A stretch of 64,000 nucleotides of DNA. It comes from Octopus vulgaris (lineage: Eukaryota). Positions 1 to 64,000 of the stretch are shown here, piece by piece. The notes below the pieces were generated by a model, which did no database searches, had not been told where the DNA came from, and was given only the letters and a program-made list of their open reading frames with translations. The first letter of the stretch is position 1; every line of letters begins with the position of its first letter. Both the position numbers and the translations under genes were made by a program. The stretch covers positions 31,992,001-32,056,000 of the forward strand of contig OX597827.1 in assembly GCA_951406725.2 (NCBI GenBank). The letters are read 5' to 3'.

Positions 1-272
1 TTGTATGTATGCGTGTATGAACGAGTGTGCGCGTGTGTGCGTATATGTGTATGCGGGTGCGTGTATGTGTGTGTGCGTATGCGTCTGTATGTGTGTGTGC
101 GTGTATGTGCACGTGTGTGCGCGTGTATGTGTGCGTGTGTGTGTGTATGTGTGCATGTGTGTGCGTGTGTGCGTGTGTGCATGTGTGCGTGCGTGCGTGC
201 GTGCGTGTGTGCATGTGTGTGCGTATGTGCGTGTGTGTATGTGCGCGAGCATGTGTGTGTGTGTGTATGCGT
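1..272. repeat. Compound alternating purine-pyrimidine microsatellite (TG/CG/TA)
   Basis: Directly visible; source of the spurious CV-rich ORFs. Confidence 0.95.
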
Positions 273-873
273 GAGTCGCATTGCCAAAAGTTTAAAAAGG
301 TCGGGTTCAATTCCACTGCGAAGCACCTTAAGCAGCTGCATCTTGTGCGAAAACGTTTTGCTGAGCTAAGCCTTCTGAGTAAAGTTGAGTAAACGGAAAC
401 TGTGGGGAAGACCATCGGATGCACTGTAAACGTAATTCAAAGGGCTCAGCCTTGACGCCTGCAGTGTCTGTGGAACACTCGGCCACTTACACCGCATTTA
501 CGTTCAGTTGGTTGTTCTGGTGAATTCTAACCAAAAGTTATACAGCCTTGTACGCATATGTGTGTGTGTGTGCGTGTGTACGCTTGTGTATACCTGTGAG
601 CGCATGCGCACTTGTTTGCACTAGGAAATATTAAAGCCTAGACTATTATCAAATGCCATAAAAATTATGCATTTTATTCTTTTACTTGTTTCAGTCATTT
701 GATTGCGGCCATGCTGGAGCAATGCCTTTAGTCGAACAAATCAACTCCAGGACTTATTCTTTGTAAGCCTAGTGCTCATTCTATCTGTCACTTTGGCTGA
801 ACCGCTAAGTTACGGGGACATAAACACACCAACATCGGTTGTCAAGGTATGGGGGAACACAGACACACAAACA

Positions 874-930
<57 letters not shown>

Positions 931-934
<4 letters not shown>

Positions 935-1196
935 AGTCCCAAAAAGAACAAACAAGAAAAAACAACAACGGGAGGACGTGGTACAAGTACTGTATTATCA
1001 GACGCTCAGGAAAGGAAGGAAAGAGGATTTAACGTTTCGAGCGAAGCTCTTCTTCAGAAACAGAGGATAGTCCAAAAGGAAGTGAAGATAGAGGAAGAAA
1101 ATCGCCAACGATACACACGTGGTTACATTTTGAAATGACCGGAAGGGAATGGGTGAAGGAAAAGTTATTTCTAAGACAGGAGAGTGCAAGAGGAGA
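931..1196 (-). mobile_element. Element F: PLE-type terminal-repeat fragment inserted at (TA)n inside SINE A
   Basis: Contains a minimal HHR; homologous to the G copies near 37.4 kb and 60.3 kb; T-rich 3' end abuts (TA)n. Confidence 0.65.
1027..1061 (-). ncRNA. Minimal type I hammerhead ribozyme motif
   Basis: Minus strand GTTT-CTGAAGA-A-GAGC-TTC-GCTC-GAAAC-GTT-AAAT: intact core, helix II, helix I and palindromic ACGT helix III. Confidence 0.75.
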
Positions 1197-1234
1197 TATG
1201 TGTGTGCATGTGTGGGTACGTGCGTGCGCGCAGA

Positions 1235-1270
<36 letters not shown>

Positions 1271-2185
1271 TGTAATAATAGCATCTGTATGTGCGTATGT
1301 GTGTGTGTGTGTGTGTGGTTTTGGCTGTTTATAAATGTGTGTGAGACAGGCTTCTTTCAGTTTCCGTCTACTAAATTCACTCACAGGGCTTTGGTCGGCT
1401 CGAAGCAATAGTAGAAGACACTCGCCCAAGGTGCAACGCAGTGGGGCTGAACCCGGAACCACGTGGTTGGGAAGCAAGCTTCTTACCACAGAGATATGCT
1501 TGCGCCTATTAAACCAGTTCATGAACAAATTCCTGGCATATGACACACCGTGCAGCTCTACAGGTATTGTCGATTTGATGAAGGGTGTGAGCGAATGTGC
1601 AACGCTCGCATTTGAACGCAATAAACACATCATTTATAGAGGTCGTTGAGCAAGAAATTCTAGATTCGTCTTTCTTGGTCTTGAGGGAATACATACAACA
1701 ATACAAACTGGGGGTGCCAGAACGAATTGAGAATCAATAGATAAGTTATTGATTCGATTCTCACTGTTCTGTGTGCACAGCCGGAATCATTATCTGCTCG
1801 GCAGACATCAGCAAGTAATTTGTTTGTGGATTTTTATAAACAAAGGTTTGTGCACATGTCAGCCTGTCAGATTCATTGCTCCGGCGGGTTAGCCTTGACC
1901 AAGAAGACACACAATGAGGTCGAAATACCACGATGCATCAAAGTTCTCTTACACCGGTAAATCGTTTGTGTTGTGAACACACATCGTCAAGAAAGAGATG
2001 ATGCTCTCCGATGGCAAAAAAGAACAGTGATCAGCATATTCACGTTCAAATCTACCAGAACGCATTAAGATTGAATAGATACGTTACTATAATAACACAC
2101 ACACACACACACACATACACGCATCCATACACACACGCACATCTAGACGTGTGTATATAAATTAACTGGTTATCTTAAGGAATAT

Positions 2186-2792
2186 CTTTTATCTTTCACT
2201 TGTTTCAGTCATTAGACTGTGGCCATGCTGGGGCACAACCTTGAAGAATTTTTAGTCGAATAAATCGACCCCAGGAATCATTTTATTTTAATATCTGGTA
2301 CTTATTCTGCTAAGTTTCGGGGACGTAAACACACTAGCACCGGTTGTCAAGTGGTAGTGGGGGACAAAGACACATACATATATGACGGACTTCTTTCAGT
2401 TTCCTTATTTCTTTACTACCTACAAGGGGCTAAGCATAGAGGGGACAAACAAGGACAGACAAACGGATTAAGTCGATTACATCGACCCCAGTGCGTAACT
2501 GGTACTTATTTTATCGACACCGAAAGGATGAAAGGCAAAGTCGACCTCGGCGGAATTTGAACTCAGAACGTAACAGCAGACGAAATACCGCTAAGCATTT
2601 CGCCCGGCGTGCTAACGTTTCTGCCAGCTCGCCGCCTTCTTTAAGTTTCCGTCTACCAAATCCACTCACAAGGTTTTGGTCGGTTCGAGGCTATCGGAGA
2701 AGATATTTGCAGAAAATAGCACACAGTCGGACTGAACCCGGAACCATGAGATAGGAAAGCAAGCTTCTTACCACACAGCCACGCCTGCGCCT
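2186..2792 (-). mobile_element. SINE family A with nested SINE B
   Basis: Family A sequence on both sides of the insertion. Confidence 0.9.
2405..2636 (-). mobile_element. SINE family B (long-tail form) nested in A
   Basis: 14-bp TSD ttcttt(c/a)agtttcc at 2391-2404 and 2637-2650. Confidence 0.92.
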
Positions 2793-3130
2793 ATGCGAAG
2801 CTTACGCAAACTATAATAAGCAAATGTGACGTTGCTGGATGAAAGGGTTTCCTAATATGGTAGAAAACCTATTTTTACAGGCAAACGATTTGTTCTGTAT
2901 TCAATCCCATAGTTCAGAACGAATCAGGAATAAAACATTTAGAAAATTAAAAACAAATACAATCATGAAGATTGTGCGTGAGGATAAAAGAATCCAGATT
3001 CCTGGAGAAATACGTAAATATCAAGTTTTTGTCATTGAAGTAAGAAATTCAAGGTTGTTCGATAAAATATTTCGAGTTTGATGGAGAATTGTGAACCTTC
3101 GCGGGTGGACGATAAAAAAAAAATCAACAC

Positions 3131-3716
<586 letters not shown>

Positions 3717-3779
3717 GACTTAAAGAGTACATGCTTCTACTAGAGTACTCATACGGTATGTGTATGTTTGTATACATAC

Positions 3780-3816
<37 letters not shown>

Positions 3817-4266
3817 CGGACAGACAGACGTGATGGATAGATAAAAGGATAGAGAGAAAGAAAAAGATGGCCAGACGGATACATAGACAGACAGACAGCT
3901 AGATAGATCGTTAGACAAAAACAGATTTTCAAACTTCTTATCTTAGGTCTGGAAAACATGACAAATGTTGCTTAACAAATTTTCTATTTTAACCATCAGA
4001 CAAATTGCATAGCTTCTCTATCATTCACTCAAAGTATATCAACACGAAATTTGAGCAACAGAACATTAGATTGGGGATTATACATAAATACGTATGCATG
4101 TATAGTATACATACACACGCACGTATGTAGATACATATGTATATACGAGTATGTTTATATATTTACACACGAGTGTATATGTGTGTGTGCATGTGAATAT
4201 ATATGTATACAGATATACGTGTATATATACATATATGCATGTACATGCTTATACATGTATATAGAT

Positions 4267-4307
<41 letters not shown>

Positions 4308-4617
4308 AGACGGACGCATTTGTAAATATGTATATACAATTAAATGTATACATATACAAATATATGTGTGTATATTGATATACACTAACAAATATACATA
4401 CACACATACATAAACACAGATACTACACACACAAACACACAAACACACAAACACACACGCACCGCAATAAAGTTTCAAAAAGTTTTCAAGCAGGAAAGTC
4501 TTAACGGAAATTTGATAAAATTACATTTTAGTCATGTTTTTCTTTCTTCTTCGTTAAGCAACCGCTTGCCTATTATACACACACTACTACCGAATATTAT
4601 ATACATACATACATACA

Positions 4618-4651
<34 letters not shown>

Positions 4652-5762
4652 CATGCATGCATTCATACACACACACACACAAACACACACACAACACACA
4701 CACTCACACAACACACACACACACATATATATAGATATATTTATATATATAGTCTAGGTCCAAAGTACTTTCGCTCTACTGAAGTGGTTTTGATTAATCT
4801 CAATGTCAAATTATTCAGAGCATCATGGACGATTCTGCTCGTTCTCTATGCGGCAGTTAGAGTTAGCTTCACTCGAATTAAACAGCCAAAGAAGAAAACA
4901 AAAGAAATTTTTTTTAAATTTTTTTTAAATGATTTCACACACACACACACACACACACACAAAGAAAAGAATAGAACAAACATGTATAAAGTCATCTCAT
5001 TGAAGAAATTAGGCTAACCGGAAAAAGTGAAGTACAGAGTTTAGGAGGTCATTTATAACATGACAGCTACGCTAAGACAACCGTTGAGCTCAGACAAAGC
5101 GAGCCTCTTGTGGTTAGTTTCCGCGCTGCCAAACAGTGGTACAGACAGGTACAGCAGCATCAACGGCAGCAGTAGCAGTTGTAGTAATTTATTTTATTAG
5201 CCACAGGGTCATAGATGAGGGGGACATCACGAGGAAATACAACAGTTTGTGTGGCGATTTACTTAAAGGGGAGAAAAGAAATGGAAAAGATCAGTGAAAT
5301 GAAATAAAAGAACACACACAGACACACACACACACACACACACACACCATACGAAACGTTAGTGGAGCAAAAACACGATACATGCTGCAACAGAAAAGGC
5401 TACCATATTACATTTCTACGCGTGACGTCAGGGAAATCAAAGAGGAATTAAATATGTCTTCGTGTTGCTAATGTTTTATCGTTTCTCTGTCCCCACCCAG
5501 CGTAGGGTCCAGATGCCCCATGACTAAAACCTTCCTCATATCTAACCACCTTCTGCAAAACTGTATCATGAGCACATTTGTTTTTTATTCAACATGTGAA
5601 GTTCTTCTCAGATCTTCTAAAATGGCGCCTGATCTTCATAGTTGGCTTTTCTCGTATCTCCTCTACTCAGCCACTCCGATACATTTCTCTCTTCACCTCT
5701 TTTCACCTTTGCTGCATCTGACTCTATCTGTTATCTATTATTATTCCCCCTCCCCCGTTTAA

Positions 5763-6032
5763 GGCGGCGAGCTGGCAGAATCGTTAGCACGCCGGGCGAA
5801 ATGCTTAGTGGTATTTCGTCTGCCGTTACGTTCTGAGTTCAAATTCTGCCGAGGTCGACTTTGCCTTTCATCCTTTCGGGATCGATAAAATAAATACCAG
5901 TTACACACTGGGGTTGATATAATCGACTTAATCCGTTTGTCTGTCCTTGTTTGTCCTCTCTGTGCTTAGCCCCTTGTGGGTAGTAAAGAAATAGGTATTT
6001 CGTCCGTCTTTAAGTTATAAGTTCAAATTCCG
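5763..6032 (+). mobile_element. SINE family B plus start of a second unit
   Basis: ggcggcgagctggcagaatcgttagc head, gagttcaaattc B box, gcctttcatcctttcggg central domain. Confidence 0.9.
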
Positions 6033-6524
6033 GATCTTTCCCTTTGAACAACAGATCAAGAAATTAATTTTTTGTAACTAAACACTTTCAAACATAATAG
6101 CTGCTCAGACAGTTATTGGATAGAACGAAAAGGCTAAGCCAGCCCTACATTAGAACACGACTTCCACCTTTTATAGTATATTGTTCTGACTGTCATATAG
6201 CATGTCTACTGGACGAAAAAGTTTAACGTGACCTTCGCTGCACGGCCATCACGTTACCTTCATACACAGATGTAGCGGAAAATTGACAGAAAATTCCATT
6301 ACCTCACCACGTGAACATCATCAACCAATCAACCTGTACATTGACTGATAGCAATATGAGCCACATTTTTCTCGATAAAATACATTTTTGAACAAGGGCC
6401 AGAAAAGATACAGTTTGCGGAACAGTACCACGTAATACGCTTTTGAAATTCAACAAATGTGAAACCGGCTAAGTGCATGTGTGTGTGGTTGTACACACAC
6501 ATGCACACACAGACACACACACAT

Positions 6525-6570
<46 letters not shown>

Positions 6571-6579
6571 TACATATAT

Positions 6580-6626
<47 letters not shown>

Positions 6627-6659
6627 GAAAAGTGATATGTACATATATATGAAACGATT

Positions 6660-6694
<35 letters not shown>

Positions 6695-6761
6695 AAGTTA
6701 GGTATATATAAATTATGTATGTATATATACATACACTACACACTACATATATATATATAGT

Positions 6762-6969
6762 TTTCAAATTTTGGCACAATGTTAGCAATTTCGGGGAAGG
6801 AGGAAGTAAATTACATTGAGCCCCAGTACTCAACTAGTACTTATTTTATCGATCCTGAGAGGATGAAAGGCAAAGTCAACCTCAACAGAGTTTGAACTGG
6901 GAATGTACAGACGGACAAAATGCCTCTAAGTATTTTGTCCGGCGTGCGAACGATTCTACCAGCTCGCCT
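6762..6969 (-). mobile_element. SINE family B (short-tail form)
   Basis: Reverse complement of the B sequence. Confidence 0.85.
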
Positions 6970-7031
6970 ACACACACACATACATACATACATACATACA
7001 TACATACATACATACATACATACATACATAC

Positions 7032-7892
7032 ATTATTATGGCTGCCCCCTCGTTATCGAGTATGACCATTGCTCGAAGCTTAACTGTTACTGGTGCTGTG
7101 ATCGAAAGTGACATTTTAGCCCAGCTAAAGATCTGCAATGTCTTGTACAAAATTGGCAACTAAAACCTTTACTGGTAATAGCCGGCTGTAGTTGTAACTG
7201 GGCTTCATGTATCTTTGCATGTCGTTTAGGTCCTCCTGCCGAATTACACTCTCTTCCACATGCCCGACAAATATGATTAGTATGGTGTGTTACACCACCA
7301 CCAGTGGCCAGGATGTCACTCATCTGTCTCGTTTTATGACTACGAAGATGACTCTTGGGTCCAGCTTTACTGAGGCAGGGTCTTGCACAGACATTGCATG
7401 TCAGCATCAAAGGAAGACCCTTCCCTTCTGGAAGTGTAACATCGATGCCCTTCCTGACATCCCTCCTTACTTTCTCATGTGCAACTCGAGATTTCTCAAA
7501 AGTGGCTGTCCCCTCATGCACAAACCTTCTCGACTTGCTACGATCAATAGTATGTCTTCCCATGTGTCAGGAGAGATGCAAGCATCTCTTAAGGAAGCCT
7601 TCAGCAAGTCCTTATACCTCTTTTTTGGTTTATGTGATGTGGAGGTCGTTCTCCTTTAGCTAACTCTCCATAAAAGAGTTGTTTTGGCATCCTTGAAACC
7701 TTCATCCTGACCAGATGACCACTCCATCTGAGCCTTTGCTTTAACATAAGAGCTTCAATACTTTCACACCGAGAGCCTTCCAATATTTCAAGATCACTGA
7801 TGCAGTCCTTCCACTTAATGCCATAGATCCGTCTAAGGCACATCTGATGGAAACGTTCCAGTTGTTTAAGGTAGTATCGATATGTGACCCAC
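7032..7892 (-). pseudogene. 5'-truncated RTE-clade LINE 3' end (post-RT region plus three C2H2-like zinc fingers)
   Basis: LERFHQMCLRRIYGIKWKD..LRWSGHLVRM..RMPKQLFYGEL is typical RTE/BovB; frameshifted; 3' stem-loop and short (ATA) tail. Confidence 0.9.
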
Positions 7893-7937
7893 GTCACATA
7901 CACACACACACACACATATTTACATAAATGCGCTCTC

Positions 7938-8138
7938 TTTAAAGCCTAGCCAAGCTCACGGGTCCGGTTTCCCGGTTTATATCGCAGCGTTACTCAATTT
8001 TGCCAGCTGAGTGGACTGGAGCAACGTGAAATAAAGTGTTTTGCTCAAGAACACAACGCGTCGCCCGGTCCAGGAATCGAAACCACAATCTTACGATCAT
8101 GATGCTGACACCCGAACCAGTAAGCCACGCACCTCCAC
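7938..8138 (-). mobile_element. SINE, D-type CORE head with C-type 3' tail
   Basis: Minus strand gtgttcttgagcaaaacactttatttcacgttgctccagtccactcagctg; tail resembles 26860-26900. Confidence 0.8.
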
Positions 8139-8139
8139 T

Positions 8140-8204
<65 letters not shown>

Positions 8205-8249
8205 TATGTTTTATTTATTAATTTGTTATTATATTACGGAACGCACGCA

Positions 8250-8832
8250 ATCCATTTCTAAGTAAGTTTGTTCTTAACATTAATAATGATGCGCACTCTT
8301 AACCTTTCTGTCCCCCTCCCTTTCTCAACCTTCATTCTTTCTGGTTTCCTTTTCTTCTACCTTACTGTCTCTCCCTCCCTCTCTCTCATTCTTCATTTTT
8401 TCTAGTTTTCTCTACAACCACTCCCTTTTTTCTCTCCCTTTCTTTTACTCCTCCTCCTCCTTCGATGTAGACGGCTTTTCTGTGCCTCCTTCGCCGTTCA
8501 TAAAAAATGCGTTCGTAAAATTTTCTCTCGTTTGGCTTAACAGCCCTCCTTATCTGTGTTACTGTTATTCTCCTTGTCCTGTTTTTGTTACAATTTTACC
8601 CCTCCGCAAAACAATCTCAAATTTTATTTAATTTGCTTTTTGCGGGAAGGAATGTTTCACAGAATTCGTGTCTCACCTTGACCTTCGAAACGCGGAGTAG
8701 ATGAAACAGAGGCGACTGAAGAAGGGGAATTTTCTTTGTGTCCTGTACTCTATTTTTCGTTGTTTAAGAAAAATGTCAATTTCCTTAGTTTTGTGTTTAT
8801 GTTTTCGTTGTTTTTTTTTTTGGTGTCCTGTA
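8250..8832 (+). mobile_element. Element H: pyrimidine-rich repeat, possibly a PLE 3' region
   Basis: 8686-8760 is similar to minus-strand 50330-50405; T-rich end abuts tatata. Confidence 0.4.
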
Positions 8833-9339
8833 TATATGCACATCTTTTGTATATATTAAAATTTTAAAAAAAGACTCTCCAGATATTCCCCATGTTTGTT
8901 TCTCAAATTCCACTCCCGGCAATATTATACTCCATTCATGCATGGCTTCGCTTGAAGCCATTCCGAAATGCAACTCCGAAGACATGAATAACAACAACAT
9001 CAACGAAATTAACATTCTTGAAGCATTAGAATTTTAATTTTTAAACTAAAAAAAGGAATTCTATTCTTTTATGTATTTCAGCCCTAAGGCTGTGGCCATG
9101 CTGGGGCACCGCAAATTATGAACTAAGTAAGTTAGGTCTCACCCACGGGCAATGCTTGTATATATATATATACACATATATAAATATATATATGTATACA
9201 CACACACATACACATACATGTATATATACACACATGCGCATACATGTATTCACACACATGCATACAAACACACAAATACATATATGTGTATGTATACATA
9301 CACTGTTAATTGCACATGGCTGTGTGTGTGTGCACATCG

Positions 9340-9503
9340 GTGCAGGAGTGGCTGTGTGGTAAGTAGCTTGTATACGAATCACATGGCTACGGGTTCAGTC
9401 CCACTGTGTGGCACCTTGGGCAAGTGTCTTCTACTATAGCCACGGGCCGACCAAAGCCTTGTGAGTGGATTTGGTAGACGGAAACTGAAAGAAGACCGTC
9501 GTA

Positions 9504-9602
<99 letters not shown>

Positions 9603-9804
9603 TTGTGTGTCTGTGTTTGTCCCCCCAACATTGCTTGACAACCGATGGTGGTGTGTTTACGTCCCCGTAAACTAGCGGTTCGGCAAAAGAAATCGATAGA
9701 ATAAGTACTAGGCTTACAAAGAATAAATCCTGATGTCGATTTGCTCGACTAAAGGCGGTGCTCCAGCATGACCACAGTCAAATGACTGAAACAAGTAAAA
9801 GAGT
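9340..9804 (+). mobile_element. SINE family A, full length
   Basis: Matches the A sequence. Confidence 0.93.
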
Positions 9805-9819
9805 ATACACATTCAATCA

Positions 9820-10160
9820 TATCATCATCATAATCATCATCATCATCATCGTTTAACGTCATGGGTTAGACGGTTCGACTGGGGTCTGGGAAGCCAGGAG
9901 GCTGCACCAAGCCCTTCCTAACGCCAACCACTCCGTGAGTGTAGAGGGGGTTTTTACATGCCACCGGCACAGGTGCCAGGCGAGCCTGGCAACGGCCACG
10001 ATCGGTTGGTGCGTTTTACGTGCCACCGGTACGGACCCCATTCGAATCGGCGCTGGCAGCGGCCACGTTCGGATGGTTCTTTTACGTGCCACCGGCACTG
10101 GTATCACAACTGCAATTTCCATTGATTTTTGATCGATTTCGATTTCACTTGCCTCAACAG
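9820..10160 (-). mobile_element. SINE-like element with RTE-type 3' end and internal tandem units
   Basis: Minus-strand ggagtggttggcgttaggaaggg and acgttaaacgatgatgat tail; three ttttac(a/g)tgccaccgg units. Confidence 0.75.
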
Positions 10161-11959
10161 TCAGAGAGAGAGAGAGAGAGAGAGAGACGCATACATACAC
10201 ACACACGTGCGCGCGCATATATATGTATACACACATACGTAGATATACATACACACACAAGTTACATTTTGAACATTTTCTAACACAATCCGCTCCATTT
10301 TACAGTTTTTGTTTTTATTAATCAGGCAACCCTCCCAGCTCTTGTTATTGTTGTTGTTATTGTTATTGTTGTTGAACCCCCTCTCCCAACTCAGTATTAG
10401 TTGAGCTGATCTCAAATATAAGACGTGCCGGCCAAGACCTCCTGCCTTTTTTAGTTTCTAGAAAGTATTTATCTAATGTTACATACATTCCCTTTATCAA
10501 AATGATAGCTTTGAGGGTATTATTTCTAGCAAATTGATCGACCACCTACGTGCATGTACCCTCACCACGGTTACTGCAGTCATAATTGCTATTGTTGCTG
10601 CTGTTGTTGTGAGAGTCTTGGGGGTGGGGATCAGTAACAGCTGAACTATAATTGTCAGCTACAACTGCTTTTTGACACCAATTATTTCAGAAGAGGACAT
10701 TACGGTTTCAAATGACGTGTTCTCTCCCTCATAGTTCAGCAGAAGAGCACTCTACCCCTGTTCATTTGCCTTGGTATTTACATTGACACTTAAACAAATA
10801 ACTTTATATGTATGTATGCATGCATGTATGTGTGTATGTATATGTATGTATGTGTGTATGTATGTATGTATGTATGGTATGTATATATGTATGTATGTGC
10901 GTGCATGTATGTATGTATGTGCGTGCATGTGTGTATGTGCGTTCATGTGTGTATGTATGTATGTATGTGTATATGTATGTGTATATATACGTATGTGTTT
11001 ATATGTTTGTCTGTATGTATGATTGTTAAAAGGATATATACACAAGTGTGTATATATATACATTTATATGTATATATATATACATATATATATGTATTAA
11101 TATGTGTGTGTGTATGTATGTACGCATGTATGTATGTATGTATACATATGTGTACATACATTCAACTACACGTGTATATATATTCGCATGCGTATTCTTC
11201 TGAAAATGCCAGCGTGGACTGAACAGTATTACTAAAATTACGCCATTTTGTATATACAAGTGTGTGTATATTATCCTATATTCATATATGTAATCCTATA
11301 TTCAATTGTATATATATATATATATATATATATAATTGTATATAGGATTACACGATCACAGCTGACCATACAGCTAACTGATTAACTAAACCCAGGATAA
11401 TAAAAGAGATAAATGGCAACAAGGCAGCTGTCTACATTAACCGCCAGATAGATAGGAATATCAAATTTCTGACAGTTGTCTGTGCGTCCATATTGACATC
11501 AGGTCATACAGCTATTACGCAGCCGCAACGCCGCTGCTATAGCTGACCTCAAAATACGACTCAACTGTTTGTTATCTGCTTTTTGTTGTTGTTGTTGTTG
11601 TATTGTTTTTGAAAGGAATGATATTATTAGAGAATTAATGTAATTCTTGATATATTATTATGTAAATTTAACTGAGAAGGTCATGGCTGGAACGGCAATG
11701 ATCATAGATCTCAATAACATGTTCAGCTGCGCATGTCACACAGCCAAAGGAAGCAGCCTCTACGAAATATTACTCGACGTGCTAAGATTAGTAGCAGACC
11801 TCCTTTAAATCACTCTCTGCCGTTTTTTTAGACAGGAGCACGTTGGAGATTTTTGTCTTGGGTTCCTAGCATTTAAGACAGAGACGGCCGGAAATATTTT
11901 TTTTTCATACAAGTTATCGATCAAGCTTAACCTAGGAAACAGCAACAACAGTAGCAGCA

Positions 11960-12119
11960 ATTTCTGTCGTAAGAAGTTTGCTTCCCAACCACATGGTTCT
12001 TGGTTCAGATCTCACTACCTGGCACCTTTGGGTGTCTTCTGCTATAGTCTCGGTCCGAACAAAGACTTGTGAGTGGATTTGGTAGATAGAAACTGAAAGA
12101 ATCCCATCATATATATATA

Positions 12120-12156
<37 letters not shown>

Positions 12157-12340
12157 GTCTGTGTTTGTCCCCCCAACATCGCTTGACAACCGATGGTGGT
12201 GTGTTTACGTTCCTGTAACTTAGCGGTTCGGCAAAAGAGACCGATAGAATAATTCCTGGGTTTGATTTGCTCGACTAAAACCGGTGCTCCAGCATGGCCG
12301 CAGTCAAATGACTGAAAATAGTAAAAGAGTAAAGAGTATA
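11960..12340 (+). mobile_element. SINE family A
   Basis: Matches the A sequence, head eroded. Confidence 0.88.
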
Positions 12341-12384
12341 TATAAACGCTGTTTGACGCTGATACTGCTGAATATATATATTCT

Positions 12385-12780
12385 TTTTTTTTGTCTCGGT
12401 CATTTGACTGAGGCCATGCAGGAGCACCGCCTTTTAGTCGAATAAATCAACCCCAGGACTTATTCTTTGTGAGCCTAGTACCTATTCTATCGGTCTCTTT
12501 TGCCGAACTGCTTAGTTACAGGGACGTAAACACACCAACATCGGTTTTCAAGCGATGGTGGGGGACAACACAAACACACAAACGCACACACACACACACA
12601 CACACACACATATGTATACATATACGACGGGCTTCTTTCAGTTTCTGTCTACCAAATCCACTCACAAGGCTTTGGTCGGCCCGAGGCTATAGCAGAAGAC
12701 ACTTGCCCAAAGTGTCACACAGTGGGACTGAACCCGGAACCATGTGGTTGAGAAGCAAGCCTCTTACCACACACCAGGCA
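12385..12780 (-). mobile_element. SINE family A, tail-to-tail with the preceding copy
   Basis: Reverse complement of A. Confidence 0.9.
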
Positions 12781-12934
12781 TATATATATATATATATATA
12801 CGCGTGTGTGTCTTTGTGTGGCCCCCACCACTGCTTGACGCTTGACAATGGTGTTGGTATGTCTAATGACTGAAATAAGTGAAAGATAAAAGGCGAAAGA
12901 GTTCGCTTTAGAAAAGACAACATTCGAAAATACT

Positions 12935-13147
12935 GGTTTCAAATTTTGGCACAAGGCCAGCAATTTCGGAGGTGGGTGAAGAGGGGGGTGTCGATTACAT
13001 CGATCCCAGTGTTCAATTTGTACCTATTTTATCGATTCCGAATGGATGAAAGGCAAAGACGAAATTTGGACTCAAAACGTAAACACGGACGAAATGTCGC
13101 TTAACTTTTCTTCCGGCATACTAACCATTCTGGCAGCTCGCCGCCCT
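12935..13147 (-). mobile_element. SINE family B
   Basis: Reverse complement of B. Confidence 0.85.
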
Positions 13148-13191
13148 CAAGAAAATGTAATATCGTCGTGAGTTTCTTGTTTATTGGATAA

Positions 13192-13275
13192 AGACGGGAT
13201 GGTCAAGATTGTTTGAGACATCTATGATCAGAGGACTGGTCGATCAGTGCTGACCCGGGGTTAAATAACACCACC
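13192..13275 (+). repeat. Old dispersed repeat J fragment
   Basis: gacgggatggtc...gatcag..ctgacc..gggctaaa(caa)n pattern; related pieces near 11680, 22160, 25590-25745, 42640-42860 and 59550. Confidence 0.5.
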
Positions 13276-13917
13276 AACAACAGTAACAAAACGGAAGCTT
13301 GAATCACAAGTCTCAATTGTATTACATTGTTAATGATTTCAAAATATTATTACACGCGCCACCAACGACTCGTCTTCAACACCAAACACCATACAGTAAA
13401 TTGTCTCTCAACATGTAAACCCTATATAATATGTAATATATAAAAAGTAACGGGTCTAAAAATCTGCACATTCTCGAATAGTATGATATAAATCTCTCTC
13501 TGTTGTTCTTTCTGTTACCCCAGCCCCTCAATTTTTAAACGTTATTTTTATACGACATGAACGCACAAAAATATATAATACCCATAGCTGTTAACATGGT
13601 GGTCATGTAACACCATTTTTCCTTTGTCGAAGCAGACGTGTTTATTCTGACCATATATGAACCACTTCAAGACTTGGTTCCAAATAAATAGACTTGAGTG
13701 AAAAATCTATCAAATTCGTCTTGCCCGTCCGTTCTTAACAACAGATACTAGACAACATCTGCTACAAGCAAACGACACACTCAGCAACATATAAAATCTC
13801 TCTTTCCCTCTCTTACATACACACATACCATACAGACGATCATACAAACATCACATATCAGACAAACAGACATTTGATAGACACACAAACATGTCAGACA
13901 AACAAACATATCAGATG

Positions 13918-13968
<51 letters not shown>

Positions 13969-14052
13969 GCACGCAGAGACAAAATCATATACAAACACAT
14001 ATATTAAGCAAACACATACATACAAACATCACACAAATACATAAGACACGCG

Positions 14053-14112
<60 letters not shown>

Positions 14113-14446
14113 CAAAAATATTAAAAATTACACGCAACAATTCTGCAATATTCACAGCAGACATAGGAAAGACAAAAGAAGAGAAAAGGAAAAAAAAGCA
14201 AGAAAAATGGAGAGCAAACACGTGAAGAGCCTTGTAGGCGTCATATTTGACCAGCACAAGGAAACAACAACAAGCATGGCAACAACAAAGGCAGCAACAA
14301 GCACAACAACGAGCGCTACAAGAAGCACGACACAACAAGTACAATAGTAAGCACAAAAGTAACAACAAGCAGACGAACAATAACAATGGACACTTCGGTG
14401 AGAAAATGGCAGCGACTTCAGAGCTCTGGTGGGCGACGGAAAATTT

Positions 14447-14518
14447 ATATGAGTCGTGGGTATAAAAAGGGAGTTGGAGATTAATATGAGTCATGGGTAT
14501 AAAAAGGGAGTTGGAGAT
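14447..14518. repeat. 35-bp direct tandem duplication containing TGAGTC(G/A) and TATAAAAAG
   Basis: Units at 14447-14481 and 14484-14518, one mismatch. Confidence 0.95.
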
Positions 14519-15216
14519 GCATCTGTAATGTTATTTGATTGTCTTTATAGACTTTGACTCCTAATTAAATATTAACTTCCAAAATATTATTTTTAAATGT
14601 AATATTGTAATAAAATGCCTGGCGTGCAAACCATTCTGTCTGTTCGTCGCCTTACTCTGGCCTAAAATTAAGTTTGCGAACATTAATATTAAGTTTGGGA
14701 ACATTAAATATTAAAGAAAAGTGGGTGGCAGTTAAAAAACTTTGAGGAGCAATGCAGTGTATTTGTTTCTGCTGAGACTGCTCTGAGCTCAAATCTCACC
14801 GAGGCCAACTTTTCTGTCGCCCTTTCGGAGTTAACAAAAAATATGTTCAGGGCAGTGAATTGGCGGACAAGTTTAGTTGGTGGTGCAGCAGATGTGTGTA
14901 GTAGTTTGACGAGCAAAGTATCCCTGTTTGTCGTGTCGGATGAAAGTTTGTCAGAGACTAAAGCTAACACTCTCTCTCTTTCACACACACACATACACTT
15001 CCACCACCACCAACAACATTTACGTCGTCATCTCTACCTCTACCGCTGTCAAGACCTGCTAAAACAACAAACAGGAATACCACCTCCACGACCACCAACA
15101 CCACATCCTCCACATCCTACAACTGCCATCGATAGCAACGCAGACAACAAGATCACCACTCCAAACACCATATGCACACTACATTACCCACACATAACCC
15201 CAACAGCAGCACCAGT

Positions 15217-15405
15217 GGAGGCGCAATGGCCGAGTGGTTATGGCAGCGGACTCGCGTTCGTAAGAACGCGGTTTCGATTCCCAGACCGGGCATTGCGAGT
15301 GTTTATTGAGCAAAAACACCTAAGCTCCACGAAACTCCGGCGGGGGTGGGGAGTGAACACCGCTGTACTCTTTCACTACAACTTTCTCTCACTCTTTCTT
15401 CCTAC
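15217..15405 (+). mobile_element. SINE family C, 3'-truncated
   Basis: A box tggccgagtgg, B box gtttcgattcc; homologous to 26608-26910. Confidence 0.85.
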
Positions 15406-15742
15406 TTCTGCCACAAAGCAGAGGAACCATAGTGCAACCCACTATGGTGTGGTAAAACTTTCAGACCCTACTCTAGATTGCGAAACCTCTGTACCCCAGG
15501 ATGGTTCAGCTCTCCACCCGTTAAAAGCCACCGTGTACGGAATGAGGATAACAACGTAGCTTTCGCGCCCGAGCAAGCGCCAGTCTATCACGTGTGGTGG
15601 GTGGATCTTCAAGTTGTCACACGCATTCTTAGTAGCTTAGAGTAGGCTCGAATTAGAGATGATTCTTTGTGGCTAATGGCGTAAGTCCTGATTGGAAGAA
15701 GAAGACAGCAGCTTCACCACATCCACCACCACCACCACCACC

Positions 15743-15807
<65 letters not shown>

Positions 15808-17117
15808 CCACACAGCAACAACGTAAACAGCAATACCAACACCGCCACACAGCACGCACTTCATCACCCACGTCGACAACACCAGCATCACCGCTAACAA
15901 CGCCGCCAACGTCGTGTGCCATTGGTAGAAAGAAGTGAGTGTCGCCATTCATAAAAATAACTGACAAAAGACTAAACATGAAGCAACATTTGGAAGAAGG
16001 TCTTGAAGAATTCCCGTGACAGAATCTTACGTATTTTGTCACTGTTCACCATTATTATCTTTCCCACCATTATTTGCCGCGGTTAATTTTCTTTATTCTC
16101 CCACACAGTCTTTTGTATTGTTCTTCGTCGCCTTCTCTTTCTCCTGCTCTGACTAGTTCTTTGTCTTTTTTCTTTCCCTTACCATTAATAATATACTCTA
16201 CGCTCTACTATATTTTTTTATTTCTTTTATCCTCGTTTTCTTCTTTATTTCCTTCTGAACTCACAAGCTCTAGCATAGCTATTCCCGCCATTTATCATAC
16301 TCGACAACAAACCAGGGAGAGAGAGAGAGAGGGGGGAGGGGGGAGAAAGAGAGAGGAAGCAAAACCGACAGAGGCAGAAGAAGAGGAAGAAATGGAGAGG
16401 GCAAGATAGAAATGGAGAGAGAGAGAGAGAGGGAGGGGAACGGAGAAAGAGAGGAGAAGAAAGGGAAGAGAGAAAGAGGGAGACGGAGAAGGTGAGAGAC
16501 GGCAATAGTCTTGGGAATTAAACTTTTAAAAAACATTCATTTTACAAAGAAATATCAAACCAGAGTAAAGAAAGCAAACCACCCGAGGAATCCACAAGGA
16601 TCACCAATAAACATGTACTGACTTCTGGGCCACACAAACAAAAACGGTCCAGAATTCATCAATTAATGTTGGTTATGCAAACGTTGCGCAACTCACAATT
16701 GTAAACTACAGACAAAACAATAGCGCTTCGTATCGTAACAAACAATATTTTCAAGCTATTCTTTATAGCTTCCTCTGCTTCGAGTTTCACGTTCTCTCGA
16801 AGTTTCTAAATTCTTATGACGTCAGCAACATATAATTCTCGCTGGTAAGATTAAAATTTCTAAATTGTATGGAAAAATTCGGAAGAACGTTTTGGCCCTA
16901 TCGTAGAACGTCTACCATGTATACACAAGACGTAGGCTCGAGTCTCACGGGCAACCTTCGACATCTTTCTGTTCAAAGGAATTTTTTTGCATGCTAACGT
17001 TTATAGCTTTATCTACTTCGAATTTCACCGATCCATAAAAGAAACTATATGCAGTTAATTTCTACAGCAAAACAACTGAAAGACGAAAAACCACCAGGAT
17101 ATGTAAGTAACACAGAT

Positions 17118-17522
17118 TCTTTTCTACTCTAGGCACAAGGCCCGAAATTTTGGGGGAGGGGGAGCCAGTCGATTATATCGACCCCAGTAGGCAACTAGTA
17201 CTTAATTTATCGACCCCGAAAAGATTACAGGCAAAGTTGACCCCGGCGGAATTTGAACTCAGAACGTAAAGACAGACAAAATACCTATTTCTTTACTACC
17301 CACAAGGGGTTAAACACAGAGAGGACAAACAAGGATAGACAAACGGATTAAGTTGATTATATCGACCCCAGTACGTAACTGGTACTTATTTAATAGATCC
17401 CGAAAGGATGAAAGGCAAAGTCGACCTGGGCGGAATTTGAACTCAGATACGTAACGGAAGACGAAACACCGCTAAACATTTCGCCCGGCGTGCCAACGTT
17501 TCTGCCAGCTCACAGCCGCCTT
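17118..17522 (-). mobile_element. Composite (dimeric) SINE B
   Basis: Long-tail unit fused to a headless short-tail unit; degenerate TSD gtaagtaacacagattc / gcaaggaaaacagattc. Confidence 0.9.
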
Positions 17523-18229
17523 GCAAGGAAAACAGATTCCAGCTACTGCAGACTTCCAATCCATCTATTCTATTACAAGTATTTCTCTATTACAAGTATT
17601 TTTACATGATAATCCATTTACAACAAATCTCCAAATATAATTACCATATAGCATTACCCACAATGCTATTCATTATGGTTTCCTCTTTCATTCCGAACAA
17701 ACACGACTAAAGACTGTAAATATGAATTGCTTTTGCGCTTATAATGAAGCATAAATGCTTACGTATTTGAATTTTTATCACACATGCGCGCGCATTCACC
17801 TACACACGCACACACATACACACACACATAAGAGCGCATTTATTCAAACACTCACACAAACACACACACATTCACCCAAACACACGCATACATTTACCCA
17901 AAACTCAAACACATACATACACATTCACCCAAACACACACATACACATTTACCCAAACACACGCACACACATTTAACTAAACACTCAAACACACATACAT
18001 TTACCCAAACACTCACACACACACGCACACACACACACACGCATACACACACATTGGCGCGCGCACGCGGATTATATAGTGTGCAGTGCAACACGTATTA
18101 CAAAGTCTAAAATAAATTTTATGTGAACTATAGTTTTCTTTTTAAATTACGCAGTCAGAACACCTACGCGCGCATACACACACACACACACGTGTTGCTG
18201 TATGTGTGTGCGTATGTATGTGTGTCCGT

Positions 18230-18832
18230 GTTCTGGGTGTGACTTTAAATTACATTCGGTAGTGGGGAACTGGTTCGAAAGATCCAGGACCTCAAGCAGT
18301 TTAAAATAACCTCTCAGCCACTACAGTTCCTGACGCTGCTGATCCGAGTTAGAAGCACCTGCGAAGGCCCCCAGCTATATGTTAACTAGAATGTCATGGA
18401 AGAAACTCCAAACACGAACCTCCACTGCCTTGCGAGTGCCTTGAGGAAGGAAAATGTTAGAAGAATCAACCCCAACAGCAAATCAAGGAGTTGAGTCCCT
18501 TAGATGGTCTGGTGCCCTCTTCGACCCCTTCCGGAAATTCCAGGAGCTATCCAGTCATGCAAAGTAATTCATCGAGGAGAAGGCAAATCCATTGTAAAAC
18601 CTACAACTAACCGGAGACCACAGTCATCTTAGCTAACTTAGGCCTTTTAGTCAGATGTCCAACTCCAGAGAGTTGGACTGGACTACTTTGATTGACTCAC
18701 TTTAGAACCACTAAGTGCATACCGGAAGGAAACCGTTCGTGCAATAAGGATCAGTTTACAACAACCACTTGAGGGCGCGCCGGTCTTTCTTGTGATCTGC
18801 GAACACGGAAAAACTGACATCATCATCATCAT
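18230..18832 (+). mobile_element. Non-autonomous bipartite RTE derivative (5'UTR-like part plus 3' tail)
   Basis: aacctccactgccttgcg, ggagttgagtccct and gaggagaaggcaaatcc resemble RTE 5'UTRs (from memory); ends in (CAT)n; no ORF. Confidence 0.55.
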
Positions 18833-18894
18833 ACACACATAGACATATACTCAAACACTTTGTTTCTCTCTGTGTCATCTGTTACATGTGTGGG

Positions 18895-19150
18895 AAATTC
18901 TGTCTGTGAATGTGTTTGTGGAATTGTTAGCTAACTCCTCCTACACCGTTTGTTCGATTTTGATGAAATTTGATACGTGAGTAGAACTCATGTCTGGAAA
19001 TCTCATGGCATACTCAGATTGTTGAAAAAAATCGAAGATAGGGCCCCTGGAAGGGATCCTTATACATGTCTAATATATTTCATTTTAAAGACCAAGGGAA
19101 ATAACCCATTCACCCCTGGAAGGAATCCTTATTTACAGTCAAGAAAAGTT
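18895..19150 (+). mobile_element. Possible non-autonomous Helitron/DINE-like fragment
   Basis: ctgtctgt..aactcctcctacaccgttt..gattttgatgaaatttg motif; internal repeat cccctggaagg.atccttat twice. Confidence 0.4.
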
Positions 19151-19269
19151 ATTTACTTTCAATTATCACATATCTGATTAGCCTGTTATTACGTAACATG
19201 CTTCACGATTTTATTATACATACCTTATTAGTATTTCCTCTTATGTTCTATATACTGTGGGAACACATT

Positions 19270-19434
19270 AAAGCCCTTTAAAGGAGTTTTCAGTCGAAAA
19301 ACTTGATCCCCAAGACTTATTATTTGTAGGTAGTTTCTTTTGCCGAACCCGAACCACTAGGTTACGGGGACATAAACACACCAGCATCGGTTGGCGGGAG
19401 GGACAAACACAGATACACGCACAAACGCACACAC

Positions 19435-19492
<58 letters not shown>

Positions 19493-19672
19493 TATGTATG
19501 CATATACATGACGGTCTACTTTCAGTTTCCGTCTACCAAATCCACTCACAAGTCTTTGGTCGACCCGAGGCTATAGTAGAGGACACTTGCTCAAGTTTCC
19601 ACGTAGTGGGACTGAACCCGGAATCATATGGTTAGGAAGCAAGCCTCTTACCACATAGGCACGACCGCTCCC
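19270..19672 (-). mobile_element. SINE family A
   Basis: Reverse complement of A. Confidence 0.88.
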
Positions 19673-19699
19673 ATACACACACACACACGCACGCACGCA

Positions 19700-20860
19700 A
19701 ACGCTCATAAACACACAGAGGTTGCTGTGAATATATTGTTGTCTAAATTATGCAAAAATGAAATAACACTGACATCTCATTTTAACCAAAATTACATAAA
19801 AAAATATCTTGAAATACTAAAGAGTAAACATATTCAATAAAATCACCATTGGTTTCAACCACAGCTTCCAGACGACTTTGGAATCTTCTGCAACTCTTCT
19901 GGACAGGCTCCTTGTTTAAGTTGGTGAATGCTATCATAATCCCTGCCTTCAGTTCATCTTTGGTGTTGCAAAGAATTTTGTTGGTCTCTCGCTCAACTGC
20001 GCTCCAAACATAATCAAGGGGCTTGCAGTGTGGGAAGTTAGGTGGTCAGATGTTAGGGGTGATGTGGTCGCAAAAATTCTCTGACAACCATAACTGGGTT
20101 CTCCTGCTTGTGTGGCATGGTGCAAAGTCCTGTTGCCAGACACAGGGCCTTCCAACAGTCACCCTCTTGACTCAGGGCAGCCCTACCTCCTCCAGGAATG
20201 TGATGTTGGCCTCCGTGTTAACTCTGAGGTCGTGTGAGAAGATGAATGGAAGCATAACGTTCCCATCACTAGTGATCACTCCAAACATCATGATGTTGAC
20301 TGGATGTTTGATTTTTATTTCTCTCGGAACATGTTTTGGGGACACAGCAAGTCAACGGTTGCTCAGTGTGTTTACTATCTGGTCCTGATAGAAATATTTC
20401 TTGTCTGAGAAAAACCAAAGCATGTTCGGTTGGATTGGATGCTGGAGTTTGTTTAAAAACTTCTTAGAGAGATCTTTTCTCTTGTCCTTGATGGCTTGGG
20501 ATAAAATTTGGCCCTTTCTCATCTTGGATGAGGAATACCAAATGTCTTCATGCACCTCTTCTGCCTGATAAGAAACTCAGACACTCTCATGTCCCTGACA
20601 ATAGACCTGATTGACTTCAAGGGATCGTTGTCAATCATAGCCTAGATCTCACCAACAAATTCAGGAGTTCCTTTCTTATCAGAACGATCAGAGTGTGTTT
20701 TCTGAGCTGCCGTACCTTCGTAATCACTTATCTAACTCTTTCCGAATCCTCTGCACTGTCCTCAGATTGACACTCAAACACTCTGAAATGTCCATATTGG
20801 AGCTTCCGGTGCGAATACCAAGCAGTACAGCATCTCTATAATCCCCACCAGCGAAGGATG
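19700..20860 (-). pseudogene. maT (DD37D) Tc1/mariner transposase relic
   Basis: WFFSDKK, then WQQD-37 codons-D (QQDFAPCHTS..*PPNFPHCKPLDYVW), CRRFQSRLEAVVETNGDFIE, N-terminal HTH; stops and frameshifts. Confidence 0.9.
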
Positions 20861-20974
20861 GAAGAAATAACAACCAAACGTTTAATGAGTGAAACCAGTA
20901 AGAAGCTGAACTTGTAACCGAAAGGTTGCAAAGCACACTTCTTACCACTCGGCCACGGTTGCACCTTATAAGGT

Positions 20975-22068
20975 CAGATTTATACTTAAAGTTTAATTTT
21001 CCTCTGAAAGGAAAATAAGTGAATTTTATTAAAGCAAAGGTCGTCCTTTGAGACCTCTTCAGCGACTCTCCATGCCACGTGTCTCCTGTTCTGTTTAGTC
21101 CATGAAGGATTTCAGACGTCCTATGAAAGTTTGTTTCAAAACATTTTCTTATCAATTGCAATTTGAAATGTAAAGAATTTTACCAATTTCTCTATTTTTC
21201 ACCACTCAAAGAAAAGACAGAAATATATGACAATGACAAGCAGATCTACTGTCATCATTTGGAATAATTACAAAACAATTTCTCCGAATGATTTGAAGAT
21301 ATTTTTGCTGATTCCAAATAGGATTTTAGACTTATTTTCAAGAAATGAAGAAAGTAAAGTAATTACAAAAATTGGTTGAGTTAAAAACTAAAAAAAAAAC
21401 ATGAAGAGTTGAAGATCAAATTTAAGAACAGGCACCATCATTTCTGGTTGCAGTACCAAATTACAAACTCTCAATCCGAGATGATGGATTGTTGTGAAAA
21501 AGTTCCTAATTGCGTTTCCAGGGTCATATTCGGTTGGACCTAAGCTCAGTGTTGCTATGGAGCTTTGAAAATAAGAACATAACTCATCCAAACATTCAAA
21601 TAAAATTATTTCAGAATTTTGTTTGGAAATATCGAATCAAATATGGAAAAATTAGTGACGTCAGATCAGAACCATTTTTAACAGGAATAAATCTGTAATT
21701 TTAGATATTTTTATACAATTTATATTTTGGTTATACCATAAATGCTTAAACCTTTTACTGTAGAAATCAGATATATGCACTCAAAATTTCCTTAGCCAGC
21801 AGTTTTATATAACAATATTTCTTTTGCTGAGGAATGTCTTGTTTGAAACTATTTTGTTGTGAAGCATTAAGTTTATTGAGGTAACGTGACGTGCAGCAAA
21901 TGTAAATTCTATGGCTTTGCAGATATTCAACATTAATACTGGAATAAATATAATAGAAGAAATATTTAAATTTAATTTTCAGGGGTTTCATTTGTGACCT
22001 GCTTTACAGGGGTCGCTGATGATATATATTCTATAAAAGCTAAGCCGAAATAGTTTGAAAAACACTGT
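20975..22068 (+). pseudogene. hAT (Buster/Charlie-type) transposase relic with right end
   Basis: EFYQF..IYCHHLE*LQNNFSE*FEDI and WIVVKKFLIAFPGSY; end ggggtcgc...gtttgaaaaacactg. Confidence 0.7.
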
Positions 22069-22399
22069 AGAGAAACAGCAAATATCTTGCTCAAACTGAG
22101 TTCACCATGACCGCCATCTATATAATCCTCACCAACGAAGGATTTTCTATACAGCTGTTCGACCTACTAGAAATATCAGTCAAATCTCCCTCAAATTATA
22201 CCCTAACATCTCATTTAAGGACAGGTTACGATATATAATGTAACTCCACTTAGCTTAACATTATATGTATGCTCGATTGGAGATAACACGGCCCTAAACA
22301 ACAGCAACAGTGTCACATATGCACGAACGAATCAGATGTTTGAGGGAACTGAGCGATTGGCTTCAAGCTGGTGCCATGGTATATCTGACCAAATGCGTT

Positions 22400-22515
22400 T
22401 GTGGGCCACTCTTTGTCTTTTGACCGACAAAAAGCTTTGAAAGCCAAAGATTTCGTTCGAATGAGGAAGTTGAATTGATTCTAAAAGACCACAACGAGAG
22501 CAAAGACGGGTGTTT
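22400..22515 (+). pseudogene. Possible mariner transposase scrap
   Basis: QRFRSNEEVE resembles the mariner C-terminal region. Confidence 0.3.
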
Positions 22516-22744
22516 AACATGAACAGACTGAGCAGCGGTCGTAAAAGAAAGATGATGATGCAACATACCCCACCACCACATACGTTAAACAACTGCAGGA
22601 GGACAGAAGCAGACTGGACAATTGTCATATTAGAATGGAAATAACACAACATATTGACCATATTATATTCCCCATACACTAATCCACTGCAGATGAGAAT
22701 GTTCAATATGGTCGTCTACAAGATGGATGTACAGAACACATATA

Positions 22745-22970
22745 CACGAGGTGGTGGGGTGGGGTGCTGAAAAGTTCCTGGCTTTAAGGGTGTCATGAAA
22801 GGCATGGATGGAGTCTCAACCATCCAAGTTCTTTTACAGGGCTTAGAAAAACTGAAGGACGGCTGCAATAAGTGTGTGAATTTGAAAGGGAAATATGTTG
22901 AATAAAATCATAACTGATCCTCCTGTATTTTCTTTTTTCCAAAGCCAGGACCTTTTCAGCATTCACTCAT
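22745..22970 (+). mobile_element. Mariner-derived MITE
   Basis: TIRs gtgctgaaaagttcctggcttt / aaagccaggaccttttcagcat; internal GLEKLKDGCNKCVNLKGKYVE* mariner C-terminus. Confidence 0.88.
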
Positions 22971-23138
22971 ATAGCAGTGCTGTCAAAGCCATTCACCTGA
23001 CGACGTGCGAGTACACAACTATTGCTGGATCATATTTATATAATAATATGTATGTGTGAAACACTCAGCAACTAACAGCTGATACACAGAAACAATTGTT
23101 GTGATTTGGATTAAAGCCTGTTCATCCTGTCCTTTTGT

Positions 23139-23196
<58 letters not shown>

Positions 23197-23219
23197 CGTG
23201 CGCGCGCATATATATATTA

Positions 23220-23423
23220 AAGGCGGCGAGCTGGCAGGAAGGTTAGCATATGCTTAGCGGTATTTCGTCCGTCTTTACGTTCTTTAAGTTCAAATTCCGC
23301 CGAGGTTGACTTTGCCTTTTATCCTTTAGGGGTCTATAAATTAAGTACCAGTTGCCTACTGGGGTCGATCTAATCGACTGAGCCCCCTCCCACAAAATTT
23401 CGGTCCTTGTGCCCAGAGTAGAA

Positions 23424-23425
<2 letters not shown>
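23220..23425 (+). mobile_element. SINE family B
   Basis: Matches the B sequence. Confidence 0.9.
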
Positions 23426-23522
<97 letters not shown>

Positions 23523-23635
23523 CGACATGTGCGATGTGTACGTGTACGGATCGATGAATCTGCAGATCATGCTCAATCGACCACTTTACAATCCTCGTAG
23601 CATTGATCTGTTAGATCAAATGTTCATCAACATAA

Positions 23636-23692
<57 letters not shown>

Positions 23693-23859
23693 GCTCTCTC
23701 TGTCGTCGTTTTTCTCTTTATATTATCATTTATCAAAAATACCACAATCACTGTGACTGTCCCCGCTCAGTTATTCATTCCTAGATACACATAGTCGTAC
23801 GACTCAGGTGATCAGCGATGCTTGTGAAACTCAGAGGAGGGGACAGGTAATAATCGAAA

Positions 23860-24257
23860 GGTATTTTTTGGTTATCTTACCGCCATTAAAAACTTGGGTC
23901 ATCTCCACCCAGCCACCCCGTTTTACGAGAAATATCGGTACTTCTGGTCATCTCCTCCAACTATAAAAATTGTTTAACCCTCAATAAAACAAGAAAAAAA
24001 TTTTTTTTTAATTATTGAAGATGAAAATGGAAAAAAATTAAACATCTTACTGAATCTCCTTTACTCTCCTTTATTCTTTTACTTGTTTCAGTCATTTAAC
24101 TGTGGCCATGCTGGAGCACCGCCTTTAGTCGAGCAAATCGACCCCAGGACTTATTCTTTGTAAGTCTAGTACTTATTCTATCGGTCTCTTTTGCCGAACT
24201 GCTAAGTTACGGGTACGTAAACACACCAGCATCGGTTGTCAAGCGATGTTGGCGGGA

Positions 24258-24320
<63 letters not shown>

Positions 24321-24663
24321 GACGGGCTTCTTTCAGTTTCCGTCTCCCAAATCCACTCACAAGGCTTTGGTCGACCCGAGGCTATAGTAGAAGACACTTG
24401 CCCAAGGTGTCACACAGTGGGACTGAATCTGGAACCATATGGTTGGTAAGCAAGCTACTTACCACACAGCCACTCTTAATAACATTTTTATAACAAATCC
24501 TACCATTCCTATCGACGAGGCCAAACGTCAACAATGTGTGGAAGTATTGAATCAAAAGGATCCAACTCTCTTGTCGCCATATTATCTCGATTTTTAAGTG
24601 AGGAGGTGACCCGATTTTTTAATGGCAATTTTTTAATGGGGGTGAGATAACCAAAAATGTTCC
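23860..24663. mobile_element. Mutator-like MITE with nested SINE A
   Basis: About 45-bp imperfect TIRs with GG..CC termini; exact 9-bp TSD taatcgaaa at 23851-23859 and 24664-24672. Confidence 0.82.
24055..24477 (-). mobile_element. SINE family A nested in the MITE
   Basis: Reverse complement of A. Confidence 0.92.
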
Positions 24664-24997
24664 TAATCGAAATACTACAGTAAATAATTGCACTCGACTT
24701 TTAATATTGAGTTCACTCCATCTTGCTCGCAAATTCAAACGCGTGCGCGCGCACACACACACAACCACTCATTCACACTTTCACACATAACTCACTCACT
24801 TATCCTTCCACCTATCCACTTTTTCGTTCACGCGCACTTATACTCAACGCGCACTCACAGTTTCTCTCTCTCTCTCTCTCTCTCTTTGTCTCTTTGTCTC
24901 TTTCACATACACTCACAGATACTCACTCACGCACACAGAAACAGTTACTCACTTATGCACACACACGTTTACTCACATTCTCACATACACTCACAAT

Positions 24998-25047
<50 letters not shown>

Positions 25048-25457
25048 CTTACTCATTCACTTATACACACACACACATACACATCCACACACACACACAC
25101 ACGTTCTTACACATTCACTTAAACACACACGTTCTTACACATTCACTTACACACACACACACACATATTCACTCGCACCAACCCCTGTTCACCAATCCTC
25201 TTGTATAGACAAAACATTCCCTCCTTCCCCGCCGCTGAAACTTACAGACTCCACCACCACCACCACCACCACCACCACCACCACCACCACCACCACCACC
25301 AAACTCCCCCACTCCCCTCTCACTTTCCACATTCCTTTCGATCTATCCCATAGTTGCTCCCGCAAACATCACCACTACCAATACCACGACAGCTACTACA
25401 ACTATCACTTATACCACTTCAATCCTTAATAGCAAAACATTGTCACCACCACAGCCA

Positions 25458-25580
25458 CTACTCATAAGGCTTTGGTCGGCCCGAGGCTATAGTAGAAGAT
25501 ACTTACCCAAGGTGCCACGCAGTGGGACTGAACCCGGAACCATGTGGTTCGTAAGCAAACTATTTACCACACACTCCTGC
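25458..25580 (-). mobile_element. SINE family A head fragment
   Basis: Reverse complement of the A head. Confidence 0.8.
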
Positions 25581-26098
25581 TCTCTCGATCTCCTAGAAGT
25601 ACCAGCTAAATCTCAGTCAAATCTCCTCAGATTTACAAATGATTGACTCAAAAAAAAAAAAAAAAAGACGGGATGGTCCCGGCTGAAATACTCTTGCGTT
25701 GCAAGTTTTATGTGATCAGGGATGACTCAGAGCTAAAAAAAAAACAATAACAATAACAACAACAGCTACTAACAGTTCTTCAATCACCACCACCACCACC
25801 ACCACCACACATACAACTATTGCCATCATCAACCTAAAACGAACGGCCCAGAAATCTACAAAATATACAGAATATGGCATTCGAGGGCGACATCATATCC
25901 TTGTCTTTTCGTCTTTCCTTGTTGCCATTTCCCCGACACTAATCTGCATCTACTTCAGCCCCGCTGCGTCAATCACTTTCGAAAACCTGGCTCCAGACTT
26001 AAAATAGCTACAAATCCACCGCCTTCGCTTCTTACCGACAACGCCAGACGACATCAAAACATAACCAGACATCGCACTCAACAACAATGATAAACATG

Positions 26099-26150
<52 letters not shown>

Positions 26151-26161
26151 ACGCACACATG

Positions 26162-26200
<39 letters not shown>

Positions 26201-26223
26201 ACACACATACACACGCACACATG

Positions 26224-26255
<32 letters not shown>

Positions 26256-26561
26256 TCACAGACTGAAAGGAGAGAGAGAGGAGGAGAGAGAAGACGAAAG
26301 TACTAGGAATTACAAACAATATCTTTACCACAAACATTACAGACACACACACACAGACACACACACACGCACACACATACAGAGGACAGAAATACTATAA
26401 GTTTTAAAGAATATCTCTTCCACAAACATTCAAAACATACATACATACAGGCAGATAAACATATTTGTGTAGAAGACGTAAATGTATGTATGTATGTATG
26501 TATGTATGTATGTATGTATGTATGTATGTATGTATGTATGTATGTATGTATGTATGTGTGT

Positions 26562-26596
<35 letters not shown>

Positions 26597-26607
26597 CATC
26601 CAGAAGG

Positions 26608-26910
26608 GGGAGACACAATGGCCCAGTCGTTAGGGCAGCGGACTTGCGGTCGGAGGATCGAGGTTTCGATTCCCAGACCGGGTGTTGTGCGTGTTTATTG
26701 AGCGAAAACACCTAAAAGCTCCCCGAGGCTCGGGCAGGGGTGGTGGCGACCCCTCTTGTACTATTTCGCCACAACTTTCTTTCACTCTCTCTTTCTGTTT
26801 CTTGAGTAACGCTGCGATGGACTGGCGTCCCGTCCAGCTGGGGGAACACATACACCACAGAAACCGGGCCCATGAGCCTGGCTAGGCTTGAAAAGGGCGA
26901 CGTTTATCGT
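26608..26910 (+). mobile_element. SINE family C, full length
   Basis: A and B boxes; exact 15-bp TSD tatgcatccagaagg at 26593-26607 and 26911-26925. Confidence 0.93.
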
Positions 26911-27574
26911 TATGCATCCAGAAGGCGTCAAAATGAGCAAAATTACACAAAACCATACTCAGAATAAATAAGTCCGACATTTTGTCGACAAAATTCAACA
27001 GCAACAATGAAGGACAGACGGCATATGAGATCGGTCAAGGATTGTGTCAGTCGTATTAAGGCCTTCAATCTCTCCACAACAAACTACATCAAACAAGAGA
27101 CTACAAATAACCTGTAACGATGTCCTAGATATCATAACAGAGTGTACGATGACCACTAAGCCATTGAGAGAAATTTGGGTGGACAAGGTCGCTTTCGAAG
27201 CCCCGAGCGGAAAGTGATCTCTCAAAATTTAAAGAGGTTGTGAGTTTTATTGTTTTCCTTTTTTTTCTTTAGTGAGGGGTTCACCAAGTAGGTACGGACC
27301 TGTTCTTGACTCCCCAATGCCTGGACAGGTGAAATGAGTGAAACAAGCCCGGCAGACCATATGCACAGGCCATTTACACAAAGAAAGAAAATTATTACTA
27401 AACAAAGGGAAAACATGAGAACCTTGACATGCATTGGGTACAATTTGTTGTCACAAAAAACCTCAACCTCCCATTTCAGTCTCCATGTTTAGATGGAAAA
27501 CAACTTCCAATTATCTAGACTCGCCCAACAACCCCAACAACTCATAGTACTACCACAAAATAAATGCGGGAACA

Positions 27575-28210
27575 AAATTTGCTTCGTGGGTGCAAACCCA
27601 GGTTCGAAATTTTTAACAAACAAGGTTGATTTTTTTCAATCTTAAAATCAAAACAAACACAGATATAAGAATGGCCTCAAATTTTGGCACAACGCCAGCA
27701 GTTTATGAGGTGGGTGTGAGTCGATTACATCGATCCCAGTACTCAACTGGTTCTCCTTTTATTGGTTCCAAAAGGATCAAACCAAAGTCGATCTCGGCAG
27801 AATTTGAATTCAGAACGTAAAGACAGACGAAATGTCGTTAAGCATTTCTCCGGCGTGCTTACGATTCTGACAGCTGGCCGCCTTAAACACATCTATAATA
27901 ATGGTTATTATTATATTTGCCTTTCATCCTTTTAGGGGTTGATGAAATAAGTACCAGTTTCGCACTGGGGTCAATGTAATTGAGTTATCCCTCCCCCCAA
28001 AATTTCAGGCCTTGTGCCTATAGTTGAAAGGGTTATTATTACAGCAATCAAATATGGCAAATCCAGTAATGGAAAAGTAGTGCTTCAAATCAGTTCAAAA
28101 ATGTTGCTACGCTCATTCGTATTGGCGAAGAAGTTTTCCAGGAGGATGTTCAAAGAGTTTTCATTGCAATTTTAAGAGTCGCGCTTGCACCACCTACACC
28201 TGTTCCCGAG
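27575..28210. mobile_element. Dispersed element X (MITE-like) carrying SINE B copies at 27676-27884 (-) and 27915-28035 (+)
   Basis: Both halves are homologous to 43600-43690 and 44130-44320. Confidence 0.7.
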
Positions 28211-28439
28211 CATATACTGCTACAACACCCAACATTTCCTACTCAACCAAGGAGAAACATAAAACATATCTACGCAAACAGAAATTAGTTATAATGTTAA
28301 TGGCGTTACTGGTTCCAAACAACGTGCCAGGATGCACAGGGCCAACAAGTGCAGAAGGAGAACAATTATTACATTTTAACCAGAGTCATTGGGGCGGCAC
28401 CACTGAGGCCTCCGCCAGAATCTACAGACATGGATAAAG

Positions 28440-28762
28440 ACTGGCACTTCGTGGGTGACGACGACAAGGGTTCTAGTTGATTCGATCAACAGAACACCGT
28501 ACTCATGAAATTAACGTGCAAGTGGCTAAGCACTCCACGGACACGTCTACCCTTATCGTAGTTCTCAGGGAGAGTCAGCGTGTCACAGAATTTGACAAGG
28601 CTGGGTATTTGGAATACAGGTATGACTAATATTTATCTAGCCGAGTGGACTGGGATGCGTGAAATAAAGTGTCTTGCTCAAGGACACTGTATGCTGCCAG
28701 GAATCGAACTCACGACCTTACGATTTTGAGTCGAATTCGCAAACCACTAAGCTACGCGCATT
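28440..28762 (-). mobile_element. SINE family D (CORE-type)
   Basis: Minus-strand tRNA head plus gtgtccttgagcaagacactttatttcac. Confidence 0.85.
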
Positions 28763-29745
28763 CACTAGAGAAGGAAGGACTAGAAAGTGAAGAGCGTTGG
28801 AGGCAGAGAGTCGTGTGTCCAAAGTGTTATTCAGTACGAGTTATCATGAATTCCTGTATGTTAAGTAAGAGTGGAGAGTAAGGTGTTGAGGAAAAGGAAA
28901 GAAGAGGCAACATGTCTGAATCAGGACGATTGATCTGCCTCATTCAACATCGCTGTTCGTGCGTTTAGCATTGTTACTACCGTTGAAATAGCTGGATCAG
29001 AGATGGACTGGGACTGCATAATATCATCAATGGTAACATGATCATCATCATCATCATCAACATCATCCTCGTTGCCATCGTCAATAGCAACCACCACGAC
29101 CACGACCACGACCACCACCAACACCAACACCACCACCGTCGCCCACGTTTTCACACATTCCCCAACAGCTCATCCCTTTAGGTTCAGAATATTTTCAAAA
29201 ATATCTAAACACTTCCCACTTTTTCTCTCACTTTCAATTTTATGTTCCTCAACATCGCCGCCACCGCCAGTACCGCCATCGTCGCTACCATTTTTAACTC
29301 ATTATAATCACACTTCGCCATATTTACTCTTCGTAATGTCACGATTTTCTCCCCTCCACCCATCCCTCTCTCACACATACCTATCCTTCTTTAAGTTTAT
29401 ATTTAGATTCAGTTACATCCTTCGGTGTCAGTGTGTGTGTGTGTGTGTTGTGTGTGTGTGTGTGTGCGCGTGTGTGTGTGCGCGCGCGTGTGTGTGAACG
29501 TGTGCTGCTTTGTACAAGTGTATATGAGTATATATACATACACTTATTTTGTAGATATACACACGCACATAATACTTATACATGCATATATACACACATT
29601 TAGAAAACGCACGCATACATATACACACACATACATGTACGCATATGCATACATACAAAACACACACACATATACACACGCGTATACATATAAGCATATA
29701 TATACATAGATATGAATACAAACATACATATATCTATTAGATAGG

Positions 29746-29827
<82 letters not shown>

Positions 29828-30453
29828 CGTATGCACGATGGTAGATGAACAGGTAGACAGATAGACAAACACACACACACACACACACACAAATATATGT
29901 GTGTACTTCTATAAGTATAAACACATAGATGCAAATATATATACAAACATTCACAAACGAATATGTATACGCACACAACAAATGTGTAGTGGTGTGTGGT
30001 GTCTGTGTGTATGTTTGTGTGTGTGCGCATGTGTGTAGAGATACAATGAGTACAGAGATTTTGTTCCTTCTCAATACAATTCTATGAGAGCCTATACATA
30101 ATGCAATCACTTTTTTAGATCATTTTCCAACCGAATCTATTTGTGGCTATTAGTGAAATTTAATATTCGTTCACTTAAAATCACAGCGGAAATTTATTAT
30201 TATTTTTTTTTTTTGCTTTTTTTCTTGTTTTCTAAAGTTTGTCAGAGTAGACAGCAGAGCGTTTTTGATTCTGGTGTGTTCAGAATTGGGAGGCTGCTCT
30301 GGTTGATGAGCGATGCATGTTGGCATTTTATAACGAAGTAGAATTTATAAGAATTCTTGTTAAAGAATAAACCTGATTATATATATATATATATATATAT
30401 ATACATACATATATATATATATATATACATACATACATACATACATACATACA

Positions 30454-30489
<36 letters not shown>

Positions 30490-30889
30490 TATATACATAT
30501 ATTATGTATATATATATATATATATATATTGTATGCATCTACATGTAAGCACGCATGCATGTGTGTATACATACATATGCGTATATAGGTATATGTATGC
30601 ATATATATACATGTACATGTATGTATGACACATGCACACATACATATAGATGCATAGAGTGTGCGTGTGTTTGAGATATATGTTTATATAGGTACACATA
30701 TACGTGTGTATACATTATATATATGAATATATATGTATGTATGTGTGTATATTTGTATATATATGTTTGTCAGTGCGTGTGTGGATATACATATATATAT
30801 ATATAGATAGATATACATACATACTTACATACACATCCGAGAAAATGAGAAAATGAAAGAATGTAAGAGAGAGAGAGAGACAGAGACAG

Positions 30890-30936
<47 letters not shown>

Positions 30937-31498
30937 TCTCAAGAACAATACTACAAAATTTCAGTAAAAATAAGAAATTATATTCAAACAATTATGCTGT
31001 CACGCATGCCATACAAAAAAGACACAAAGTGCCGCAAGCACCCCAATTGCCGCAGGTTGTGCATGCAAGCTTTATGCAGTCTAATTTGTATAGGGTTCTC
31101 ATATCATTAATCAGACAGATGACTGCATTTCATGTTATTATAATGAACGTCGTATTATGGGAAAGTGGATGTTCTTTTAAGGGAGGATACGCGAGGTAAA
31201 CCGGAGTCAACTGTTAACCGTTTTTTTTTATTACATTGAAACAGCGAATTGTTGATTACTTTTACTAAGAGTGATGTTTCTGTTTATTAAGGATATATAA
31301 ACATTACGCATTCAGTTCTGTGTGTGTGTGCGTTACAGGCAAACATTAGCATACATATGCACGCATATATATGTTGAGGTATCTTACATATATACACACA
31401 CATACGTGTGTATACGTGTATACAATATATTCATAAGTACGTCTGCATGTATGTATATAAGATGCATACATACACACACATTATGTATATATATATAC

Positions 31499-31578
<80 letters not shown>

Positions 31579-32865
31579 TATAGAGAGAGAGAGAGAGAGA
31601 GATACCTGTACACACACTCGCATAGCGTGTGTGTGAGTCTAACAAATCCACGATTAGTGAAGCATCGAAACGTTGTCACCTCTATATTATAGTTTCGTCT
31701 CCCAAACCCTTTCATATCTTTTGCAAGTTTCGTTTTGTATCTTTCCGTCACCCACTCTGTTCACTCATTTGTTCTTGTATCTATGCTTTTAGTGCTATAT
31801 ATGCGCCCGTCTATACCGTTACGACTCTAATATGTTAGTGGACTTTTCGAATGGACAATATTGTCTTGGGTAACAAAATTGTAATGATTTCTGATCGGCA
31901 ACTGTTGAGGAGATTAGGCTTCTCCATGTCCATTTTAATGTGAAATAGTTGAAAAGAAAATAAGATGTAATAGTTTTGGGGGAGTAGTAATGAGAAGAGC
32001 CATTTGCAGTCTTGTTTATATTTTTATAAGCGGATATCTGCTACTATTTTTCGACTTCTTGCAAGTAGAGTAAACGAATCTTGAAGTGTCGTAACATGAG
32101 TACAGAAATACTACTACTTTCTCCCGATACGTATGGAACCTGAAAGAATATGACATAATTTTAAGATCACGGAAACGATACCTTCATTAAATATCACCTG
32201 TGCATACCAGAAAAATACAATATGCTGAGACAGCGGTTTCATTTTCTTTCAGCTATAATTTGGAATTAATTGCTTCTGATTCTTACTAAAAGGATTTCTT
32301 GCCAACAATTTGCTTTGCCTACCAATTAAATTACACAATACCATGTAATTCTTCACCGACCTTTTTACACGCAGTTTTTCGTTGTTATATGAAATGTTTG
32401 TGGGAATAACACTGCAAATCTCCCACAGAAACGTTTATGTCTAGCTCTACTGTCCATGACAACACCCGTTAATAAAACTATGTGGGAAAAAAGTCCTAAA
32501 TGTAGACCAATCATATTATATACATTCATTTTGTGATATTTTCTAAGATTTGTGCCCCTGACCTTCCTCGGCCATCTGAGACCAGTGAAGCTGACAGCGT
32601 CAAACGTTCCGCTTCAACTGCTGCACCTTTCATTAGTTTCAACTTACGGCCTGTCCCACCGTCACTGTTCTGAACTCGATTATTCAATACTATTTTTCTA
32701 TCTTTCTTTCTAAATAAACTCCTTTACCATTCCCTTGACAATATTTTGTAATCCGATACACACACACATATATAAACACACATACACACACACACACAGT
32801 CATCTATTTCTATGCCCCTATTATTCTCATGCTTTTTTATTCCTCCCTTCATCATCTTACTTTAA

Positions 32866-33080
32866 CCCTTAACCAATTAGATTACTTTATCAAATGCATG
32901 CCTTCTTGCTCACATTAGTTCAAGTTAATCATGCATTATCATGTAATTGAGATTATTTTGATGATGTGAATGTTTTTGTAATGACATTGTAAAGTAGGTC
33001 TGAGAGGCCAGATCTGATCAGTTTGAAGATAAAAAGGTTGAAAATTTGGGTCGGATATGGCCTGTTTAAATGCTAAACGG
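32866..33080. mobile_element. piggyBac-like MITE
   Basis: TTAA-CCC...CGG-TTAA with short imperfect TIRs. Confidence 0.6.
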
Positions 33081-33324
33081 TTAATTATCTTCTCTTGATT
33101 AATCGTTCAGCCATTCAATCAACCAGATTCGTCAGAGTGCTTTTGTTACCACTCACGACAAACCCTTGCTACTGCGGTTCTGTTTCAGACAGACAAAGAG
33201 TAGCAAGAGTATGGCCTATGGCCTTAATCACGATCCGATCGATCAATCGATTAATGAAACAGTCGATAAATTAATTGAATGAATAGTTAAATATTTACTA
33301 TGCTTAGGAAAAACTCTTTATCAA

Positions 33325-33456
33325 ATAGTCGTGGTAAGAAGTCTGTTTCGCAACCACATGGTTCCAGGTTCAGTCTCACTGCGTGACACCTTGTGAGAGT
33401 GTCTTCTATTATAGTCCTCGGATAAACCAAATACTTGTCAGTGGATTTGGTAGTTT

Positions 33457-33504
<48 letters not shown>

Positions 33505-33975
33505 AGTGATATATAATATATATATATACATGTAAGTGTGTGACCACTTGACAACCGGTATTGTTATACTTAGGGCGGCGAGCTGGCAGAATCGTGAACA
33601 CGCCGGGCGAAATGCTTAGCGGTATTTCGTCTGCCGTTACGTTCTGAGTTCAAATTCCGCCGAGGTCGACTTTGCCTTTCATCCTTTCGGGGTCGATAAA
33701 TTAAGTACCAGTTACGCACTGGGGTCGATGTAATCGACTTGATCCGTTTGTCTGTCCTTGTTTGTCCTCTCTGTGTTTGGCCCCTTGTGGGTAGTAAAGA
33801 AACAGGTATTGTTATACTTATGTCACCATAACTTAGAGGTTCGGCAAAATAGACCGATAGAATAAGTGCAAGTCTTATAAAAATTAAGCACCGGTCTCGA
33901 TTCGTTCGACTAAAATTCTTCAAGTTGGTGCCCCAACATGACTGGATGAAGCAAAAGGTAAAGGATTTCCAATGT
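33325..33975 (+). mobile_element. Diverged SINE A with nested SINE B
   Basis: A sequence on both sides of the insertion. Confidence 0.85.
33573..33804 (+). mobile_element. SINE family B nested in A
   Basis: Exact 16-bp TSD ggtattgttatactta at 33557-33572 and 33805-33820. Confidence 0.93.
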
Positions 33976-34199
33976 AAAAAAAAAAAAGAAAAATAACAAC
34001 TGGAGTTAAAAGTATTTTCCAGATGAGATAGGAATGGAATTTGGCCAAAAGAAATATTCGTATTTGATTGTTGGACGTGAAAAATTAGTCCCCCAACCCC
34101 AACCCTATGCATCAATGTTCCATCTATCTCTCCTGTTGTACACAAATATTTAGGCATTGATGAAAATGAAATGATACGATGGTGCTGTGAAGAATGAGT

Positions 34200-35439
34200 G
34201 ACACAAAAATATTACAGCAGACTTAGAAAAATATGACAGTCAGAGACTTCCTCTTACATCATGTCAATCCCACAACCGTTTTGCAATACCGCTGCTGATA
34301 GCAGCATTTGGAATACTTGAGTGGTCTGTAGAAGACATCCACTCCATAGACATTAAAACCCGTAAAATCCTGACAGCAACTGGAAACTTCTTCGGTGATA
34401 CCGAGAAGTTCTACCTAAGAAGAGATGAAGGAGGTAGAAGCCTTAGATCAGTGTAGATAGCTTTCGACTGTCGTACAGTATTTCTCAGACAGCGCCTGCT
34501 AAAGAACAACAGCAAAACTAATTATAGAAACCTAGTTCTGAAAAACTAACAGACCAACATCCTAAGTATCAGCAGCGAGCTTCTCCGGGAGTACACTCTG
34601 GTCTAAAATGTTCCAAAGAAGACCCAAATGTGAAACGCTCAGCATGACGAAAAAAGATCCCAAAATCAAAAAGACTATGCATGGGTATGTTTCCTGAAGA
34701 CTTGAAGATGACATGAATATCGATATGAAATGAAGCCTCGCTTGGACTCGTGACCGCTACATGAAATCATTCATCTAAGAATACGTGTGTGCAATCCACG
34801 AGCAGGAGATTGCTGCTAAATATCTAATCAATAAAAGAGAGAACGAAGCCCTCGGAGCGCTGAGACACTACCGAAAATATCAATTAGGTTGCATTTCTGT
34901 GTAATACATCACACGTGATCAGCAACGATGTCGTCATGTTATTACCTCCCAACGCAAGATGGCGTTGTTGCAGAAACAATACACAGTGTCATCGGCAGCC
35001 CAAAAGACGACCCTAGAATAAATATAGAGTCTCTTACTGTTATGGAATACATACACAAACAGCAACGCAAGAAATATCAGTGGAACATTTCCATCAAAAC
35101 TTCTGTCACGTGAAAAATTAAGGATATAGTTGTTTGGGACAAACAAGAAAAAGTATGTAGCATCATGTAGCATCATGGAGGTCAGCTGCCCAGTTGGTGT
35201 AAATATCTCTTCGAAAATCAAACCAAACACAAAGAGGAAAACAATGGACAACTATTTCGAAATCTTCTAGGAGTGGCAGTGTGGTAAGTAGCTAGCTTAC
35301 CAACCATATGGTTCCGGGTTCAGTCCCACTGCGTGGCATCTTGGACAAGTGTCTTCTACTATAGCCTCGGGTCGACCAAAGCCTTGTGAGTGGATTTGGT
35401 TGACGGAAACTGAAAGAAGCCCATCGCATATATGTATGT

Positions 35440-35521
<82 letters not shown>

Positions 35522-35810
35522 ATATGTATGTGTGTCTGTGTTTGTCCCCCAGCATTGCTTGACAACCGATGCTCCAGCATGGCCACAGTCAAATGAATGA
35601 AACAAGTGAAAGAGTAAAAGAGTATATCCAGATTGTAAATTCACAATTAATCTAATAACTGGTGCATTTGGTTTTGTGTGAAAATACCAAAGTGACAATC
35701 TGGAAAAGATAAGGTTACAGGTAAAGAAATTAACTAATTAACAGGTGCATTTCAAATATAATCTGTAAGCAGAACAATATAAATATGCAAGGCTTTTCTC
35801 AAGATCAGTG
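34200..35810 (+). pseudogene. R4/Dong-clade LINE relic (RT C-terminus, Zn-knuckle region, REL endonuclease)
   Basis: HNRFAIPLLIAAFGILEWSVEDIHSIDIKTRKILT..FYLRRDEGGRSL; AIHEQEIAAKY; DIVVWDKQEK..IMEVSCP; resumes at YPD after the SINE. Confidence 0.88.
35269..35622 (+). mobile_element. SINE family A (internal deletion) nested in the R4/Dong relic
   Basis: A sequence splits the endonuclease region. Confidence 0.9.
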
Positions 35811-35934
35811 CGTGGCATTGTTTTTGTTATCTACATTCAAACTCTGGAGATTTATATCTTTGTAAGAAAGCAACATCTTCCTTACAGGAAAACTTGATAT
35901 AATAAAAAATAGAACAGAATATGCAAGCAAGCAT

Positions 35935-36007
<73 letters not shown>

Positions 36008-37007
36008 TACATACATACATACATACATACACACACATATATACATATGTATGTACAAAACACACACACATACATTACACGCATACATTAGGTAAATACA
36101 CATGTCGCTCCACACGCACAGGCGTACGCACGCACACACTTAGCTAAATCTGTATCTAATCTCTTCGTGATTTTCCTCCTGTCATGCATTCCTCATCGGT
36201 GTTCCAGTCAATCGCATTAATTCTTTCCGTCTTCACAATACCCGTATATCGCTCGTTTTAGACTCAGTTGTTCAGCACTTCCATACCCGTATTTACAAGC
36301 ACGCAGAACTCACAAGCATCTCATCACACAAACACAAGGCATTATACACCTACACACACACACACATACGTACGTACAAACGTACATACATACATACACA
36401 CATACATACACATATATATACACACATACACACACATACATACACACATACATACATACACATACATACACACACATACATACACACACGCATACACACA
36501 CGCATACACACACACGTACACGCACATATATATATACACATACATATATACATATACATGCTTACGCACACATACATGCATACGCACACATATACACACA
36601 TACACACACCTATACACATACACACATACATACCCATATAATCTCATTAGTTTTAGTTTTACGAAATTACTACTTGTATGTATGTGTGTGTATATATCTA
36701 TGCATATGGGTTTACGTATAAACGTATGTGCGCGTATCTATGCATGCACATATCTATGCATGCACATATGCATGTGTATATTCATATATTTGTATGCATG
36801 TGTGTGCGTGTATGTATACATGTGTGCACAAGCATATATATGCATGCATATATGTCTGTGTATATGAATGCAAGCACATGGGCGTGCGCGTGTTAATCCC
36901 CAGATCTTCTATCAATGCATCAATTTATCCGTTATTCTGTCTACCAATTCGTTAAGCTTTCATTCATTCATTCACTCATTCATTCATTCATTCATTCATT
37001 CATTCAT

Positions 37008-37057
<50 letters not shown>

Positions 37058-37374
37058 GTCGAACACGCTTTTATATAGACAGACATAGTGACACAGATAG
37101 ATAAACAGAGACAGAAGAGGACCCTCACGCATTTATATGCATACACACAGGTAAGCAGACAATACATTTTTTTATAGCAACACTAATAAATCTACTTAAC
37201 TCTACATCTGTTCGCACACGCACAATGAATAGATATATATGTATATATGGATAACAGAGAGGGCGAAAGGTATCGGGGATAATGGTGTTACATTGTGAGC
37301 CGAAAAGAACATATTCTCCGGTATGATGTAAATATGCAGCTCGCGACTGTTGAACGAGGGTGGATGACAACTGG

Positions 37375-37600
37375 ACGAAGACAGGTGTTGTAGACAACAA
37401 ACAGATGTATTAGTATAACGCTCGGGAAGTGAAAAAGTCTTTAACGTTTCGAGCCTACGCTCTTCCACAGAAAGGAACATAGAAAGAAACAAAGAAAGAA
37501 AATAAAGGCTGTGTAGTGGCTAGCTATCTATCATGGCGAATGCTGGACAGAAGGGTCATAAAGGAGAGCTAGGGAGAAGGGGAGATAATAAAGTAGTGGT
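37375..37600 (-). mobile_element. Element G copy 1 (PLE-type, HHR-bearing)
   Basis: 37391-37474 is identical to 60271-60354. Confidence 0.7.
37439..37474 (-). ncRNA. Minimal hammerhead motif with variant core CUGUGGA
   Basis: CTTT-CTGTGGA-A-GAGC-GTAG-GCTC-GAAAC-GTT-AAAG. Confidence 0.6.
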
Positions 37601-37749
37601 GATCCCAAAACGAAGGTGTGCTGGTGATCTTGACGTGTGCGATATAGTCATGGTATATTCTGTCAAGAACGTAGTAGAGTACAATATAGAGCTCGTCCAC
37701 CTCCAGATTTACCGGAGACATATGACCTGAGGAAGCACAGCTAGATCTC

Positions 37750-37937
37750 ATAATGCAGGGAAACAGTTGCATAATCAAGTACCTGCACACTTGGAAAACT
37801 ACGTTGCGTCGAAACAACTGTAGTGATTAAAAAATAAATGTCCAACCATTTATCTTTTAATCACTACAGTTGTTTCGACGCAACGTAGTTTTCCAAGTGT
37901 GCAGGTACTTGATTATGCAACTGTTTCCCTGCATTAT
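37750..37937. repeat. Near-perfect palindrome: 91-bp arms, 6-nt loop, one mismatch
   Basis: 37750-37840 is the reverse complement of 37847-37937. Confidence 0.97.
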
Positions 37938-38389
37938 TAGTTGACTCCATTTTCTTCAATTACATATATATATATATATATATGTATGCATATATGTATT
38001 TATCCATGCATATTTGTGTATGTATGCATATGTGTGTATACATATATGCATATTTGTGTGTGTATATATGGAAACCCCAGCTTGCAGATATTAGCATATG
38101 TTTCATGCCATTCTCTTACTTACAATCAGTAACGGATTACGTACCCTTGTTTGCACAATATGCGTTTATAATGCATGAACCAGTCGTCGCATCTTTGAAA
38201 CAGCTGTAAAATCTTACCTTTATCTTGTAATATGAACGTGGGCATATAACATCTCAATATAAATATTTTCTTGTTCACTATTACTGTTTTGTGACTTTCT
38301 TTCTCATATACATGCGTGTGTGTGTGTGTCTGTGTGTGTGTGTGTGTGTGTGTATGTGTGTGTGTGCATATCTTCCTTGTTTAAATTTT

Positions 38390-38793
38390 GAATTTTGACT
38401 GCGGCCATATTGGAGCCAATCGATCCCAGGACTGATTCTTTGTAAGCCTAGTACTTATTCTATCGGCTTCTTTTGCCGAACCGCTAAGTGACGGGGATAT
38501 AATCACACCAACATCGGTTGTCAAACCATGGTGTAGGGACAAACACAGACGCACAAACATATGCACACACACATACACGCATACACATACATACACACAC
38601 ACACACACTCACACACGCATATATATATATGACAAGCTTCTTTCAGTTTCCGTCAACCAAATCTACTCACAAGGCTTTGGTCGGCACGAGGCTATAGTAA
38701 AAGGCACTTGCCCAAGGTGCCACGCAGTGGGACTGAAACCGGAACCATGTGATTGGCAAGCAAGCTACTTACCACTCAGCCACGCCTGCGCCT
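38390..38793 (-). mobile_element. SINE family A
   Basis: Reverse complement of A. Confidence 0.9.
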
Positions 38794-39200
38794 ATATATG
38801 TCTTTTTAATTAAAAATTCATTCCGACGGCCACCTGCTTGGTAGCAAGATTCTGAAGGGAAGCATCTTGCTTTTTCTCATCCTTAAAATCTTAAAAAAGT
38901 TTCGCAGTTTTATATTGTTCCTGATATCTTGATTACTTGTAGTGTATGAATTAACGAGTTGAAACCTTTTCCCCAAGAACCCCAAGTCCGCACAGGTTAA
39001 TACATATCCAGTTAATTCAATAACTTCCGGCGTGAAACCAAACGCTTTTCGCCTATATTTTCCTGACTATATTGGTGTCAAGGGGGCATCTGGTTTCCAC
39101 AACAGAACATGTTTTGCTTTGTGGACCCAGACAACAATATCTGAACGATACATACATTATTTACATTTGACGGATATTTGTCCTCATCTTTTTTGTTGTT

Positions 39201-39246
39201 AACACAACGTTTCGGCTGATATACTCCCCAGCCTTCATCAGGAGTC
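39201..39246 (-). ncRNA. Minimal type I hammerhead ribozyme motif, core intact
   Basis: GACTC-CTGATGA-A-GGCTG-10 nt-CAGCC-GAAAC-GTT-GTGTT. Confidence 0.8.
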
Positions 39247-39293
39247 TTGGGGAAATTTCGAACCTGGGTTCTCATTCGCAAGGTATTTTTCGA

Positions 39294-39353
<60 letters not shown>

Positions 39354-39483
39354 CATTATTATTGTTATTGTGGACATATGGCGTAGTGGTTAATAGCGTT
39401 GGTTCGATTCCAACAATAACAATAATAATAATACTTTCGAAATATACCTTAAGAATGAGAGCCCAGGTTCGAAATTTCCCCAA

Positions 39484-39529
39484 GACACATGATGAAGGCT
39501 GGAGGGTATTTTAGCCGAAACGTTGTGTT
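39484..39529 (+). ncRNA. Hammerhead motif, C3A-mutated copy
   Basis: GACAC-ATGATGA-A-GGCTG..TAGCC-GAAAC-GTT-GTGTT. Confidence 0.65.
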
Positions 39530-39879
39530 AACAACAAACAGGATGAGGACAAATATCCGTCGAATGTAAATACTGTCAATAATGTAAATAATGTAAATAA
39601 TTCCTTATCTCTTAAATATAGAACTGAATGATACATGTATGTATGTATGTATGTATGTATGTATGTATGTATGTATGTATGTTTGTAATATGTTTGTTGA
39701 TGAGAACCAGACCAGCTTATAGAGAAAAAAAAACGTGCTTGAGGAATATTCTGTATTTGGTGACTCTTTCAAAGAATTTCAATTCGCTTCCAGCTAAGAC
39801 TATTCAAAACAAATTGGATGCGGAATTGGTATAATTCTTATAGCGTCTGGTTGTACGACCCTCGGCGTTTGTTTCAGCT

Positions 39880-40680
39880 CTCTGCCGTCTGGATCAACTT
39901 TGCCTAAAGATACAAGAAAACCGTTTGATCCGTGCCAAGCGGCTACCTAAAAGGTTAGAAATCCTTACGAACATGACATGCTCTGGTTCTTCTCTGATGA
40001 GGAAAACTCGACCAAGACAAAACGGTAGAAATAACATAGTTATGTGCAAAACGGTAGAAATAACATAGTTATGTGCAAATCGTTTTGATGTCCCCAGGGT
40101 GATGCACATTAAATTTCCAGCAACTGCGACGGTTTTAGGAGTGGTGAGTAACGAAGATCATGTCATATCTTCCACTGGGGCTTAGAATTAATGCTGTAGG
40201 ATATGTTGCGATGTTGGAGAGTTATTAAGTCCTGGATGAATGAAGTTCACAGTGGAGGGTTTTTGTACTTGTTTCAGCAAGACTCAATATCTCACAATAC
40301 CCACGTAACCCCAAGATAGATATCAGACAACTTTTATGATCATGTAACCCCAAATTTGTGGCCTCCAAGCTCGCCAGTTTTATATTCATTTCATGGACTA
40401 CTACGTATCGAGTGGTGTTGAAAGGGAGACTATTTGACATCCTCACAATATCATAGCTTCACTGAAGGCAGCCATCGCCCAGGCGATATCCAAAGTGAAT
40501 AAGGAGCATTTAGTGCAGACATGTCAAAGATTCCGGTCCCGCATCGAAGTCGTTAAGGCGGAAGAAAGCTTCTAAAAATCAAGGACACAAATTTTCATCA
40601 AAATACATTTAGCCTCTTCCAGATGAGAATTGGTTTATGAAATTACCCAATATGTCCTCAGATACATTTCACACCTTGTT
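39880..40680 (+). pseudogene. Second maT-like transposase relic
   Basis: MLWFFSDEEN, VMHIKFPATATVLGVVSNEDHV, LWPPSSP..MDYYV..VERE, TCQRFRSRIE; internal tandem duplication of about 29 bp near 40019-40077. Confidence 0.85.
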
Positions 40681-40864
40681 TTAATAAATACACACAAACA
40701 CATATATCTGTAAGTGTATGTATCATAAGAATTTAGTAACTTCGAGAGATGTGAAATATAGCATTTTAACGGAGGAACTCGAAGTAGACAAAGTTTAAAT
40801 ACTAATAAAAAAATATATATATATTCATATTCTGAGTTTTACTTTTTCTGTTTTGCATCAAGAT

Positions 40865-40913
<49 letters not shown>

Positions 40914-41002
40914 GGTCCGGGTTGATTCATATCAATACATATATAATTTATATATATACAGGACTATATATTCATATTCCTGAAGATTTCTCTGATATAT
41001 CC

Positions 41003-41038
<36 letters not shown>

Positions 41039-41343
41039 TAGAACCTCGGTTTACGAATTTAATTCATTTCTGAAGGCCGTTTGTCACCCGAAATGTTTCA
41101 TAAACCGAAACTATTTTTCCCAAATGAAATTCAAGGGAAGGCATGGCGAATTCAAGCAGAGATGTTGAACTGAGGGTAAAGCTAAACACCAACTGATGCT
41201 GTCCTGCTGGTACATCCAGCTTGTTACCAAGTATTGTTACCAGCTTGCGTGTTCGTTACTCAAGGCACCATTCGTAACACGAGACGTTTTGTGCCCGAAT
41301 AATTTTTCGTAAATAGATTTATTCGTGATGAGAGGTTCCACCG
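41039..41343. mobile_element. Tigger/pogo-like MITE
   Basis: Imperfect TIRs agaacctcggtttacgaat / attcgtgatgagaggttcc. Confidence 0.6.
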
Positions 41344-41529
41344 GTTTTACCATCGATATCCCGCATGAATTGTGGTGTCATTTTTGTGGCCGGAGTGTTC
41401 AGAATATTATTTTCTCATTGTTCCAATTGGTCGTCTGTTGGAATTACTCTCCAGTCCAGCTGATGTTCCAGTAGAATCCATAATGGTCAACTGAAATACT
41501 TGGTCTTCTCAACCATCAAACTATTCTGC

Positions 41530-41791
41530 CTATATGTCTGTGCACACCTTTGAATGCAGTGTATGCCAGAAGGTTTGCAAATCCAACGGAGGCCTGAAGA
41601 GAAATTTTAAGATCCACAAAGAGCAGAACTTATCTGCAGCTCTTGGTCGTCCAAATCGGAGGTGCAATCGATGTGGGTGTCTTTTCAGAACATTGTCTAG
41701 TTTAAAACCTCCCACATCAGATGACATGATGTCGCTAAGCTGTAGGTACAGGAGGTGGTCAAACTCTGCATAAGGAGGAGACAACCACCAT
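41530..41791 (+). pseudogene. RTE-type 3' end with C2H2-like zinc-finger remnants
   Basis: [38 protein letters not shown] parallels ORF 7087-7563; similar ggtca.actc..gag terminal stem-loop. Confidence 0.75.
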
Positions 41792-41858
41792 GTATATATG
41801 TACATTTGTATGTATGTATATATGTATCTCTCTCTATAAATATGTATGTGTGTGTATA

Positions 41859-41902
<44 letters not shown>

Positions 41903-41922
41903 CATATATACCGATGTATATA

Positions 41923-41963
<41 letters not shown>

Positions 41964-42924
41964 CATATATATATACATATGTATATATGTACATATATAT
42001 ATATATATGTATATATCATATATATATACATATGTATATATACATATGTATATATGTACATATATACATATATATACATGTACATATATACGTATGTATA
42101 TATGTATGTATATATGTTTATATGCATATATATGTATATATATGCATATATATAAATACATATAAATATATATGTATATATATATATATATATATGTAGG
42201 CAAGTATGTGTAATGGTATTTAGTTATGTCAAATTCTGTCGAGTTACACATTTTTAGCTGTTATTTTGGGGAGCGGGCGGGGTGGGTGGTAAGTGGGGTG
42301 GTGGGGGTGGTCGGGTGTTTTAATTACTAAAAATAAAGCCACTATGAAATATTACAGACGATATTATTAATAATTACTCTTCGCGCCACCCCGCAGAATT
42401 TGTGATCTTGTGTCTATGCTGGAAAGCATTATTAACATAGCTACAGCTGCTGCTGTTGCTGCTCTTCTTGCTGTGACAGCTGCTACTACTGCTGCTGCTG
42501 TTGGTTTTGTATTGGAAGCAGCTGTAGCGTTGAAGTACGCACACTTGATAATAGCAGCTAATACAAGTTGACACATGCGCAGAATTTTCGATATTCTTGA
42601 CGTTGAAGTATCTAGGAGAAGCCGCTATATGTAATCGTTCCACATGCTAGAAATAGCAACGAAATGTTTCTCAAACCTTCATTCGGTACCTTACACTCTT
42701 AAAAAAAAAAGTGCGAGAGTGAAATGAAAAAGAAAGAAACAATGAAAGTCTTCAACAATGAAAATGAAACGAATAAAAATAAAGCTGGAACGTCATGGAT
42801 GGAAGTTTCTTACTCCTCGATCAGAGCCAGGTTGACGGAGGAGGAGCTAAATAACAACAGCAGCAAATTCCTGTTCTAGTGCTATTTTAGTTTGACTATT
42901 CTAAAGTAAGCAAATGGATCTTCG

Positions 42925-43240
42925 TCGGTTTCGGCGATGAGGGAACTGGTCTTTGATCAACTAGAATACTTGCTCGTTAAATATGCATATTTGTGGCCGA
43001 GCATTCCACAGAGACGTGTACCCTTATCGAAATTCTCGGGTAGAATCGATCAGCCAAAGCACATTTTGTGGCAACAAGACTTGACCTTTCAAATTACAAA
43101 CACAAGCCGTCCAACGAGCTTCCACACAGTTTCCATTTGGCTTGTCGAGACAGTGTTTAAAGGTATTTTATCGAGGAAGCCAAGCCGTGGAATTGAACCC
43201 AGAATCTTGTGATTATGAAGCGAAATTCTTAACCAATCGG
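42925..43240 (-). mobile_element. Diverged SINE family D
   Basis: Homologous to 28440-28762. Confidence 0.7.
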
Positions 43241-43267
43241 TTATGTTGCAAAAAAAAAAAAAGATAC

Positions 43268-43598
43268 AGGCGCAGGCGTGTCTGCGTGGTAAGACGTTTG
43301 CTTCCAAACTACTTTGTCCAAGGTTCGGTAACACCTTGGCCAAGTGTCTTCTACTATAGCCTCGGGTCCAACAAACCCTTGTGGGTGAATTTGGTGGACG
43401 GAAACTGAAAGAATATGTCGTTTGTGTGTGTGTGGTGTCTTTGTCTCTTCCCCACTGCTTGACAACCGGTGCTAGTGTGTTTACATCCTCGTAACATAGC
43501 GGTTAAGAAAAGACACTGGTAGTATAAGTACAAGGTCTAAAAATAAAATAAAAATACTGAAAAAGAACTGGAGTAAATTCATTCGACTAAAAATACTT
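43268..43598 (+). mobile_element. Diverged SINE family A
   Basis: Matches the A sequence. Confidence 0.82.
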
Positions 43599-43599
43599 C

Positions 43600-44330
43600 A
43601 GAAATTTGCTCAGCGGGTGCAAACCGGAGTCAAAAAGTTTTCACAAACAAGATCGATTTTTTAGTCTTAATATCAAAACAAACACACAATAATCCATTCT
43701 ATAGGCACAGGGCCTGAAATTTGTGGGAGAGTGTCAGTGGATTACAGCAAATCCCAGTACTCACTTTGTATTTATTTTACTGATCCTGAAAGGATGAAAG
43801 GCAAAGTCAACTGCGGCGGAATTCGAACTCAGAACGTGAAGACGGACGAAATACTTATTTCTTTACTACCCACAAGGGGCTAAACACAAAGAGGACAATC
43901 AAGGACAGACAAACGGATTAAGTCGATTATATTGACCCCAGTGCGAAACTGGTACTTATTTAATCGACCCCGAAAGGATGAAAGGCAAAGTCAACTTGGG
44001 CGGAATTTGAACTCAGAACTTAACGGCAGACGAAATACGGCTACGCATTTCGCCCGGCGTGCTTACGATTCTGCTAGCTCGCCACCTAAAACACTGGCGT
44101 AATAATAAAAGTAATTATTATTATTATCTTTGTACGTCAATCAAATCAGATGAATCCATAATTAGAAAAATGATATTTGAGACCAGTCTCAAAATGTTTT
44201 GACTCTCGTTCGTTTTAGCGACGAAGATTTTCAGGAGGATGTTCAAAGTGTTTTCATTGCTTCCCTCACCCAAGTTTTAAGGGGTGGCTTGCACCCCGCT
44301 GCACACCCTGTTCCAAGCCAACGAACCCGT
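43600..44330. mobile_element. Element X copy 2 with composite SINE B at 43695-44088 (-)
   Basis: Homology to 27575-28210; gggtgca..tgcaccc subterminal inverted motif. Confidence 0.72.
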
Positions 44331-44885
44331 TCCCCCATGTGCCTAAATTAAAACTCAGTATTTCTATGCATGGCTGCAGTTTGGCCGAATAATTAAGGCG
44401 TTCGTGTCGCAACCACGCGGTCCCAAGTTCCATTCCATCGTACGACATCTTGGGGAAACGTTATTATTTTTTTTAGTCCCGAAACCAAAATGAAGCAACA
44501 AGAAAGTGCATAGAATCCCGTCTGCTGGATTATACCGCAATTCTTTCAAGAACCAGCCTTGTGGGGCTGTGCCACGAATGATTCTGCTTATCGTATGACA
44601 TAAACGGCGGAGTCCGTGCGATGCTCAGCTATTTACAGGTTAATTCAGGAGCAGATAACTCACATGATCTAACAATCGTTTACACATCGTCGAATAACGG
44701 AAATGCACCTTATCTATGCATATATTTATGTATTTACATGCATCTGTAAATGAATCTATACGTGCGCATGTGTATATGCACATGTATGCATACATATAAA
44801 TATGAGTGTGTATGTGAGTGCATATGTGGATATTTATATATGCACATAGATGCGGGATAATATAAGTGTATATGCGTGCATGCAA

Positions 44886-44924
<39 letters not shown>

Positions 44925-45083
44925 TATATATCTATTCATTACTAAATGTGTATACATTCTCATGTAAGAATGCGTGTATGTATATCCGTTCTGATGAGCA
45001 TGTGTGTGAATAGACACAATAAGTGCTGTGTATGGCATGTGACTGCACTTATATAAACGAATATATAAACATATGCACATATA

Positions 45084-45170
<87 letters not shown>

Positions 45171-45304
45171 TCTGTGTGGCAAGTGACTACACAATATAAG
45201 GATATATATAATACACACACATATATCATAATTACAAAGAGAGAGAGAAAGAGGAACAGACAGACAGACAGACAGGTGCACAACAGAGAGGAAGATAGAT
45301 ATGC

Positions 45305-45341
<37 letters not shown>

Positions 45342-45769
45342 CGTATGTGTGTATGTATGCGTATGTATGCATGGAAGTATGCATCCATGCTTACATACGT
45401 GCGCATCACTGCATGCCACTCATGCATGTGTGCACATGTGCGTGTCCAGGGGTGGGTGTAGTTGACGTTGTCATTATTTTTCCGTTATTACTTATTAAAT
45501 TGCCATCAAGTGGTTATTCAGCCTCACTTAATGAAATCCTCATGCGGCGTGCGCTCAATAGTGCACATGTATTATGCACACGAGCTTGCACGTACGAATG
45601 TCTGCAAGCGCCGGTGGCAGCGGTGGAGAGCGATGTGCTGTGGCGTCCACACAAGTGCAAGCAAACAAGTGAAAAAGTGCAGCTGAACGCAGAACGAGAA
45701 TGCAACCGCCCACGCGAATATTGCACATCACGCAGAAACGTACATGTGTGCTACACACACACACACACA

Positions 45770-45812
<43 letters not shown>

Positions 45813-45872
45813 CACGTACGCACGTCCATTTGCATGTATCTATTATGTATGTATGTGTATTGAAATATTTAA

Positions 45873-45910
<38 letters not shown>

Positions 45911-46055
45911 ATGTGTGTGTATATGTGTGTTTGTGTGTGTGTGTGTTTGTGTACATATGTAAATATATTTATGTACATGATTACATATCCGCATGCATTT
46001 AAGAATACATATATGTATTCATACACACACACACATGTATGCATTTGAATATATA

Positions 46056-46107
<52 letters not shown>

Positions 46108-46153
46108 CACCCATACATATATATGTGATTAGAACATTGATATATGAATATAT

Positions 46154-46188
<35 letters not shown>

Positions 46189-46239
46189 TGCGTGCGTGTG
46201 TAAGGAACAGACTACTATTAACTTTATCATATATATATT

Positions 46240-46270
<31 letters not shown>

Positions 46271-46539
46271 ACATGTGTCTAATATACCTCGACAATGTGT
46301 ACCTTTATCTTTATAATGGTAAACTAAAATGCGCTGCCCTCGTCACGCGCGGATGTATACATGCATAACTGCGAAAGGTATTTACGTCGTCGAAAATATA
46401 ACCAAACAAATCGGTGCGTCAAGTAAAACTCCTCTGTGGTCTTTTTCTCCTAGGCTTTCATAGTCACTCCCCACTGTCACTCACGCCATAAATATTCGGT
46501 ACACAGAAGGCGGACCAATATGTAAACGTCTGATTATAT

Positions 46540-46716
46540 ATTCTTTTCTACTCTAGGCACAAGGCCCGAAATTTTTGGAGAGGGGACCAGTCGGGTGAAT
46601 CGAAAGGATGACAGGCAACGTCGACCTCGGAAAATTTGAACTCAGAACGTAGCGGCAGACGAAATACCGCTAAGCATTTCGCCCGGTGTACTAACGATTC
46701 TGCCAGCTCGCCACCT
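46540..46716 (-). mobile_element. SINE family B
   Basis: Reverse complement of B. Confidence 0.88.
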
Positions 46717-46802
46717 TGATAATAGATATATGCTAAGGTCTTATAGGAATGAGTTGGAAAAAAAACAAAACAACTATTCGAATAAATAAGATTGCAATAA
46801 AT

Positions 46803-47066
46803 AGGCGTGGCTGTGTGCTAAGTAAGAAGCTTGCTTCCCAACAACATGGTTCCAGACTCACTCCCACTGCGTTGCACCTTGGGCAAATGTCTTCTATTAT
46901 AGCCTCGGGCCGATCAAAGCCTTGTGAGTGGATTTGGTAGACGGAAACTGAAAGAAGCCTGACGTCATATATATATATATATATTTTTGTGTGTCTGTGT
47001 TTGTCTCCCCAATATCGCTTGACAACCGATGCTGGTGTGTTTATGTCCCTCGTAACTTAGCGGTTA
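46803..47066 (+). mobile_element. SINE family A, 3'-truncated
   Basis: Matches the A sequence. Confidence 0.87.
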
Positions 47067-47482
47067 ACGAGGTTAACTGTATCCACCCAAAAGTTTGGCT
47101 ATGGATGTAAATGAGGTCGGTCGATCGGTTGAATGACGCACAACTCTACACTGTCGCACAACTTACGCGAAGCCTCAACCAAATCCCTCCTTAAAAACCT
47201 AAGGATACAGTAGGCTAGGAATACTGTCTTTGGTACAAGAGATGAATATGAGGGGATGGCCGTCATCTGATCACTTTTGACGAAGACGCTACCTCAGAAA
47301 CTGATAGCTTGTTTAACGAGGCTCCATAGCTGATGATAACAAGTGAACAGTGAATGTCACAACTAATATTCCTGACCATAACTTACAATTTCAGGTTGTA
47401 GCTTCTGGGCAAGTTCATGATGTCACAACTTTGACAGTTGTTTCGGTTCATGCTCGATCCTGAAGACCGAGCACACTGTCTA

Positions 47483-47804
47483 CAGCTTTGGTCAAAGTTA
47501 TGGAGCAGGTATGGAAAACAATAGAGAATATGATTGAAACTGATTTACTTAATAATTGAAAACAGTATAATAAACATTCTAGAGTCTTTTTTGCTTGTTA
47601 TTACTGCTTTTATGCCAACTTAGTCTCAAGTATGCAAAAACAAATAAAAGCGGTTATAAAAGAAAAAGGAGGACACATCAAATACTAATTATTTATAGAA
47701 TTTATTCTAGAATGTTTATTATATTGTTTTCAATTATTAAGTAAATGAGTTTCAATCATATTCTCTGTTTTTTCATACCTGCTCCACAATTTTGGCCAAC
47801 GCTG
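47483..47804 (+). mobile_element. Tc1-derived MITE with TIRs of about 100 bp
   Basis: TA-CAG..CTG-TA; arms 47483-47583 and 47706-47804; internal NLVSSMQKQIKAVIKEKGGHIKY* Tc1 C-terminus. Confidence 0.92.
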
Positions 47805-48242
47805 TATACACTCCATCCAGGTTGATTAAACAAATCGTGCTACACGCCAGTCAGACTTTCTTCCAAATGTTCTTAAGAGAATATATATGGTAGAAACCCA
47901 TATGTATCCTGTAAATGTTGGCAGTGTCTGTATATTCAATCGTATTAATTTTCACCCGACTTTCTTTGTCTATTAAAAGAAGTCTATTATTTATTCAAAA
48001 GTAATTTCTTGGGAGCGAAATCAGTGCTATTTCAATTTTTTTCCTACTCCTCTTTAGAGAAAGCCAATTAAATTACCAGAAAAATAAACCCGGTAAAAAG
48101 AAATGATAAAACTATACTCGTGTTAAAGAGAGATGAAGTAGATATCCGAACACGCCGAAGTCATTTTTATTTTTTGTTGCGAAGTGACACAAAGGCATAT
48201 ATATTTCAGCGAGTAAATCGTAGTAAAAGAATGTTCAACAAA

Positions 48243-48698
<456 letters not shown>

Positions 48699-48709
48699 AT
48701 GATACATTT

Positions 48710-49120
48710 TAAATTTTGGCACGAGACCATCAGTTTTGAAAGGTGGGGCAAATCTATTACATCGACATCAGTACTTCACTGGTACTTTATTGAATCGACT
48801 GAATGAAAAGGTAAGGTTGACCTCCGCAGGATATGTACTCAAATCGTAAAGAACCGGAACACTCACCGCAATGCCCTTTTCTGCTTTTCTAAACATGCCG
48901 CAAATCTAGCGCCCTTAAAAGGTAAGCATTGGGACAAGGCTTGAAATATTGAAAGGTGCGAGTCTGTTACGTTGACATGAAAACCTAATCTGCACTTTAT
49001 TTCATTACCCTCAAAAGTATGAAAGGCAAAGTTGATCTCGGAGACATCTGAACTTTGACCGTAAACAGCCGGAACAAATAATGCAAGACAATTTGTCCGA
49101 CGCTTCAATGATTCTGCCAA
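48710..49120. mobile_element. Cluster of degenerate SINE B fragments
   Basis: Eroded B motifs in both orientations. Confidence 0.6.
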
Positions 49121-50251
49121 CGAATTAATCGTAGAGGGCGCCAACCCGTTGCAACTACCAAAGCACGTACGACAAACGTAACGAGGGAGGAGTCTCAACG
49201 CAGACGCTTGACCAACTTGAAAACAAAATCCAGTCCAAACTACAGTCACACTTTATTATTTTCTAAAGACACATTAATTAATCCAATCCTAGGTACATAA
49301 TGCCCTGAATAAAATTGCAAGTTAGACATGTCTAGACCACCTATGTTTATTTTTCTGCAAAGTCAATGCGGACTTGTGGTAGATAGCAACTCCCTACAAG
49401 GTATTTCATAGAACAAATAGAAACGTTTAAGAAGAAATACTAGCTAAATCTCTCACAATTCATATTGTACAGTTTTAAAGAAAAACAGGAACTACATATA
49501 GGACATTATAGTTTGAGATGAACTTTTTTCAGACAAAAAATGATAATAATAAACAAGAGGGTCAACAATATAAAACAAATCTTTCGTCGCTGGTTTGTTA
49601 AAAGCGAAACAAGAACAAAAACAAAACTTGAAGGAGTTGCGAACCAGTTCTCTCAAGCTCTTTGAATGCAGCTGCACAGCTATTCCTTTCTACATGCACT
49701 CGTGCAGTATCATTAATCTAGTTTATCTAGCTCTGCATACCAGGTGACGATCACATTTTCTACAGGACGAGTAAGGGCTGAGCCTGTTGTCAACCACAAA
49801 CAGCGTCAGTTATGTATGTGACAGAGATTTTCTGATGCGCAAATAGCTGCACTGACTAAGCTGATGGCTGACACAGCTGTAGGCAAAAGAATTTGTACGC
49901 ATGATATATGGACACATACGTACATACATACAGAAGTATACATACGTATATATATATATATATATATATATATACAAATATATATCAATATGTATATATA
50001 TACAAATATATAAATATAAATGCATATATATATATGCGTACACATACATATACATATATGCACGCATACATACATGCATGCATATATATATATACATACA
50101 TACAGGCATACATACATACACATATACAAGTACGTACACAACTACCTACTCGTATATATATAATATATATATATATATACATATGCATAAATATATATAT
50201 ATATATATACATACGCACATACATATATATATATATATATATATGCATATA

Positions 50252-50410
50252 TGGGTATAGGACATGACAAACAGTAAACAACATGAAATACGAAAACAAA
50301 TGAGTTGAATACGCAAACAACAAGAGAAACAAATGGAAAACAGGACAAGTAACATTAAGAACGACCCTTCAGTTGTCGGTTGTGTATCTACTCCTCATTT
50401 CGAGCATTAT
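50252..50410 (-). mobile_element. Element H copy 2
   Basis: Minus-strand cgaaatgaggagtagat..ctgaagggtcg..tgtcctg, similar to 8686-8760; abuts a TA tract. Confidence 0.45.
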
Positions 50411-51484
50411 ACAAGCACATAGCTTTTGGGAGCTTTTTTGAAGCACAATAGTGATGGCTAGCAATGCTTTGGGCAACAAAGGCAGAAATTGGTGGAATAT
50501 GTTCCTAAATTTTCTCTTTAGTCTTGTGCTCATGCCGTGAGATAGTTTGAACGTGCATGAGGAAGTCTGGTGCACGTATCAACAAAGCGATCAAGAATCT
50601 TATTCTTTATAGCAAAGGTTTTGGTACGATAGAGAAGGAATACTCTTGACACACGCCCAGAAGTGGGCCAGCCTTGTTGTCTTTGAAATACATGATTGCC
50701 ATATGTTCTGATGCTTGTTACAGGCACTTGTAGCTTATCCTTTGCGTGTCAGGAAGTCATCGTTACTGTCAGCAGTGTGTAACCGAAAGTACTTGAAAAT
50801 ATTGACCTACTTGACTATAGTCTATATGTGTGGTGTGGGTACGCATGTGTGCGCGTGTGTATTGTTGTATAAAAGTCTATCAACTGTAAGAATAAAATAA
50901 AAATGTGTTTTATATCCTTGGAGACAGATAATCCTGTGAAAGTCTAGAAAAAGTGATGAATATGGTAAGCTTGAAGACTTTCATTGAGACGAACTAATGG
51001 CTGCTCTCAATATCGTATATATATATATATATACGCATATAGTACGCCTGGCAAGATGCTTAGCGGCATTTCGTCCTGAGTTCAAATACTGAGTTTAAAT
51101 TCCACTGTCTTTAGCCCCTTGACGTCGGTATTACCCGAAGCATGCGAGACACTGCTCTGGTTTTTTTTATCTAATGAGGCTACACAAACACACAAGTGTC
51201 AACGAGCTCGCGTCTATTTACGTTCACCGTGACAATAATATAGCGTTGTACATTTATTTTACAGGAACGATAGACCTATAAACTAGAAGCTACAGGAAAA
51301 ATTTCAACAGAATCGGTGTTGTGGATATCGTAGTCATGACAGAAGATGACATGAGACGCCTAGGATTGAGCTATGACTAGAAACATTATACAATCAGACT
51401 GCATTTCGACTTTACTTCTTTTTCATCAGCTGAAGGTCTACCTTAAGTTTATCAAGGTGATACTGGGAAATGATGTATAAAGTT

Positions 51485-51600
51485 TATTGAAGTTGTAGAG
51501 AAAAATATGGGCAAGTTACTAGGGTTCCACAACGAAAGTTCTTCTAATGAAGAACTGATGCTTCTAGAACAAAAGTGAGCTGCAGGGTACGAAGCGGATA
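51485..51600 (+). pseudogene. Possible Tigger/pogo transposase C-terminal scrap
   Basis: EVVEKNMGKLLGFHNESSSNEELMLLEQK resembles the pogo EDVxELLxxHxEELxNEEL motif. Confidence 0.35.
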
Positions 51601-52358
51601 TGAAAGCTCCAATCATTCCACTTTAGTTAACTCAAAGACTATGACTAGAGTGTTGGCACCTATAGAGGAAATTTTGTAAGGCTTTACGAAAAACAATCCT
51701 AATCGCGAACGTAAAATTTAAAGAGTTCATAATGAACTCAGTTCTTACACAGAGTTTCACAAACATATAGGAAGTTATAAAAACTAATTTTGAATAAGTT
51801 CTCTCTTGGAGTAGAAGTTGATGGTATGATTTACAGGGCAGAAGATAGTACATCTTTTCCTGCCAGTAAATCCACACTGCATTACCTCCCATCACAAAGT
51901 AATCGATATCGATTTTCCTTTTGTGGTGAGCTGAACCCAACAAAGATGTTACTAAATTTTCTTGATTCGTTTATGTATTTCACATCAAATGTTTTTATGT
52001 ACAAACGCTACACAGTGTGTACGATCGAAAATTGTTATTTCCATGAATAAAAGTGGTTGTATAACATTTTACTGATTAAAAATTTCAGTTTATATCACAA
52101 GAATCAATGGGAAATGTAAACACATGTGTGTATAAAATTTGATGGCCCCATGTAAAAAATATATACATATACATACATACATACATACATACATACATAC
52201 ATACATACATACATACATACATACATACATACATACATACATACGTACATACATACATATAATATATACATATATGTATGTGTGTGTGTGTGTGTATTCA
52301 CAGCAACAGCGTTTCAAAGATATACTCTCATTCTCTCTCTCTCTCTTTAGTTCTCTCT

Positions 52359-52404
<46 letters not shown>

Positions 52405-52417
52405 CATAGAGAGGAGG

Positions 52418-52487
52418 AGAAGAAGAAGAAGAAGAAGAAGAAGAAGAAGAAGAAGAAGAAGAAGAAGAAGAAGAAGAAGAAGAAGAA
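52418..52487. repeat. (GAA)n homopurine tract
   Basis: Directly visible. Confidence 0.97.
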
Positions 52488-52626
52488 AAAGCGGGGAGAG
52501 AGAGCATTTGGAACACCGTGCTAGCAAAATTCCGTATCTGAAAGTCAAATCTTCAAGAAATAAGTATCCGGTTTCCATTCCAATGCTTAGGAATAACATA
52601 CATACATACATACATGCATACACACA

Positions 52627-52691
<65 letters not shown>

Positions 52692-52900
52692 TCATTCATC
52701 ATTTCATATTGTGATTATTTTATCCTTTTCATATATTCGGGTTTGATGTTATGCAAGGCGTTATATAAGTCAATAGTCTGATTAGTTTATATATTCTGAA
52801 AGTGAAAAATAATCTTTGCCTGAAACTATTAGACACTATAGTTATCTTCATTTTCCATGGTATTTAAACTACCTACAAATATTTCAAAGATCTTTTTTAA

Positions 52901-53110
52901 CCCTTCTGTTGCCATATTGCGGCTGAAATGTACTAACTTTGTTTCAATTAATTTTGATTTAGTAAAAAGTAATATCCAGCCAGCAATCTGGTTCTTGGGA
53001 CACCTTTTAACATGAAATTTTCATCGACGATTTTAATTTAGATCGCTTCGAAACAGGAAGTGTGTATCAGAGAACCATGCGAGTTCTCTGGTGGATTGAT
53101 ATGAAAATGG
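52901..53110. mobile_element. piggyBac-like MITE
   Basis: TTAA-CCCTT...AATGG-TTAA. Confidence 0.5.
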
Positions 53111-53129
53111 TTAATTGAGATATTTTAAC

Positions 53130-53345
53130 AATGGTTTCAAATTTCGGCAGAAGGCCAGCAATTTCAGGGAAGGGCTAAGATGATTTCATCGACCCCAGTG
53201 CTCTACTGGTACTTATTTTATCGACCCCGAAAAGATGAAAAGCAAAGTCAACTATTACGGAATTTGAATTCAGAACATAAAGACAAATGAAATGCTGCTA
53301 AGCATTTTGTCCGGCATGATAAAGATTCTGCCAGCTCGCCGCCTT
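53130..53345 (-). mobile_element. SINE family B
   Basis: Reverse complement of B. Confidence 0.88.
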
Positions 53346-53529
53346 GAGGAATTTTAATTAGAACTGCTTTACAATATATACTCTTAATTTATTTTGTGTG
53401 GAATCTAATTATCTCCCGATAATGTTACAGAAAAGAGTCGAGCACTTTCTATAAACCTGATTTGATATCAGCAAATAGAATTTGTTAGTCTTCCGTGGTA
53501 TTTGAAACCGCCTACTAACTTTTTGAATA

Positions 53530-53765
53530 CTCTCTCTTTACTCTTTTACTCTTTTACTTGTTTCAGTCATTTGACTGCAGCCATGCTGGAGCACCGCCTT
53601 TAGTCGAGCAAATCGACCTCAGGACTTATTCTTTGTATTATTCTAGTACTTATTCTATCGGTCTCTTTTGCCGAACTGCTAAGTTACGGGGACGTTATCA
53701 CACCAGCATCGGCTGTCAAGCGATGTTGGGGGGACAAACACAGACACACAAGCATATACACTCAC

Positions 53766-53796
<31 letters not shown>

Positions 53797-53952
53797 CACG
53801 ACGGGCTTCTTTCAGTTTCCGTCTACCAAATCCACTCACAAGGCTTTGGTCGGCCCGAGGCTATAGTAGAAGACACTTGCCCAAGTTGCCGCGTAGTGGG
53901 ACTGAACCCGGAAACATGTGGCTGGTAAGCAAGCTACTTACCACACAGCCAC
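53530..53952 (-). mobile_element. SINE family A
   Basis: Reverse complement of A. Confidence 0.92.
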
Positions 53953-53984
53953 TGATCAGTAGATAACTTTTTCCCTTTTATTAA

Positions 53985-54182
53985 AGGCACAAGCCCTGAA
54001 AACTTAAGCGGAGATGTTGTTATTTACATCGACCCCAGTGCCCAACTGATACTTATTTAAGCGATCCCGAAAGGATGAAAAGCAAAATCGACCTGAATGA
54101 TATTTGAAATCGGGTCGTAATGCGGAAGAAAAGCGTTAAGCATTTTGCACGGCGCGGGAACGATTCTGCTGGTTTGCCGCCT
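53985..54182 (-). mobile_element. SINE family B, diverged
   Basis: Reverse complement of B. Confidence 0.75.
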
Positions 54183-54299
54183 AAAATGATGAATTTTAAT
54201 AACCATGTGTAAAACTTAGCTCTTGCACAATTTCCATGGTCCAACCTTATTCTAGGTTCTTAATATAATTACTTGGTATGCCTGTACAACAAATAGGGA

Positions 54300-55620
54300 A
54301 GGTTTCTGGGAAAGATATTTCTTGAGCAGTATCTTAGAACAGGCTGCATTATTGCATTCTCCAAGCAAGATGAGGAACGTCCTAGTTACCATCATTTGTA
54401 TTTGTTCACCATCCAACACTTTTAGCGTAATCACGAGGATAGCCTGGAAGAGGGCGTGATGTATGAAGCAAGACAACAGTCTAAAGCTCACACCTACTAT
54501 TTACTTCAACTCATCTTCATTGAAAATAGCGTACAATCGATGATTGGCAAGGGTCGTGAACAAGAAAATCTGCCCGTTACCATATGAAGTGCAATTGCAA
54601 CTCTCAGTTGTGAGATTCTTCAGACACACAGCTATGACATTCAGCAACCGGAACAGTTTGTCAAACACAATAAACCACTCTTGAAGGCAGAATCGTTAGC
54701 ATGCCGGGCGAAATGCTTGAACGATATTTCGCCTGTCTTTACGTTCTGAGTTCATATGCCGCCGGAGTCAACATTGCCTTTCATCCTTTCGAGGTCGATA
54801 AATTAAGTACCAGTGAAACACTGGAGTTGATGTAATCGACTGGTTCCCTCCCCCGAAATTTCAGGCCTTGTGCCTATAGTAGAAAGGATTATTCTCTTCT
54901 CTCTCACTCTATTTTTCAAATTCCGCCGAGGTCGACTTTGCCTTCCTTTCGGGGTCGATAAATTAAGTACCAGTTACATACTGGGATCGATCTAATCGAC
55001 TGGCCCCATCTCCTAAAATGTCAGTCCTTGTACCTAGAGTAGAAAAGAATAAACCACTCTTGCTTCCAAATTCACAAAAAACTTTCTCAACGTTCGAATA
55101 TTTTATGATATCTGCCTTGAGAAGAATAATTTTCTTTGGTATTTCTACTGGAATGGTGAAAGCACTTAAAACCAAGGTTATTTGAGTTAAATTTTCATCT
55201 ATCTATGCAAATTACTTGCGCAATGGAAGTATATATTGATGCAAATTTATTCACAGCCAACACGACTGTTCATTTTATTTTTAAACCATTGCTCAACCTT
55301 GCAAGTATTGACTACCCTGTACCTATGTGAAATATTAGCAAAGGATCTGGACAAGCTGCAGTTTTGAAGCAAGCCAAGTTGAAAGTGTGTGCTTAGTGTA
55401 GAATGTCACATAGACTTGTATTTGAAGCTATCTCTGCCATATTAACAAAAATACGAGACATAACAGGAATATGTATGTAGTCACAGCCTTACTCTCTGAG
55501 GATCTCAGATTAATTCAGTCTGTCCTTTTAAAGGATATTTCTGCTGACAGGTTGAGAGCATGCCTCGGTGAAACCTCTATTTGGAGACAAGATGAAAAAT
55601 TCATCCCTGTACCAAGTTAA
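54300..55620 (+). pseudogene. Helitron Rep/PIF1-helicase relic
   Basis: LEQAALLHSPSKMRNVLVTIICICSPSN; TTVHFIFKPLLNL..NISKGSGQAAVLKQAKLKVCA*CRMSHRLVFEA..LLSEDLRLIQSV..ADRLRACL follows Helitron helicase motif order. Confidence 0.82.
54684..55047 (+). mobile_element. Two-unit SINE B insertion in the Helitron relic
   Basis: Exact 15-bp TSD aataaaccactcttg at 54669-54683 and 55048-55062. Confidence 0.92.
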
Positions 55621-55877
55621 AGAGTTGCACTTGAAAGAGGTATCTCAACGCGCCAGTTTGCAAGATTTTACTTCGGTTGGTAAAAGATCAATGGTCAGTT
55701 AACATTGACAATGTGTGTGGAAGTCGGGAGGGGGAGATAAAGAAATACAAAAAAAAAAATTTTTTTCAAATTTACTCGATGTTACTAGGACTCTTCATCC
55801 TGTACTGAGCTACCATCCAACTTTGTATCCAATGATATCTGTGCGTAATATTGGTTTCAAATATCTGTGCGTAATAT

Positions 55878-56058
55878 TGGTTTCAAATTTTGGCACAAAG
55901 CCAGCAAATTCGGGAGAAGGGCTAAATCCATTACATCAACCCCAGTGCTCGATCCAAAAGGGATGAAAGACTAAGTCGACCTCGGCAGAATTTGAACTGA
56001 GAGTGTAAAGACGGACGATTCGGTCCGGCACGGTAACGATTCTGCCAATTTGCCGCCT
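55878..56058 (-). mobile_element. SINE family B
   Basis: Reverse complement of B; 26-bp tandem duplication 55835-55886 across its end. Confidence 0.8.
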
Positions 56059-57194
56059 TACCTGCGTTTGCTGTTGGCAAAAGATCTGGACAAGTAGGGG
56101 ACAGCACGGAAAGGGTACACAATGTTGGTCGAAATTGCATTGGACATTGCACATTGGACAAAATCTCGTACAACAGTTTTAGGCAAACCCAGTCATCCAT
56201 CGCAGGAGACGGGAAGAATAAAAACATCTTTTTATCAATGTAAGAGTTGTCAAAGTTTGAAAAAGTTATTTCGACTAGGAAATGTGGCCGGATAAGCAAA
56301 ACAAACAAAAAAAATGCGGGACCAACCCAACATATCTAAAGAAATGTTGAACGTTTATTCAAAGCTTTTCAACAGAATTAACTGAAGTGAATGCTCCTAT
56401 CAATTATAACCCAAAATACAATGGATTAAAAACCTCTTCGATGAGGTGGGGTGAGACGGAAGGGTACCTGCATGGTTCAAATCCTGCATGTATCCTTCGG
56501 GCGGTTTTTATTCTACCCAGAGTGTTTTTAACCAAAAATTAAATGCGAGATAAACTGTGAGGTTGATTCAGTTACTATTACTCGAAGCCTGTATATTGAT
56601 ATTGGAAATACGTAAATGATTTCAAAAGATTCGGTTTTCAAAGAATACCGGAAAAAATTCAACTACATCACAATAAAAACACTGTATCTAAATAGCATTA
56701 CATACAAAGAACCATTGCATAAGACTTGTTCTAATCTAAATCAGTTAAGTTTTGAAGAAACATATTTCTCAATATTCGGCAACTGGGCAACACCGTGTGT
56801 TTTTGTGTGTTTGTATGTGCGTGTGTGCGTGTGTGTGTGTGTGGGGGGACAAGTGAGAGAGAGAGAGAGAGAATGAGAGTGAATTTTATGTGCACACATT
56901 AATATGCGTATAAATTTACATACATACATATACACATATATGCAGGCACTTACTTGCACATACACATTTTCCCAGACGTAACTACACAGGCACGCACGTA
57001 CAGAGACATAATCACACATACATACATGCCACACACAGACATGTGTGTTCATCAGTTTTGCTTACAATGTTGACCCAATAAGCAAACAGCTACTTAATGA
57101 AACACAATCTAACATTGTTTACAGCAAAAAGAAAGAATCATTTTCAAATCATATGACATGTCTCCTGCTATGATATTGCCAGACGCAATATTAA

Positions 57195-57405
57195 TTCCAA
57201 ATTTTGGCACGAGGCCAGCAATTTTGGAGGAGTGGGTGAGTCGATCACACCGACCCTCTGTGCTCAGCTGGCACTTATTTTATCGACCTCGAAAAGATAA
57301 ACGGCAAAGCCGACCTTGACTGGAATTGAACTCAGAACGTAAAGACGGGTGAAAAGCCACAGAGCATTTTGCCCGGTGTGCTAATGATTCTGCCAGCTTG
57401 CTGCC
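57195..57405 (-). mobile_element. SINE family B
   Basis: Reverse complement of B. Confidence 0.82.
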
Positions 57406-57532
57406 TGAGACGATATACGCAATACCAAAAATTACCATATAAGCGTTTAGTTCCACACTCTGAAACATTCCTAAAAATGCTTCTGAAGGCTATTTACCAA
57501 CATCGAATAACCGAATACATTCATAGGCATTG

Positions 57533-57910
57533 GAGTGGCTGTGTGGTAAGTAGCTTGCTTACCAACCACATGGTTCCGGGTTCAGTCTTACTGCGTGGCA
57601 CCTTGGGCAAGTGTCTTCTACTGTAACCTCGGGCCGACCAATGTCTTGTGAGTGGATATGGTAAACGGAAACTGAAAGGAGCCCGTCGTATATATGTATG
57701 TATATATGTGTGTGTGTATGTGTGTGTGTGTGTGTTTGTCCCCCCAACATCGCTTGACAACAGATGCTGGTGTGTTTACGTCCCCGTAACTTAGCGGTTC
57801 AACAGTATTAGGCTTACAAAGAATAAGTCCTGGGGTCGATTTGCTCGACTAAAGGCGGTGCTCCAGTATGGCCGCAGTCAAATGACTGAAACAGGTAAAA
57901 GAGTAAAAGA
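57533..57910 (+). mobile_element. SINE family A
   Basis: Matches the A sequence. Confidence 0.92.
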
Positions 57911-58381
57911 GATATGTGTGTGTGTGCTTGTGAGTGTGTGTAAAATGTAGTATTTATAGGTTATAAGTAAAGAGCTTGTTGTAAACAGTAGCAAATATTA
58001 TTGCTACTCAACCTAAGGTCAGGCTTGTTTGAGTAGGTTTATGCTTAAAAAGCTGCCAGCATTCCCTCATGTCGTATATGGAAGAACCAAAGTGTTTGTT
58101 TTTCGTCATATGACGGGTAATTTTCGAAGTATGCTTTTCAACCATGGGTAATGTGAGAAAATAAGGCATGCACACGATAATTATAATCTGTTTCATCAAA
58201 TTTCTTGAAAATCATAAAAAATGATGAAATGAATACTAAATTTTCCAACAAAAACTATTTACTGCCTTAAAATAAAATTAAATCTAACAAGTTTCCCGTT
58301 TGTATGTTTGCAGAAAACGTTTTTGCTTAATTTTATCAACATCATCGCAGTCTATTTCACTGAAAAATATTGTTTTCTTTT

Positions 58382-59072
58382 TTTTACTCATTTCAATCAT
58401 TAGACTGCGGCCATGCTGGGGCATCGCCTTGAAAAATGTTTATCTGAATGAATCAACCCCAATACGCGCTCTTAACCGCTACGTCATCTGCCCATGGACA
58501 TATGGCGTTGTGGTTCAGAGCGCGGGCTGCTAACTCCAAGATTCCGTGTTCGATTCCAAGCAGTGACCTGAACATTAATAATGATAATAATAATAATAAC
58601 ATCGAAAAATACCTTAGGAATGAGAACCAGGATCAAAATTTCCCCAAGACACCTGATGAAAGCTGGAGGGTGTATCAGCCAAAACGTTGTGTTAACAACA
58701 AACAAGATGAGGACAAATATCCGTCTAATGTAAATAATGTAAATAATCTACATAATTCCTCATCTCTTAAATATAGAGCCCAGTACTTATTGCTATTATT
58801 TCTTAAACCAGGTACTTATTTTATCGGTATCTTTTGCCGAACCACTAAGTTATAGGAATGTGAACACACCGACACAGGTTGTCAAACGGTAGTTGGAAAT
58901 AAACTGACACAAATACATACACACACACGTCGAGCTTCTTTCAATTTCCGTCTACCGAACCCACTCACAGGCTTTTGGTCAGCTTAAGGTTATGGCAGGA
59001 GACATTTACCCAATTTGTCATGCAATGGGACTGAACACGGAAGTTTCTTACCACAAACCGCCCCTGTGCCTA
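58382..59072 (-). mobile_element. Diverged SINE A interrupted by family E
   Basis: A sequence at 58382-58465 and 58779-59072. Confidence 0.82.
58466..58778 (+). mobile_element. Family E: tRNA head, (AAT)n, HHR and tail, with a 30-bp inverted copy of the head
   Basis: A box tggcgttgtgg, B box gttcgattcc; HHR at 58648-58693 (G12A); TSD ccca(a/g)tac at 58458-58465 and 58779-58786. Confidence 0.87.
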
Positions 59073-59649
59073 TAATGCGTCTATTTCTTCAAAATTTCAT
59101 CTAAAAATTGTGAATTTTTCAGGAAGTTATTGCCTGACACCAAGTCGCGTATATGCGACTCTTATGTTAGCCCACTCTGTATATAATATTTTGCTCTCTC
59201 TCTCTCTCTCTCCCTCTCTCTTTCTCCCTCTTCTTCTCCTGTCTCTATATGACATAAAGCGTGACTGGAGATATCAACCAGCCAACCTACCAACATATAT
59301 TACATCGGCTTTTGTTATACAGAGATAAACATTTTTGATGTCCTGCATTTGCAGGCCTATCACCCAGTGCTTTGACCATTCTATCGTTTAGCATACAAAT
59401 CAATACCTTATCCAGTTTGGTCATCCTGTAGACAGATATAAAGGGTCAAACGCAGTAATTATTCTGCATTGTTTTGGGTCTATCTTTCACTTATCAAGGA
59501 TTGTATTAACAAATGTTTTCTTCCATTTTCATACAGTGGGTTGTGATTTCAGTAAGATTTGTTTGTTATTTCTAGCAGGTCGAAATAATGAGTTTTGAGC
59601 AGGAAAAGAATGCAACATAATGATTTACAGCATTCTAATGATAATAATA

Positions 59650-60050
59650 ATGGTTTCAAATTTTGGCACTAGGCCAGCAATTTCTGGGGGATGGGGATAG
59701 TTGGTTACATCGACCCCTGCCCCAGTATCCAACTGGTGCTTATTTTATCAACTCCGAAAGGATGAAAAGCAAAGTCGGCTTCGGCGGGATTTGAACTCAG
59801 AAAGTGAAGATGGATGAAATGCCGCTCAGCATTTGTTTGTTGAAATTCTGACACAAGACCATCAGTTTTAGCGGAAGCGGGGAGGAGTGGATTTCACTGA
59901 CCCCCAGTTCTTGCCCTGTTTTTCATTTTATCGATCCCAGAATGATGAAGGGCAAGGTTAACCTTTGCGGGATTTGAACTCAGAATGTAAAGAACCAAAA
60001 CAAATGTCGCAAGACTTGCATTTTTTCTGACGAATCTGCCACTCCACCAC
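59650..60050 (-). mobile_element. Two tandem SINE B copies
   Basis: Reverse complement of B twice. Confidence 0.8.
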
Positions 60051-60221
60051 CATATTATGCACCCCCACCACCCATGTACGTATTAGCCCTATTCATCTAT
60101 ACGAGATGTTATCTAAAGGCGAATACCGTTGTTTCCTGGCTTGCTACAGTTTATCCATGTTAAGTAATATATACAAAATGCTATTTTGAACTAATACTGC
60201 TTCCTTCATATATATATATAT

Positions 60222-60410
60222 AGGCAGAATTCACAAAAAAAACAACAACAAAAGATGAAGACAGATGGTGTAGACAACAAACAGATGTATTAGTATAACG
60301 CTCGGGAAGTGAAAAAGTCTTTAACGTTTCGAGCCTACGCTCTTCCACAGAAAGCAACACAGAAGGAAGAGAGAAAATAACGACTGTGTAGTGGTTAGCG
60401 ATATATATCG
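60222..60410 (-). mobile_element. Element G copy 2, HHR variant at 60319-60354
   Basis: 84 bp identical to copy 1; 3' end abuts (TA)n. Confidence 0.72.
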
Positions 60411-60514
60411 CCACAGAGTAGTAAAGTACCAACTGAAATTCAGCTAGTTTGATTTAAATGATTTAGATAAAGAACAAAAAAGCATGAAGGAGACAATATG
60501 TGAACGTCAATGTT

Positions 60515-60705
60515 TTCGAAACAAAAGCGGAGCTGATTATAGCTACACAAGACCAATGCTTAAACATTTTGCCCAAAAAATCTACAGCGAGAAAAATGCT
60601 AGGATCAAGAGCAGGTGGATGTAATTGGTGCAATGAGACAGCTGACTACATCATCTCCTGCAGCCCAGTCCTTGCAAGGTTAATGTATGCTTAGAGGAAC
60701 GACCG
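60515..60705 (+). pseudogene. R4/Dong LINE scrap (Zn-knuckle region)
   Basis: ELIIATQDQCL..CNETADYIISCSPVLA..RND. Confidence 0.7.
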
Positions 60706-60877
60706 GTGCAACTATATGGTAAAACTTCGACAATGAGTAGGGAAGCATAAAAAAAAATTCTACCTAACACGACCAACACGACTTTCAAGTGCACTTCATG
60801 TTTGAAGCTCCGATAAGACTATAGAGTGATATACAAGCATTCAACTGTGAGTGCGTTGCATCTTACAACAGGAACAA

Positions 60878-61030
60878 CATTCTTTTCTACTCTAGTCACA
60901 AGGCCTGAAATTTTGAGGCCGGGCGCCAGTCGATTAGATCGACTCCAGTACGCAACTGATACTTCATTTATCCCCCCCCCCCCCCCCGGAGGAAAGGCAA
61001 AAGCGACCTCGGCGGAATTTAAACTCAGCA
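60878..61030 (-). mobile_element. SINE family B fragment
   Basis: Reverse complement of the B 3' part. Confidence 0.8.
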
Positions 61031-61413
61031 GGAACAACATTAAGCTAATGAAGTTCACGGAATAATTTTTTTCTTCATATAAATTTCTTATTATAGCTCT
61101 ATACTTAATTATAGCTCTAACCGATCCTTTGTTCTGAAGCATATGTCTACTGAGTTCAAACACCAAGTTATAAGTGTCACCATACCTAAGTGAAATAATC
61201 ACATACACACAGCCATGCATGAAGACATCATCATCGCTTGCAAAAATATTGTCCGAAAAGGATGTGTTGGGTTATTTTATTGAGTGGTTATTGCTTCGGA
61301 CATGTCTGTATATCTAACAGGAGAAAGTGGCTTTGACGATTAAGAGGAGGCAGTCACATGGCGATATTTGATAGAAAATTAAAATGGTTTTAATTTTTTA
61401 AGCTATTTCATCA

Positions 61414-61544
61414 CCGCCGAGGTCGACTTTGCCTTTCATCCTTTCGGAGTCGATAAAATAAGTACCAGCTGAGTACGGAGGTCGAGGTAATCGACCAGTA
61501 CCCCCACCCAACAAATTTCAGGCCTTGTGCCTATAGTAGAAAGG

Positions 61545-61597
<53 letters not shown>

Positions 61598-61812
61598 GGC
61601 GGTGAACTGGCTGAATCGTTAGCATGCCGGGCGAAATGCTTAGTGGTATTTCGTCTGCTGCTACGCTCTGAGTTCAAATTCCGCTGAGGTCGACTTTGCT
61701 TTTCATCCTTTTGGGGTCGATAAATTAAGAACCAGTTTCGTACCGGGGTCGATCTAATCGACTGGACCCCTCCTCACAAATTTGAGGCCTTGTGCTTCCA
61801 GTAGAAAGGATA

Positions 61813-61881
<69 letters not shown>

Positions 61882-62298
61882 ATTCAAAGCTGGCAGAATC
61901 GTTAGCATGCCAAGCAAAATGCTTAGCGACATTTCATCCGTCTTTACATTCTGAGTTCAAATTCCACCGAGGTCGATTTTGCCTTTCGTCCTTTTGGGGT
62001 CGATAAATTAAGTACCAGTTTCGTACTGAGGTTGATGTAATCGACTGTCCCCTTCCCCAAAAATTACAGGCATTGTACCCAGAGTGGAAAGAATTATTAT
62101 TATAAACGTTCAAGGCACATGAGCTGGCAGAATGGTTAGCACGCTGGGCATAATATCTAGCGGTATTTCGTTCGCTTTTACGTTTAGAGTTCAAATTACG
62201 CCGGGGTCGATAAAATAAGTGTCAGTTAAACATTGGGGCCGATGTAATCGACTTACCCCCTTACCTGAACTTTCTGGCCTTGTGCCAAACTTTGAAAC
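61414..62298 (+). mobile_element. Four head-to-tail SINE B copies separated by (ATT)n
   Basis: Units near 61414, 61597, 61888 and 62113. Confidence 0.92.
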
Positions 62299-62609
62299 TT
62301 GTACTGTTATTATTGAGGTGGTGGCGGGGACAAATTTCCCTGACATTTTTTAGGGGTTTGGAATTGGTTTGGTATTGATCAGTTTGTGACCTATAAGGGT
62401 ACCCGGCGTGTGCGTTGGCGCTAACAAACAGAAAGTATCTTGCGAAGAATTGTAATTATTTGTATATGTAGTGTAAATTGTAATTATTTGTATGGGATAA
62501 TGTGTAACATTGCGTTTTCCTAGCATGGGTTCATCGACCTCGAGAACGAAAATAAACAGGTTGTGGGCCATGAAAGTAAAAATAACCCTTTCTGCTTTAG
62601 CCACATGGA

Positions 62610-63305
62610 CTAAAACTTTGGGGGAAGGGGCTGGTCAATTCCAATGACACCAGTGCTCAACTGGTATTTCTTTTATCGACTCCGAAAGATTTCAAGGCAA
62701 ATTTCGGTAGAATTTGAACTCAGAATGAAAGAGTCGACAGAAATGTTGCTAATCAGTTTCCCAGCGCAGCAACGATTCCGCCAGCTGAACCAATAATTAT
62801 TCTTTTCTACTCTAGGCACAAGGCCCGAGATTTTGGGGGTGAGGAGAGCCAGTCGATTAGATCGACCCCAGTACGCAACTGCACAATTTATCTACTCTGA
62901 AAGAATGAAAGGCAAAGATGACCTCGGTGGAATTTGAACTCAGAACGTAACGACAGACGAAATACCTATTTCTTTACTACCCACAAGGGGCTAAACACAG
63001 AGAGAACAAACGGATTAAGTTGATTACATCGACCCCAGTGCGTAACTGGTACTTATTTAATCTGCCAGCTCGCTGCCTTATATTTTAAAATAGTCTTTTC
63101 TACTCTAGGCACAAGGCCCGAAATTTTTGAGGAGGTGGGGCAGTCGATTAGATCGCCTCCAGTACGCAGCTGGTACTTAATTTATCGACCCCGAAAGGAT
63201 AAAAGGCAAAGTCGACTCCAGCAGAATTCGAACTCAGAACATAAAGACAGACGAAATACTGCTAAGCATTTCGCCCGGCGTGCTAATGTTTCTGTCAGTT
63301 AACCT
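62610..63305 (-). mobile_element. Three SINE B copies, one composite
   Basis: Reverse complement of B. Confidence 0.88.
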
Positions 63306-63414
63306 TACTGTATTGGATGGAAACTGTGCGAAGAGTGCATGTCGTGTGTGAGGGCTTGTAGTGTTGGAGTTCCGTTAATTGAGTTGAAAGTATATTTTGG
63401 TACGATTATAGGTT

Positions 63415-63960
63415 ATGTTGATCGGATCAACAGAACAACCTGCACGTGAAATTAACGTGCAAATGACTGAGCGCTCCAGAGACACGCGTGCCCTTAATGT
63501 AGTTCTCAGGAAGATTCGGCGTAATAGAGAACGCGACAGGGCTGGCTCTTTGAATTACTAATACAACTCATTTTTGCCAGCTGGGTGGACTGGTGCAACA
63601 TGAAGTGAAGTGTCTCGCTCAAGGACACAATGCGCCACCAGGATCGAACTCCTGACCCTAGCATCGGGAGCCGAATTCGCTAACCACTAAACCACGCGCT
63701 TTCACAGTTGTGCAAGTAACTGAGCGCTACACAGATACGCGCACATTTAACATAGTTCTCAGGGAGATTCAGTGTGATACAGAAGGTGAAAAGGCTGGCC
63801 CCCTTCGAATTACAGATACAACTCATTTTTGCCAGCTGTGTGTAGTGAAGCAACATGAAATAAAGCGTCTTGCTCAAGGACATAATGCCTCGTCGGGAAT
63901 CGAACTCACGACCTTACGATTGTGAATCGAATACCAGACACCACAAAGCCAAGCGCCTTC
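63415..63960 (-). mobile_element. Two tandem SINE D copies
   Basis: Homologous to 28440-28762. Confidence 0.88.
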
Positions 63961-64000
63961 ATAACATCTATTACACAGCTGCAAACCATTAACCCTACCC

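Follow-up and report, generated by a model that had tools for sequence, protein, structure and literature searches.

The ~290-bp unit found at positions 58458 to 58786 of the window (the whole 64,000-nt stretch of Octopus vulgaris DNA that was analyzed) is the terminal repeat (pLTR) of an element of the Penelope/Poseidon clade, its tRNA-derived head included. Of this we are nearly certain, because the unit bounds an ORF of 838 amino acids at both ends and contains the start of that ORF. The initial annotation had taken the unit for a SINE with a tail borrowed from a Penelope-type element (PLE), whereas all of it, the head included, is the terminal repeat of an autonomous PLE. It is thus a Penelope/Poseidon element whose tRNA-headed terminal repeat behaves like a source of SINEs. 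As an overall account, we consider it likely that this tRNA-headed pLTR carries a Pol III promoter and that the window copy was made by the element's own reverse transcriptase (RT) and endonuclease.

The repeat in the window and its family

All parts of the unit that had been described at 58458 to 58786 are present: A and B boxes, an (AAT)n spacer, a hammerhead, an AT-rich end, and a target-site duplication (TSD). The left TSD (58458 to 58465, forward strand, 8 bp with one mismatch) and the right TSD (58779 to 58786, forward strand) lie within an older SINE belonging to the commonest family in the window; the insertion splits this SINE into pieces at ~58374-58457 and 58779-59042. A partial, inverted copy of the head (58466 to 58494, reverse strand, family positions ~1-37, recognized by comparison with L143) stands head-to-head with the main arm, all of whose features are on the forward strand. 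That arm opens with the head itself (58496 to 58572), the 5' part of the pLTR, which has a decayed cloverleaf and is closest to host tRNA-Arg among 35 sampled tRNA sequences. By the box consensus, we take 58503 to 58513 to be the A box of a type-2 Pol III promoter (one mismatch relative to the family majority) and 58548 to 58557 to be the B box. An (AAT)n/(AAC)n spacer of variable length, often targeted by other elements, follows at ~58573 to 58599, and then the first ~55 codons of the 838-amino-acid PLE ORF (58620 to 58778, with its ATG at 58620 and a frameshift in this copy). The ORF start holds a minimal type I hammerhead motif (58648 to 58693, predicted scissile bond 58688/58689), 9-bp repeats at 58727 to 58753 (family positions ~250-271) that are the end zone of tail-less arms and a putative first RT start zone, and the optional Penelope "tail" (58754 to 58778, ending at family position 292-297), a putative second RT start site as also in PMC11167929. 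The AT-rich tail originally proposed extends to 58778 and is coding sequence. In the ribozyme of this copy, G10.1 and G12 are both A, and its hammerhead is therefore predicted to be inactive.

The second insertion in the window (39142 to 39636) has a 12-bp left TSD with one mismatch (39142 to 39153, forward strand), an inverted, tail-less arm of spacer and module (39154 to 39370, reverse strand), a main arm with an internally deleted head and a full tail (39371 to 39626, forward strand; ORF start at 39455 and hammerhead C3 changed), and a right TSD (39625 to 39636, forward strand). Because 39154-39626 is a single head-to-head pair within one TSD, the three copies first counted in the window are two insertions. 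Among the window's three arms, only the inverted arm at 39154-39370 has kept its hammerhead core. Two further abundant SINE-like families fill the window with many copies (e.g., 24055-24474 and 43699-44090) and served as controls.

The proposed Rfam check did not recover the ribozyme: neither a hammerhead nor a tRNA was found at gathering level in the whole window or at E ≤ 10 in the window copy and L148, and at E ≤ 1 the whole window gave solely microsatellite-driven matches among the 150 of 280 listed. ARAGORN did not detect a tRNA in the head of the repeat, even at a relaxed threshold. Direct comparison of the head with host tRNA-Arg gave 48 identical positions over 75 nt and a score of 13.5, compared with at most 6.5 in 2,000 shuffles, and the top four of the 35 tRNAs, a sample without several isotypes, were all Arg. 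On these alignments, the head is tRNA-derived, as had been claimed, and closest to tRNA-Arg among the tRNAs sampled; the A and B boxes are retained and the cloverleaf is lost.

In the assembly searched (2.8 Gb, 227 contigs), the window copy found 4,381 first-look candidates, 40 of which were scored, at 86-91% identity. A 29-mer from the 3' part had 6,370 exact matches (its reversed control had none), and a 29-mer from the head had 2,602 within two mismatches. These numbers give a rough estimate of ~33,000 modules and ~22,000 heads in the genome, calibrated on the small samples of 12/63 and 6/52. Non-CpG divergence from the family majority is ~5%. The Penelope-type minimal hammerhead of the initial annotation holds up: in tail-anchored arms spanning the motif, the catalytic core is intact in 57 of 90, and 54 of these 90 also retain at least four of five pairs in helices I and II. 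Helix III is palindromic, minimal type I features are present, and the commonest non-CpG core variant falls at the free N7. The motif is not better kept than its neighbors (0.944 vs. 0.952 and 0.962), which is expected for dead copies. The copies are too alike to show covariation, and in unconstrained folding the hammerhead fold was not favored in two of the three window copies.

The (AAT)n spacer has been struck repeatedly by other elements, with at least three recurring inserted sequences. One insert ends in a C-terminal motif that, translated by eye, we take to be of a Dong/R4-type LINE. Spacer insertions in L126, L128, L129, and L136 (~200 nt upstream of the spacer) were considered as a second family sharing the module under another head, but they are more probably LINE 3' ends within (AAT)n; further spacer insertions occur in L113, L118, L131, L147, L162, L170, L196, L215, L225, L231, and L340. 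Passenger copies, with the same flanks on both sides, lie in larger repeats or segmental duplications (L019, L027, L028; L156-L161; L230, L232, L233, L236, L237).

The coding element and its short copies

The search for a PLE partner of the 3' part, which had been recommended, found an ORF with RT and GIY-YIG domains and the unit at both of its ends; the 3' part is not a conventional LINE tail, being PLE ORF sequence that ends at two zones. Several unpaired copies have in common an upstream flank coding for the last part of this ORF. A BLAST match to head or module lay directly downstream at 28 of 30 ORF 3' end loci (five of the 30 are copies of one amplified segment), and the other two had the first 10-20 nt of the head. 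At loci with the 5' body of the ORF, the module lay directly upstream, in frame, in 28/30; L273 and L278 start with the head, and L293 is a true partial tandem. Altogether, 72 ORF-head junctions were counted, and an assembly or nesting artefact is thus very unlikely. A pile-up of 155 alignments (depth at least 21) yielded a 2,671-nt unit with one 838-amino-acid ORF, in the order head, (AAT)n, ATG, hammerhead, tail, ORF body (RT, GIY-YIG), stop, ~22 nt, and head again, so that the pLTR at each end carries the ORF start and the hammerhead. The ATG lies inside the "SINE" unit, upstream of the hammerhead.

Pfam RVT_1 was found in the ORF with an E value of 5.5e-10, and Pfam GIY-YIG gave no score on the single 362-amino-acid C-terminal copy scanned. 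The endonuclease is a putative one, called from the full-length alignment to homologues together with a putative GIY-YIG motif. There are 143 homologues of at least 815 amino acids, including an 836-amino-acid Anolis protein. Protein P0001, from a 2,758-nt contig, is 57% identical to the ORF and keeps the N-terminal peptide that is encoded over the hammerhead; its DNA would tell whether the tRNA head predates the octopus PLE lineage. In a tree of 19 proteins (16 of the 120 listed homologues, two Neptune ORFs, and the 838-amino-acid ORF), the ORF is sister to P0001 and apart from the Neptunes, which branch off at 100/100 on a long branch. Species, length, and N-terminus suggest that P0014 is Poseidon PAc. 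The longest stop-free frames are 465 and 569 amino acids; no intact copy of the ORF was seen, and the family is therefore probably inactive now.

All 17 non-Neptune loci fetched belong to the tRNA-headed family. Neptune PLEs, which are abundant and young in the octopus genome, were rejected as the partner: at 80 GIY-YIG loci, the unit was present only incidentally and the hammerheads were of another kind, and the unit is not shared. In one very young Neptune family (L061-L067, L074, L037-L060), an intact 781-amino-acid ORF is accompanied by an upstream ORF, the hammerhead has the U3-A8 variant of the core, and CRE-like and CCAAT-like words abound in a 3' minisatellite. A GIY-YIG element at L104 (C1, ~37.23 Mb) is unlike both Neptune and the tRNA-headed PLE and has a hammerhead-like motif downstream. 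Internally deleted PLE forms, consisting of a module, 230-330 nt of ORF body, and a module or head (L272, L276, L281, L283, L285, L296, L300), were seen in a sample selected for the ORF 5' region and are candidate non-autonomous derivatives or template-jump products.

The anatomy of the insertions was determined from 70 loci, taken from the 100 tail matches listed first for C1, less two duplicates (n = 68). An inverted arm lay upstream in 41 of the 68 and downstream in none. Where both arms of a pair reach the 3' part (40 pairs), the full tail was on exactly one arm in 37, on neither in three, and on both in none; arms ended 3' at family positions ~242-271 or 284-297. Exact flanking repeats of at least 7 nt accompanied 24 of the 40 pairs (7% of mismatched flank pairings) and 4 of 16 single arms (4% of mismatched flanks). 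Over all loci, 72 adjacent opposite-strand pairs were head-to-head and none tail-to-tail, as compared with 4:3 and 0:2 for the two control SINEs of the window, in loci that had been selected for the tRNA-headed family. Sharing of rare variants is 2.6 times higher between the arms of a pair than between random arms (0/2,000 permutations), which shows a common source but does not show fold-back. Inverted pairs, a one-sided tail, and TSDs are described as Penelope hallmarks (PMC8557442, PMC3846280, PMC11167929), and the suggestion that PLE machinery lies behind the insertions is thereby borne out. Short copies dominate the family and insert in Penelope fashion. At L195, both arms are tail-less and the flanks are inverted too, which marks a palindromic duplication of the locus and not a normal pair.

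In the mechanism that we propose, transcription would begin a few nucleotides ahead of the tRNA +1 and could read the whole unit, which is free of T4 runs. The enzyme would cut both target strands ~7-14 nt apart, and priming would occur inside the RNA at two zones, ~120-140 and ~165 nt into the ORF, as for Anolis Poseidon in vitro. SINE-sized copies would arise when uncut RNA is copied to its 5' end, and inverted pairs when priming happens twice or when the 5' palindrome folds back. On an RNA with two pLTRs, both minimal hammerheads could pair and cleave; an RT reaching the cut would then jump to the upstream piece, often imprecisely, leaving scissile-bond deletions in the ORF-linked copies that result.

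The short copies could instead form their own SINE lineage, in which Pol III transcribes solo copies up to the first T run of the flank and the PLE enzyme mobilizes these transcripts in trans. We judge this, which is compatible with the preferred mechanism, to be distinctly unlikely. It would explain why short copies far outnumber ORF-linked ones: by BLAST, ORF 3' sequence lies upstream in 6/68 tail-anchored insertions, and ORF-linked head arms number eight, counting remnants. The boxes are present in every solo copy, and the first T4 is a median of 116 nt past the tail 29-mer. The pLTR sequences alone sufficed for trans-mobilization in Adineta (PMC3846280), whereas Anolis Poseidon is reported to need the first 172 nt of the ORF (PMC11167929) and a solo copy has 165 nt. 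Position 8 is T in 29/55 short but only 6/34 ORF-linked copies; however, there is no other diagnostic substitution, the common variants are the same in both classes, divergence is equal (4.7% vs. 5.0%), and a common 9-nt length variant of the 3' part keeps the frame. Internal priming on the 5' pLTR of a full-length RNA would, moreover, yield the same product. With no subfamily split besides position 8, a separate SINE that shares only its 3' end with its partner is not what the copies describe, and the short copies of the PLE may have been re-transcribed and moved in trans as a SINE would be.

A Pol III-driven non-LTR retrozyme, amplifying via circular RNA monomers cut from tandem arrays, had also been offered, and we regard it as highly improbable. 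A type I hammerhead in a short unit would suit such an agent, animal retrozymes have been proposed to derive from PLE pLTRs (10.64898/2026.07.22.740005), and the deletions at the cut site described below could be ligation scars. However, the 68 insertions include no head-to-tail arrays (in one, a module in direct orientation lies upstream, separated by ORF sequence), unit ends are at the cleavage site in just 1 of 208 arms, the unit belongs to a coding element, and arms of one insertion that bear different scars (L279, L291) are better explained by repeated jumps than by a single ligated circle. Back-joints at the cut site were absent among 15 of 51 and 15 of 69 joints listed, from libraries ill-suited to circles.

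The head as promoter and the hammerhead cut site

From its sequence, we rather think that the head is the working promoter of the PLE. Among 64 head-bearing arms, 36 end at positions ≤14, 8 enter the ORF end, and 20 end at 15-69. The sense strand of the consensus has no T4 run in 2,671 nt, a deficit of modest P for this one consensus (0.02-0.03 by synonymous codon shuffle, 0.004 by third-position resampling), with 13 T3 runs (24 expected) and 4 near-terminators (8 expected). Twelve Neptune ORFs (~six families), the comparison set in place of head-less Poseidon, were near expectation in the T4 test (P 0.055-0.97). The 5' stops at the head and the T4-free sense strand fit Pol III transcription; the 5' pile-up could instead reflect an RT stop at a hairpin. 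RNase P-type processing at the tRNA 5' end is disfavored, as copies keep a leader upstream of +1 and the cloverleaf has decayed. Low Phe content as a sign of T-avoidance was also dismissed, since the ORF ranks 32 of 110 relatives and is not unusual.

Alternatively, the head may be a passenger: a simple tRNA+(AAT)n SINE would have landed between the stop and the start of a Poseidon element that kept its internal Pol II promoter, and short copies would end at the head through an RT stall at the 5' hairpin or a Pol II start there. We consider this unlikely, though it has several attractions. Drosophila Penelope is described with an internal TATA-less promoter (PMC2377424) and Adineta pLTRs with TATA/Inr motifs and 5' palindromes (PMC3846280), the head plus (AAT)n resembles a captured simple SINE, capped Pol II RNA solves the problem of translation, and T4 runs are somewhat scarce in one of the Neptune families as well (P 0.055-0.07). 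Conversely, the A and B boxes match the consensus despite the lost cloverleaf; of the 44 arms extending as far as position 15, 36 have their end in positions 1-14, just before the A box; the sense strand has neither T4 nor many near-terminators; and apart from the head itself and the spacer, only ~50 nt separates the stop codon from the ATG, leaving little space for another promoter.

Translation is the counterpoint to the Pol III promoter that we prefer, as uncapped RNA leaves that of the ORF unexplained, and autonomous partners of Pol III-driven elements are stated to require Pol II (Kojima 2024, PMC10886601). Cap-independent translation driven by self-cleavage is described in PMC13725137, but this mechanism does not fit the tRNA-headed PLE directly because the ATG is upstream of the cut. 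Unstranded RNA-seq from organism B gave no pile-up of starts or ends at the head or the scissile bond; 71-75% of its reads continue into unlike sequence, and only copies embedded in other transcripts are represented. RNA reads of L172:1425-1600 and L218:919-2420 (runs X21-X23) have many A>G / T>C differences that are absent, at depth, from the DNA contigs of other organisms and could be A-to-I editing of inverted pairs.

Deletions of at least 2 nt, counted without the similarity-selected arms of L001-L030, peak at positions 200-201, where they cover 29/166 arms with a tent-shaped fall-off; outside positions 190-217, no position is covered in more than five arms. The predicted scissile bond is deleted in 17/42 ORF-linked, 7/65 short, 3/48 head-less, and 2/11 5'-pLTR arms. 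The difference between the first two classes has a P of 0.0006, with most ORF-linked arms coming from targeted searches and a tail-anchored subset of 1/6 vs. 5/43. Matching 3-nt deletions were also present in the RNA reads from organism B (130/3,890 and 367/3,782 in X21; 93/3,127 and 315/3,042 in X22), which are read and not copy counts, and in contigs of organisms D and E among 12 of the 14 rows listed. Such a peak fits cleavage in vivo, and we lean slightly toward reading the deletions as cleavage scars. Slippage after insertion would strike both classes of arm alike, so a copying step is the better reading. Nevertheless, the site, being a GT micro-repeat, is prone to slippage, other deletions are also commoner in ORF-linked arms (13 in 42 vs. 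5 in 65), and six of the 3-nt deletions are identical and may descend from one master. Strand transfer within the head was also considered: head deletions were found in 21/45 ORF-linked vs. 8/50 short heads, the classes being unequally defined and the ORF background selection-biased. Arms whose 5' ends fall at the cut site are weakly enriched (14/77, P 0.04). Templates ending 3' at the cleavage site, in contrast, were seen in 1/208 arms, and the cleavage product was rejected as the template 3' end. U17 is a poor cleavage base. For Anolis Poseidon, cleavage is reported as dispensable in vitro, with no reads ending at the site (PMC11167929). Dimerization is described as a probable requirement of minimal hammerheads (PMC4209133); a two-pLTR RNA contains both of the motifs needed.

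Two Neptune subfamilies differ by ~6 nt just past the predicted cleavage triplet (L035, L037, L039, L060, and relatives), and L035 and L060 combine helix II of one subfamily with the short form; the same scar process may be responsible.

In its most complete form, our proposal is of an autonomous PLE whose 2.7-kb coding RNA would be made by Pol III from a captured tRNA promoter, so that a single repeat would serve as promoter, ORF start, ribozyme, and SINE, and whose deletions would record Penelope cleavage in vivo and the RT jumps that rebuild the repeat. We offer this full version only tentatively.

Significance and comparison with known systems

The role of the hammerhead in endonuclease-bearing PLEs has been called unclear (PMC8557442), and a scissile-bond deletion peak that is strongest in ORF-linked repeats would amount to a footprint of cleavage in the genome, open to search wherever PLEs are abundant. 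Pol III promoters in terminal repeats are described as known only for short non-autonomous elements, with autonomous partners expected to need Pol II (PMC10886601), an expectation that a T4-free 2.5-kb ORF behind A and B boxes challenges. Some annotated "tRNA SINEs" are PLE terminal repeats, which is a warning for annotation. Full-text searches of a library with few subscription papers listed no description of a PLE with a tRNA-derived pLTR or of deletions at a PLE hammerhead cut site.

The octopus SINE families OK, OR1, and OR2 were reportedly described by Ohshima and Okada in 1994 (cited in PMC4758252, PMC4824008, PMC10886601). What the unit has in common with these and other tRNA SINEs is the tRNA head and its A and B boxes, dispersed copies that are short and non-coding, and TSDs. 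One OR family is a CORE-SINE, although two citing papers disagree as to which. The repeat libraries of PMC13282606 and PMC8557442, or SINEBase, may hold the tRNA-headed family; the main text of PMC13282606 mentions neither the ribozyme nor Poseidon. The short form may already carry a SINE name (OR1/OR2, Repbase, Dfam, SINEBase). Unlike tRNA SINEs, its 3' part is from a PLE and not a LINE, it has no simple-repeat 3' tail, it shows head-to-head pairs with one tail, and its head is common to an autonomous element.

The schistosome repeat SMalpha carries Pol III boxes. SMalpha/Sjalpha is likewise a short SINE-like repeat with a type I hammerhead (PMC8490949), but the SMalpha hammerhead is canonical (PMC4209133), whereas that of the octopus is minimal, and no autonomous element sharing the SMalpha unit is described there. 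Animal non-LTR retrozymes (PMC7229834; 10.64898/2026.07.22.740005) share the type I hammerhead and the relation to PLE pLTRs; they are defined in these sources by head-to-tail tandems and abundant circular RNA, with no tRNA head reported. The TRIMp3 elements (Cassandra, Helenus, and Ajax; PMC10886601) also have a Pol III promoter derived from a small RNA, probably by way of a SINE, in their terminal repeats, with the boxes kept and the structure lost. They are, however, described as LTR elements that are non-autonomous, have PBS/PPT, and do not exceed 1.3 kb (PMC10886601), whereas the octopus repeat is part of an autonomous PLE whose ORF is 2.5 kb; as a coding PLE, the element is not a TRIMp3.

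The closest counterparts are the endonuclease-positive PLEs of the Penelope/Poseidon clade (Anolis Poseidon PAc, PMC11167929; Adineta Pen2, PMC3846280; overview in PMC8557442). As described in these sources, they share with the octopus element a single ORF of ~840 amino acids with RT and C-terminal GIY-YIG, a pLTR that holds the ORF start and a minimal hammerhead, an optional 30-40-nt tail at one end, an inverted 5'-truncated arm, a 5' palindrome in the pLTR, 8-10-bp TSDs, and partial tandems. The scissile-bond deletion peak, in contrast, is a feature of the octopus PLE that these accounts do not mention. Described Penelopes have TATA/Inr or TATA-less Pol II promoters, whereas the octopus pLTR opens with a tRNA-derived head, A and B boxes, and (AAT)n, its pLTR-only copies number, by rough estimate, in the tens of thousands, and its sense strand is free of T4.
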